This document shows positions 1 through 64,000 of a stretch of DNA of 64,000 nt, one piece after another. The notes beneath the pieces were generated by a model. The model worked only from the letters and a program-made list of their open reading frames with translations, had not been told where the DNA came from and made no database searches. Position 1 is the stretch's first letter; the number at the start of each line of letters is the position of its first letter. Made by a program: the position numbers and the translations under genes. Source of the stretch: Trichosphaerium sp. ATCC 40318 (lineage: Eukaryota > Protista > Tubulinea); NCBI GenBank assembly GCA_038496445.1, contig JALMLS010000455.1:940825-1004824 (forward strand), written 5' to 3'.

Positions 1-3000
1 CCATTTACATCATTGTTGTAAGACCATGTGTGCAAACATTTTTTTATCAATATTTATTTTAGATCGACTTATCACTATCAATTGTGGAACAAAAGAAGCA
101 CCTTAAGCACTGGGTTCATACCCTTAGTAAGTTTTTGCGTGGACAAGATGCAACATTCTACTCAGTGATAGTATATGGATCCAAGTTGGATATTCATTCA
201 GGAGACTTAGAAGCCAATAAAAAAGTGCTATACTCCTTCAATCAGATGAAATCGTCAGTGTACCTTGTGTTTTGCTTAGGCGGTACTTGTTTTATTTTAA
301 ACTAAGTAAGTCTCCTAATGTTGTTTCAAAAGGTATCTCTGGTCTTGAGAAGCAATTGAAGCGTCAAGCAAAATACATGAAGTCACAATACCCAAAAGTA
401 CCAACTCTCTATGACAAAGTACAAAAAGCATTAAAGAAAGCAGTTGCGAAAAAAGATAGATTGAAGGGTAACATCATATCAATGTACGTTGAGTATCATC
501 AGACACAGATGAATAACATTTTGATAGTGAACAAGTCATCAAACTATTACCTGAAACTTGTAAAATGGCTCCAATTGAGTTGGTTGCCTCGTTAAATTAC
601 CTTCACTCTATTGGTAGCATTATGTTTGATGAGGTACTGCAACCTTTTCTACGAGCTTGAATTTGATTTAATTATCCTCTAGTCATCATACATGTTGTGT
701 TTAGACCCTCCCATTCTATCTCGTATTATGAGTGTCTTTGTTGCTCCTACAGAACACCTGAACAGACTATTGAATGACAATTCTCGAAATCACTGTGCTG
801 TATTCACTTATGCAGAGGCCCATTATCGCATCTCAAAAGTATTCAAAAAGTGTACAATGGTTGAAGTGAAGCAAGTGATGAGATTCTTGGTTGAACTGTC
901 ATTTTGTGTTCGCTTGACAATAGAAGAAAAGGTAACACTTCATAACACGTTTTTATTGGTACATTGTTTAGTTATGGTTTAGAAAGTGTATGGTTCAGAT
1001 GGATACATCATAATTTCATTATTGCCAAAAGCTGATATGTTGTACTTTCCACCCATGACAGAAAAGGAGTCCAGTATCAATCTAGTTAAACACAGAAATG
1101 AGAAATTATCCATATTTTCTAAAGTGTTTTACTTGAGCAAGTTACCATCAAAGTGGAGGTTACTATCATTCATACCTAAAAAAGACAATAGGTTTGTAAT
1201 CAAGACAATTAAAGCAATCAAGAAAAATTCAAAGACTCAAACAATAGTACGTTTAAACGTTCAGTTTTTGGTACTTTCTTTTTTTAATTTACATAGTCAC
1301 TTCCTGGTAAATATGAGCTCATATCAAGCGTTCCAAATTTCTTGGCTTATCAATTTACTTCCCCAGAATTGTCAATAGATGTGTTTAATAACTTGCAAAC
1401 AAGATTAAGAGGTAAGCGCCGAAGTAATGTTGTATTTATGCTTACAAAATATCTAGAGTTCCACAACAAAGAGTTCCGCCTATTTTCAAATCTGATTGTA
1501 TTGAATGATTTTTATGGTAACACAATTGTGCTGTACTATAATAACCTTGCCATAAATATTGTGATCAGAGGCAAGGTGCCATGGTTATGGAAGGTACAAT
1601 AGCAAATATCATAGTTAAGTATTGTAAGTATTCATCTATGTTTAGAAATGTATTGGATCATACTTAGCACCATTGGAAGGTAAACAAGTTCAGCTATGCC
1701 CTGCAAGTATTCAAAACGGTCACATTGTTGTTGCTACAAAACCTCCATATAAGTTTGAACAAACAGGTAACCACAAATGTGAAGGTCAACTTTACTTACA
1801 ACAATCTGATAGGAGATATTGTCACTGCCTCTCACTTGAAAGAGGGCTTTCCTGTTCTGATAAAAAGCCGAAATAGCTTTTGGAGCAGTCTCAACGGTGA
1901 ACAATTCTTAACACAAGGCGATTGGAAACAGAATTCCCAAAAGTATCCAGGTTTGAGATGGACTTCTCTCACAAGCAACGAAACAACTAAAGTATGTGTA
2001 ACACTTGGCATTCTGACTTGGTATTTCATCTTTGCTGACTGAATCTAAAAAGGAGCGTTGTGATGAGTACTTGAGAGCTCGCAATATGTTCTACAAGTTT
2101 ATGGGTACTGAGAGTGAGTCGTTCTTTAAACTTGAAAAGATTGTATTCTTTGACAATCAAACACTTGAAGCTGCATTCCAAAAAAAATATGAACAGCTCG
2201 TTGCTAAAGTACTTCAATCTAAATCTTCAGGTAAGTGATTGAACATTTGCTAGCAATTCTTATTAATCCATCATTTAGATATTAACGATAGCAGTTTGAG
2301 TGCAGTTGATAAAAATAAAATTGAAGCACAAGAACGTACAATGAACCATTTGAAAAACTACACTCTTCGTGTTTCTGGTAATGAGCAAATCAATCTCATT
2401 GGTGGGTTTCATGGTACAACAGAGGTACTGTCATCATATTAAGTATGCTACTTATACGCACGCATAGGATACCAGTTTCTTAATTGCGACAAACAACTTC
2501 AGAGAGCCAACAAAATCAAAAGACAAGAAAGATGAAGGATTCTTTGGTACTACATTTAAAAACCTTACCTTTCAACACCACAGCTAACAATTTAACAAAG
2601 GGAATGGTATCTACTTTACACAATACCCTGATTACGGTACTTGTCTATAATGTCATGTATATTGGAGTTAATAGAGCTGTTGTAGGAAAGGTATATGCTG
2701 AGTGGGAAAAGACAGATACTCCTTGCATGTTGATATCGTGGGTGATGATGGGAAAACCCTATCCAGCTACTGAGGTTCCAAGCCCAAACAATTCAAACAG
2801 CCTCTATGGAAAAGGATGCAAGGTAATCCATTGAAATTACACACTAGCTGTGGTGTAACAATGTAAAAATAGGATGGATACGATTCACACTATGCCATTG
2901 TTAAAAAAACAACAAGTGCTCGCAATTGTTATCCTTGTAAAAAACATGAAAAACCAGACTTTGATGAAATTGTTGTATTCTCCAACAAACAAGTACAGTC

Positions 3001-3594
3001 GCCACAATTACTATTATTTATTTAACTTTTTTAATCAGATTCTTCCGAGATACCTTGTTTATTATCAAAGCACAAACACTATCAATCTTGAACAGTTCAA
3101 CATCAAGTACAGAGATGCAAAGTGTCTCATCTTATGGGTTGATGATAACTTATCCAATGAGAACAAAGAGATTGTGAAGCGATTGAAAGCTCGTCCAAAG
3201 AAAACTGAGGCACTTAACAGATATCACAGGTGTTGCAGGGTTACTAACAACAATCTACAAGGTTTTGGAAATGATGTCATCCTCAGAGGTTTTGGCATGG
3301 CTTCAAAAGTTTAAAGGATATTGTAACAACAGGCTACGTATTATAACAAACAGGTACCGTAAAGGTGATGGAGATGAGAATGCAGCAGAGCACTTGGTGA
3401 AAAGTATAATTACGCAAAATAAGAAATGGAGTAAAATACCTATTCTTGTGTTTTGTGGTATGTGTTTTACAAACAACAATCGTAACATGCTCATATTTTT
3501 GATTTTAGGAAACAAATCAAGTGTCAAGTACCTCAAAAAGGAATACAAGAATGTTTCAGTCACAGATAATCCTGCAGATGTATTAGCTTTGTAA
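1..3594 (+). CDS. Roco-ART copy 1 (5'-truncated by window): end of Roc, COR, PARP-type ADP-ribosyltransferase, pseudo-receiver; multi-exon
   Basis: Spliced exons give IYIIV-IDLS...VIVYGSKLD (Roc G4), YLHSIGSIMFDE...LCLDPPILSRIM (COR), GGFHGTTE...GFFGNGIYFTQYPDYG...GYDSHY...FDEIVVFSNKQILPRYLVYY (ART), ILWVDDN...RIITNRYR...PILVFCG (REC-like); stop at 3592-3594. Confidence 0.85.
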
Positions 3595-3850
3595 CAGTCA
3601 GACTGTAATGAATGAGGAAAGACAAAAAGAGCAAAACATTGTAAATAGATTTCAAGTGAAAAAAACTGTTTTTTACACGTGTTTTACTCGTCTTTTGAAA
3701 ACGTTGATTATGGTTCCCATCCATGACCTCGGTCTACACAGCCAAATAGCTCTTGTAACAACCAGTGAGTTGCATAATTCAAGTGAGTTCGATAGGAAAA
3801 TATCACGTGTTAACTTTCACGATCACTTAACGAAAAAACTGGTCCACGTT

Positions 3851-5757
3851 TTATTCTTCACTAGCCTCGCCGCTATATTCTACATTTACAGAAGAGTAAC
3901 CCGGTGAGCTTGCTGAATCTGTTAGCAGCGATCTATCAGAGGCGTTTTCTTCTTGCATAGAAAGACATCGTAAAAATGAATAAATACCAATAGGTAGCAA
4001 TAAAATAGGTGAAAGAATTGCAAATCCCGAGACAAGTGTGAGTGTCATGATATTACTTGATGCCCAAAATTTACTGACTACCTTTACTAGTTGCTTTTGA
4101 ATCAGAAACCCATATGCAAACGCATCAAAGAGACCTACAATGGTAAGGGTTTTTGGAGCAAAAAAAGACAAAATGCAAAAAAAAAACCTTAAAGGCCTCA
4201 TCTGACATACTAACACTCAAAATGAAAAATAAAAGCTTAGGGTTATTCCTATACTTTGCTTATTGTGTAAAAATCAAATTGTAATTGTTCAAAGGGCACC
4301 CTTTGTTATTGCCTGTCTAGTTGAATTTTTTTTGCAAGAAGTTTTGAACTTGTGTACCTTGTAAGTTCCGTAGAATGCTGTATATAACCACCAAAAAGAA
4401 TACATTACATGCCTCGCCTGTGGAAACGTGGTATATATTATTGATACAATAAGCAACAACATCAGGAATCCAGAACAATAAAATGAATGTAAAAAGTAGT
4501 ATCCTGAGAATAAATGCTCTATGCTTTTTTTTATTCGTTGGAGTGTACGTCAAGTTCCTCATCTTGAAACAGAATGACTTAATAAAACGTAATAAAAAAC
4601 AAGTAAAGGAATGTGTGACTGTTATACAAGGCAAAAAAATTGCACATTTGACGTGTGTGCTCATTGAAGGAGACGGTTTTTCAAATTCAATGAAAAAAAA
4701 ACTTCATTTTTTTTCGGCGACCCATGGCTTGTAGAGGAGGAAATAGCTTGAAAATAATTTGTATACGTACCACTACTATAACAGATATATACAGTATTAT
4801 ACATAATAGAACTGATGCCAACACAGGTAATAACCATAAGTAAATATGATAAGGTTGTATAGGTGCTGCATATCCTGCTACGTTAAGTTCCATCCTTGCA
4901 ATCGCTATTGTCACCGTAACATTTATCAAAGGTAATCCCCATGACATTACATGGAAGGCTATGAAGTATCGGTTCCATTTAATATTCGTATCAAGGCGTT
5001 TTATAGTCAGCAAATAAATCTAAGAATAAAATAAGAAATAGCCTCAAAAAATAAAAAATGTTTTGACAAGTTTGACGGTTATACTATTCTCAAAATATAA
5101 GAGTTTAGTATATATCTTGTGAAGTATTGTCGAGTATATAATAACATACAAATGAAAGAAATAAAGATTGGGAGAATCTGAATCGTTGAAAAAAGGAAAA
5201 GAAAAGAACAAGCTAGAACTTCAAAACCTTCAAAATGTGACGTACAAGCAAATAGAATCCGACACAATTTGTCCAGACTATACTAGCTAGAGCACCAAAC
5301 TGAAAAGTAGCTCGAAAAAGAAGCATAAGCGCTTGACTTTGACCATAAAACTTATCCATTGTTAGAATCAATATTTTTTCTACAACATTACTAGCAGCCC
5401 AAATAAACTCGCTTGATGATATATAAAAAGCCAAGTACTATAACAACCAAAACCCGTCAGTAAACACAACACATGAACACATTAAACAAAAGCGCAACAG
5501 ACACGTACCATCATTTTTCGGACACGTTTTTTATTACTCCGTTTTGGTAAAAGCATAAAAATACACATAACAAAAGTTGTTCCGTAGAGTGACCTATTAA
5601 TAAAATAATCACGTGGGATGAACAAGAAGTGATGAAAAAACAAAATTTAGAAGTACATTATCCCGGTTACTAAAGAAGATATTGTAATAACTCGTCTCTC
5701 CACAGGACTGAAAGTTGTTTGACATACACCTCGATTAGTGATATTTGCAGTCTCCAT
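3851..5757 (-). CDS. 7TM G-protein-coupled receptor, cAMP-receptor-like (Crl/GCR1 class), multi-exon
   Basis: Hydrophobic exons with FQFGALASIVWTNCVGFYL (TM3), FHVMSWGLPLI (TM4), LRILLFTFILLFWIP (TM6), GLFDAFAYG (TM7); ATG METANIT at 5757. Confidence 0.75.
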
Positions 5758-6080
5758 GTCCCCATTGATATCTGTTATCATTTTCGAATTGTAATCGTTA
5801 TTAAGCGCTATATTAGCGTAATTCCACGCGTGGCAGCTCGTTTCGAAGATAATTTAGCTTAAATTAATCTATATCGTGCCCCCAGTGTTGCGTTGGGTTG
5901 TTCTATGTAGTGTAAGTCGTAATTAGGGGTTTTTACTACGCCATCCCGTGTACAAACTGATTTTTAATGTAACTTGACATTTTATAACTTAACGAAATTT
6001 AGCAATAATTCCGCTTCTACTTTATGTGACTAAAACTAACTATCATGATAAAATTTGTATTTTTATTTATTATCCATAGA

Positions 6081-7492
6081 TTACTGAAGGAAAGGTAAAT
6101 CAGAACCAGAACGTTGCTCTGATATTTGACCGATAATAAGCCTCCAAAAGTCGCACAAAATCTTTATTGTTAGTCAAGAAAAAAAAGGTTCCAAAAAACA
6201 ATTAAACAAATCTCAGAAAGTTGTTGGTAAAAGGATACAAAAACAACCATAGCTGCTGCCAAAGAACTTCCAGCAGTAACTAAAAGACTCCATCTGCTTC
6301 CTGGTTCTTCATCAAGCCTAATAAAGCATAAATAAGCAAGCCATTCAAAAAAACATCAAGAAAAACATACCAGAAGAATACAGGGAACGAAACAACAAAG
6401 TACAAGGCATAAAATGTTGTACCGTAAAAGTACATAGCATTCCTATCAGTAAAATTGTAGTATGGGACCTACAAGACAAGTCAGAAGTCAAAAAAATTCA
6501 AACGAAAAAAAATCTCAATATCTGAATGAGCGAAATCGCTAGGCATAATACGAGCTTCAAGATACTTTCTGAGCTACGAAACTTACGTATTGTATTGTCC
6601 ATGTCTCCATAAATGCAACAAACAAAGAGAGTCCGACTATAACGATTGCACAATTGATATATCTTGAATAAACGTTTGGTGTGCCATACCATACTTTACG
6701 TATAACAGCATTAGATAACATATGGTATGTGATAAAGTATGGTTGTGTTAGGCCAAATAAGAACAAAGGAATCTAACCAATCGTCAGTTAAGCTTCTTCG
6801 TTTAAAAGAGCTATAAATCGCTTCATACGCCGTTGATTGTCCATCTTGTAGGAAAGGTGTACGCTGCACCAAGTAATGCAAAGAAGTAATGCGTCCAGAA
6901 GTAATTTCCAACAAAATTGAAGAGAGCTATCCATAAATTCGCTTTTGTAGCATAACGCTCATACCAAGGACGATGTACATCAGCCTAACATAGTTTAGAA
7001 GACAAATAAACAAAAAACAATAAAAAATAAGTGACACTACCGTCAAAAAGTATCGTATAACGGTTTAAATGGTAACACCAACGACAGGCGGTACGCTTTA
7101 GCGTTTAAAAAAAGTTACAGTCGTTTTGGGAGCGTACACCGAAAGGGAAGAATATAGGCCATAGAATACATGGTAGGCTCATAACAAGACCAAAGCAGGC
7201 ATAACCGTAATCATCCCAGTGCTTTTTTATTCGCATGTTAGCGTCAAATGGCGGGTAATGATTTTTAGTACCTTATACCACCCAGTGTATACTACCAAAG
7301 CCATCACAGTGAGCCATATTGGCGTATAACACCAAAAGAACTGCTCTCCTTCTCTAAACCGTATATAGTAAGTATATACCACCACACCGGCGTAACTGTA
7401 TCTACGGCGTACTTTTTACTTTGCCTCACTGAGAAGTAAGTTGCAGGCTGTATCCTAGCTTTTTTCAAGTATGTCTTGTACGTATTTTCCAT
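6081..7492 (-). CDS. CPI1: Cycloeucalenol cycloisomerase (cyclopropylsterol isomerase), multi-exon; start may lie upstream at 7679
   Basis: Exons read EGEQFFWCYTPIWL, KANLWIALFNFVGNYFWTHYFFALLGAAYTFP, PYYNFTDRNAMY, FYALYFVVSFPVF, AAAMVV, DFWRL, matching recalled plant CPI1 motifs. Confidence 0.9.
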
Positions 7493-7728
7493 CCCAACTG
7501 GTCTATGCACCAAAAAAAACAACAAAAAAGAAATACAAGAACAAGCCTTGACTGTCGGGACTTTTCAACAAAAAACCACATTGGGGTATCACAGGTGATT
7601 TCAGTCCAAATTCAATAGTAACACGCATGGTTGTTGCCAAGAGTACAAGTATTACGTAATAATTTATTGAGCGTGACATGAGCCTTTCCATTTTCTTTTT
7701 TTTTTTTTTTTACAAAGAATCAATTGTT

Positions 7729-10700
7729 CTAATACGCAAAAGATGATGATGAGAAGGATTTAGCAGCTTCTTCAAATACTCTAAAAAACCAACCAGTAAG
7801 AAAACAGAACACTACAAAAAAAGAAACAAAAGAAACAAGAGAATCGTACCGTTCTTGTTCAACAAACTTGGCCAAGATTTGTCCCATTTGTTTCTCATCA
7901 GCAGCCAATCTCTTCTTGGTAACCTCAACCTCGAACAACTCCATCATCTTATCTCCAGACAACTGTCCAATTTCACCTTGAATCTCAGAGTACAAGTCGT
8001 GGAACCTAGACAGAATAAGCACCAACACTAAACCAAAAAAAAAAAACCCTAAAAACATTGACACGTACATTGGTGTCAAGAAAAAGTTGTGACACTTTAG
8101 AAGAACAGAAGATGTCAATCTGTTCTTGGTGGCCTGGAAAATTTCTCCAGCCATCTCATAAACAATACGTTTCATCTCGTTTGGATCACGAGTGTTGAAG
8201 TCCTTGGTGTAAGCGCTGAAACTAAAAAAAAGCACAAGTAAGCAAAACAGACCCGCAAATCGAAGCACCAACAACGCACCTAAAGTTTTGAAAGTAAATC
8301 AATTGTGTAGTGTAAAACTCGTCCATGCACTTTTCTAGGGCTTTAGCTGCAGTATCATCAACAAAGTTATAGTATAGGTTCCTGACTTCATTAACAAAGA
8401 ATGGGAATTCTTCGACTGGAACATCAAACGTTTGTTGAACACGACCGAGGCGAACTCCTAGAGAAGGACCTGCACCAAGTGGACTACCTCCGAGTGGTGA
8501 TGGACCAGATTGAGCAGCTCCCTTTCTGCTCTTTGCTGCCTTTTTCTGTACAGCCATCATCTTCTCAGCAATACCAGGAAGACGTTTCATAATGTAAACA
8601 GCACGTTTAAATAGTTGTTGAATCAACGACTTAAACAGAGCTTGAGACTGTTGTCGGGCGAGATCACATGCCTAATAAAGTGTGAGTACACAATTACACG
8701 TTAAGCTTATGCCACACGTACAGTCCAGGCATAGGTTGATACGTTATTAAGGCGTCTAGCACCAGCTGCTGTGGCAATAGTGCCAACATCAATTTTAGGG
8801 GCTTTGAGATGTGTACCAACAATTTTGAACTCTGCCAAGAGTCTGTGCAACTGTTGTCCACCAAATACTTTAGCTTCGGAACCAGATACTTTCTTATCGC
8901 TAGATGAGATGTTCTGTCCTTTGAGGTAGTTGTAAAATTGTCCACACTCAGCTTTTTCTTCTTGTAGAGTTTGACCGTTTTGTTGAGGATTACCTAAGGA
9001 TGAATTTAGCAACAAAAAAAAACAGATCTAAAACAAAGGTTCTTCATACCTTCAATGTTGCCACGAGGTGAAATCAACTTCTCAATGGATTGCAAGAAGT
9101 TCATGACGTAGTTTGAGGCAGCAGAGCGCATGCGTGAGATTTCCATACTTGCTAGACGGTTACGAATAGAGTTGAGGTCATCTTCGACTTGCTTCTTAAG
9201 CGCACTATATTTTAAAAAAATGAGCAATTACCAACCAAAACAAACAAAAAAAAAATCAATAAAACGAATGAATATGCGTACCGCAATCTGTTTTGAATGA
9301 GCGGAGTGTTGTCTTGGTATGTACGAAGAGTGGAATCCCAGATGAATAACCTCAAGGACTGTACACCAACATTACCTTCATACCTTCTATCGAATCTCAA
9401 TTGTTCCAAAGCCTTCAAATCAGCTTGGTAATAATCAATGAGGGTCTTTCTGAACACACCCTTATCAGATATATTCTCTTCAGTGTGGTCGACAAGAGTA
9501 ACAAAGAAAGCCTTATCAGTAACACCAGGAACAATACTCATAAGGTAGTTATTCACGTCACGCATATCAGAGAAAGATTTAAGCAATACATTGAACTTGG
9601 AGAAACAAAACAATGTTCTGTTCAATGTTGGGTCAACCTTCTTAGCAAATTGTACAAGAGGGCTTTGTTCACTACCAGTTTTAGCCTAAGAAAACTATTA
9701 ACAATCGCACAACACCGAAAAAAAAAACCAAAAAACGAATTTCTTTTCTCGTTATTCCAAAAGGAGATTTCATACCTCTTCTACTGCAACAATAATACGA
9801 TGTGGAAGTTTAGTCTGTTCTACAACAATAGCTTCAATTTCTTTAGCTTTGCTGCCGTCTTCACCAAGGGCCAACCCAGGTGTATCAATAATGGTCATAT
9901 TCCAGCAAAATTTATAGTTGTACTGGATAATGAGTGGGATTTGGGTGAATGTATTACTAAGTAAGCAAGATTGATTAGCGAACAAGCAAACAAAAGCAAT
10001 ATTCTCGTCAAAACAAAAAAAAGCTCGCAGCGAGCGAAAAAAAGATTGTTTGGCGAAATTACGTATCATAACAATACGAAATTTACAACCAACGTCGCTT
10101 TTGCGCGTTTACGTTAGGATTGTTTAGATTTTTTTTATAATTAAACCAGAGGGTGTTCTATACACTCAAGAGTTCATTATTGTAGCGTAAAGAAGGTAAC
10201 GAATAAAAAACCTTCAAAGTAGAACAGAAAATGTCTTTCGTCTCTAGCTCTTACCGTTTGGCAATTTCGTCTTTAACTTGCTCTAAAGAGCACTGCATAT
10301 CAGTGAAACCGAGTTCTTTGTGAGCATAATCGCGTTTGATTGTTATTTTGGGCTCATCGGCTTTCTCATCGGAAATGAGTTGTATATGAATAGGACGGTT
10401 TGTGGTACTAGTTTGGCGTTAATTAAACTTCATGAAGCAACTCTTGAAATTAAGAATTGGTTGTTGTAGCGACATTGCTGTGTATATAGTATTTCTATGC
10501 GAATACGCGCTAATGATGCTAAAACACGCTCTAATAGGTTTGCGCCTTATGCTGTTGTTATTTGCGTACGCTTCTGCCGTGTTATGGAAGGCGTGGCCAA
10601 GGAACGCTTCTATGAGTGAAGATCTGCCTTGTCCAGCTGGACCGATAAAAACTATTTCTGGAGCACGTACAAATGCATTTAAACTACGCTATGGTTATTT

Positions 10701-10887
10701 TTATAGTTGTTGTGGTATTAAAATAGACATACTCGCGTGCTAAGACCATCACCTCGCGATATGCGTCAAACAGCTCTTTAGGGTAAAGTTCGAAGTTGGA
10801 GGCTGCGCCTGTGTCTCCTCTGCAACAAATGCGTGTCAGAGAGTAAAGTTATAAGCCTAACGGCCGGTAAGCATACCCTGATGCCAT
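7729..10887 (-). CDS. Dynamin-related protein of the DRP5/Dlp (cytokinesis) class, multi-exon
   Basis: APEIVFIGPAGQGRSSLIEAFLG (G1), TNRPIHIQL (G2), MTIIDTPGL (G3), DPTLNRTLFCFSKF (G4), KVFGGQQLHRLLAEF (DRP5/Dlp middle-domain motif). Confidence 0.85.
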
Positions 10888-11687
10888 TTTATAAGGTTTG
10901 TATTTGTGCAACTGTTGCAGACGGTTTGTACAACTAAAATTGGTGAACGTTGACTGGGAACGTAATTTTTCTATTTTGCCGGAAATTTTTTATTAAAGTT
11001 TCCAAACGTGGGTTTATTGTTGTAGCGCAAGCTACAGAGTGTTATAAAAGAAAACAGGTCGCTCCCAAATACGGACTAACTCAACGACATCTCAGTTTTC
11101 TCATTTTCATGGTTTTCTACATGTCTATCATGACAACACGTGCCACAGCTTGCCTTTATAAAAATTTCGTCCCGGATAGGGCTGATGCACCTACTCTCGC
11201 GAGCGCTGTTCAGTGGCACTTCGAGAGGCCTCTTAAGGTCCTCCCTCAATCGGTATTAATGAGGTGCGATAAATATAGATGGGATTCTAAATGGCCGACA
11301 CTCTTCTTGACTTACAGATGGCCTGCTGAGCCTGTATTTATGGAAGCGCAGTGCCTTGAAACAGTTCTTCTTGAACACTAGTCAGTTGGGACTCCGCCTA
11401 GCCCGTCCATCTGGTACAATAATGGTTCAAAAAAAAGTTGAATTATTCTGATACTAAGTCAAGAATTTCTATCACTATAGTACTCTAATTATGGATAATG
11501 TACTTCAAAACGCCCACAAACCGTTGTACTAACTATTTTCATGCGTGAGAATCCTCGGGCGGATGTTTGGTTCGAAAACGTGGTACAGAACGATTATTTC
11601 TGTTTTCGTATTTGATTGACCTGAAAAAGCCTGGGCGTTTCACCAGAGAACATGTGGTCAAAACAGTATATTTTTATTTCAAACGTG

Positions 11688-12585
11688 TCAATGTATGAGT
11701 GAGAACTTGTACGTCACACACGAGAGTGTGTTTTTGTTTGTATCTTCAACTACAACTTTGCCAGTGTAATCAAGCTGAGTAAAGAATTAATTCAAGGGAG
11801 TTTTTTAATCTTTCTAGAAAACCACCGAACTACTTACCGCAGGAGCTATTTCTGGGATTACAGTAACTGCAGAAGAGACATATGTACCAGGTTTACAAGG
11901 ACATGGGCAAGAAGGTATCAAAGGAGGATCACAAATGCTGTCTATAGAGAAAAAGTAGTAAGAAACAAAGTCATTGCGAAAACGCTTCCTTACCAGTTGT
12001 TGAATGAACTGTTATCCCAAGGTAAATGATACTGTTAGTTACAGTGCCACCACTTAGAGTCTCAGAATACGTTCCGCTCGTTGTGATAGTGATATTTTTA
12101 CCAGCAGTTGGAGGATCTAAAAACTGTCAAAATATCGAAAAAAAAACTTTTCAACATTCACATCACGTGACGGAAAAACTCTCAAGCAACGGAGTAAATA
12201 TAAACCGTTGTTCGCAAACCGACGCAAAACGTTGCTAGTTTAGCGAAAATACACGTTTAAGACTTTGATTAGTAAAAAACTGTTCTGTGGTTGCTACGCT
12301 ACTTCTGGCAGTGTTTTCGTGCGAATGAGGCGAGTTCGTAAAGACAAAAAAGGAGAAATAACAATTTCTTTTGGTACTACGTACAAGGCGTCATTTTGAT
12401 GCTAGTTATATTAATTTGAGATCCTGGATCTACAGTAGGCGTGATTAAGGGTTCATTATTTAGGTCACGTGAAAACTCGTACCACAATTTTTCCAAGAGA
12501 ATGGCTCTACTTTTAATGGTTTTACAGCAAAGGCAAGTAAGAAACAACACGAAACCAAGAAAGTAAACGAAATGAGGTATGACAT
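11688..12585 (-). CDS. Secreted ML-domain (MD-2/NPC2-like lipid-binding) protein, multi-exon
   Basis: Signal peptide MSYLISFTFLVSCCFLLAFA, FSWKNC, PPTAGKNITITTSG, SICD...CPCKPGTY, YTGKVVVED...LSCVTYKF; typical ML cysteine spacing. Confidence 0.8.
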
Positions 12586-12870
12586 AGTGGTAGTTTGACA
12601 GGATACAGAAAAAATAGAAATCGACTTATGTAGGTTAAGGCAATTCACAAACTATAAAACGAAGCTCCAAGTCAATGGTGTAACACACCAAACCTTGATC
12701 ATCATCCTCACCTATTTGTAGTTCGCTGGAAACTTATTTTAGCTACAGCAGTGACTGTCGTGAATGTAGTTTTAATTATCACTCTAACCGTGTACTAACT
12801 CAAAAAGTTATGGATAGTACAATTTGTTTGACTGTGAGCACTTGGCTAGCCTTTGAAAAGGTAACAAGGA

Positions 12871-13088
12871 GGGGATATAGTTTTTTCTGAAAACAAAAAT
12901 TAGAAAGTGTAGAAAGATGCATAGCTAGGGCAGTCCACTAAACTAGAAAGCGCCTGGTTCACTTACGGTCGGGTCCTCGCTGTGCTCGGAACTAGAATCC
13001 GACCTTCGTTCACATATAGTGATCCATTGGTGCGTATAGGCATTCGGTTTTTGTATCGAATTCTATTTTTTCGAATTTTATCTTTCCG
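12871..13088 (-). mobile_element. Degenerate second copy of the MITE at 24662-24914, opposite orientation
   Basis: 12910-13080 is a near-identical reverse complement of ~24695-24858; begins with ggggatatagtttttt (TIR remnant); other end truncated. Confidence 0.8.
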
Positions 13089-14867
13089 ACAAGGAGACAT
13101 GTAACGCATCATCGTGAATGCTGTACTCGCGTATTGTTTCTGGGTTGTACACCATCACGTTCATTAAATTCAAAGGTGTGCCAACTTGCATATTGTGATC
13201 ATAACTTATTACCTTTTTGTCATCTGAGAAATTTTTTTGTTTGTACATATTTATTCAATTTACAGATAGCACGTCATAGGCAACATGTGGCCTTACTTTC
13301 ATTTGATTTTTCAAGTTATTTTTCTCGTACATTGAGATATTTCGTAGTAAAGGATCATCGAATATGAATTTTTATCACGTGCTTTTGGAAGCCTGTTGAA
13401 ACTATCTTACTATCACAATTTTCGGGTTGCTATCCATAAAGAGACCACGTGGATAAGTAAAATTTATTCACATGACAATTTACATCAAGGGAGGTTCAAA
13501 GAAGATTGTTAGCGAAATGAAAGAGAAAGCCAGTCTTGGTGTTGTAGTTGGTAAGAAAAAGGGAAGGAAAAAGCGATGATTACAAGAAGATGATATTACG
13601 CACTACGGGATTCAAAACTGAAAGAACAAAGCAGTTGTGCAACTGTAACAAAAAAATAAAACGAAAAAAAATATTGTACCAAGCATGCTGTTGTTGCTGT
13701 TGTTTCTTAACAAATTTAGCGTGCCCACGCGACTATAGATCTTTAGCGTATTTATGATTAGCTAGCAAAGCAGGTATCTAACTGCAAGGAAATCTCAAGC
13801 TGAATTTGATCAGCCTGACATTATCTGAAACAAGGCTTAAGGCATTTGAATTCTCATTGTATCTATTGTGAGCGAACCAAAGTCTATTGAGGTCGTTAAT
13901 CTATGCAGTACGCGAACGGTTGCCAAAAGGTAAACTAGGTCGGAAAGCGCTAGTATATTCTATGGGTCACAACGAGTTGATGAGCCATGCTTACGAGTTT
14001 TTAACTGTGATCGCTTGGTGCAGAACCAGCTCGAAAGAGCTTATTAAGTATTGTGAATCTAAGAGGTACGCGTTGTGGCTCTTGCTAATGCATTAGAGTC
14101 CGCCAAAGAAAGGCAAACGCTATTTTGAACTAAAAGCGCGCCAAAAAGGTTACAATGGCACTACAGTTATACTACTATGTCTTATATTACATACAAGCCT
14201 GTTTGAGAGCTAAAGTCAACAGAAAATCGGTAACGGTACGATCACGTTTTTTTGAAACCGAAAAGGCAGGTAACAGGTTCAAACCGTCGCCAACGCTATG
14301 ATTCACTTCCGTTATAAAATCGAGGCACATTTTGAGCGACAAGAGCTTGAGAGAAGCCACAACGGAAAGATCAACCTTTTTTTGGATCAGAACAACACAA
14401 AAACACCTCACTTTACATTAATAACATACCGCCAGTAAATAAAGGTTGATTACGCAAATTCTCGGTTCTTATTTTTATTCATTGTCTTTCTATCCATTAT
14501 AAATATAGACTAGTATCAAAATACGCGTAGAAGACACCATATGGGAACGCAGAAACCACTGTAAGTTGCATTTAACTATTTTTTCGAATTTCACTTTTTT
14601 TCACATTTGTTTCTCAACAAGACACTCCCGATTTACTTCATAACTCCACATCTTAAAACCCAGCTTCGAAATCCGTTTATCTACTACCGATTGGACTTGA
14701 TATGCTTATATTACCGTGTACAACACACTGGACTGGTTTTTGAGAAAATCGTAGCAAACCACAATTTTTTTGCAACAAGAAATTACTTGGTTAAAAGAAA
14801 AATGTATTTTTTTATCTAGTGGAAGCATAAGAATACTACAACTATAATATCTATACTTCTGCTTGAC

Positions 14868-15137
14868 ATGTCAAGACTACTCCGAGCAGTGCGAAAGTAC
14901 GCTCGTAAAAAATACGATTCTCTACTGGGCAGACCATTAGTGATTAAAGTCACGGTCACAGTCCCTAAAAGCATCCTGGTTAATACCAGACCAAACTACA
15001 CCTACGCTCTGACTTGGGACCCACAGGTAGAAGACCTCTACTACCCACCTACAGGCGTATCAAATATCATAATGATATCCAGCTATGACATAGATCTAGC
15101 AAAAATGGCATTCGAAGGCGGAAGCCCAAGAATGTGA
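14868..15137 (+). other. Intronless 89-aa ORF immediately followed by an A-rich tail; possible retroposed fragment
   Basis: ATG...TGA ORF then ~70 nt of A/C-only sequence (15138-15206); no recognisable domain. Confidence 0.3.
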
Positions 15138-15329
15138 AAAACAAAAAACAAAAAAAAAAAAAACAAAAAAAAAACCAAAAAAAAACAAAAAAAAAAAACA
15201 AAAAAATTTTGCTAGAAAATCCTTTACAACACCAAGCGTGTGTTGCAACCTTTTTAAAATTGAAATATTCTTCAAATCCAGTTATCGCTTTCTCCACTTT
15301 TGCTTGGCAATGAAACAACCATCTGAACG

Positions 15330-15944
15330 GCTGTACATCGTCTCAACACATTAAAATATACCTAGATACCTCACTCACAGAGTCAGGGTTATTATCTCTT
15401 GTCAAACATCTTAAGTTTATTGAGATAGTAGATATGGACCAAATTACATATGTATACAGTCACTAGCTGGAATACCATATAAAACTACATGATAAAAAAG
15501 ATATAGATCATACGCTGGTTTGGATATCTGGAGTACACACTATATACATATCTAAAAACCAAATTACAGATGAAGACATTACAGCATTAGCTGGTGTACA
15601 TTCCATAAATTTATCTTGGTGTGACCTCATTACAGATGTTGGCATTTCAGCATTAGCTGGTGTACATACTATAGACATAAGTTATACGTCAGTAAAAGAT
15701 AAGGTATTTCAGCACTGGCTGATGTACACAGCATAAAGTTACATGAAACATCAGTCACTTAGGGCATTTCGGCACTGGTTGGTGTAAAGAGCATTCAACT
15801 TTGGGGTTGTAAGGAAATCACAGGGTCTTGTATGAAATACCTTGTTGGTGTGCACACTACTGATCTATCAAACACAAAAGCAACAGATGATTGGCTTGTT
15901 CCACTTAAAAGGTTGAAGTATTACATTGTTGGGTGTAAGGAAAT
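15330..15944 (+). pseudogene. Intronless leucine-rich-repeat (cysteine-containing/AMN1-like) pseudogene fragment
   Basis: Repeats ITDEDITALAGVHSINLSWCDL / ITDVGISALAGVHTIDIS / GISALVGVKSIQLWGCKEI / KYLVGVHTTDLS, broken by a frameshift (~15700) and stop codons. Confidence 0.75.
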
Positions 15945-16152
15945 TAAAGTATGTTATGTCCATAAAGTGGATTGCGTCTTGCTCAACTGCGGTACGAGAT
16001 TTTTTATTGTCCAGTCTTTTTTTTTGGTAATGCATGGGTTTGTTTGACCCTTGTTTGTTTAGGTCACCAAGGCCTTTGCCAAGGATGCGCAACAAAGCTT
16101 GATCAATGCCCTTGGTATAAGCTACCTGTAGAACGAAGGTATACAGGGTTTA
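15945..16152 (+). pseudogene. Duplicated, degraded 3' end of the TM-RING gene at 47085-48958
   Basis: Reverse complement of ~47085-47301 including its intron; final Cys codon changed (CPWC to CPWY) and a 7-nt deletion before KVYRV. Confidence 0.85.
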
Positions 16153-16364
16153 GAAATAGAACCGATTGTACAGAATTCAAAAAAAAATATTAATCTTCAA
16201 GCTAAAACGAAGACTTTGGTTTATTGAGAACAAAGGTGAACATTGTACTGTCCTGTTCTATCCCTGAAAAGTTAGTCGGTACTCAATGAAAGGGGTTCGT
16301 AGCATATAAAGTCTAGTGAAATCGCTATGATCTGTGATATGTTTGTAGTTAAACTTGGGCTTGC

Positions 16365-19300
16365 TTACAAGTCTAGTACATCTGCAGGATTATCTGTGAC
16401 TGAAACATTCTTGTATTTCTTTTTGAGGTACTTGACTTTTGCTTTGTTTCCTAGATTCAAAAGATGAGCGTATTTAACATCAAATACAATTGATTGTTGT
16501 ATTACACATACCACAAAACACAAGAATAGGTATTTTACTCCATTTCTTATTTTGCTTAATTATACTTTTCACCAAGTGCTCTGCTGCATTCTCATCTCCA
16601 TCACCTTTACGGTACCTATTTGTTATAATACGTAGCCTGTTGTTACAATATCCTTTAAACTTTTGAAGCCAATCCAAAACCTCTGAGGATGATGTCATTG
16701 GCAAAACCTTCCGAGTGTTAGTACCCTTCAACATATTCTATTTGGTTTATGTACCTCTGTTTTCTTTGGCCGAGCTTTTAATAGTGTTGCAATATTTTTG
16801 TTCTCATTGGATAAGTTATCATCAACCCATAAGATGAGACACTTTGCATCTCTGTACTTGATGTTGAGCTGTTTCAGATTGATAGTGTTTGTGCTTTGAT
16901 AATAAACAAGGTATCTCGGAAGAATCTGTTAAAAGGATAGTTAGAAGCAACTGCCAAAGGGTTATTAAGAAGAATATGAGGTTTGTACTTGTTTGTTGGA
17001 GAATACAACAATTTCATCAAAGTCTGGTTTTTCATGTTTTTTACAAGGATAGCAAACGCGAGCACTTCCTTGTTTTTTAACAATAGCATAGTGTGAATCA
17101 TATCCATCCTATTTTTACATTGTTAGCCTAATGGGTAATTTCAATGGATTACCTTGCATCCTTTCCCATACAGGCTGTTTGGATCACAAGGGTCAGGAAA
17201 CTCAGTAGCTGGATAAGGTTTTCCCATCATCACCCACGATATCAACATACAAGGAGTATCTGTCTTGTTCCACTCAGCATACACCTTTCCTACAACAACT
17301 CTATTGTTAACTCCGAACATGACTAATAGCAGGTACCGTAATTGGGGTATTGTGTAAAGTAGGTACCTTTCCCTTTGTTAAATTATTAGAGATAAGGTGT
17401 TGAAAGGTAAGGTTTTTAAATGTAGTACCAAAGAATCCTTTGTCTTTCTTGTCTTTTGACTTTGTTGGGTCTCTGAAGTTGTTTGTTGCAATTAAGAAAC
17501 TGGTATCCTATGCGTGCGTATAAGTAGCATACTTAATATGACGACAGTACCTGTGTTGTACCATGAAACCCACCAATGAGATTGATTTGCTCATTACCAG
17601 AAACACGAAGAGTGTAGTTTTTTAAATGGTTCATTGTCCGTTCTTGTGCTTCAATTATATTTTTATCAACTGCACTCAAACTGCTATCGCTAATATCTAA
17701 ATGATGGATTAATAAGAATTACTAGCAAATGTTCACAATCACTTACCTGAAGATTTAGATTGAAGTACTTTAGCAACGAGCTGTTCATATTTTTTTTGGA
17801 ATGCAGCTTCAAGTGTTTGATTGTCAAAGAATACAATCTTTTCAAGTTTAAAGAACGACTCACTCTCAGTACCCATAAACTTGTAGAACATATTGCGAGC
17901 TCTCAAGTACTCATCACAACGCTCCTTTTTAGATCAGTCAGCAAAGATGAAATACAAAGTCAGAAAAAGTGTTACACATACTTTGGTTGTTTCGTTGCTT
18001 GCGAGAGAAGTCCATCTCAAACCTGGATACTTTTTCTTGTTCTCTTTCCAATCACCTTGTTTTAAAAATCGTTCACCATGAAGACTGCTCCACAAGCTAT
18101 TGTGGCTTATTGTGAGTACAGGAAAGCCCTTTTTCAAGTGAGAGGCAGTGACAATATCTCCTATCAGATTGTTGTAAGTAAAGTTGACCTTCACATTGTG
18201 GTTACCTGTTTGTTCAAACTTATATGGAGTTTTTATAGCAACAACAACGTGACCGTTTTGAATACTTGCAGGGCATAGCTGAACTTGTTTACCTTCCAAT
18301 GGTGCTAAGTATGATCCAATACATTTCTAAACATAGATGAATACTTAACTATGATATTGCTATTGTACCTTCCATAACCACGGCACCTTGCCTCTGATCA
18401 CAATGTTTATGGCAAGGTTATTATAGTACAGCACAATTGTGTTACCATAAAAATCATTCAATACAATCAGATTTGAAAATAGGCGGAACTCTTTGTTGTG
18501 GAACTCTAGATAATTTTGTAAGCATAAATACAACATTATTTCGGTGCTTTCCTCTTAATCTTGTTTGCAAGTTATTAAACACATCTATTGACAATTCTGG
18601 AGAAGTAAATTGATAAGCCAAGAACTTTGAAACAGTTGATATGTGCTCATATTTGTCGGTAAGTGACTAAAGGTTGTTTAGCAACAATAACAATAAACAA
18701 GAAAGCAAAGAAAAAATTGAGAAAAAAAACCAAAAGAGAACACGTGACTAAACGTACTATTTTTTGAGTCTTTGAATTTTTCTTGATTGTTTCAATCGTC
18801 TTGGTCTCAAAACTATCATCTTTTTTAGGTATGAATGATAGTAACCTCCACTCTGTTGCCAACTTGCTCAAGTAAAACACTTCAGAAAATATGGATAATT
18901 CCTCATTTCTATTTTTAACTAGATTGATACTGGACTCCTTTTCTGTCACAGGTGGAAAGTACAACATATCAGCTTTTGGCAATAATGAAATTATGATGTA
19001 TCCATCTGAGCCGTACACTTTCTAACCACAATAAGTAAATAATGTACCAAAAAAAAAACATGTTACGAAGTGTTACCTTTTCTTCTTTTGTCAAGCGAAC
19101 ACAAAATGACAGTTCAACCAAGAATCTCATCACTTGCTTCACTTCAACCATTGTACACTTTTTGAATACTTTTGAGATGCGATAATGGGCCTCTGCATCT
19201 GTGAATACAGCACAGTGATTTCGAGAATTGTCATTCAATAGTCTGTTCAGGTGTTCTGTAGGAGCAACAAAGACACTCATAATACGAGATAGAATGGGAG

Positions 19301-21555
19301 GGTCTAAACACAACATGTACGATGACTAGAGGATAATTAAATCAAATTCAAGTGCATAGAAAAGGTTTTAGGTAAGCAGTACCTCATCAAACATAATGCT
19401 ACCAATAGAGTGAAGGTAATTTAACGAAGCAACCAACTCAATTGGAGCCATTTTACAAGTTTCAGGTAATAATTTGATGACTTGTTCACTATTTTCATGT
19501 TATTCATCAGTGTTTCTGTATGATACTTCAACGTACATTGATATGATGTTACCCTTCAATCTATCTTTTTTCACAACTGCTTTCTTTAATGCTTTTTGTA
19601 CTTTGTCATAAAGAGTTGGTACTTTTGGGTATTGTGACTTCATGTATTTTGCTTGATGCTTCAATTGCTTTTCAAGATCAGAGATACCTTTTGAAACAAC
19701 ATTAGGAGCCTTGCTTAGTTAAAATAAAACGAGTACCGTCTAAGCAAAACACAAGGTACACTGATGATTTCATCTGATTGAAGGAGTATAGTGCTTTTTT
19801 ATTGTCTTCTAGGTCTCCTGCATGAATATCCAACTTGGATCCATATACTATCACTGAGTAGAATGTTCCATCTTGTCCACGCAAAAACTTACTAAGGGTA
19901 TGAACCCAGTGCTTAAGGTGCTTCTTTTGTTCTACAATTGATAGCGATAAGTCGATCTAAAAATAAATATTGATAAGAAAAGGTTTGAACACGTGGTTTT
20001 AGGATCTTACAACAATGACGTAAATAGCAAGTTGTTTTGCGAAAAAATACTTGTGAAGTCCTTTGTATTCCATCTGTCCAGCAAAGTCTAAAACAGTGAA
20101 TGATAAATTACCATATCTAATATGTATGTCAGTATAACATCTAAATATATTATTATCAAACACACAATAGAGAAGAGGTATCAAAGCCAACTGTTGAATC
20201 AACACTGTCATCTTTTTCGCCTGACAACATCTTTACTAAAGTTGTCTTTCCTAATATTTACGTTAATGTAAAGAAACTCATATTGCTTGAGGATACCTGA
20301 TCCTCCATGACCCACAACCAACAATTTTGCTTTCAGTTGCTTCATGTATTCATATTCTGTGTGATCCATACCAGAAGCAATAGTTGATGGCTTTTTTTGA
20401 GGGGACAACATTTTGTAATATTCAGTTTGAAATTGTTTTTTTGTAATGTTGTTTATCTTTATTGGTATCACACGTGCCCCTGGAATCTCACGTGCTACAG
20501 TTGTAACTAAGGTATTAATGTGAGTGCACAGTTAAATATGAGAACACTATTGGTATGTACCTTGATGTAATGATATCTCAGGGTCATGTAAACAAAGATC
20601 ATAAACAAATACCACATCACAGGCACAATTGTTTTCATCTGTGTATTGTCTTATCCGTTTGACAACTCGAGTGAACATCTCTTTTGCAACGATCTCAAAA
20701 ATTAAAGATTTTTGATATGATATTTTGAAACTGTCATTTGGTAAAGTAAAAACCGTGGAAGCTACAAACCAGTCATTCAGCTTTTTGAAATACTTGTTAT
20801 CTTCTGAAAATACATGCACATCTTTAACGTCTGTGGATGTACTTTTGGCGCAAATTATTGGCATTTTGAAAAAGGCGTGTTGATTGGGTTCTCCAGAAAT
20901 CTTGGTATCTGCCGGATTAAGAAACTTATTGTGCAAAAAGTCACCAATGTATTTTACGCCATCTGCCGAATAATACTCTCCTTTTCCTGTTCTCTTGCCA
21001 TCCACAAAGTCACCGATGTATTTGGTACCATCTGGCCAATGATACTCTCCTTTTCCTGTTCTCTTGCCATCTACAAAGTCACCGATGTATTTTTCGCCAT
21101 TTGGTGAATAATACTCTCCTTTTCCTGTTATCTTGCCATCCGCAAAGTCACCGATGTATTTGGTACCATCTAGCCAATAATACTCCCCTTTTCCTGTTAT
21201 CTTGCCATCCACAAAGTCACCAATGTATTTGGTACCATCTAGGCAATAAAACTCTCCTTTTCCTGTTCTCTTGCCATCCACAAAGTCACCGATATATGTG
21301 GTACCATTTTCATAACCTATACGTATTTTTGGTAATCATCACATAAAACACTCTCTTACCACTAACATCGTTATCACAGTACCATGTCTGTTCGCCTTTA
21401 CCATGTCGGATACCATTTTTTAAAGTCCCTTTGTAAAAACAACCCTCATCCAGAACGAATATTTTACCTACATAAGGATTATTGATAACAACTTCAAAAA
21501 AAAAAAGCCGCTTACCAAAAACCAAAAGATCGCCACAAGCGGATTTAATTTCCAT
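16365..21555 (-). CDS. Roco-ART copy 2: MORN (6 YIGDF units plus 1 leading)-linker-Roc-COR-ART-pseudo-receiver, multi-exon
   Basis: Same exon structure as copy 3; LLVVGHGGSG/KTT, STVGFD, DFAGQ, GSKLD; FHGTT, GKGTYFTQY, DEIVVF; WVDDN; no lesion noticed. Confidence 0.88.
20925..21310 (-). repeat. 69-bp tandem MORN-coding repeats (6 units)
   Basis: Units of KYIGDFVDGKxTGKGExYxxxG, 23 aa each. Confidence 0.9.
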
Positions 21556-22439
21556 TGTTTACGATCAACCGCAAACGACACAAAAATCTACTGACTGTGC
21601 TTTGTAGTTCGCTAAAGAAAAACCATTACACAAATTTACGAAAAATTCACTAAAAATAAATGTGCACGTGAAAGTTTATGAAATAGAAAAAAGTCTTTTC
21701 CAATGATAGCCAAATAACTTGTACCTTGTAAAACAATGTAGTTAACACTTCTACGTATGTTAAAAGCGTCTAAGTTGGTTACGTGAGGATATACACCAAA
21801 AACCCTACAAAGCGTCAGGACAGAGTTTGTAATCGCCCGCTCTTAACAAGACGCGAAGGCGACAGAGTTCTAAAAAACTAAACCAGGCAAAACCCAAGAC
21901 GAAGATTAGCGTTTAAAATTTCAAGCGTAAACCCAAGAAACATTAGTGTTTAAAATTTGTGTACCTGAATAAGACTTCAAACCAATAGACCGTGTTTGCT
22001 ATTGTGTAATGACGTGATTTGTTTACTAATGTTGACGGTTCGAACAAAACGGTTTACGGTCCATCACTGTGCTAAATTAGTGAACCCACATAAAAGGGTT
22101 TATTTTGAAAGGATCGTTCGCGAGTTCGAAAATAGGTTTTCAGGTGAGTTTGAAATAAATTTAGTTTTTCTTTGCGTTTTGCGTAGGGAATAAGAGCTCA
22201 ATTGCTATCCCAGTGGAGTATTTGGTCACCAAAACGAGGGACTTAAATCAATAAAACACGCATTGTTCTTGTAACGCAGAACAATAAATTGTTTTGAAGG
22301 ATCAGAAGATTATAAACAGAATCAACTGCAATGACAAGTAGCAGGTAGTAATTTTCGACAAGCCTGTGTACAGGAAACTGCTTTCGGAATACCAAGTCAC
22401 CTTTCGCTGAAGTTTGCTCGGGTACTACTTTATTGTGTC

Positions 22440-22508
22440 GTGAATATCTTTAATCCTTGGCTCAGTAACGCTATAGTGGTAGCTTCAGTAATTTCTATAG
22501 ACATTTAG
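22440..22508 (-). pseudogene. Relic of the last exon of the Rho-like GTPase gene (37858-37925)
   Basis: Reverse complement reads atgtctatagaaattactgaagctaccactatagcgttactgagccaaggatt, matching gtgtctatagcgattactgaagctacaactgcagcgttactgagccaaggatt. Confidence 0.8.
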
Positions 22509-23375
22509 ACAATTTATAATTGTAGTTTTTTCCAACTTGTGCTCTAGGCCATCTGACATTCTCAAGGTTGACAAATATCTCAAAACTCAAATCAGTTATT
22601 TGAGTACTAGTAAATCTCAAACGTTGTCAAAGTGTTTTTAGACAAAGTATGCTAACGCTGATAAGGATAGCTAACGAACAATTAGGAATAGTATCTAGGG
22701 GGAGGTCAATCAAAGAATACAATAAACTAGCGTATATATTTTGCAAGAACAAAAGGATTGTAGAAACAGGCAATACCATCAAAGGGAATGATAGAACTGG
22801 CAAGATTAGGAGATAAACGTCAAACACAAGTGGAAAATTAAATAGTTTTTAACGAACGAGGAGGACGAAAAGAATTAAAGTTAAAGGAGAACCCAAGGAT
22901 ACGTCACGAAGAAAGGCCTTTGTACAGGACATACAAGGAGTCAAATAGAAGTGGAAAGCATAGCAAAGAGGGTCATCAAAATGTTCAGTGCAATTATACA
23001 ACAAAAAAAAGAGGATGGCATATACGTAAAATGCTTACATAAGATGGAAATGGTGATACATCTCACAGTCTCTCATTTGCAAGAAGCTTTAAAGTGCTAG
23101 ATAGAACATAAATAAACAATTCCACACAGACATCCCAACTACCCAGGTAGGAATGCGATTTAAGATGCTGTAGGAAAATGTCTGTGTATAAAAAATTGAC
23201 AGTAACAACGAATCCGATTTGCTGCTGTTGTCTAAATAGAGTATTCTGTATCCATCATCTTTCTAGAAGACATCGTAAATATCACGTGACTTGCTTCTCC
23301 TTAATTTTGATTTGAAAGTTTTCTGTGAAGCAGAACCTTTTAGTGTGACACTGTAGATCACTCAACGATCTTACA

Positions 23376-26300
23376 ATGAGTGTAAATCCATCATGTAACA
23401 AGCAACAGGTTTGGTACCAGGGAGAAAAACAAGTTGGTAATTTTAGCGGGGTTAGGGCAGTCTCTTATTTTCCGTTTTTTTGAAAACGCCTTATTTAGAC
23501 ATTACGAACATATTTGGTTTACAGTACAACGCATCTACAAGAATTCAGTCGCGGTGTATGGAAGATAGTGTCTTTAGTTCCTATATGGACAAGAGAGGGA
23601 AAAAAAGACGTTTAAACGTAAAACGCGCTTGCGAATTCTGTCGTCAGAAACACCTTAAATGTGATGGAGATGTGCCTTGTTCGCGATGTAAACAAAAAGG
23701 GTACAAGTGCAAGTACAAAAGGGCTAAAAAACGAGGACCAACTGCTGGTACGTGTATAGTGCTTTAGCTCATCGTTCATGCGTACATATTTCGTTTCGCT
23801 TACTACTCCGGTAAAAAAAAGGAGTAAAAGCAAAGCAAGACGCAGAATTCGCTCAATTGGGACAAAAAATAGCAGAGAAGGATCTTGAGGTAGCGTTTTG
23901 GCGTGAAAAATACGAAAAAGCATCGAAAGAGGTATCAGACTACGAATTAAGCGCCCTGAAACAACATAATACAACAAAAAGGGCACCTGTACGTATCATT
24001 CCCGTTTAATCAAATTTATGATCAGAAAAGCTTCTGACAGTAAGACATTATGTTGTACTTTATGGTTCTGGAAGAGGTTTGTTAATAACTCTTAATTTAC
24101 GCTAGAAAAACCGAAAACGAACCGAAAACTTTTTTACCGTCGTAGGGGCAAAACCGCCTTATTTACTCGTCTTAGACCAAATTATGGCATATTTCAACAC
24201 ATCTTGGTTTGAGTGCTGATATTTCTTCATGGCTTCAAGTCTACAACGCACTACTGTTCCCTTACTTTGTACGTCTTTCTTTTTTCTTCTTTTTTTTTCT
24301 TTTTTTTCTTTTTGTTCTTACGGCCATTGCCAGTTTGTTCTTACTTTTTTTTTTGATATAGGCAGTTCCAACTCAACACTGGAATAGTAATAATATTGTC
24401 AAGACTTTCAATACAGCCTCAAGTACGTTGATGTCATCCAAAAGTTATTGCTTCTTAAATTCATATGAAAACAGCCTTGTCGTTTGATGCAACTGTCGTG
24501 GAGCTCCTGGGTATTCTTGCATTAGCAGCGCGGATATTGGGGTATACAAAAGAGGCGGAACGACTTTCAGAGATGGGAAGACTAGTATACACAAACTTAT
24601 CAAGCACAAAGCATCCGAGTCTTGCAGGTACATATCTTAAGTATTTTTGTAGAATTACAGCCGGACCCACGTTTTTTCCGAATTTTTCGAAAGAAAAAAT
24701 TCGAAAAAATAGAATTCGATACAAAAACCGTACCCACCAATGGATCACTATATGTGAGCGAAGGTCGGGTTCTAGTTCCGAGCACAGCGAGGACCCGACC
24801 GTAAGTGAACCAGGCGCTTTCTAGTTTAGTGGACTGCCCTAGCTATGCATCTTTCTACGAATTCTATTTTTTCGAATTTTTGTTTTCGGAAAATTCGTAA
24901 AAAACTATGGCCCCATTACAGCTTCTGAGTTTTGATGTACCTGACGTTTTCTTGTAGCTGGACTTATTTTACTGAGTGACTATGCTATGTTTAGTGGAGA
25001 TTACGCAAATGCAATAACATACCGACAAAAAGGAGCACGTGCGTGTTATATAAGTCAAACAATAATTTAGGAGATTTCTGACTATTCCTAAAAGAGATGA
25101 TTCATGAAGTTTGTCAGAATACGTTGTACAGCCACTATAGCTCTACTCATCCTCTTGGATATTTGTGTACTGTAGGAAGAAGAGTTCAAATGTATACACC
25201 TATGTTCATGCAAAACAGGTCAGTAGTAATTACAACGTACTCTCAAGTTGTTTTTCTAACCTTGATTAAACAGAGCAAAAGAACTCCAGAATGTTAACGC
25301 TGTGTATCAACAAGTAGGTTACTTGATTGAAACGCCCGTTGGACTATCAATACCGGTTGGCATGCAAGTAATGTGGACACATCTTGGAAGGGTAAAAAAC
25401 AGCAAACAACAAGACTTTATTGTACTGAAGACTATATTAATAATTTTTAGGTATGGATGATGATATCAACTTCGTTTTATGGTAGAAAGCCTGGGTTCAA
25501 GTTGTTACCAATAGTAAGTTTATTCTAAAAACAAAGAGAACGAAGACTCAACAGCTACTTTTATTTGTCTTTTTTTTTTTCCACTTTCGCTTTACCCTTT
25601 TGTATTGATGATTTTGAATTTTTTCGAAGCTCAGTATTGCTATACAATATCACTGTTATACTTTAGACCATATGATGAATTAATATGTATTTTGTTCGTA
25701 GACTGAAGATCATTTTGCTGAATATTTACATTTGATGACACGTGTGAGAGATTTTAAAGATATTGTGCTCAAAGGAGCTCATATAAATATTATTATAAAT
25801 TGGGATATAGCAATAGAGTTTACAAAGAGTATTATATACTTTGCAGGAGGACACCCAGAGCAGGCCTTAAAGGTACAGTCAAAAAGATCCACAAAAAAAA
25901 ATAACAAACGTCGTTTTGGTCCTTTGCAGATAATACACATCTCTAAAACATTTATAAAATACTAAACTATGTATACATACACTGTGTTTTTGTAGTACTT
26001 TTCTGAAATTGCGTATTATCCTTGTTTGTGTATTGGCTTAGACTAACTTTTTTTTTTTTGAACAATAGAGAGCTAGATCTGTGTTTTCTCGGTTAACAAA
26101 AGACCCTATGATACAGGATAAAAGCCCATTGAATATGTGTATGGCATATGATATGTGTAGCATATCTATTTATACAGGAGATTCTGCATTATTTATAGAG
26201 GTACCACAAAGCCATTTCTGGTTTTTTTCCTAATCAGCTTCTTTTTTTGTAGATTTTCACGTTTTTATTCAAACACTACAAAGAAATGAGTGTCCCTTAT

Positions 26301-26572
26301 TTGCCGTGCGTCAATCCTATTACATTTATCACATAAAACTATTCTAATCAGACATTGATAGGTACTTGCTTGATGAAGCAAATAAGGCAGCACTTGACTA
26401 TGATAAATCCGAAATTATCAATATTTATTTTGACTTACCACAAGCACCTCACGCAAAGCCACCAGAACCAGTTGAAGCACCTCTACAAAACGATAAAATA
26501 GACCACTTTCCAATAGAACAACCAGGTTTAAGAAACCAACCTACTTTTTATGAAGAGCCACTAACGCTGTAA
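23376..26572 (+). CDS. Zn(II)2Cys6 binuclear-cluster transcription factor, multi-exon
   Basis: KRACEFCRQKHLKCDGDVPCSRCKQKGYKCKY...KKRGP (C-x2-C-x6-C-x5-C-x2-C-x6-C); downstream helical exons bounded by GT-AG; 3' end less certain. Confidence 0.8.
24662..24914 (+). mobile_element. Non-autonomous DNA transposon (MITE) in an intron of the Zn2Cys6 gene
   Basis: Imperfect ~57-bp TIRs (cggacccacgttttttccgaatttttcg... / ...cggaaaattcgtaaaaaactatggcccc) flanked by 8-bp direct repeat ATTACAGC (24654-24661, 24915-24922); second copy at 12871. Confidence 0.88.
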
Positions 26573-27219
26573 GCTCACATAATTTTTTTCCCAAGAAGTT
26601 CTTTTTGTCAACGTCATGAATCTTGCTGTTCGCGCTCTTTTTGTACATTTTTAACCCTTTCTAGTGATACTTCAACAGAAATTACTCAACCTGATATGTT
26701 TATAAGAGGTAACGACAGCTAATAACAACACAGCAGAACATTCAAAGGTACTTTTGATTATGCCAAAAAAACATACTGTTTTTTTTAATTTCAATCGCTA
26801 GTTGAAACGTTGAATCACATGTGGGTAATATTTTATGCTTTGTCGTGAATGTATACACATGATATTCATTCAGTTCGGCATTGATAGTGTTTCTTTACGG
26901 CCTTCTCACTTTAATGTAACAATAAATAACTAACAACTGTATCTCATTGTCGCAAGTCCTCTTGTCCGCCAAGGTAATGTAAGAGTGTTAGTTCGCCCCC
27001 ATCAATAATGACCAACTGCTTTTAACCAATCAGCATCTTTTCCTAAAAACCATCTAAATGTCGCCCTTTCGATTTCTTTGGTGCATGATTCTCTACCAAA
27101 TTACCAGTTTTTTCATAAATTTCCGAATGGTAATGAACTGATTGTTTTCGTAAAAACGTTGATAAATATTAACGGAGTTACTTGCTACGATTATAAAATA
27201 CAAAGCCCCATGGGGTTTA

Positions 27220-27562
27220 TTAACCAACGACATGATGACGGCTATGGTGATGTACACGGTGATGTGCATGGCGACGACTATAGTGATGACCTCCCATCCA
27301 ACTTACTTTTCTTGCAGCACGTCTACGCGCTTCTTCTGCAGCTCTACCAGCGTTGGAACCTGTTTGTTGTCTGTGGTGTTCTCTTTGAAACCTATTTTGC
27401 CGCCTTAGAGTACCTACGTAAACGTTAATAGAGTCTATGAATTGTATGTTGGAGCAGTTAGCATCAACTCGTGGCTAATACTAAAAAAAACTCACCTTGA
27501 CTGTGTACTAAAGCGCACAAAGCTATTGTGACTACAAGTAATAGTATAAAGCGTGCTTGCAT
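27220..27562 (-). CDS. Small secreted Arg/His-rich peptide (86 aa, two exons 27562-27496 and 27413-27220)
   Basis: Signal peptide MQARFILLVVTIALCALVHS, G|gtgag donor, attaac...tacgtag acceptor, mature QGTLRRQNRFQREHHRQQTGSNAGRAAEEARRRAARKVSWMGGHHYSRRHAHHRVHHHSRHHVVG*, AATAAA overlapping the stop. Confidence 0.65.
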
Positions 27563-28549
27563 TGTATTCTTTGTTTAGATTAGACGTTTTGGGATTTTCT
27601 GTTCCTTATTAGGCGTAAGATTAAGTAATTAGGCCTACTTTACTTGTGCACCGGTTTTTACAGTTTAGCACGTATTATGAGTGTTTGCAACTCTACGCGG
27701 GACTTCAAGTTTTGTAAACTACCCAAACTATGCGAAATACGCGTAAGACAGTTCAGAGCTGTTTTTTACGCGTATAGTGAAGAGTTTTGTTTACCAAAGA
27801 TCTTATTTCTAGAATCTGGCCCATATGGTGCGGACGCTTATTTCTACGCTTAGAGAGTTGTGTCTAGGCGAAAACCGCTCCTTTTAGACTTTCAATTTGT
27901 TGCAATCGAGTTTACGAGTAACCAGTATTATATTTCTTGTACACGTTACCAAGGAATATTGTAGTTTTATACTCCGAAAGGATACAAAAGAAAAATCTGA
28001 TAAAGCGATTATCGTAAAAAAACAAGCAAGTCGCGAAAATGTACTCGTCCAACCGTTTTTTTATGTCAAGGCACTGATATTTTGGACAGGTTTTAAACTA
28101 GTTTGCAAATATGGCCATATTAAACAGACGTACACTACACTAAACGTGTAACCTGCATCTCTTTTTGAAGCATCCATTGGGAATGGGAAAATCGGAAAGT
28201 TGTCTTCAAAAAACTTCTGGATTTTCCTTTTACGCTCCATTGCCAATACGAAAAGAAAAAGAAAACCCTCAGCATAATGTGAAAACAATCGAATGGGGTG
28301 TGGCTACTAAAATGGAAATCTGGTACAGAGGGTTATAACAAGTGGTAAGCATACAGGATATGAAGAAGATTAACTACACAACATCGGTAATCAACCTCAA
28401 AGAGTAGGCTAGCGTACAAGTCGTACATTGTGTTAGGATACTGAAATTGAAAGAGTAGATAGGTTTGGGTACTGAATGCCAATTGAGGAGATTCACTTTG
28501 TATTCAGAAAGCTGATGGTTATCTAATTGGTGACTTAGCATCTGATAAA

Positions 28550-29537
28550 ATGAAGCGCATGTCATCGTTAACAACTAACGAACCTTCAAAGAAAATAAAA
28601 AAGCTAACAAACCTCTGTACAGACGCGTTGGGATCATTGTCGGATGATAAACTGCTAGAACAGCTAAACAAATGTCAAGTGCCTTTAGAATCACTCTCCG
28701 ACGCTATTATAAACCGCATTGGCAACATTTACGCAAAAGAAGTCGTTAGATCAATGTACGACATTCACGAGCGTCTTAAGCTCCCAAACATCAAAAACAA
28801 TACAAAGGCTAAAGAAAAAGCGTTATCCATGTTAAAATATCACTTGGACACAATCACCTTCACCAAAGAGTTCAAATCTCGCTTTAGTGAATGGATAAAA
28901 GCTATGAGACAGTTTGTTTATTATCTTTCTGATGCGGAAGAAGAAGAGAGTATGAGTAGTTTAGATGAGCAAGAAGATTTCCCAGCACCGACATGTAGCA
29001 GTTATGAGCAAATTGATCAACTAGAGCTATTGGGTGAACTTGTTGAGGTTCAGAGTATAGGTACAGTGCAACTAAATGTGGATGTTTATAAATTATTCTT
29101 TTGGTTTTTTTTTCCTCCTTTCGCTTTATTGGCTGACATTGTTGGTTTTTTTTGTAGATAACGCGATGATAAAAATAGCAAAAGACACTATCGTAGAAAA
29201 AATAGTTAATGCAAGTGTCGGTTTTGGTGAAGATAAAATATATATTCACTTTAGTTATACAGTATCTAGTCCTCATAGGGATACTTATAAATCTGAAGTG
29301 TACTTTTCTGCAAATGGAAAAAGTATTTTCTACGAGTACACTGAGATTTCCACAACAAAAGAGGGTGGTACTGAAGAAATTGAGAAACTTCAAAAGGATA
29401 TGTTCAAACTCATTTCAACAAAGCTTGGTGGCAATGTAGATATGGTCTTTACTAAGTATCAGTTCCTAACTTTTTTACATCTCATTTTTAACTATGACAA
29501 TGATGAAATGTATTCACATTCATTCTTAGCGCTTTAA
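28550..29537 (+). CDS. Hypothetical protein (2 exons, intron ~29061-29157), N-terminal NLS-like motif
   Basis: Two long overlapping ORFs joined by a gtacag...ttgtag intron; PSKKIKK near the N-terminus; AATAAA right after the stop. Confidence 0.6.
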
Positions 29538-32002
29538 AAATAAAGTATTTGTTGTTACTGGTATTTATTATAGCACCCACTTTATTGGAGAATTCCTGGA
29601 CATGTTCCTTGGTATAGCCTTAATCGTCTTTTTATTTTTTTGTTGTGTGACCTTACCTCACAATAACATAACGATTGTTTAACTCCAAAGGGTACTCCGT
29701 TACCATAAAGATTGATTTTCTATGAGACGCGCTTTGAGTTTGTTCAGTAACATAAGTTATCTAGTATACTTTATCCGGTTACTTCTTCGAGCTTTCCAGG
29801 TGTTTGATCTTTCAAGCTGCACTAGCTGTTTCTGGTGCGAAGCTTTTTTCTTGGTGTGTAGGGTGAGACTGTAACAGCGTTAACGGACATTATATGTCCA
29901 TTAAAACTTATTACATACTTGAACGTCAACTCATCTATTAAAGAAAATGAAAAAAACACAGCGTACAAACAGTGTCTCGTGCATTTTTAGTTAGAACAAG
30001 TGTAGATGAAGTTTGTAAGAAGCATCTGGTACTTTCGAGATAAAAGAAAGTACATACGTCATAAACAGTCTGAATTATCGGCTTTTGGATGCATTTGACT
30101 TGGTCATTTGACACATGTCAAAATGTGCTGCCAAGTGTCAATGTGAAAGATCGGTTTTTTGTTTAATCATTTCATTTACGCACCGTATTTCTAATACAGG
30201 ATCTTTCGATACAAGAAGAGCTATTGCGAACACTTGAACTTCAAAAAGTTAGAAGTTATAAAGAGTCTTCGCCACAACTATTTTCAGGCGTAGTCGCCGT
30301 TTTTTTTGTTACCGTTGCTTCCTACTGATAGACGTTGTAGGTAAAATCATAGCAAAGACGACAGAGCAGTACAAAAGTCTCTAAAAGTGCAACCACTCAC
30401 TATAGAAGTGAGATAGAGAGCTACACAATACTTAACCGGCGGGATTTGGGCGGTTTAACGTTTCTTTTTTCAAAAGGCGTTCTTTTTTTGCTTGTACGTG
30501 GTTAAATCAAGCTAAAGTATGTACTTGGCTACTCGTTGGTACCCTACTCTATGGACACGGCTGTAATTTTATCACGCTAACTAAAGCCTTCAAAAATGTT
30601 CTATATGCACTAAATAGGCGCTTACAGTCCTTTTTGGCCTTTATGTAGTCAGCGAAAAAACTGACCGTTGGGGAAAAAGTGTGACCAAGCTTTTTCAGCG
30701 AGAAAAGGCAAGCTGCAACAACAAAGGGGTATTGGCTAACTTTGGTTGGCTTTTATTGTAGAGGTATCCCATTCGTTAGTGATAAGGGTTTACTGTTACC
30801 TCGTGCAGCTCCGTTGCAGTTTTGTCTTTTCTTGTCCGCCTGCTACTCATAGACTCTAAGATTGGGACGCATCATTATACAAGGTAAGATGTTCGCTTTA
30901 ACTTAGTATTAGCGTTCTGACTTTTTATTCAAGCACCGAGGACTCTGTAGACGCGTGGAGGGTAGTAACGCGTATTCAGCTCTGCACCTTTAGTTTTAGC
31001 TCTTTTTTGGTTTGTTTTGATCCTTGTGCGTTAAGTTTTCGCCAAGACGCTGCTGAATGGTTTGTCTCTTGTTGGCCCTTTAATGTCTGTGTTGGAGCGT
31101 TTACACAGTTTCGTTGCTGTTGACCTGCGCCGTGTAGTGAGCCGTACAGCGTTACGTTTGTTTATGCTATTACAACGTTTTTGAAAATGCAAATAGCGTC
31201 TTTCTATTCAGAACAATTAGCCGTCATCCGAAATGTGTTTAGAAGTTGGCATGTTGATCATGACGCAGCTATGGCACTCACACGTTTTTGCCAGATTACG
31301 CAAGCATTCCAATGCTTGTCGGCTTCAAAACGTAGTGTTAAATGAGTATATGGTGTGAAAGCGTAAAATTATGTAACCGAGAAAAAAATTATGAACTAAC
31401 ACAGGATATGCTCTTTGAGCACTTGCTCATAGCCGCTCTAAACGATTGGCTGAAAAAACGGTTTGCTCTCTAAAATCGAGCAAAAATACTCTGGACCCGT
31501 TAATTACGCGTAAAGGGAGTGTAGGTGTGCCCAAAACGCCGTTTAAAGCAAAAAAGATAATAATATGGTAAAACTCCCTGGGCTCCCTCAATTATATTCT
31601 AATACAGCCTATTAGTGTTTGGACCGCGTTGCGCTAGCCTTTAATGTTTGAAAGAAAAATTCTCACGTAGAAAACTGGACATTTTTTGCATCACTAAAAT
31701 TAGCCATGCTAAACGCATCAGTCACGTGTTCGGCCATAGAAATACCTGAACATTTAATTGAGTGTTTGTTAATCTTCTTCTGTTGTTGAACTGAAAACTA
31801 TTCTGTCGTCAGCCCTCAGTAAAATGGACAACTTAAAGTACAACGCACAGGTTGAGATAAAACCACATGGTGTAAACAAAGAGCGGTATGAAAATGCACC
31901 AACATCAATGTGGTTGATGGTAAGCGACGTGGTGACTAGTATGAAAATGGAGAATTTGCATCAACGTCCATATGGGTTGATGGAAAGAAACTAACTTGAG
32001 GT

Positions 32003-32678
32003 TTAAACAAAGTGGTATGCTCCTTGCTTGTTCGTTCGGCACCACATACACACCCCTTCATGTTTGCCATTAACAAGATAATATTTTGTGCGCAATTGGC
32101 CGTTGGTGGCCAACACTTGTATTCTCCTTCAAATTTACCATTGACTTTAGTGCCATGCAGCCACAGTTGACCATTTGGATACCACCTCTTGTACTCTCCA
32201 TCAAGTGCGCCATTGACAAAATTGTATTGCAAACTCACTCGTCCATTATCATGCCAACTCTTGCATTCTCCATGTTGACTACCATGTGACCAACACCGTT
32301 GATGAGTCTAAAATAAAATTAAAAAGTGTTGTACTAAAAAACCCACAGTACAAGTTGGTTTTTGGATGTTCTACTTTCCCATTTTCCATGTTTTTTCATG
32401 TCGCTATCAAACCTAGTGTTCCTTGCTGCATTTTTCGAAAGTAGAGGCCACTTTAAATACACTGATGATTCTAAATCGATGATATCAAGCTGTATCTCAA
32501 CTGGAAGGAGCACTAGATGGCAAGTTTCTGATTTTACACTAGATCTCTACATTTAGTTGTTATGTGCTTAATTAGATTATTGAAAAGTTGTCAGTACCTT
32601 GTATAGAACGCTAATGGTGTATACGAGAATCCTCAACAAGAAATAAATACCACAGATCAGTATGTACATTTCTAACAT
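32003..32678 (-). CDS. TM anchor + F-box-like motif + MORN-variant (MORN_2) repeats; 1-nt frameshift near 32108 (pseudogene or sequence error)
   Basis: MLEMYILICGIYFLLRILV; LVLLPVEIQLDII; QHGECKSWHDNG, LDGEYKRWYPNGQL, FEGEYKCW[fs]NGQLRTKYYLVNGKHEG. Confidence 0.6.
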
Positions 32679-32806
32679 TGCGTTGTGCCCTTGAGTACCG
32701 ACTAGTTATTCAGCAAATACAACAAATGATTTTGAATAGCTTGGACTCAAGCGTGAAAATCAATTGAACTTTTCGAACACAGCACAAGCAATCGCCGAAT
32801 AAAAAA

Positions 32807-35179
32807 ATGCGTGTCGTACTAGCTCTATTAGTACTCGTTGTATTATCAAGTTACGCGCAAAAGCCTCCAAAACCGCACGTGGTATTCCTTTTGATAGACG
32901 ACTACGGTTGGGCCAATGTTGGTTACCACAGGTACGTACAGTAGTATTTTATATACCGTTAACGGTTTTTATCTTGTGACACCCTTTCCAATACCAAACG
33001 TTGGCTATCTTTTTAATAGTTTGTTTTTTACATTTTATTTTGTTTTACTAGCGAGCTAGCACTTTATCACATTTCGGCAAAATAACCTCATACTAATAGG
33101 AACCCTCCTACTAAAGAGGTTCAAACACCTAATATCGATGCATTAGTTGCTGAAGGCATAGAATTAGATAGACACTACGTATTCAAGGTATGTCACTTTT
33201 CACGCTACTTTTCCGATTTCTTTTCTTTTGCCACGTGTTTTTCTTCTTATTTGCCTTTTTACACCAATTGATATAGTACTGCTCTCCAACTCGTTCTGCT
33301 ATACAATCAGGAAGAAATCCTATCCACGTTAACGTGCTAAATATCCCACCAACCTTTCACAATGTTACCGATCCTGTGTCTGGTTTTCAAGGTATTCCAA
33401 GGAACATGACGGGCATTGCTGAAAAGATGAAGAGTGCTGGTTATGCTACTCATATGGCAGGGAAATGGTAAGCAATAATTAATAATTATCAAAGTGCTAA
33501 ACGATCCTAGGGACGCTGGCATGGTAAAGCTTCGTACAAATGAAAACTTTTAATTTAACTTCTATAATATAGGCAACACCTGATCATTCTCCTCTTGGAA
33601 GAGGATATGAAACAAGTCTTCATTACTTTCATCATGCAAACGACTACTGGACGTACGTTATTGTGCAAAAAAAAGAGCCGGCAGCTTTTTGCGTATCGAG
33701 ATATTTGCAACTTTGTATCACGTGTTATTCCTCATGGTACTTAAGGTATGATGTTGGTCAGTGTTCAAAAGAAAATATTGTAGATTTGTGGCATACCGAT
33801 GAGCCAGCACGGGCACTTACTAATCCAAAAACATGCAGTCAGAGTAATCAAGCAAGCGATTGCGTTTACGAAGATCAGTTATTTGAACAACATGTTTTTG
33901 ACGTTTTGGATAATCATGATCCATCAACCCCTCTCTTCCTATTCTGGGCACCTCACTCTATTCACGCACCTCTAGAGGTAAGATACCATGATATAAGAAT
34001 ACTCTCATTCACAAATACACTCAAGGTACCTCAAGAGTACGTCGACAAGTTCTCGTTTATCGACAAAAAACCAAGACAAATGTACCACGTGCGTGATATT
34101 TTTCTTCGCCTGTAGTTTTGTTCTTGACATTTAAACAGGCTATGGTAAACTTTATCGATTCCCGTATTGGTATGATCGTAAATAAGCTAAAAGAAAAAGG
34201 AATGTTTGAAGATACATTGATTGTAATGTCAGCAGATAATGGAGGACCAATCTATTCAAATGGTACAATACCTGTTCTTGCCTTTATTTTGTTTTAACCT
34301 TATAAGGTTCTGCTGGAGCTAATAACTGGCCACTCAGAGGAGGAAAGATGAGCAACTTTGAAGGAGGCGTAAGAGTCAACGCCTTTGCATCTGGAGGTCT
34401 AGTACGTATACAAAATCAAACTCTCGATAGAGAATCTACACTTTTGTTTATACAAAGTAGATTCCAAAAGAACGAAGAGGAACTAAGGAAGAAGGATATA
34501 TATGTGGATGGGATTGGTATGCTACATTCTGTGCTATAGCAGGTGTTGATCCAACTGATGAAAAAGCTGCTAAAGGTAACTATAAAATTCATAAGCGTTT
34601 TCTTAGCTTTGTCTAGCAAAATTACCTCCAATCGACTCCCTCAACATGTGGCCTCTTTTATCCGGACAAACTAAGACAAGTCCACGTAATATAATTCCCC
34701 TGGGAAGTCCAGATCCTCCTAGTGCTAGTGGTAGTATGGTACCTACAATAGTTAATGGCGTAATAGTAGGTGAATGGAAGGTAACAGTTACTTTAGCAAA
34801 GTAATGAACTAAATTCTTATAGCTCCTTGTTGGTGATGTAACTCAAGATTCTTGGACTGGTCCACAGTACCCTAACATTACTACAAACTGGATATCAACA
34901 GCTCATCATCTCTCCTGTGGAACCAGCGGTTGCCTATTCAACATTAAGAATGGTAAACAAAACTATTTTTTTTTACACTCCTTTGACTAACTTTTAACAG
35001 ATCCAACTGAACACGTTAATCTGGCAAGCCAAGAACCTGCAATGCTCGCTGAAATGCATACTCACCTGAAAAGAGCTCAAGCGTCAGTATTTAGCCCTCA
35101 TAGAGGTACTGTATCACCAAAAGCATGTGAAGACGCTCTAGGCAAGTATAAAGGATATTGGGGTCCTTTTGTCGAATAA
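32807..35179 (+). CDS. Arylsulfatase B-like secreted/lysosomal sulfatase, multi-exon
   Basis: Signal peptide, PHVVFLLIDDYGW, TPNID, CSPTRSAIQSGR (CxPxR formylglycine motif), GYATHMAGKW, SADNGG, NWPLRGGK, FEGGVRV. Confidence 0.92.
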
Positions 35180-36668
35180 ATATGTGTGGCTATTCACTCA
35201 TTTGAGTGAGAACAGCTTTTCACCTTTGCACTATACATTCTTCAAGTTACTCCTAATTCGTGACTTTGTATTTGGCGAGGGCGATCAATTACTATTCCTG
35301 TTTTTTTCCTACAAAGTGAACTTTCCATTGCCAATAACATGTTCTTGCGAGAGTGATGACTGCAGCTTTGAAGCCATTATCTTACATCCAATAAAACTAC
35401 AGCATGTTTGTTCTTTCTTGCAGGTGAGTTTATCCTGTGAACATTTTAGAATCCTTCAAAACAAAAAGTACAGGTGCCTTGTTACAAGTAAATTCATTTC
35501 AAAACGAAAAATAATTTCACTTTTACTATCGTATAGTATCCAGTAGTACCAGTGCAAATCAACGTTAAGTAACATATGTTTTGGTACATTGATACCTCAG
35601 CATTGAATGGCCGTCATTCACGGATAATAAGAAGTTGTACCAAGACTCCATCGTTTTATTTACAAGCTGGGTACATGAAAAAGTTGTCTGACAATTTAGA
35701 ATGTTTAAAGTACACATTGCTTGACATCGGTTTGCTCCGTTTGCATGTTTTCTATACTGAGTGTTGCATCTGGCACGATGCTACAAAAGATGCTTGTATG
35801 TGAGTACTTTGGCTCCAACGCTATTGACATGTGTATTTTTACAATTGATCATTGAGTGTGAGGTTACTTTTAAATAGCAAGCTTTGAAGCTATTAAACAC
35901 AACTATTGACATCTCAAAGACAAAACATTTTAGCATACAAATTGAAAAGGAAATTTTTGGGTGGGATGTGGGTGATTGCTGCTCGCCATGTTGTTAATAA
36001 GCTTTGTAGGTTGTTGATTTAAACGAAGTCAACTGAAGTTTACCTAAACGTCTGTAACGGAGTAAAACACGTGTACATCCATGAAATGTTATCACATGTG
36101 TTTTTTTTTTTTTTGTTTCACTCGCAAGTTCTGAATATTCCTTTGTGATCGCTAAGTTATTTTGATTGATAGCATCACTTGATACTATAGGCCTAGTACA
36201 CAATTTATTCTAAAGCCCATTCATATTGTGAACACCTTTTTTTTTTTATTTGTTTATCATTATAGTAACCGCACATTGTTTCTGACAATCTTTTCTTTAT
36301 GGTATGTGTCTCTACACCTTGCCTGTTATATTATACATTTGCTTTGCAGTAGTAGAAGAAAGAAAGCTAGTCAAGAAGACGATTGACCAACAAACAACAT
36401 AAAATATTTAGCACACAAACACGAACAACGTTTTTCTCATCTTTGAGCTCAAAAATACAAGCAATGACGTCAAATTACATAATGTACGATTAAACCAAAG
36501 TGCTTCTATCATTTGTTAAATAGTTAATGATACCATGTGTAACGCACTGGTGGCGGGATACATGATTGTATGAATCGTTTTTTTGAAAAAAACTTCAACC
36601 TCTGTAGTTTATAATATTCACAACCGTTAAGGTCACCACATACCTTATCACCGAAACGCAGAACAACG

Positions 36669-37960
36669 ATGCAACGTGTGGAGATAGTAGTGATTGGGAA
36701 TCCCAATGTTGGTACGCTATCACACACGTGACAGCCAATAGAGAAAAACAAGCTGTTTCGTAAAATTGTTTCTCTAACACGATTGTTTGGCGTAGGAAAG
36801 ACTTGTTTCGTGATGAAATTCGTCCAAGGTACGTACAAGAACTGATTTAACATACCAAAAATGCTATACATCCAAATATACTTCACTCACGCTACTCCAT
36901 GTGGTGTAATTATGAGCATAACTGCACTTTGAATTTCCTACACCCTAGTTTTCGAACTCGAACATTATCGTAAGTTAATGACGCGTAGGAAGCCTCCCTA
37001 AAAAGTTCACACCTTCTGTATTTCAACAAGACTACCCGTAATATTTACATATCATCGTTTTTACATAAACTAATAGATATGTAGAATGCCTTGGCGGACA
37101 TATTTCGGAGTAGACGTAGACTTAAGTACGGAATAACCAAAAAAAAAAACTCCTCCTTTTGGGTTTTAGAATCGTCATGTAAAAAAAATCACGTGATTTA
37201 TGACGGCACGATTGTCTTAACTTTACGTTAGCATTATGGGATACACCAGGTATTTATCATCATATTCCGCCAAGCTCACGGGATAATACAGACACGACGT
37301 ACGATAGTCAAATTTATTCTGAAGCTGTACGCCTTCTCCTTTTTTGTGTTTTTCAAAGCAACGCTTGAACCAATTTAAGTTTATTTCCGTTTATTTTATG
37401 TTGTTATCCGGCTGTCTATCATTAGTTTATCTTTAAATTGTATTTTTGGAATACAGCTATTGACCTTCTTTTTTTAGACTTGTTTTCTTTGTATGTTCGA
37501 TGTAACTTCTTCCAAGTCTTTAAGAGCCATAGAAACGAGAGTATGTAATTCGAATCAATTAATTTACGTTAATGTTATTGACGTATAGTACTACCGTTCG
37601 ATTATGAGATACAGACCTGAAGCGCCCATCATTTTGATTGGAACGAAAACAGATTTGCGAGACAAAGACAACAAACGCCATGTTTCAACAGAAAAGGCTG
37701 TTGAAACAGCGAAGAAGATAAATGTATGCTTATGTACTTTCTCTGTGATCACTAATGATATGTACAGGCACACAGTTATATAGAAACAAGCGCAGTTACA
37801 GGCGTTGGGTTGTACTCAGGTAAGAAACCAAAGTTAGTGACGCAAAAGATTCTATTTCTAAGTGTCTATAGCGATTACTGAAGCTACAACTGCAGCGTTA
37901 CTGAGCCAAGGATTCAAAAGATATACAAAGGCTCCTAAAAAGACATGTTCTATCATGTGA
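36669..37960 (+). CDS. Rho/Rac-like small GTPase, multi-exon, C-terminal CAAX
   Basis: IVVIGNPNVG/KT, LWDTPG, PIILIGTKTDLR, YIETSA, ends KKTCSIM*. Confidence 0.8.
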
Positions 37961-38249
37961 GGTGACTTTCTATTGAAGCAGTTAGATTCAACAAAAGCGA
38001 ACATGAAAAGCAAATGATTGAAACTCCCTGGACATTGCATCCACCAACGGCGGTAGATTATCAAGCAATGATGGAATAGAATATGATTTACGCAAGCTAA
38101 TAAGCGTGGAATCCAGCAAAAGTGAGAAAGAGGACAAAAGGTAGAAACAATATCAAGCAAAGAAAAAGAAATATCAATGAACCTTAGAATGCAATAAATC
38201 TTTGACTGGTGAGAAAGACTTTGGTTTATTGTTTTCTCAGTACATCTGG

Positions 38250-40590
38250 AATGGACGTTGTGGTTTTGATCCAGCAGAATTGTTGAGGTTTGTTTTTTTT
38301 TAATCACTTCATTCCACGTGTTGTTACATAAACAGATGCCATACTAACCAATTTTGGTACAGTACTATAACCGAAATTCTTTGCAATTTCTTTACCGTAT
38401 ATTCTTGCTTGTTCATCATGTGACCACTGTAGGCATATTACTTTATCAGCGAAATCAGCCATCAAGTTTCTATTGAGATCTAGAAGATCGAGCCATCAGA
38501 TAAACGATAAATTTCAAAAAAAAAAAAGTCAAACAGAGCTCTTCTTTTGGTATGTTCTTCAAAACTCTTTGTACGAGTCAAATTGCATAAGAAGGTAAGG
38601 GTTTGATACCAATAAGAAAAGGAATATTCCGTTTAATTGTTTTGTGATCGCGCCATAGTCTTACGCAGGCAAATTCAAAAAAAAAATGATGTTTTTACAA
38701 TAAAAGTGGCTTTGAGGATGTACCTAGATGAGTCAAGTTTGCAAGACAGAAGCATCCAAATCGATGTACAAGTACATTAGAAGATTCCGCTAGTTTGAAC
38801 CAATTTGTGAATATTTGCCACAAGAATCCTTGACTCCTCTCATAGTCACTTTTTACAAAAGACGTAAGCAAACCAAAACTTTAAGAAAGATAGCAAAGAC
38901 AGTACCGGACTTTTTGTGGTGTAAAGGTTTCCATAAATTTTAATATAGACTCTTGTATATTTGCCTTATATTTTTCGGCATCAGGGAGGGTCATCATGTC
39001 AGCTAAGTGTTAAAAGATAAGTATGCGAGCAACATCAATATTCTTGGTTTTTTCTGAAAAGTCATTTATTTTCACGTGTATTGCGTGCAATACGTATTAA
39101 ATTCCTTGTGATTAAAAATAGCGTACTATCATTGAGGAAAGATGATAAAATTATACATGAAAGATATCTAAGCATCAGTTTATCTGCTTCTGACTTGGAT
39201 TGAAAAGAATTAAATAGTTCTTGGTCTAATGGTCTGCTGTATTCAAGCACTCGTGGAATGAAATTGAGAGCAAGCATACGGGCTCTTGCTTTGCCTTTAA
39301 TTATTGTCAGTGTATAAAATACTGTAAGGGATACTCACCACTAAACGAGCAGCATTGAAGGCATCCAACAGCGCTATAAAATGTATCGAATGTTGCTGTG
39401 CTAGGTTTTTCTACTATTCCGTTTACAAACGCCACTAGATTATCAACAACACCCTCATCAACAGCCATGGATTGTATATCGTCTATAAGAAGAGATTAAT
39501 TATATAAAACAGCTACATCAAAGCAAGCTACAACACAAGCGTATAAACAAAAATAAAAGTTTAAAGTAATTTCAAAAAAAAAATTACACTCCTCTTTTGC
39601 TACACTTGACAACAACTTTTCACAGCATGCTACATGTAGCATATCAATAGACAATACAAAGAATAAATTTCATACTGTTAGCGCTCAAAACAATGTTCCA
39701 TTAACGAAGAATTGTTGAAACTTGGATTTTTGATTGGCTTTGAGTAGAAATAAATAAAAGTCACGTGGTTTTTTGCATTGGTAGAACAGCGTAGTACGTA
39801 CCGTATTCTAAGAAACCCCATAATACACCAACAGCTATTTGACAAAACTCTGGTCTATCTATCTTTTTAAGAAATCCCATAAAGAGTGGTAGAGCACCCA
39901 AATCGTAAAGGATTTTCGTCATTTCGTCTATTTTTGGGTTAAAGGCGAGCAAAGGGCACCATTTAATCGTAACGGGTTAAAAACCGCGTACTTGTCTCTG
40001 CAAAACTCCATAGAACCGATCCTGCGAGGATTTGCAGCCAAGGTTTATTTTCGTTCTTCAAGTGCTCTACTAATACCTCTACGCCTCCTTTCTTGTGAAA
40101 GTAAAGCTTATCAACGCCTATTAAGGGTAAATAACAATATATTGTTTAAATAAGCTGAATTACGCGTTTGTGCTAGTGCCCATGGTCCAAATAGAGCAGA
40201 TACAGATTCTATTGCGTCTATATGATCCTCATCGGTTTCAGCCGCTTTTAAATCATTCACAACCTCTTCAATATCATCGCATTGGGCGTAAACTTCTTTT
40301 TTATGTATTAACTCAAGTGCATTATCAGGTACAGCATAAGCCATTTGGTTTTTGGAGCTTTCTGTTTCAAAGTAAACCGTTATGTGAACGATAGTGCCTG
40401 GTGTTGTAGTTTCACTTTCATGGTAAGTACACAACGAGGTTTTATTGTCCTTTACTTTCATTTGTGGGCTATGCTTGCTTTCTGAGGAGTAAAATGTTTA
40501 AATATTTAACACCATTTAATTGCAAACAAAAAAACCTTGTGTAACTGTTTGATTACCCAAGATATTCAAGGCATACTATAAAGAAGTACC
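38250..40590 (-). CDS. Armadillo/HEAT-like helical repeat protein, multi-exon; ends approximate
   Basis: Exons such as ILYDLGALPLFMGFLKK...CQIAVGVLWGF and IQSMAVDEGVVDNLV resemble ARM repeats; GT-AG bounded. Confidence 0.5.
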
Positions 40591-41376
40591 TAACACATTG
40601 CAAACTGCGGCGAAAGGCGAAATAAACTTGGTATTCCGAAATAAGCAGTTCCCATAACACAAACATGATGAAAAATGATTGAGAGCACGTGCCAACAAAA
40701 GAAACATTGGGGCATTGAGGTTAGGAATGTACGTCTCCAAGATCATTCAGGAAATCAACATGTGCATACTTACAGAAGACAATTAATTTTGAAGGAGTAG
40801 AACAACGTAAGCTGATATTTGCTACAAAGTAAATTTATTTAAAAACTCCAAACTGAAACCTATTTTCAAACTCGAGCGAACAATCGCTTTCAAAATAAAT
40901 CCCCTATATGTGGGTTCACTAATTTAGCACAGTACCGGGCGGTAAACCGTTTTTGTTCTCGCACAGAACCGTCAACATTAGTAAACAAATCACGTGATTA
41001 TACAATAGCAAACACTGTCTGTTGGTTTGAGGTCTTATTCAGGTACGCTAGAATTTTGAAACGCGAATCTAGTCTTGGGTTCGCCTTCGCTTCTTGTTAA
41101 GAGTGGGCAATACAAACTCTATCCTGACGCTCTGTAGGGTTTTTGGCTTATATCCTCACGTAACCAACTTGACGCTTTTACATTTGTACGAGCATTTTAC
41201 TAGTACAAGTAATTTATCTATCGTTGAAAACACTTTTTGGTTTTTTTGTAAACTTTCACGTGCATAAATTTTAGCCAATTTTTTTTTTGTTTTCATTTTT
41301 GATTAGCTTATTTTTTTTAGCGAATAAAAAAGCACAGCCAGTTGGGGTTTGTGTTGTTTACAGTTGATCATAAACA

Positions 41377-44300
41377 ATGGACAAAAGTAAATCCGCTCAA
41401 GGCGATTTTTTAGTTTTTAGTAAGCGTCTTATTGTTTTTTTTGAAGTTGTTATCAATAATCCTTATGTAGGTAAAATATTAATTCTGGACAAGGGTTGTT
41501 TTTACAAAGGGACTTTAAAAAATGGTATCCGACATGGTAAAGGCGAACAGACATGGTACTGTGATAACGATGTTAGTGGTAAGAGAGTGTTTTTTGTGAT
41601 GATTACCAAAAATACATAGGCTATGAAAATGGTAGCAAATACATTGGTGACTTTGTGGATGACAAGAAAACAGGAAAAGGAGAGTATTATTGGCCAAATG
41701 GTAACAAATACATCGGTGACTTTGTGGATGATAAGATAGCAGGAAAAGGAGAGTATTATTGGCCAGATGGTACCAAATATATTGGTGACTTTGTGGATTA
41801 CAAGAGAACAGGAAAAGGAGAGTATTATTGGCCAGATGGTTACAAATACATTGGCGACTTTGTGGATGACAAGAGAACAGGAAAAGGAGAGTATTATTGG
41901 CCAAATGGTACCAAATACATTGGCGACTTTGTGGATGACAAGTTTACAGGAAAAGGAGAGCTTTATTATTATTGGCCAGGTGGTAGAAAATACATTGGTG
42001 ACTTTGTGGATGACAAGTTAACAGGAAAAGGAGAGCTTTATTGGCCAGATGGTAGAAAATACATTGGTGACTTTGTGGATGACAAGAGAACAGGAAAAGG
42101 AGAGTTTTATTGGCCAGATGGTAAAAAATACATTGGTGACTTTGTGGATGGCAAGAGAACAGGAAAAGGAGAGTTTTATTGGCCAAATGGTAGCAAATAC
42201 ATCGGTGACTTTGTGGATGGCAACAGAACAGGAAAAGGAGAGCATTATTCACCAAGTGGTAGCAAATACATTGGTGACTTTGTGGATGGCAAGTTTCTTA
42301 ATCCGGCAGATACCAAGATTTCTGGAGAACCCAATCAACACGCCTTTTTCAAAATACCAATAATTTATACCAAAAGTACATCCACAGACATTAAAGATGT
42401 GTATGTATTTTTAAAAGATATGAAATATTTCAAGAAGCTGAATGACTGGTTTATAACTCCCACGTTTATTACTTTACCAAATGACACTTTCAAAATATCA
42501 TGTCAAAAATCCTTAATTTTTGAGATCCTTTCAAAAGAGACATTCACTCGAGTTGTTGAACGAATAAGACAACACACAGATGAACACAATTGTGTCTGCG
42601 ATGTGGTATTTGTTTATGATCTTTGTTTACATGACCCTGAGATATCATTACATCAAGGTACACACCAACAGTATTCTCATATTTAACTGTGCACTCACAT
42701 TAATACCTTAGTTACAACTGTAGCACGTGAGATTCCAGGGGCACGTGTGATACCAATTAAGATAAATGACATTACAAAAGAACAATTTCAAGGTGAATAT
42801 TACAGATCGTTGTCCCCTCAAAAAAAGCCATCAACTATTGCTTCTGGTATGGATCACACAGAATATGAATACATGAAGCAACTGAAAGCAAAATTGTTGG
42901 TTGTGGGTCATGGAGGATCAGGTATCCTCAAGCAATATGAGTTTCTTTACATTAACGTAAATACTAGGAAAGACAACTTTAGTAAAGATGTTGTCAGGTG
43001 AGAAAGATGACAGTGTTGATTCAACAGTTGGCTTTGATACCTCTTCTCTATTGTGCGTTTGTTTGATATTCTATATGAGACATAACACTGACACATGTAG
43101 ATATGGTAATATATCATTCACTGTTTTAGACTTTGCTGGACAGATGGAATACAAAGGACTTCACAAGTATTTTTTCACAAAACAACTTGCCATTTACGTC
43201 ATTGTCGTACGTCTTAAGACCACGTGCACAAACATTTTCTTATCAATATTTATTTTTAGATTGACTTATCACTATCAATTGTGGAACAAAAGAAGCACTT
43301 GACACACTGGGTTCATACCCTTAGTAAGTTTTTGCGTGGCCAAGATGGAACATTCTACTCAGTGATAGTATATGGATCCAAGTTGGATATTCATTCAGGA
43401 GACTTAGAAGACAATAAAAAAGCACTATACTCCTTCAATGGGATGAAATCGCCAGTGTACCTTGTGTTTTGCTTAGATGGTACTCATTTTATTTTAAACT
43501 AAGCAAGTTTCCTAATGTTGTTTCAAAAGGTATCTCTGATCTTGAGAAGCAATTGAAGCGTCAGGCAAAATACATGAAGTCACAATACCCAAAAGTACCA
43601 ACTCTTTATGACGAAGTACAAACAGCATTAAAGAAAGCAGTTGTGAAAAAGGATAAATTGAAGGGTAACATCTTATCATTGTACGTTGAAGTATCATACA
43701 TAAACACTGACGAATAACATTTTCATAGTGAACAAGTCATTAAACTATTACCTAAGACATGTAAAATGGCTCCAATTGAGTTGGTTGCTTCGTTAAATTA
43801 CCTTCACTCTATTGGTAGCATTATGTTTGATGAGGTACTGCTGCTTACCTAAAACCTTTTCTTTGTGCTTGAATTTGATTTAATTATCCTCTAGTCATCA
43901 CACATGTTGTGTTTAGACCCTCCCATTCTATCTCATATTATGAGTGTCTTTGTTGCTCCTACAGAACACCTAAACAGACTATTGAATGACAAGTCTAGAA
44001 ATCACTGTGCTGTATTCACAGATGCAGAGGCCCATTATCGCATCTCAAAGGTATTCAAACAGTGTACAATGGTTGAAGTGAAGCAAGTGATGAGATTCTT
44101 GGTTAAATTGTCATTTTGTGTTCGCTTGACAAAAGAAGAAAAGGTAACACTTTGTAACATATTTTTTTTATTGGTACATTATTTACTTACTGTGGTTAGA
44201 AAGTGTACGGCTCAGATGGATATGTCATAATTTCATTATTGCCAAAAGCTGATATGTTGTACTTTCCACCTGTGACAGAAAAGGAGTCCAGTATCAATCT

Positions 44301-46874
44301 AGTTAAAGAAGGAAAGGAGAAATTATCCATATTTTCTGAAGTGTTTTACTTGAGCAAGTTGCAAACAGAGTGGAGGTTACTATCATTCATACTTAAAAAA
44401 GATGATAGTTTTGAGACCAAGACGATTAAAACAATCAAAAAAACTTCTAATAGTCAAAAAATAGTACGTTTAGTCACGTGTTCTCTTTGGTTTTTTTTCT
44501 CAATTTTTTCTTTGCTTTCTTGTTTATTGTTATTGTTGCTAAACAACCTTTAGTCACTTCCCGACAAATATGAGCACATATCAGCCGTTTCAAAGTTCTT
44601 GGCTTATCAATTTACTTCTCCAGAAATGTCAATAGATGTGTTTAATAACTTGCAAACAAGATTAAGAGGAAAGCACCGAAATAATGTTATTTATGCTTAC
44701 AAAATATCTAGAGTTCCACAACAAAGAGTTCCGCCTATTTTCAAATCTGATTGTATTGAATGATTTTTATGGTAACACAATTGTGCTGTACTATAATAAC
44801 CTTGCCATAAACATTGTGATCAGAGGCAAGGTGCCGTGGTTATGGAAGGTACGATAGCAAATATCATAGTTAAGTATTGTCATAATTCATATCTATGTTT
44901 AGAAATGTATTGGATCATACTTAGCATCATTGGAAGGTAAACAAGTCCAGCTATGCCCTGCAAGTATTCAAAACGGTCACATTGTTGTTGCTACAAAACC
45001 TCCATATAAGTTTGAACAAACAGGTAACCACAATGTGAATGTCAACTTTGCTTACAACAACCTGATAGGAGATATTGTCACTGCCTCTCACTTGAAAGAG
45101 GGCTTTCCTGTTCTGACAATAAGCCGAAATAGCTTTTGGAGCAGTCTTCATGGTGAACAATTTTTAACACAAGGCGATTGGAAAGAGAACAAGAAAAAGT
45201 ATCCAGGTTTGAGATGGACTTCTCTCACAAGCAACGAAACAACTAAAGTATGTGAAACACTTTTCTAACTTGGCATTCAGACTTTGTATTTCATCTTTGC
45301 TGACTGATCTAAAAAAGGAGCGTTGTGATGAGTACTTGAGAGCTCGCAATATGTTCTACAAGTTTATGGGTACTGAGAGTGAGTCGTTCTTTAAACTTGA
45401 AAAGATTGTATTCTTTGACAATCAAACACTTGAAGCTGCATTCCAAAAAAAATATGAACAGCTTGTTGCTAAAGTACTTCAATCTAAATCTTCAAGTAAG
45501 TGATTGTGAACATTTGCTAGCAATTCTTATTAATCCATCATTTAGATATTAACGATAGCAGTTTGAGTGCAGTTGATAAAAAGAAACTTGAAGCACAAGA
45601 ACGGACAATGAACCATTTGAAAAACTATATTCTCCGTGTTTCTGGTAATGAGCAAATCAATCTCATTGGTGGGTTTCATGGCACAACAGAGGTACTGTCA
45701 TCATATTAAGTATGCCACTTATACGCACACATAGGATACCAGTTTCTTAATTGCGACCAACAACTTCAGAGAGCCAACAAAGTCAAAAGACAAGAAGAAA
45801 GATGAAGGATTCTTTGGTACAACGTTTACATTACTGCTTTTTTCAATGTGCACGTGTCTAATTTACTGTATTACAAAGGGAATGGCATCTACTTTACACA
45901 ATACCCAGACTACGGTACGTGTTTATAGTCATGCGCTTGAAGTTAATAGAGCTGTTGTAGGAAAGGTGTATGCTGAGTGGAACAAGACAGATACTCCTTG
46001 TATGCTGATATCGTGGGTGATGATGGGAAAACCTTATCCAGCTACTGAGGTTCCTAACTTTGATGATCCAAACAGCCTGTATGGAAAAGGATGCAAGGTA
46101 ATCCATTGAAATTACCCATTAGGCTAACAATGTAAAAATAGGATGGATACGATTCACACTATGCCATTGTTAAAAAAAAAACAAGTGCTCGCAATTGCTA
46201 TCCTTGTAAAAAACATGAAAAACCAGACTTTGATGAAATTGTTGTATTCTCCAACAAACAAGTACTAATTCACCACAGTTATTTTAATTAACATTCTATT
46301 GTAAAAGATTCTGCCGAGATACCTTGTTTATTATCAAAGCACAAATACTATCAATCTATCACAGTTCAACATCAAGTACAGAGATGCAAAGTGTCTCATC
46401 TTATGGGTTGACGATAACTTATCCAATGAGAACAAAGAGATTGTCAAGCTATTAAAAGCTCGGCCAAAGAAAACAGAGGTACACAAACCAAATGGAATAT
46501 GTTGAAGGGGTACTAACACTCCAAAAGGTTTTGTCAATGATGTCATCCTCAGAGGTTTTGGGATGGCTTCAAAAGTTTAAAGGATATTGTAATAACAGGC
46601 TACGTATTATAACAAACAGGTACCGTAAAGGTGATGGCGATGAGAATGCAGCAGAGCACTTGGTGAAAAGTATAATTAAGCAAAATAAGAAATGGAGTAA
46701 AATACCTATTCTTGTGTTTTGTGGTACGTGTGTAACACAACAACAATCGATTGTATCGATGTTAAACATGCTCATATTTTGAATCTAGGAAACAAAGCAA
46801 AAGTCAAGTACCTCAAAAAGAAATACAAGAATGTTTCAGTCACAGATAATCCTGCAGATGTATTAGCCTTGTAA
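41377..46874 (+). CDS. Roco-ART copy 3 (complete): MORN (10 YIGDF units plus 1 leading)-linker-Roc-COR-PARP-type ART-pseudo-receiver, multi-exon
   Basis: MORN ~41500-42297; Roc KLLVVGHGGSG/KTT, STVGFD, LDFAGQ, GSKLD; COR YLHSIG, LDPPIL, ISLLP, FNNLQTRL, IVIRG; ART H(45677) Y(45890) E(46235); REC-like 46395-46874. Confidence 0.9.
41628..42297 (+). repeat. 69-bp tandem MORN-coding repeats (10 units; one with a 6-nt insertion)
   Basis: Recurrent aaatacattggtgactttgtggatgacaagagaacaggaaaaggagag units. Confidence 0.92.
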
Positions 46875-47084
46875 ACAAACCCAAGTTTAACTAAAAACAT
46901 ATCACAGATCATAGCGATTTCATTAGACTTTATACGCTACGAATCCCTTTCATTGAGTACCGACTAACTTGTCAGGGATAGAACAGGACAATGTTCACCT
47001 TTTTTCTCAATAAACCAAAGTCTTCGTTTTAGCTTGAAGATTAATTTATTTTTTTTTGTTAATTCTGTACAATCGGTTCTATTT

Positions 47085-48958
47085 CTAAACCCTGTATACC
47101 TTCATTACACGTTCTACAGGTAGCCTACACCAAGGGCATTGATCAAGCTTTGTTGCGCATCCTTGGCAAAGGCCTTGGTGACCTAAACAAACAAGGGTGT
47201 CAAAAAAAAACCATTCGCTTCAAAAAAAAGACTGGACAATAAAAAATCTCGTACCGCAGTTGAGCAAGACGCAATCCACTTTATGGACATAACATACTTT
47301 ACATAATGCGCCCCATTCATCACCATTCTCTGGTTCTGGTTCTGTACCCTTAGCATCATCCTTAAAACGAAGAACAGTCAGCATTGTAACACTTTGGCAG
47401 TTCAAATTAAAAAAAAGGTTTAACGCACTAGTTGAGGGTCAGTTGCGCCATAGTTAAGGCTCTTGACATAATCAGTAACAATACGATCCTTTTCAGTTTG
47501 TTCTTGAGGTTGAGGTTGTATAGGTTGTATGGCTGGGTTTGGCTAACACTCAGAGTTAAAATAAAAAGGAATTTTTTTTTGAAAACAAAAAAAAAAAGAG
47601 GTAACATACTGCAGCGTATATAAAACGATTACGTGCTTGTCTTCTTCTACAACGTCTTGCCAATATTATAACAAATGCAATGAAGAAAATTGGTAGTATA
47701 ATACAGAGCATGATAATGTACTACAAAATAAATAAGATGACAATCAGATGCAAAGTAGCTAAAAAAAAGGTTTTTTGTAAGAAAAAAGAGCTGCAGTGAA
47801 CTAACTCGCCCTGGTGTAGTTCAAAATTTTATTCCTAGGAATTGTTGTGCATATAACTTCTTTTTATTAGTTAATTCAGTGGGAAGCATGAAAGTAATTT
47901 TAGTGGTGAGAACAAAAAGAAAAGAGCAGAAAAAAAAATACAAAGAAATTAGACTTCAACTGATTGCGTTCCCACCGATCGTGAGTCAGTTGTTAGTTTG
48001 AAAAATCCGTTGATATGTATAGCTTATTTATAATTAAAAAAGATTCATCAAAAAGGTCTCCAGATGCAGTAATTTGTGCGCAAAAAAAAAAAAAAAAGAA
48101 AATAAAAAAATAGGAACTCACCATTTTAGGTCCAAAAAATTGGTATGAAGTGTTGCTATCACATGTGAACCATATAGTCGTCCTAGGCGTTTTCTCACCT
48201 TTAAAAAAAATACATTATAACCCATACTACTTATATGAGAAAAAAAACATAGGAACTACTTCCAACACGTGTCGTATGTGTCATAAATCACGTGCAATAG
48301 AAAAAAAAAAGTGAAAAAAAAAAACAAAAAAAAGACGGAAGAAAGTAAATCCTTTCAATCCTATTTTCTTGTTGACCGTCCAAGCGTTTCGTACCATAAA
48401 CATCATCTAAGTAGAGAGAATATGTAAAGTATGACCCATCCGTTGTTCCTGATTTACAATAAATAGCTCCAGGCCATACCAAAGGGTTCTCGCTGCTTGT
48501 CCAAGTGTACTCCTCATCTTCGCAATCTAAACGAAATGTAAGTCTAAATCAAACGCGCCTGGAACCCTTTGAGCCTTTTAGGGGGTTTTTGTAGATTTAC
48601 TTCAAAAAAAGCTCTGTTGTTGTTTTGTTTACTTACCAGCGCAGTCACTTCCGTAGTATTCTAAATGCCCTGTGATAGGATATGTAGGATCACCTGTTAT
48701 CACAATCGTTTAGTAAAAAATACGGGACGGACAAGTTGACTGAATTTCTCTAATCTCACCAGTGTACGGTATTTTAAGGTCACTTCCAGGTGAGCCTGCT
48801 GTTACGTGACTTGGGTGATCTGTAGGACCCATACTAAATCCATTCGCGCAAACTACTTAGAATTACGTGGTTAGACGATAAATTATGTTTGCTTCGCGTG
48901 ATTGTTCGTTACCTATCAATGAAAACGTAAACACGAATAAAACGCCTAATGCGCTCAT
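47085..48958 (-). CDS. Type I membrane protein with C-terminal RING finger (putative E3 ligase), multi-exon
   Basis: Signal peptide MSALGVLFVFTFSLI, Cys-containing ectodomain, TM IIMLCIILPIFFIAFVIILA followed by RRCRRR, CKVCYVHKVDCVLLNCGHQGLCQGCATKLDQCPWCR. Confidence 0.85.
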
Positions 48959-49280
48959 TTCAACCTTTTCGTGGCTGTATAGGCTCCTAGATATGTACGA
49001 AAGCTACAGTGAAGATTACTAATGTTGACCGTTGTAACGCATTTGCTGCGAGCAGATTCTGTGCTTTAACCACCACTCCAGTAATACATCGTAGGGAACA
49101 CTTAATTGGTGAGAATAACTATTGTTGCAACACAAGCCCGCGTTTTTGCTTTATTCTTCTCTTTACTTCGTTTGTAAAGCGTAATTGATACAAACAGAGG
49201 TTGTTTTAACAAATTCAAGGTTTCTTTATCTCGGACGTATCTACAATAACACTACACGCTACAAAACATAGTCACACAAA

Positions 49281-50927
49281 ATGTTAGCTCGTTTTACGAA
49301 AGCTGTGCCAAAAACAGATCCAACTAAACAATTCAAGTACGTCAATACCCAAAACACACTCAACGTCACCAAATAACTGGTGACGTGTTGCTCTTTCAAC
49401 GAAAAATCAACTTTTTTTTTGACACATTGCATACTTTTAGGATTGTAACTTATAACGTTCTGGCGTCTTGTTGGTATGTACTTCGTTTATAACTGATAAT
49501 AATAATAACATAAGATATTTTAGGGGTGAACCATTCCCAGAGGATTATCCTTATGTAGTAGATAAGAATCACTTGACATGGGGATACAGAGAGCCATTGG
49601 TACTTGCTAATTTTTTTGTTCGAAAAAGAAACAAACAATTCGTTGACATTTTAAGTGACGGGTCAAGAAGTTTAGTGTTTCGAACCGAGCTTTAATAGCC
49701 CTTTCCCTACGCGGATTTGAATTTATTTCTTAATTTCTTCCACGTACCTCACTGCAAGAGCTGAGTTTTGATCTTTCGAATATTGTATTATATTTTATTC
49801 TTATTCGGATTTTTTTAGCTTCAAAAGGAGATCTTAGAAATGGATGCAGATATTTATTGCTTACAAGAAGTTGAGTTTGATACTTGGGATAAATTTAAGA
49901 AACCAATTGAAGATGCTGGTTACACGACACTGCTTCAAAATGACCCAAAAAGGTAGCATCATTTTTTCGTTTCAACAATTTAACTTTCCGTTGAAGGGCT
50001 GCTAAGCAAAAGACAGCAAATGCTATTATGTACAAGAAACGTTTTTCTCTTCTATGGGAAGATCATAGAAGTCGTGCCGTCATAGCAGGATTTAACGATT
50101 CTGAAGGTGGCAACAAGAAAGTAATAGTTGCAAACGTGGTATGTTTCTACTTCTTTCTTGGTACTAAGTTCTTTTAATCTAATTATAAAAATGTAGCACT
50201 TGCACGGAAATCCAAAGGAGCCAGAGCAACGATTTTTCCAGACGAGAAGCTTGCTTAAGCAAATCCGTAAAGGGAAAAATAAATTCGATAAAAATGGTAA
50301 ATAACCAAATCTTTTCAGAAAAGTATCTTGATTTGACTTCTTGTTCCTTAGAGAAAGCGCATATGATTATTATCGGTGATTGTAACGAAGGTCCTAATTG
50401 CAGTGTTTTTAAAATGCTAACAACTGGTACGTTAACCCATGTTACAGCTGCTCGACGTGCTATTAGAATTTTTTTTGCTTATTTTTGTACTAACTATTTT
50501 TGTTTTACAGGCAAACTTGAGAGTGGTTACAAGGACCCAGACACTTCTGTTGTTGTTACATCAAAGAACTTTCAACACGAGTTCAAATTCTCTAGCGCAT
50601 ATAAAGATCACTTGACTACACCAACTTTCTTTGTACGAACACGTTTCACTACATTTAGAAATATCGTTGATTGTTTTGACACTTTTCTCTTCTTTGGAAG
50701 AATTTTTTTTCCGTTAATCTATACTGTACTGATTGTAGTAAATATAGGAAGCAGATCCAAGTCATTATAAGATAGATTTCTTGTATTACAGCTATGATAC
50801 ATTGAAATCTATAGGCGTGATGGAACCTTTCGATAAAACAAATGATAAGGCTATTTTGGCTGGATTACCAAACGCACAGCATCCCTCTGATCACGTGCCT
50901 ATAGGAGCAATATTAGAATACTTGTAG
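49281..50927 (+). CDS. EEP-family nuclease/phosphatase, CCR4/nocturnin/PDE12-like, multi-exon
   Basis: IVTYNVLA, DADIYCLQEVE, IIIGDCNE, GLPNAQHPSDHVPI motifs. Confidence 0.88.
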
Positions 50928-51205
50928 ACATTCTGTACAGAGAGAAAAACCACGGTTGAATCCTGGTTCTGTTCTGTGAATGAGTTAATTAAACAATTGT
51001 ATTTTTTTGCTATTTCTGCGCGTGAACGATTATTACGAAAACACCTATGTACTAATATTAGGTCGTTTTGGTTTCCCAAAATTCTGCTTCATAAATGAAA
51101 GCCCAAGTTCAAGTTATTGACCAAGTCACGTGCTACTTGAAACAAATTGACTGCGCGAAAGAAATGTTTTTCAATTAAAATTATAAGTGGCAAGAGCGGT
51201 GTTAA

Positions 51206-54200
51206 ATGTCGCTTTTTGATGACTCTTCCGAATCAGGCGACGCTGGTTGGGCTAGCGTAGAAGAAAAAAGCGTACACAATCAAACTTTTGTCATTGGAAA
51301 ATTCTAACTTTGTTTTGAATAGGGCTCTGATGGTTTATTCTTCTCTGACGGCGAAAAAGAATCATCAGAAGATGAAGCACCAGCTTCCCGTGACCAACTC
51401 GCCGCAGCATTTACAGCAGCATTATCAGGGCAACCCAGTACGTTTATTAGGCCTATTTACCAAGTATTTGCTTATTTCTCGTTTAGAAAAACCAAAGGTA
51501 CCAGAAGTGGCTTCTATGTTCATAAGTATACCTAAAAACAACGTAATTAACCATAAATACTAGCCTACGCCAAAAAGCGCCGATTTAGCTTCAGAATCTG
51601 GTTTTGATGACGACGAAGAGTCTATATTCGATAAAGACGACGACGCTAGCGAAAAAGAAGGCGAATCATCATCGTCTGGTTCAGAATCAGGATCATCTGG
51701 ATCATCTGGATCATCTTCGTCTGGCTCTTCTGGTTCTACAAGCTCTTCTGGCTCCTCATCTGGGTCGTACTCATCTAGTAGTGGTTCTGGAAGTAGCACT
51801 AGTAGTGGAAGCGAGAGTGGAAGTAGTAGTGGTAGTGAGAGCGCAAGCGATGAAGCTGAAAAGGTAACTAAAAAGCGTCACGTTTTTTTTATTTTTTTTG
51901 AGAAATCGCGTTGATTGTCACGTGCATGTATTTAAATTGCGTTTTAAATTTATTACCAGTATTTAATATCCAATAGGCAGCTGAAGAAGAAGCGCCAAAA
52001 GAATCTATTTACGCTGGAGAAGGTATTTATTTTTTTGTTTTCACGTGTTTTTTTCTTAATTTGTTATAGAGGGCGAAGCAGCTCCAGAGGGTGAAGAAGA
52101 TGCTGTTGAAGAAGTGGAAGACACCAGAAAGGCTTGGGAAAGACCTTGGACACTTGATGAGATGAAAGAGTCTGCTGATATTTGGACACTGGCTTCAGAC
52201 GCTGGCGTATGTTTTATTTTTCGAAAATGCTTGATTTTTTTTCGTCACGTTTCTTAGATGGTTTGTTTAACTCTGTTGTTTAGTTGCTTAATTATCTCAC
52301 ACAGTTTTCTAATAACCTCATAAGTAAGACTAAAGAGGTTGAAGACTCAGTAGATGATCTATGCTTTTCAGCAGAAGGAGCTGAGATTAGATTACATAAT
52401 ACTTTTAATGCTTTTCTTCAGTTGGCAAACTCCCAGTTCGTTGAGAACGTAAGCAACCTTTTGGTTTAGTACTAGTCGTACTCTCATATACCTAACGAAA
52501 GATAGCGTGTTGATAATGAGGATCCTAAAGAAGAAGCTACCACAACAGAGAACGCAGAGCCAGCCGTAAGTTAAATAAGGCTTGATAGTGTTATTTATTT
52601 TTTAATTTTTTCTTTTTTAGACAGAAAATGGTGATGCTGTTCCTAATGGTGATACACCTAATCCTGATGGAGAAGGTGCTACAGAGAATGGTGAAACAAA
52701 AGAAGATCCTGTAAATACGCTTATGCCTAAATACACTGAAGCAATCAAGGTACAGTTCACTTCCAGTGTTTTAATGTTTAACTACTGCCATTGAAATTCT
52801 CTTATTCGTGCTAGTACGCTATTGAGGCTCTAGAAATGTCTACTCTTCAAGCAGAAGAAGAGGCACAATTAGAAATGGAAGAAGATGCTATGATTGGCGA
52901 AAAGGAGAATATTGTGTATGGTGGTCAACATGTCTCTCCAGAAGTAAGCTTTTCAATATTTTTTCTTTATATCCGCTCTTTGCTTATATGTTTGTTTCTG
53001 TAGAATGAATTTTCTCGTCGACCTCTTCCTTTTATTATTGGTACTACTGACTGGCAACAAGATGACTTTGTCGGTTTATACATGGCACCAGAAGAAGATT
53101 CAGATGAGGTAAACAAAGTCCTTATTTCTTTTTTTTTTCTCTATTTTGTTGTGGCTCTCATCTGGCTTCTCTTCTTATTTTGGAACAATTTTATAATGCC
53201 AAGTATCCACTAAATGTGGAGCAATTGCGTCCATCATTTTTTGGGCTAGTTAGTAAACTGTGATGCGATTGTTTTTGAAAAGTTTGATTCGGAGGTTTCG
53301 TTGCTAATTTTTTCGTCGCAGGGAGAGCTCTCAGAAGAAGAATTAGAAGAAGAGTCTGAGCATGAAGACGGAGAATTTTACTCAACTGCATCTGAAGGTG
53401 AAAGCAGCAGCAGTAGTAGCAGTAGTTCAGAAGAGGAAGGGCCAGAAGAAAATGGTGAAGATGGACCAAAGGCTGATTTGGCCGAGGAAGTGAGCAGTAG
53501 TGAAGGCGAACCTATCCGTGAGAGCGATCTAGTCGAAGAATACAGTGCGTATTGTTTTATGTAATCCATAAGATCAAGATTTATCTAACAAGTAATGTTA
53601 TAGAGGTCGAAGGTGCAGAGGAAGAAGAAAAGAAAGCCAAAAAGAAAAAGAGAAAGTCTAAAAAAGTGAAGAAATCAAAGGTTTGTTAAAACAACTTGAC
53701 TCTTCTTTCATTTTATCCAGTACTCACGTTTATGACATTAGAAACAAGCTGATCTCGCTTCTAATGTATCATCAGCTGAAGAAGACTCGAAAGCGGAAGA
53801 AGCAGACTTGAAATCAGAGGTAAAAACTTCAAGAAAAAAAAAGTGTTTTGCTCACTTACCTCGTTTTAGGCTTCTGCCAGTTCTGAGGAAGAAGATAGTG
53901 CTGAATCTAATGATGAAGAAAGTGAAGCAGAAGATGAAGAAGAAGTTGATCCTGAGGATCCTGATGCTTTGTTTAAAGCTAAGAAGAAGGACACAAACAA
54001 AGGATTGGATGCCATCATTTCATCTGATGAATCACAAGAGAAAGACTTATTTGACGTACGAAGAGAAGAGGATAAATCTGTGTTACACGTACCTTCTAAC
54101 TGTTATTAAAGACGAAGCCAAAGAAGAAGAGTGATCCATTCAATGTTGATGCTCTATTCAGTGACGATGATGACGATGTATGACTTTTTTTGTGTTTTTT

Positions 54201-57200
54201 TTTTGTTTGTTGACGTTTTGCTTTTTGAAGGATTTCTTGAGTGTCATGAAGAAGAAAGATACTAAGAAAGCAGGCGCTGATAAAATTAGCGCAATGTTCG
54301 ACTCTGATAGTGACGATGACGGCTTTTTATTCGGATCTAAACCTAAGAAACCAGAAAAGAAAAAATCTGAAAGTATTTTGGGTTCTGATGATGAAGGTGA
54401 TGATCTATGGGGTGCTGATGACCCTAAAAAGAAATCAAAAGAAAGTAAAACAGAAGATAAAGAAGCTGAGAGTAGCTCTGAAGCTGATGAAGACGAGAAA
54501 AAAGAAGTAAAGAAGGATACTAAAAAACCAGCTAAAAAAACAGTTGTAAAGAAGAAGGCTTCAAAGAAGAAGTCTAACAAAAAGACTTCATCAGAAAAGG
54601 TTAAAGAGGCTCCAAAGGAGGTAAAAGAAGAGCCTAAGGAAATCATTGATGCGTCATTGAAGGCAGATAGCAAGAAACCTTCAAATAAGCACAAGAAGCA
54701 TAAAAAACATAAAAAACAGTACGTATCACAATTTCACTTTTTTTCTTCTCCTCACTATCCTGTTGATGTGATACCTCTAAAATTGTTACTGTGTGCTGTA
54801 TACACTTCGCTTACATTGCGTCTTTAGTCATAAGTCTAAGCACAAGGGAGGCAAGCACAAGAAAAGAAAACACAGGAAGAGAAATGAATCAACACTATCG
54901 AAAAAACGTGTTACTGGAGCTGCCGATGACACTCTTCTACAACAACAGCAAGCTATCGCAGAAGCTGCTAAGCGTCGTGCAGAAAAGAACCTTGGGGGTC
55001 TTCCTCCTGCGAATGGAGAAGCTGACGATGGTCTATGGTCAGATGATGACGAAGGTGTAGTTGGTCTTCCTCCTCCAATGCCAGACGCGGACAATATCGG
55101 ACTTCCAGATGTTTCCGGACTTCCAGACGCTGGTAGTGGTGTTATTGGTCTTCCAGACGTTGAAGATGATGGATTTGGTTTACCTGCACCTGTACCAGAT
55201 GCCGGAGATGGTTCTGATGATGACTGGATGAACGACGATGCGAAAGACATCTTACCTGATCCTTCAACGAAGAAAAGTCCAAACCCAAAGCTGCTGAGTC
55301 TTTGGATGTTGATGATGTCTTTGCTGAAGACTTTGGTGTACCAGCCGCAGCTGAGAAGAAGGATGACAGTCTATGGTCGGAGTACGTACTAGAAGAAATT
55401 AGAATATGATGTATCTAACTCAAACTTCTTTTTAAAGCGATGAGACATTCCTCAGCGAAGAACCTAAACCTTCAGCATCGAAGAACTCTGTTTTCGATGA
55501 CTTTGATGCAGAGATTGATGCACAAACACCTCCACCTGAAAAGGCTGAAGCAAAGGTAGAGGTTGCATCCCCTTCACTTGACAGCCCTACAAAGAAAGCA
55601 TCTCCAAGAGGAGGTGAACCAAAGGTACAACTTTTTGGGCAGCAAAAGTAACAAAAGTTTTTATTGAAGAATATTTGGTTTTGTTGCTAACTGTGAGGTG
55701 TCTATATAGGTTAGCTCCAAGATTGAAGCATTAAGAGCGAACATCAATCCTTTGGCTATGCTCCCAGGAGCTAAACCAAAGAAGACTATGAAGCTTGACT
55801 CTTCTTGGGACTCAGGCGATGATGTAAGATTTTTTCGCTATCGAAGCAACAAAGCTAACCTCTGTTTTTAAGGAGCCTTCTACGTTCTCTAGTACCACGT
55901 CAGATAAACCTTCTAAACCTGGCGCATTAACACACGCAACACGTGCACGACCAAAGGTACTGTAGAGAATAAGCGTTGAAGACCGTTCTAACCTTATGTT
56001 CTTTTAGATGCGTGGAAAAAGACTTCCAACAAGGTTCAAGCGTGGAGGAAGGAGAGCTGCTAAGCCTAAAACTACTACTGCAGCTCCAGTCGTTACTTCA
56101 AAGGCTGTGGAACCTGAACCAGTATCAACTGAACCTTGGGTGCCATCTGTACGTTGCATCGCAATCTTAACCCGAACATACTTGTTTTATTGCACTTTTT
56201 GTTAAAATTTTATTTTAGGCCAAAAAGAAAGAGGTCAAGCCAGCCAAGGCTAAGGCACAGTCATCTCTGTTTGGTGGTGCACTTAGCGATGATGATGATG
56301 ATGGTGATGACGACTTCCTCAGTGGATTGGGGTTATCCACAAAGAAGACAGCAACCAAATCTTCAAAAGACAAAGACGACTTTTTCGGGTTTGGTGGAGA
56401 TGATGATAAGACTACTAGTGATGATCCTTTCGGATTCTCTTCTGCTCCTAAGTCTAAATCTAAATCAATGTTCGCAGATGAACCAAAAGCTTCAGGTACC
56501 ACAACACATCGGTTTTCTGAAACGAACCCGAAACGTTTTTTCGCACTTTTTAATCTTTCTGTTATTAACTGATGTTTAGCTTCGCCTGAACCAAAGTCAG
56601 AGTCTAAAAAGGCTGAACCTGAACCTGTTACACCAAGAGAAATAGTAGCTGACTCAACTCCAAAGGCAGCAGAACCTAAATCTGTAAAGCAATCAAAACC
56701 TGCTTCTAAAAAATCTGAACCAGAAAAAAAACAGAAAAAAGAAAAATCTATTTGGGATGACATGTCTGATGATGAAGATGATATCAAATCGTCTTCTAAA
56801 CCAAAGAAATCAGCTTCTCTATTTGAATCAGACGATGAAGCTGATCCTCTTGGATTCTCAGCACCGTTTAAATCAAACGGATCAAAATCGTTTTTCGATG
56901 AACCAGATGCGACCGTAGACGATATGTTTGGTACTCCTACTAAGAAGAAGGATAATACAAAGAAGAATGAACCTAAGAAATCTGATAAAAAGGTTGAAGA
57001 GAAGAAAAAAGAACCAGTAAAGAAAGAACCTGAGAAAAAAGTCAAAGAAGAAGTACCTGTCAAGGTTGAGAAAAAAGTCGAAGTAAAAACTCCTGAACCT
57101 GTCAAACAAAAGGCTCCTGCTAAGAAAGATAAGAAGGCTACACCTAAAGGAGCTATAAGCGCAGATGCTGATGATATATTCGGTGATTTCAGCGCTCCAG

Positions 57201-57697
57201 CACCGAAACCAAAGAAACGAGTTGTCAAAAAGAAGCAGCCTGTTAAAAAAGCGGCTACGACTACCAAGAAGGCTCCTGCTGCAAAGAAGACAAAGCCTGC
57301 ACCTAAAGCGGCTGTGAGCGCTGATGCTGATGATATCTTTGGTGACTTATCTGCTACTACATCTCCTAGACCTTCAAAGAAAGGTTCAGCTAAAAAAACG
57401 GCGTCTAAAAAGGTTACTACTCCAAAGAGTACTAAAAAGAAGGCTGCTGCTGGAAGTGATGACTTTGATATATTTGCTACAGCTGCACCTACAACTAATA
57501 AGAAGAAAAAGAAGGTTGTCAAGAAGGCACCAAAGAAGAAAGCTGCAGGTACGGTTTAGAGCTTTTTTTTAAAAAACTTTCACAAAAAAATACAAGCTTC
57601 CCAACTATCACGCACGTGCGTCTGTATTAATTTTTGTGTAGATCCAGATGATATCTTTGCTTCTCCTACATCAGCAGTAGATGATATTTTTGCGTAA
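51206..57697 (+). CDS. WASHC2: WASH complex subunit FAM21 (WASHC2), multi-exon
   Basis: Head WERPWTLDEM...WTLASDAGLLNYL...LHNTFNAFLQLANSQFVENRV; RRPLPFIIGT; many LF-acidic motifs; capping-protein-interaction motif LTHATRARPK/MRGKRLPTR. Confidence 0.9.
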
Positions 57698-58404
57698 ACA
57701 GAATAAATCTTAGAAAATTGATGAATGAAATGACACGTGACCTAAAATCAAGTTTTACAAAATTTTAAATAAACTTTTTTTTCTTATAGATTAAAGACTT
57801 TCTTATCGAGTACTACCTGTGCTAGGCTTCAATTTATACTCATTTTCCGGTTGCATCAATACCGCTTTACAAACAGTTTTTGGGACTTTTGACTAAGGGA
57901 GATCGGCGAGCAACAAGCTTTTAATCTTACTGCACTTGCCAATAATTTGACGCTTGTTAAATCTCACGTTACAAACAGTGCTCAGTAGTGGATCGCAAGG
58001 GTAACTAAGAAACATTGCGTATGCATGTTCAGGTACTTTGCAAATATCTGGTATTGTCTGTTTCATTCAAGGTTTGAGACAGACCGACTTTTAGCAAAAA
58101 AAATCCAGTTTCTGCCCGATCTGTCAGATGTGACGGATTTGACACTTCTGATTTGATTGGCAGCCCTTCAATTCAAAAGTTAAAATTTGACACGAAAAAA
58201 AGGTGTTTGCACCTTAAAATACTGTAACCTTGGATTTGACTTTTTGAAATACCGGTATTTTATGTTAGCGGTTTTGCGAACATAGGTAGCCCTTTGCAAC
58301 TCTGCTAGCTATACCATGGGTATATCCTCATGCAGTACTTAACGTGAGCTTAAGAACAGAAAGTCACGTGCATGCGCAAAAATAGCATACATAGCGTCAA
58401 ATCC

Positions 58405-58491
58405 CTCAACCTCTAGAACAACCTGAGAATGGCCGTAGTGTTACTGATTATGTCAAGAGCGTTATCTATAATGAAGGTATACAGGGTTTAG
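58405..58491 (+). pseudogene. Internally deleted relic of the TM-RING gene flanking copy 4
   Basis: ctcaacctctagaacaacctgagaat...tgttactgattatgtcaagagc matches the reverse complement of ~47455-47515, then jumps to aatgaaggtatacagggtttag (reverse complement of 47085-47106). Confidence 0.7.
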
Positions 58492-58696
58492 AAATAGAAC
58501 CGATTGTACAGAATTCAAAAAAAAATAAATTAATCTTCAAGCTAAAACGAAGACTTTGGTTTATTGAGAACAAAGGTGAACATTGTATTGTTCTATCCCT
58601 GACAAGTTAGTTGGTACTCAATGAAAGGGCTTCGTAGCATAAGTCTAATGAAATCGCTATGAGCTGTGATATGTTTGTAGTTAAACTTGGGTTTGT

Positions 58697-61600
58697 TTAC
58701 AAAGCTAATACATCTGCAGGACTGTCTGTGACTGAAACATTCTTGTATTTCTTTTTGAGGTACTTGACTTTTGCTTTGTTTCCTAGATTCAAAAATATGA
58801 GCATGTTTAACATCAATACAATCGATTGTTGTTGTGTTACACACATACCACAAAACACAAGAATAGGTATTTTACTCCATTTCTTATTTTGCTTAATTAT
58901 ACTTTTCACCAAGTGCTCTGCTGCATTCTCATCGCCATCACCTTTACGGTACCTGTTTGTTATAATACGTAGCCTGTTGTTACAATATCCTTTAAACTTT
59001 TGAAGCCATGCCAAAACCTCTGAGGATGACATCATTGGCAAAACCTTTTGGAGTGTTAGTACCCCTTCAACATATTCTATTTGGTTTGTGTACCTCTGTT
59101 TTCTTTGGCCGAGCTTTTAATAGCTTTACAATCTCTTTGTTCTCATTGGATAAGTTATCGTCAACCCATAAGATGAGACACTTTGCATCTCTGTACTTGA
59201 TGTTGAACTGTGATAGATTGATAGTGTTTGTGCTTTGATAATAAACAAGGTATCTCGGAAGAATCTTTTACAATAGGATGTTAATTAAAATAACTATGGT
59301 GAATTAGTACTTGTTTGTTGGAGAATACAACAATTTCATCAAAGTCTGGTTTTTCATGTTTTTTACAAGGATAGCAATTGCGAGCACTTGTTTTTTTTTT
59401 AACAATAGCATAGTGTGAATCGTATCCATCCTATTTTTACATTGTTACACCACAACTAATAGGTGATTTTAATGGATTACCTTGCATCCTTTTCCGTAGA
59501 GGCTGTTTGGATCATGAAGGTTAGGAACCTCAGTAGCTGGATAGGGTTTTCCCATCATCACCCACGATATCAGCATACAAGGAGTATCTGTCTTGTTCCA
59601 CTCAGCATACACCTTTCCTACAACAGCTCTATTAGCTTCAAGCGCATGACTATAAACACGTACCATAGTCTGGGTATTGTGTAAAGTAGATACCATTCCC
59701 TTTGTAATACAGTAAATTAGACACGTGCACATTGAAAAAAGCAACAGTAATGTAAACGTTGTACCAAAGAATCCTTCATCTTTCTTGTCTTTTGACTTTG
59801 TTGGCTCTCTGAAGTTGTTGGTTGCAATTAAGAAACTGGTATCCTATGTGTGCGTATAAGTGGCATACTTAATATGATGACAGTACCTCTGTTGTGCCGT
59901 GAAACCCACCAATGAGATTGATTTGCTCATTACCAGAAACACGAAGAGTGTAGTTTTTCAAATGGTTCATTGTCCGTTCTTGTGCTTCAAGTTTCTTTTT
60001 ATCAACTGCACTCAAACTGCTATCGCTAATATCTAAATGATGGATTAATAAGAATTGCTAGCAAATGTTCAATCACTTACTTGAAGATTTAGATTGAAGT
60101 ACTTTAGCAACGAGCTGTTCATATTTTTTTTGGAATGCAGCTTCAAGTGTTTGATTGTCAAAGAATACAATCTTTTCAAGTTTAAAGAACGACTCACTCT
60201 CAGTACCCATAAACTTGTAGAACATATTGCGAGCTCTCAAGTACTCATCACAACGCTCCTTTTTAGATCAGTCAGCAAAGATTAAATACCAAGTCAGAAA
60301 AAGTGTTACACATACTTTGGTTGTTTCGTTGCTTGTGAGAGAAGTCCATCTCAAACCTGGATACTTTTTCTTGTTCTCTTTCCAATCGCCTTGTGTTAAA
60401 AATTGTTCACCATGAAGACTGCTCCAAAAGCTATTTCGGCTTATTGTCAGAACAGGAAAGCCCTCTTTCAAGTGAGAGGCAGTGACAATATCTCCTATCA
60501 GATTGTTGTAAGTAAAGTTGACCTTCACATTTGTGGTTACCTGTTTGTTCAAACTTATATGGAGGTTTTGTAGCAACAACAATGTGACCGTTTTGAATAC
60601 TAACAGGGCATAGCTGGACTTGTTTACCTTCCAATGGTGCTAAGTATGATCCAATACATTTCTAAACATAGATGAATACTTAACTATGATATTTGTTATC
60701 GTACCTTCCATAACCATGGCACCTTGCCTCTGATCACAATGTTTATGGCAAGGTTATTATAGTACAGCACAATTGTGTTACCATAAAAATCATTCAATAC
60801 AATCAGATTTGAAAATAGGCGGAACTCTTTGTTGTGGAACTCTAGATATTTTGTAAGCATAAATACAACATTATTTTGGTGCTTCCCTCTTAATCTTGTT
60901 TGCAAGTTATTAAACACATCTATTGATATTTCTGGAGAAGTAAATTGATAAGCCAAGAACTTTGAAACGGCTGATATGTGCTCATATTTGTCGGTAAGTG
61001 ACTAAAGGTTGTTTAGCAACAATAACAATAAACAAGAAAGCAAAGGAAAAATTGAGAAAAAAAAAATAGAAAGAACGTGATTCTAAACGTACTATTTTTT
61101 GAGTCTTTGAATTTTTTTTGATTGTTTTAATCGTCTTGGTCACAAAACTATTATCTTTTTTAGGTATGAATGATAGCAACCTCCACTTTGTTGGCAACTT
61201 GCTCAAGTAAAACACTTCAGAAAATATGGATAGTTTCTCCCTGTGTTTAACTAGATTGATATTGGACTCCTTTTCTGTCACAGGTGGAAAGTACAACATA
61301 TCAGCTTTTGGCAATAATGAAATTATGATGTATCCATCTGAGCCGTACACTTTCTAACCACAATAAGTAAATAATGTACCAATAAAAAAAATATGCTATG
61401 AAGTGTTACCTTTTCTTCTTTTGTCAAGCGAACACAAAATGACAATTTAACCAAGAATTTCATCACTTGCTTCACTTCAACCATTGTACAGTTTTTGAAT
61501 ACCTTTGAGATGCGATAATGGGCCTCTGCATCTGTGAATACAGCACAGTGATTTCGAGACTTTTCATTCAATAGTCTGTTCAGGTGTTCTGTAGGAGCAA

Positions 61601-64000
61601 CAAAGACACTCATAATATGAGATAGAATGGGAGGGTCTAAACACAACATGTGTGATGACTAGAGGATAATTAAATCAAATTCAAGCACAAAGAAAAGGTT
61701 TTAGGTAAGCAGCAGTACCTCATCAAACATAATGCTACCAATAGAGTGAAGGTAATTTAACGAAGCAACCAACTCAATTGGAGCCATTTTACAAGTTTCA
61801 GGTAATAGTTTGATGACTTGTTCACTATCAAAATGTTATTCATCTGTCTGTATGATACTTCAACGTACAATGATATGATGTTACCCTTCAATTTATCTTT
61901 TTTCACAACTGCTTTCTTTAATGCTTTTTGTACTTCGTCATAAAGAGTTGGTACTTTTGGGTATTGTGACTTCATGTATTTTGCTTGACGCTTCAATTGC
62001 TTTTCAAGATCAGAGATACCTTTTGAAACAACATTAGGAGACTTGCTTAGTTTAAAATAAAACGAGTACCATCTAAGCAAAACACAAGGTACACTGGCGA
62101 TTTCATCCCATTGAAGGAGTATAGTGCTTTTTTATTGTCTTCTAAGTCTCCTGAATGAATATCCAACTTGGATCCATATACTATCACTGAGTAGAATGTT
62201 CCATCTTGTCCACGCAAAAACTTACTAAGGGTATGAACCCAGTGCTTCAAGTGCTTCTTTTGTTCCACAATTGATAGTGATAAGTCAATCTAAAAATAAA
62301 TATTGATAAGAAATTATTTGTGCACGTGGTCTTAGGATCTTACAACAATGACGTAAATGGCAAGTTGTTTTGTGAAAAAATACTTGTGAAGTCCTTTGTA
62401 TTCCATCTGTCCAGCAAAGTCTAAAACAGTGAATGATATATTACCATATCTACATGTGTCAGTGTTATGTCTCATATAGAATATCAAACAAACGCACAAT
62501 AGAGAAGAGGTATCAAAGCCAACTGTTGAATCAACACTGTCATCTTTTTCACCTGACAACATCTTTACTAAAGTTGTCTTTCCTAATATTTACATCAATG
62601 TAAAGAAACTCATATTGCTTGAGCATACCTGATCCTCCATGACCCACAACCAACAATTTTGCTTTCAGTTGCTTCATGTATTCATATTCTGTGTGATCCA
62701 TACCAGAAGCAATAGTTGATGGCTTTTTTTGAGGGGACAACATTTTGTAATATTCAGTTTGAAATTGTTCTTTTGTAATGTTGTTTATCTTTATTGGTAT
62801 CACACGTGCCCCTGTAATCTCACGTGCTTTTATTGTAACTAAGGTATTAATGTGAGTGCACAGTTAAATATGAGAATACTGTTGGTATGTACCTTGATGT
62901 AATGATATCTCAGGGTCATGTAAACAAAGATCATAAACAAATACCACATCGCAGACACAATTGTGTTCATCTGTGTGTTGTCTTATTCGTTCAACAACTC
63001 GAGTGAATGTCTCTTTTGAAAGGATCTCAAAAATTAAGGATTTTTGACATGATATTTTGAAAGTGTCATTTGGTAAAGTAATAAACGTGGGAGTTATAAA
63101 CCAGTCATTCAGCTTCTTGAAATATTTCATATCTTTTAAAAATACATACACATCTTTAATGTCTGTGGATGTACTTTTGGTATAAATTATTGGTATTTTG
63201 AAAAAGGCCTGTTGATTGGGTTCTCCAGAAATCTTGGTATCTGCCGGATTAAGAAACTTGCCATCCACAAAGTCACCAATGTATTTGCTACCACTTGGTG
63301 AATAAAACTCTCCTTTTCCTGTTCTCTTGCCATCCACAAAGTCACCGATGTATTTGCTACCATTTGGCCAATAAAACTCTCCTTTTCCTGTTCTCTTGTC
63401 ATCCACAAAGTCACCAATGTATTTTTTACCATCTGGCCAATAAAACTCTCCTTTTCCTGTTCTCTTGTCATCCACATAGTCACCAATGTATTTTCTACCA
63501 TCTGGCCAATAAAGCTCTCCTTTTCCTGTTAACTTGTCATCCACAAAGTCACCAATGTATTTTCTACCACCTGGCCAATAATAATAAAGCTCTCCTTTCC
63601 CTGTAAACTTGTCATCCACAAAGTCGCCAATGTATTTGGTACCATTTGGCCAATAATACTCTCCTTTTCCTGTTCTCTTGTCATCCACAAAGTCGCCAAT
63701 GTATTTGTACCATCTGGCCAATAATACTCTCCTTTTCCTGTTCTCTTGTAATCCACAAAGTCACCAATATATTTGGTACCATCTGGCCAATAATACTCTC
63801 CTTTTCCTGCTATCTTATCATCCACAAAGTCACCGATGTATTTGTTACCATTTGGCCAATAATACTCTCCTTTTCCTGTTTTCTTGTCATCCACAAAGTC
63901 ACCAATGTATTTGCTACCTTTTCATAGCCTATGTATTTTGGTAATCATCACAAAAAACACTCTCTTACCACTAACATCGTTATCACAGTACCATGTCTGT
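58697..64000 (-). CDS. Roco-ART copy 4 (5' end beyond window); two 1-nt deletions in the MORN exon (possible pseudogene or sequencing error)
   Basis: All Roc/COR/ART/REC motifs present; relative to copy 3, single-base losses at ~63918 and ~63708 shift the frame. Confidence 0.82.
63255..63925 (-). repeat. 69-bp tandem MORN-coding repeats (10 units)
   Basis: Unit order nearly identical to copy 3. Confidence 0.9.

Follow-up and report, generated by a model that had tools for sequence, protein, structure and literature searches.

Does the interval 41377 to 46874 of the window (the whole 64,000-nt stretch of DNA that was analysed) encode a single protein, in which a GTPase switch of the Roco type is joined to an enzyme other than a kinase? 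Roco proteins have been studied mainly for LRRK2, and how the Roc-COR tandem controls the enzyme fused to it is still debated. To our knowledge, the characterised outputs of eukaryotic Roco proteins are kinases only. With a probability of about 0.6, the gene in this interval, hereafter copy C, is best explained as a spliced Roco-family GTPase gene of a fast-turnover family, in which MORN repeats precede a Roc-COR switch controlling a C-terminal PARP-type enzyme, followed by a dead receiver. In the predicted order of the domains, 11 MORN units and an unassigned stretch of some 180 aa precede Roc and COR-A; these are followed by a divergent part resembling COR-B, then by a PARP-type ADP-ribosyltransferase (ART) and by a receiver-like tail. 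A preliminary description of this DNA had pointed out the unusual combination of repeat array, Roc-COR, PARP-type domain and degenerate receiver, and the spliced frame and the domain profiles agree that it is real, the receiver having the weakest support.

Gene structure and splicing

Copy C (41377..46874, forward strand, as are all of its features given below) has 23 exons and 22 introns, each intron being 41-90 nt long. The joined exons form one uninterrupted open frame of 1,442 codons plus stop, and an in-frame TAA is located two codons upstream of the ATG. The preliminary description had joined GT-AG-bounded exons into one protein; the single 1,442-aa frame stands, but the donor of intron 12 is GA, and one in-frame GT-AG intron of 48 nt within Roc, between switch I and G3 (43053..43100), had been missed. 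This intron is skipped in a contig from the public RNA run X3 that spans exons 4-7, and its retention would add 16 residues with no stop.

The public RNA runs X1, X3, X6 and X7 contain spliced contigs or loose ends that agree with about 18 of the 22 introns, although most of the matching contigs are 95-99% identical to copy C and may derive from paralogues. Among these introns is the one at 45248-45317, whose splicing in RNA joins exon 14, behind COR, to exon 15, the first exon of the ART domain. Contigs with no mismatch to copy C cover exons 15 and 22 across their introns. No RNA contig spanning the whole gene was found, and the joint between exons 3 and 4, which connects the MORN side with the Roc side, is absent among the joints shown. 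Copy C is one spliced gene in a multi-copy family; its gene structure and splicing are shown here, as are the identities of its domains apart from the candidate COR-B and the weakly supported receiver.

Intron 12 (44669..44711) bears on whether copy C is still functional. In an alignment of the four copies found in the window (A-D, see below), the donor is GT in A, GA in B and C, and GG in D, and retention of the intron in copy C shifts the frame. To stay in frame, copy C therefore needs either a GA-AG intron 12 or a cryptic splice pair, such as the GT..AG pair at 44686-44728, which encloses an equally long interval and would bring the frame back as well. It is improbable that copy C is non-functional or decaying, with the GT-to-GA change blocking splicing and truncating the protein within COR-B while other members work. 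The GT kept in A and the two neighbouring copies that are already frameshifted would agree with such a loss, as would the origin of the X1 contig skipping exactly the 43-nt interval of intron 12, which comes from another paralogue. Against this, all of the downstream sequence is still open and under purifying selection, the zero-mismatch contigs cross introns on the far side of intron 12, and the cryptic pair would rescue the frame.

MORN repeats, Roc and COR

Exons 1-3 (41377..42290) encode a leader at the N-terminus and, by motif count, 11 MORN units, each 23 aa long, with a Pfam PF02493 match of E 2e-49 and nine stretches passing, as expected from the N-terminal MORN repeats reported earlier. 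The next region of about 180 aa, from MORN to the P-loop (aa 276-454, 42291..42884), has no Pfam match, and its similarity to bacterial Roco ORFs is weak and scattered. It occupies the position of the LRR in most Roco proteins.

Pfam was run piecewise, the pieces being 19 exons taken singly and a further 10 stop-free stretches; they returned only MORN and a sub-threshold Roc, and nothing for COR, PARP or receiver. A PDB sequence search with five exon pieces gave Arf and LRRK2 matches for the Roc exon only, the matches elsewhere being chance repeat matches. For the individual domains, natural bacterial or viral family members were fetched, samples were checked with Pfam, and local profiles were built from them; the Roc and Roc-COR profiles were made in this way from natural bacterial Roco proteins.

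The Roc GTPase (about aa 455-626, 42885..43597) is complete, in accordance with the earlier claim: G1 GHGGSGKTT, switch I STVGFD, G3 DFAGQ and G4 GSKLD are all present at the positions given before, and the G1-G4 motifs are conserved across all copies. On one exon, Pfam ranks Roc first and Arf a close second; the Roc score of 25.8 bits (E 1.3e-5) falls slightly short of the 27-bit cut-off. On the spliced protein, the local Roc profile reaches 45.5 bits with E 3e-16 (best shuffle, 11.6), and a phmmer comparison of the Roc region with bacterial Roco ORFs gives E values down to 8.5e-14.

Directly C-terminal of Roc, a predicted COR-A (aa 627-792, 43598..44259) is clear from profile alignment, in which the Roc-COR profile aligns aa 456-792 as a single stretch with 74-77 bits. 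When Roc was held fixed and the rest was shuffled, the null was 45.1 +/- 1.4 (maximum 55); when aa 455-640 were held fixed, it was 58.1 +/- 1.5 (maximum 75.3). None of 1000 shuffles reached the real score in either test, and the excess over the shuffles was 32 and 19 bits, respectively. Exons 11-14 (44260..45247), a candidate COR-B with a linker, lie where COR-B is expected. Here, copy C has no HMM match, and hhalign finds the expected register with a score of 15.2 against a null of 11.9 +/- 2.2, which is not significant. The COR domain of the preliminary description holds for COR-A, with COR-B as a candidate at the expected place. For exon 14, no relative was found in an exhaustive search among 1.84 billion representative proteins; three matches to Sushi, Big_5 and YDG repeat proteins were sums of many tiny repeat matches and were rejected as chance, and the AlphaFold2 model of this exon (pLDDT 41) was unusable.

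Pfam searches of all exon pieces detected no LRR before Roc, where only MORN is found, and no kinase after COR; copy C thereby lacks the two features of the LRRK-type group (group 2, Wauters et al., 2019). The kinase-bearing Roco proteins (LRRK1/LRRK2 and Dictyostelium Roco4, GbpC and Pats1) nevertheless share with copy C N-terminal repeats, a Roc directly followed by COR, an enzyme fused C-terminal to COR, and a further C-terminal domain. In copy C, however, the repeats are MORN instead of LRR, ankyrin or armadillo, the COR-B has diverged too far to be detected, the enzyme is PARP-like instead of a kinase, and the tail is receiver-like instead of WD40.

Predicted PARP-type domain and receiver-like tail

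Residues 1060-1303 (45318..46340) contain an H in GFHGT, a Y in GIYFTQ and an E in FDEIVVF. They were compared with a profile built locally from the PARP domains of 38 viral sequences, of which 10 out of 10 tested were Pfam PF00644. By hmmsearch, this profile scores 20.4 bits on the domain (E 1.9e-8; best of 2000 shuffles, 8.2), and hhalign gives a probability of 92.5% and E 5e-7, with a score of 48.8 against a null of 13.1 +/- 2.6, which exceeds plain shuffles by 13 sd. In the alignment, H, Y and E fall on the triad columns of the reference profile, the second tyrosine is also in register, and the triad is retained in all four copies. Besides H-Y-E and this tyrosine, GxGIYF and the C-terminal strand Q..P.YL[IV] are shared in register with PARP/ARTD proteins (PF00644). 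In contrast to them, copy C has no WGR, regulatory, macro, WWE or zinc-finger partners and is fused to Roc-COR; the roughly 100 aa that precede the His fail to align with the viral PARP1-like set. These results support a predicted PARP catalytic domain with H-Y-E in register, and the H-Y-E ART domain noticed earlier is upheld by them.

Much of the PARP signal sits in the three motifs: when these were held fixed, 22 of 2000 shuffles reached the real profile score (p ~0.01). This result, and the Pfam and PDB searches of single exons, which found nothing, would suit a region that is no PARP homologue and carries the three motifs by chance or belongs to another ART-fold family. Such a case is very improbable, as the motifs are correctly ordered and spaced, line up in register with PARP domains verified by Pfam, and are conserved in every copy, and as the hhalign probability and its distance from plain shuffles are high.

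A word-indexed protein search with the ART stretch gave no match, the ART exon had no usable match in the ESM Atlas, and when neighbouring exons were read on through in-frame introns, none of the four copies yielded anything useful for the ART region. A metagenome scan with the ART/receiver exon returned one match, a bacterial dehydrogenase-like ORF, which was dismissed as chance, and two viral scans with the receiver and COR exons returned none. In viral, bacterial and metagenome scans, the ART-receiver part had neither a viral nor a bacterial relative, and none of the 3,080 ORFs fetched from viruses and bacteria combined Roc with PARP, PARP with REC, or Roc with REC.

The C-terminal part (aa 1304-1442, 46341..46871), with ILWVDDN, RIITN and ILVFCG, was compared with a profile of 71 receiver domains (10 out of 10 tested were Pfam PF00072). 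The alignment runs from beta-1 to beta-4 in canonical order, with an hhalign score of 23.9 (P 6.5e-4; null 11.0 +/- 2.2, maximum 20) and 6.7 bits by hmmsearch (rank 3 of 2001), and the motifs are conserved in all copies. In the beta-1 DD motif, beta-3, beta-4 and the helix order, the tail aligns with the Pfam-verified receivers of response regulators. Unlike them, it has Asn in RIITN for the phospho-acceptor Asp at the end of beta-3, in four out of four copies, and Cys for the conserved Thr/Ser, its similarity is weak, and there is no histidine kinase context. A receiver-like identity of the tail is weakly supported by this comparison; for the receiver-like fold of the preliminary description, the hhalign score is favourable, but the hmmsearch score is just 6.7 bits.

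How might such a protein work? Judging from known Roco proteins, the Roc-COR tandem would bind and hydrolyse GTP and change its oligomeric or conformational state, and this change would control the enzyme fused C-terminally. The putative ART would move ADP-ribose from NAD+ onto a protein or onto itself, in place of phosphorylation. The MORN array may position the protein at a membrane or partner, and the dead receiver may be a structural, dimerising or autoinhibitory module with no phospho-acceptor role. If Roc-COR is naturally coupled to a PARP-type enzyme here, this would reveal the switch as a controller of fused effectors in general, and would provide an easily assayed output, ADP-ribosylation.

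Paralogues, selection and possible roles

Four paralogues are found in the window, of which B and C are intact and A and D are frameshifted. Paralogue A (1..3594, forward strand), traced by tblastn and DNA alignment, lacks its 5′ part, which lies outside the window start, and carries a one-base insertion in exon 14 leading to premature stops. The projected exons of paralogue B (16365..21555, reverse strand) form a single open frame of 1,346 aa with 7 MORN units by motif count, against 11 in copy C. Paralogue D (58697..64000, reverse strand), whose 5′ end is cut off by the window end, is 96-99% identical to C; it shares the exon-14 insertion with A, and its MORN exon has lost a single base at two sites. 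Between paralogues, with small counts, dN/dS is 0.5-1.2 in MORN and the pre-Roc region (0.8-0.95 for the latter) and 0.08-0.43 in Roc, ART and tail (0.08-0.33 for ART, 0.15-0.43 for the tail); Roc, ART and tail are under purifying selection, and MORN and the pre-Roc region are relaxed. Rfam gave no match on the 64,000-nt window, nor did Pfam on ten large neighbouring ORFs.

Because of the four paralogues with two frameshifted, the change in MORN number and the contrast in dN/dS between the N-terminal part and Roc, ART and tail, the pattern fits a fast-turnover receptor family. The family is lineage-specific and quick to duplicate and decay, which would agree with a role in conflict or immunity, though it is no proof of one. 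By analogy with NLRs, a plausible though rather unlikely reading, put forward in the preliminary description, is an immune or conflict receptor, in which MORN would sense a pathogen or non-self, Roc-COR would switch, and PARP would kill or alarm the cell by ADP-ribosylation or NAD+ depletion. NLR/STAND receptors likewise combine a repeat array, a nucleotide switch and an effector and form clustered paralogues of fast turnover; the switch of copy C, however, is a Ras-like Roc GTPase and not a STAND (NACHT or NB-ARC) NTPase. The clustering and frameshifts, the varying number of MORN units, and dN/dS near 1 in MORN and pre-Roc with low values in the effector part speak for an immune receptor, together with the proposal that bacterial LRR-Roc-COR proteins with many alternative effectors are conflict systems (PMC8195603). 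On the other hand, a dN/dS near 1 equally fits relaxed constraint, the counts being small, and scans of fetched ORFs and a metagenome revealed neither viral nor bacterial relatives of the ART-receiver part. Moreover, MORN repeats are more familiar as anchors to membranes or proteins, and an anchoring role of the arrays is as likely.

A whole innate-immune family of eukaryotes built on a Roco switch instead of a STAND ATPase, with hypervariable MORN recognising invaders and a PARP-type effector responding, appears doubtful. If it were true, it would be the eukaryotic counterpart of the bacterial Roc-COR effector systems and would link these to eukaryotic immunity, and ADP-ribosylation would join the effector chemistries driven by a GTPase switch.

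Ordinary signalling is a serious candidate as well, though short of an even chance. MORN would then be a membrane anchor, the GTP-controlled PARP would modify cytoskeletal or trafficking targets, like the kinase-bearing Dictyostelium Rocos, and the expansion of the family would be paralogue specialisation with no conflict. Amoebozoan Roco proteins, whose accessory domains are very diverse, serve ordinary signalling functions (Wauters et al., 2019, PMC6337361), acting in chemotaxis, cytokinesis and trafficking (PMC6337361; PMC3128523), and the catalytic core of the present family is under purifying selection. Very young tandem-like duplicates, frameshifts and changes in repeat number are, however, unusual for housekeeping signalling genes.

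For the reading of copy C as a Roc-COR switch with a PARP-type output, the analogy of MORN, Roc-COR and ART to sensor, switch and effector is reasonable. Bacterial LRR-Roc-COR proteins, whose C-terminal effector domains are of at least 24 kinds, have already been described in terms of this logic (Kaur et al., 2021, PMC8195603), and Roco proteins are regarded as GTP-controlled scaffolds for fused effectors (PMC6337361, PMC8195603). A PARP-type effector is unnamed in the text of PMC8195603 and is absent among the 120 bacterial ORFs sampled. The preliminary description knew of no characterised MORN-Roco with an ART, and our literature search likewise found no paper describing a Roco-PARP fusion. 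A Roco protein with variable effectors is a known kind, proposed for bacteria, and the PARP-type output is a new variation of it. Repeats, Roc-COR, an exchangeable effector and multiple paralogues per genome are common to copy C and the bacterial LRR-Roc(AP-GTPase)-COR proteins (PMC8195603). Copy C differs in being eukaryotic and intron-rich, with MORN in place of LRR, while its Roc and COR-A have direct sequence similarity to the 120 bacterial LRR-Roc-COR ORFs.

Gene model and splicing of copy C

In the AT-rich window (G+C about 36%), the region 41377–46874 of the forward strand, called copy C here to distinguish it from its paralogues A, B, and D, is intact and has the look of a eukaryotic gene whose introns are very short. 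When the exons are joined by hand and then adjusted from RNA data and the alignment of the paralogues, a single open frame of 23 exons and 1,442 codons is formed, interrupted by 22 introns of 41–90 nt. The frame starts with the ATG at 41377, and an in-frame stop is found two codons upstream. The preliminary description, in which GT-AG-bounded exons yield one protein, thus stands as to the single frame, and falls short at one donor, that of intron 12, which is not GT.

Contigs assembled from public RNA runs (coded X1, X3, X6, and X7) were compared over 41300–46950; these contigs are short, and most of them are 95–99% identical to copy C and possibly derived from a paralogue. Among the matches listed, 15 predicted introns are skipped exactly by contigs from X1, X3, and X6, and the upstream exon ends of three further introns are reproduced by loose contig ends from X1, X6, and X7. 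The joint 44848|44903 connects exons on the COR-B side, and the exon 3–exon 4 joint is absent among the matches listed. The joint 45247|45318, which connects the final exon after COR with the exon that opens the ADP-ribosyltransferase (ART) region, occurs in one spliced contig that has no mismatch to copy C and extends 35 letters beyond the joint. Because RNA crosses this boundary, a division into two genes between COR and ART, the outcome against which the one-gene proposal had been set, was not seen.

Two introns were positioned from the RNA data or the paralogue alignment. One is the in-frame, 48-nt intron at 43053–43100 (+), inside Roc between switch I and G3; if retained, it adds 16 residues without a stop, and alternative splicing here could produce two variants of the G domain. 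The other is intron 12 at 44669–44711 (+), whose donor varies: A has GT, B and C both have GA, and D has GG. In A and D this intron measures 45 nt and its retention would keep the frame; in C (43 nt) and B (46 nt) retention would lose it. A contig from X1, originating from some other paralogue, skips exactly the 44669–44711 interval, and copy C itself may be spliced either there or at the cryptic pair 44686–44728. G-N donors may be spliced in Trichosphaerium sp., or these copies may be failing. Separately, the counterpart in copy A of the intron at 46479–46527 has a GC donor, which is GT in the other copies.

MORN array, Roc and COR

Exon 3 is recognised as MORN by Pfam (E 2e-49), and the array counts 11 units in copy C against 7 in copy B. 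It is followed by about 180 aa at 42291–42884 with no recognisable family, a place occupied by LRRs in other Roco proteins. The exon carrying G2–G3 gave Roc as its top Pfam match (E 1.3e-5, 25.8 bits against a cut-off of 27) with Arf a close second, and Arf was ranked first when the same piece was compared with PDB sequences. The remaining exon pieces are too short for Pfam or PDB, and exon 14 has zero relatives among 1.84 billion representative proteins.

Natural family members were fetched by a DNA motif scan, with samples verified by Pfam, and the spliced copy C model was scored against the resulting profiles with shuffle controls. The Roco reference consists of 120 bacterial loci with the motif WDFGGQ[DE]x5Hx2F; all eight tested by Pfam are LRR-Roc-COR-A, and Pfam also recognises COR-B in seven of them and an effector-associated domain in one. 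The Roc profile built from these Pfam-checked proteins matches copy C with 45.5 bits (E 3e-16), bearing out the Roc GTPase proposed earlier, and phmmer matches copy C directly to bacterial Roco ORFs (best E 8.5e-14). Furthermore, the Roc-COR profile aligns unbroken over aa 456–792 with 74–77 bits. The score drops to 45.1 ± 1.4 (max 55) when Roc is held and the rest shuffled, and to 58.1 ± 1.5 (max 75.3) when aa 455–640 are held, which indicates that COR-A sits directly after Roc. A COR directly after Roc is the defining trait of the Roco family. The proposed COR domain is therefore upheld for its COR-A part; COR-B was not detected in copy C by hhalign (15.2 vs. a null of 11.9 ± 2.2). Judged by its sequence, copy C belongs to the Roco family (Roc plus COR-A) and has a PARP-type output.

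PARP-type and receiver-like domains

For PARP, the motif scan yielded 91 viral stretches with WHG[ST]...GIYFA, of which ten out of ten tested are PF00644. Against the PARP profile, hhalign gives the ART region a probability of 92.5%, E 5e-7, and a score of 48.8 (null 13.1 ± 2.6). In the alignment, GFHGT is opposite WHGS, GNGIYF opposite GdGIYF, and a second Tyr opposite the profile Tyr, followed in the C-terminal part by DEIVVF...Q..PRYLV opposite nEiivY..eQ..ikYlv. Since the reference set was picked by two motifs that copy C nearly shares, the shuffles were repeated with three motifs held fixed: 22 of 2000 then score at least as high as the unshuffled model by HMM, and for hhalign the null goes up to 32.6 ± 4.3. 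Most of the PARP signal thus comes from the triad at the right spacing, to which the remainder adds modest support, and the H-Y-E ART assignment is retained on that footing. Most viral matches to the PARP motifs are WGR-PARP genes of about 430 aa; unlike these, five viral contigs (L007, L014, L028, L074, and L090) harbor ORFs of 2,400–3,000 aa with one or two PARP-like WHG[ST]...WGIYFA modules.

For the C-terminal tail, the motif scan yielded 116 viral stretches with DxxxLDxxMPxx[DN]G (ten of ten tested being PF00072), a motif absent from the tail of copy C. The two comparisons with the receiver profile differ in strength: hhalign gives 23.9 (P 6.5e-4; null 11.0 ± 2.2, max 20), while the hmmsearch score of 6.7 bits ranks third among 2001, at the margin of its null. 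The alignment spans beta-1 to beta-4, with the phospho-acceptor position occupied by Asn and the conserved Thr/Ser replaced by Cys. With moderate confidence, the tail is read as a degenerate receiver-like domain. The MORN-Roc-COR-ART-receiver architecture is as a whole confirmed, with the non-GT donor and the weakly supported COR-B and receiver as caveats.

Paralogues and known Roco systems

A tblastn search of the window with the copy C model revealed four copies of the gene: A at 1–3594 (+), whose 5′ end is lost at the window start; the intact B at 16365–21555 (−); C itself; and D at 58697–64000 (−), whose 5′ end is lost at the window end. Exons are 88–99% identical among them, most introns are similar to about the same level, and the duplicated unit extends only a few hundred bases beyond the gene. 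The G-motifs, H-Y-E, and receiver motifs are shared unchanged by all copies, with one exception: B has GTYF in place of GIYF. A (1646–1990) and D (60317–60661) have in common a one-base insertion in exon 14, CACAATG to CACAAATG, which results in stops, and in D the MORN exon has in addition lost a single base at two places (63700–63930). Because the exons downstream of these frameshifts still look constrained, A and D may have become pseudogenes recently, stem from gene conversion, or reflect errors in the assembly.

The dN/dS values between paralogues (Nei-Gojobori, from small counts) are 0.5–1.2 for MORN, 0.8–0.95 for the pre-Roc region, 0.1–0.4 for Roc, 0.3–0.5 for COR, 0.08–0.33 for ART, and 0.15–0.43 for the receiver-like tail. 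By these ratios, the switch and catalytic parts are conserved and the N-terminal parts are free to change.

No paper combining Roco or Roc-COR with PARP was found in the literature searched, and none of the three topologies described for Roco proteins has MORN or PARP (Wauters et al., 2019, PMC6337361). In bacterial LRR-Roc-COR proteins, the C-terminal effector domain comes in at least 24 alternatives, including TIR, caspase, trypsin, and GT4; these proteins occur as many paralogues per genome and are interpreted as counter-invader systems (Kaur et al., 2021, PMC8195603). The sensor/switch/effector idea for Roco is thus already published for bacteria, and copy C is its eukaryotic counterpart, built from different domains. 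Among the 120 sampled bacterial Roco ORFs, 0 end in a PARP or receiver domain. We infer MORN-positioned, GTP-controlled ADP-ribosylation as the mechanism; the immune role proposed earlier stands beside one other biological role of similar likelihood. The published effector systems of bacteria are exemplified by the Calothrix locus L120:2306–5710, which encodes an LRR-Roc-COR-A-COR-B protein that ends in the effector-associated domain EAD1.

Over the whole window, CACGTG occurs 49 times, within and between genes, against 8.3 ± 2.7 expected from shuffles.
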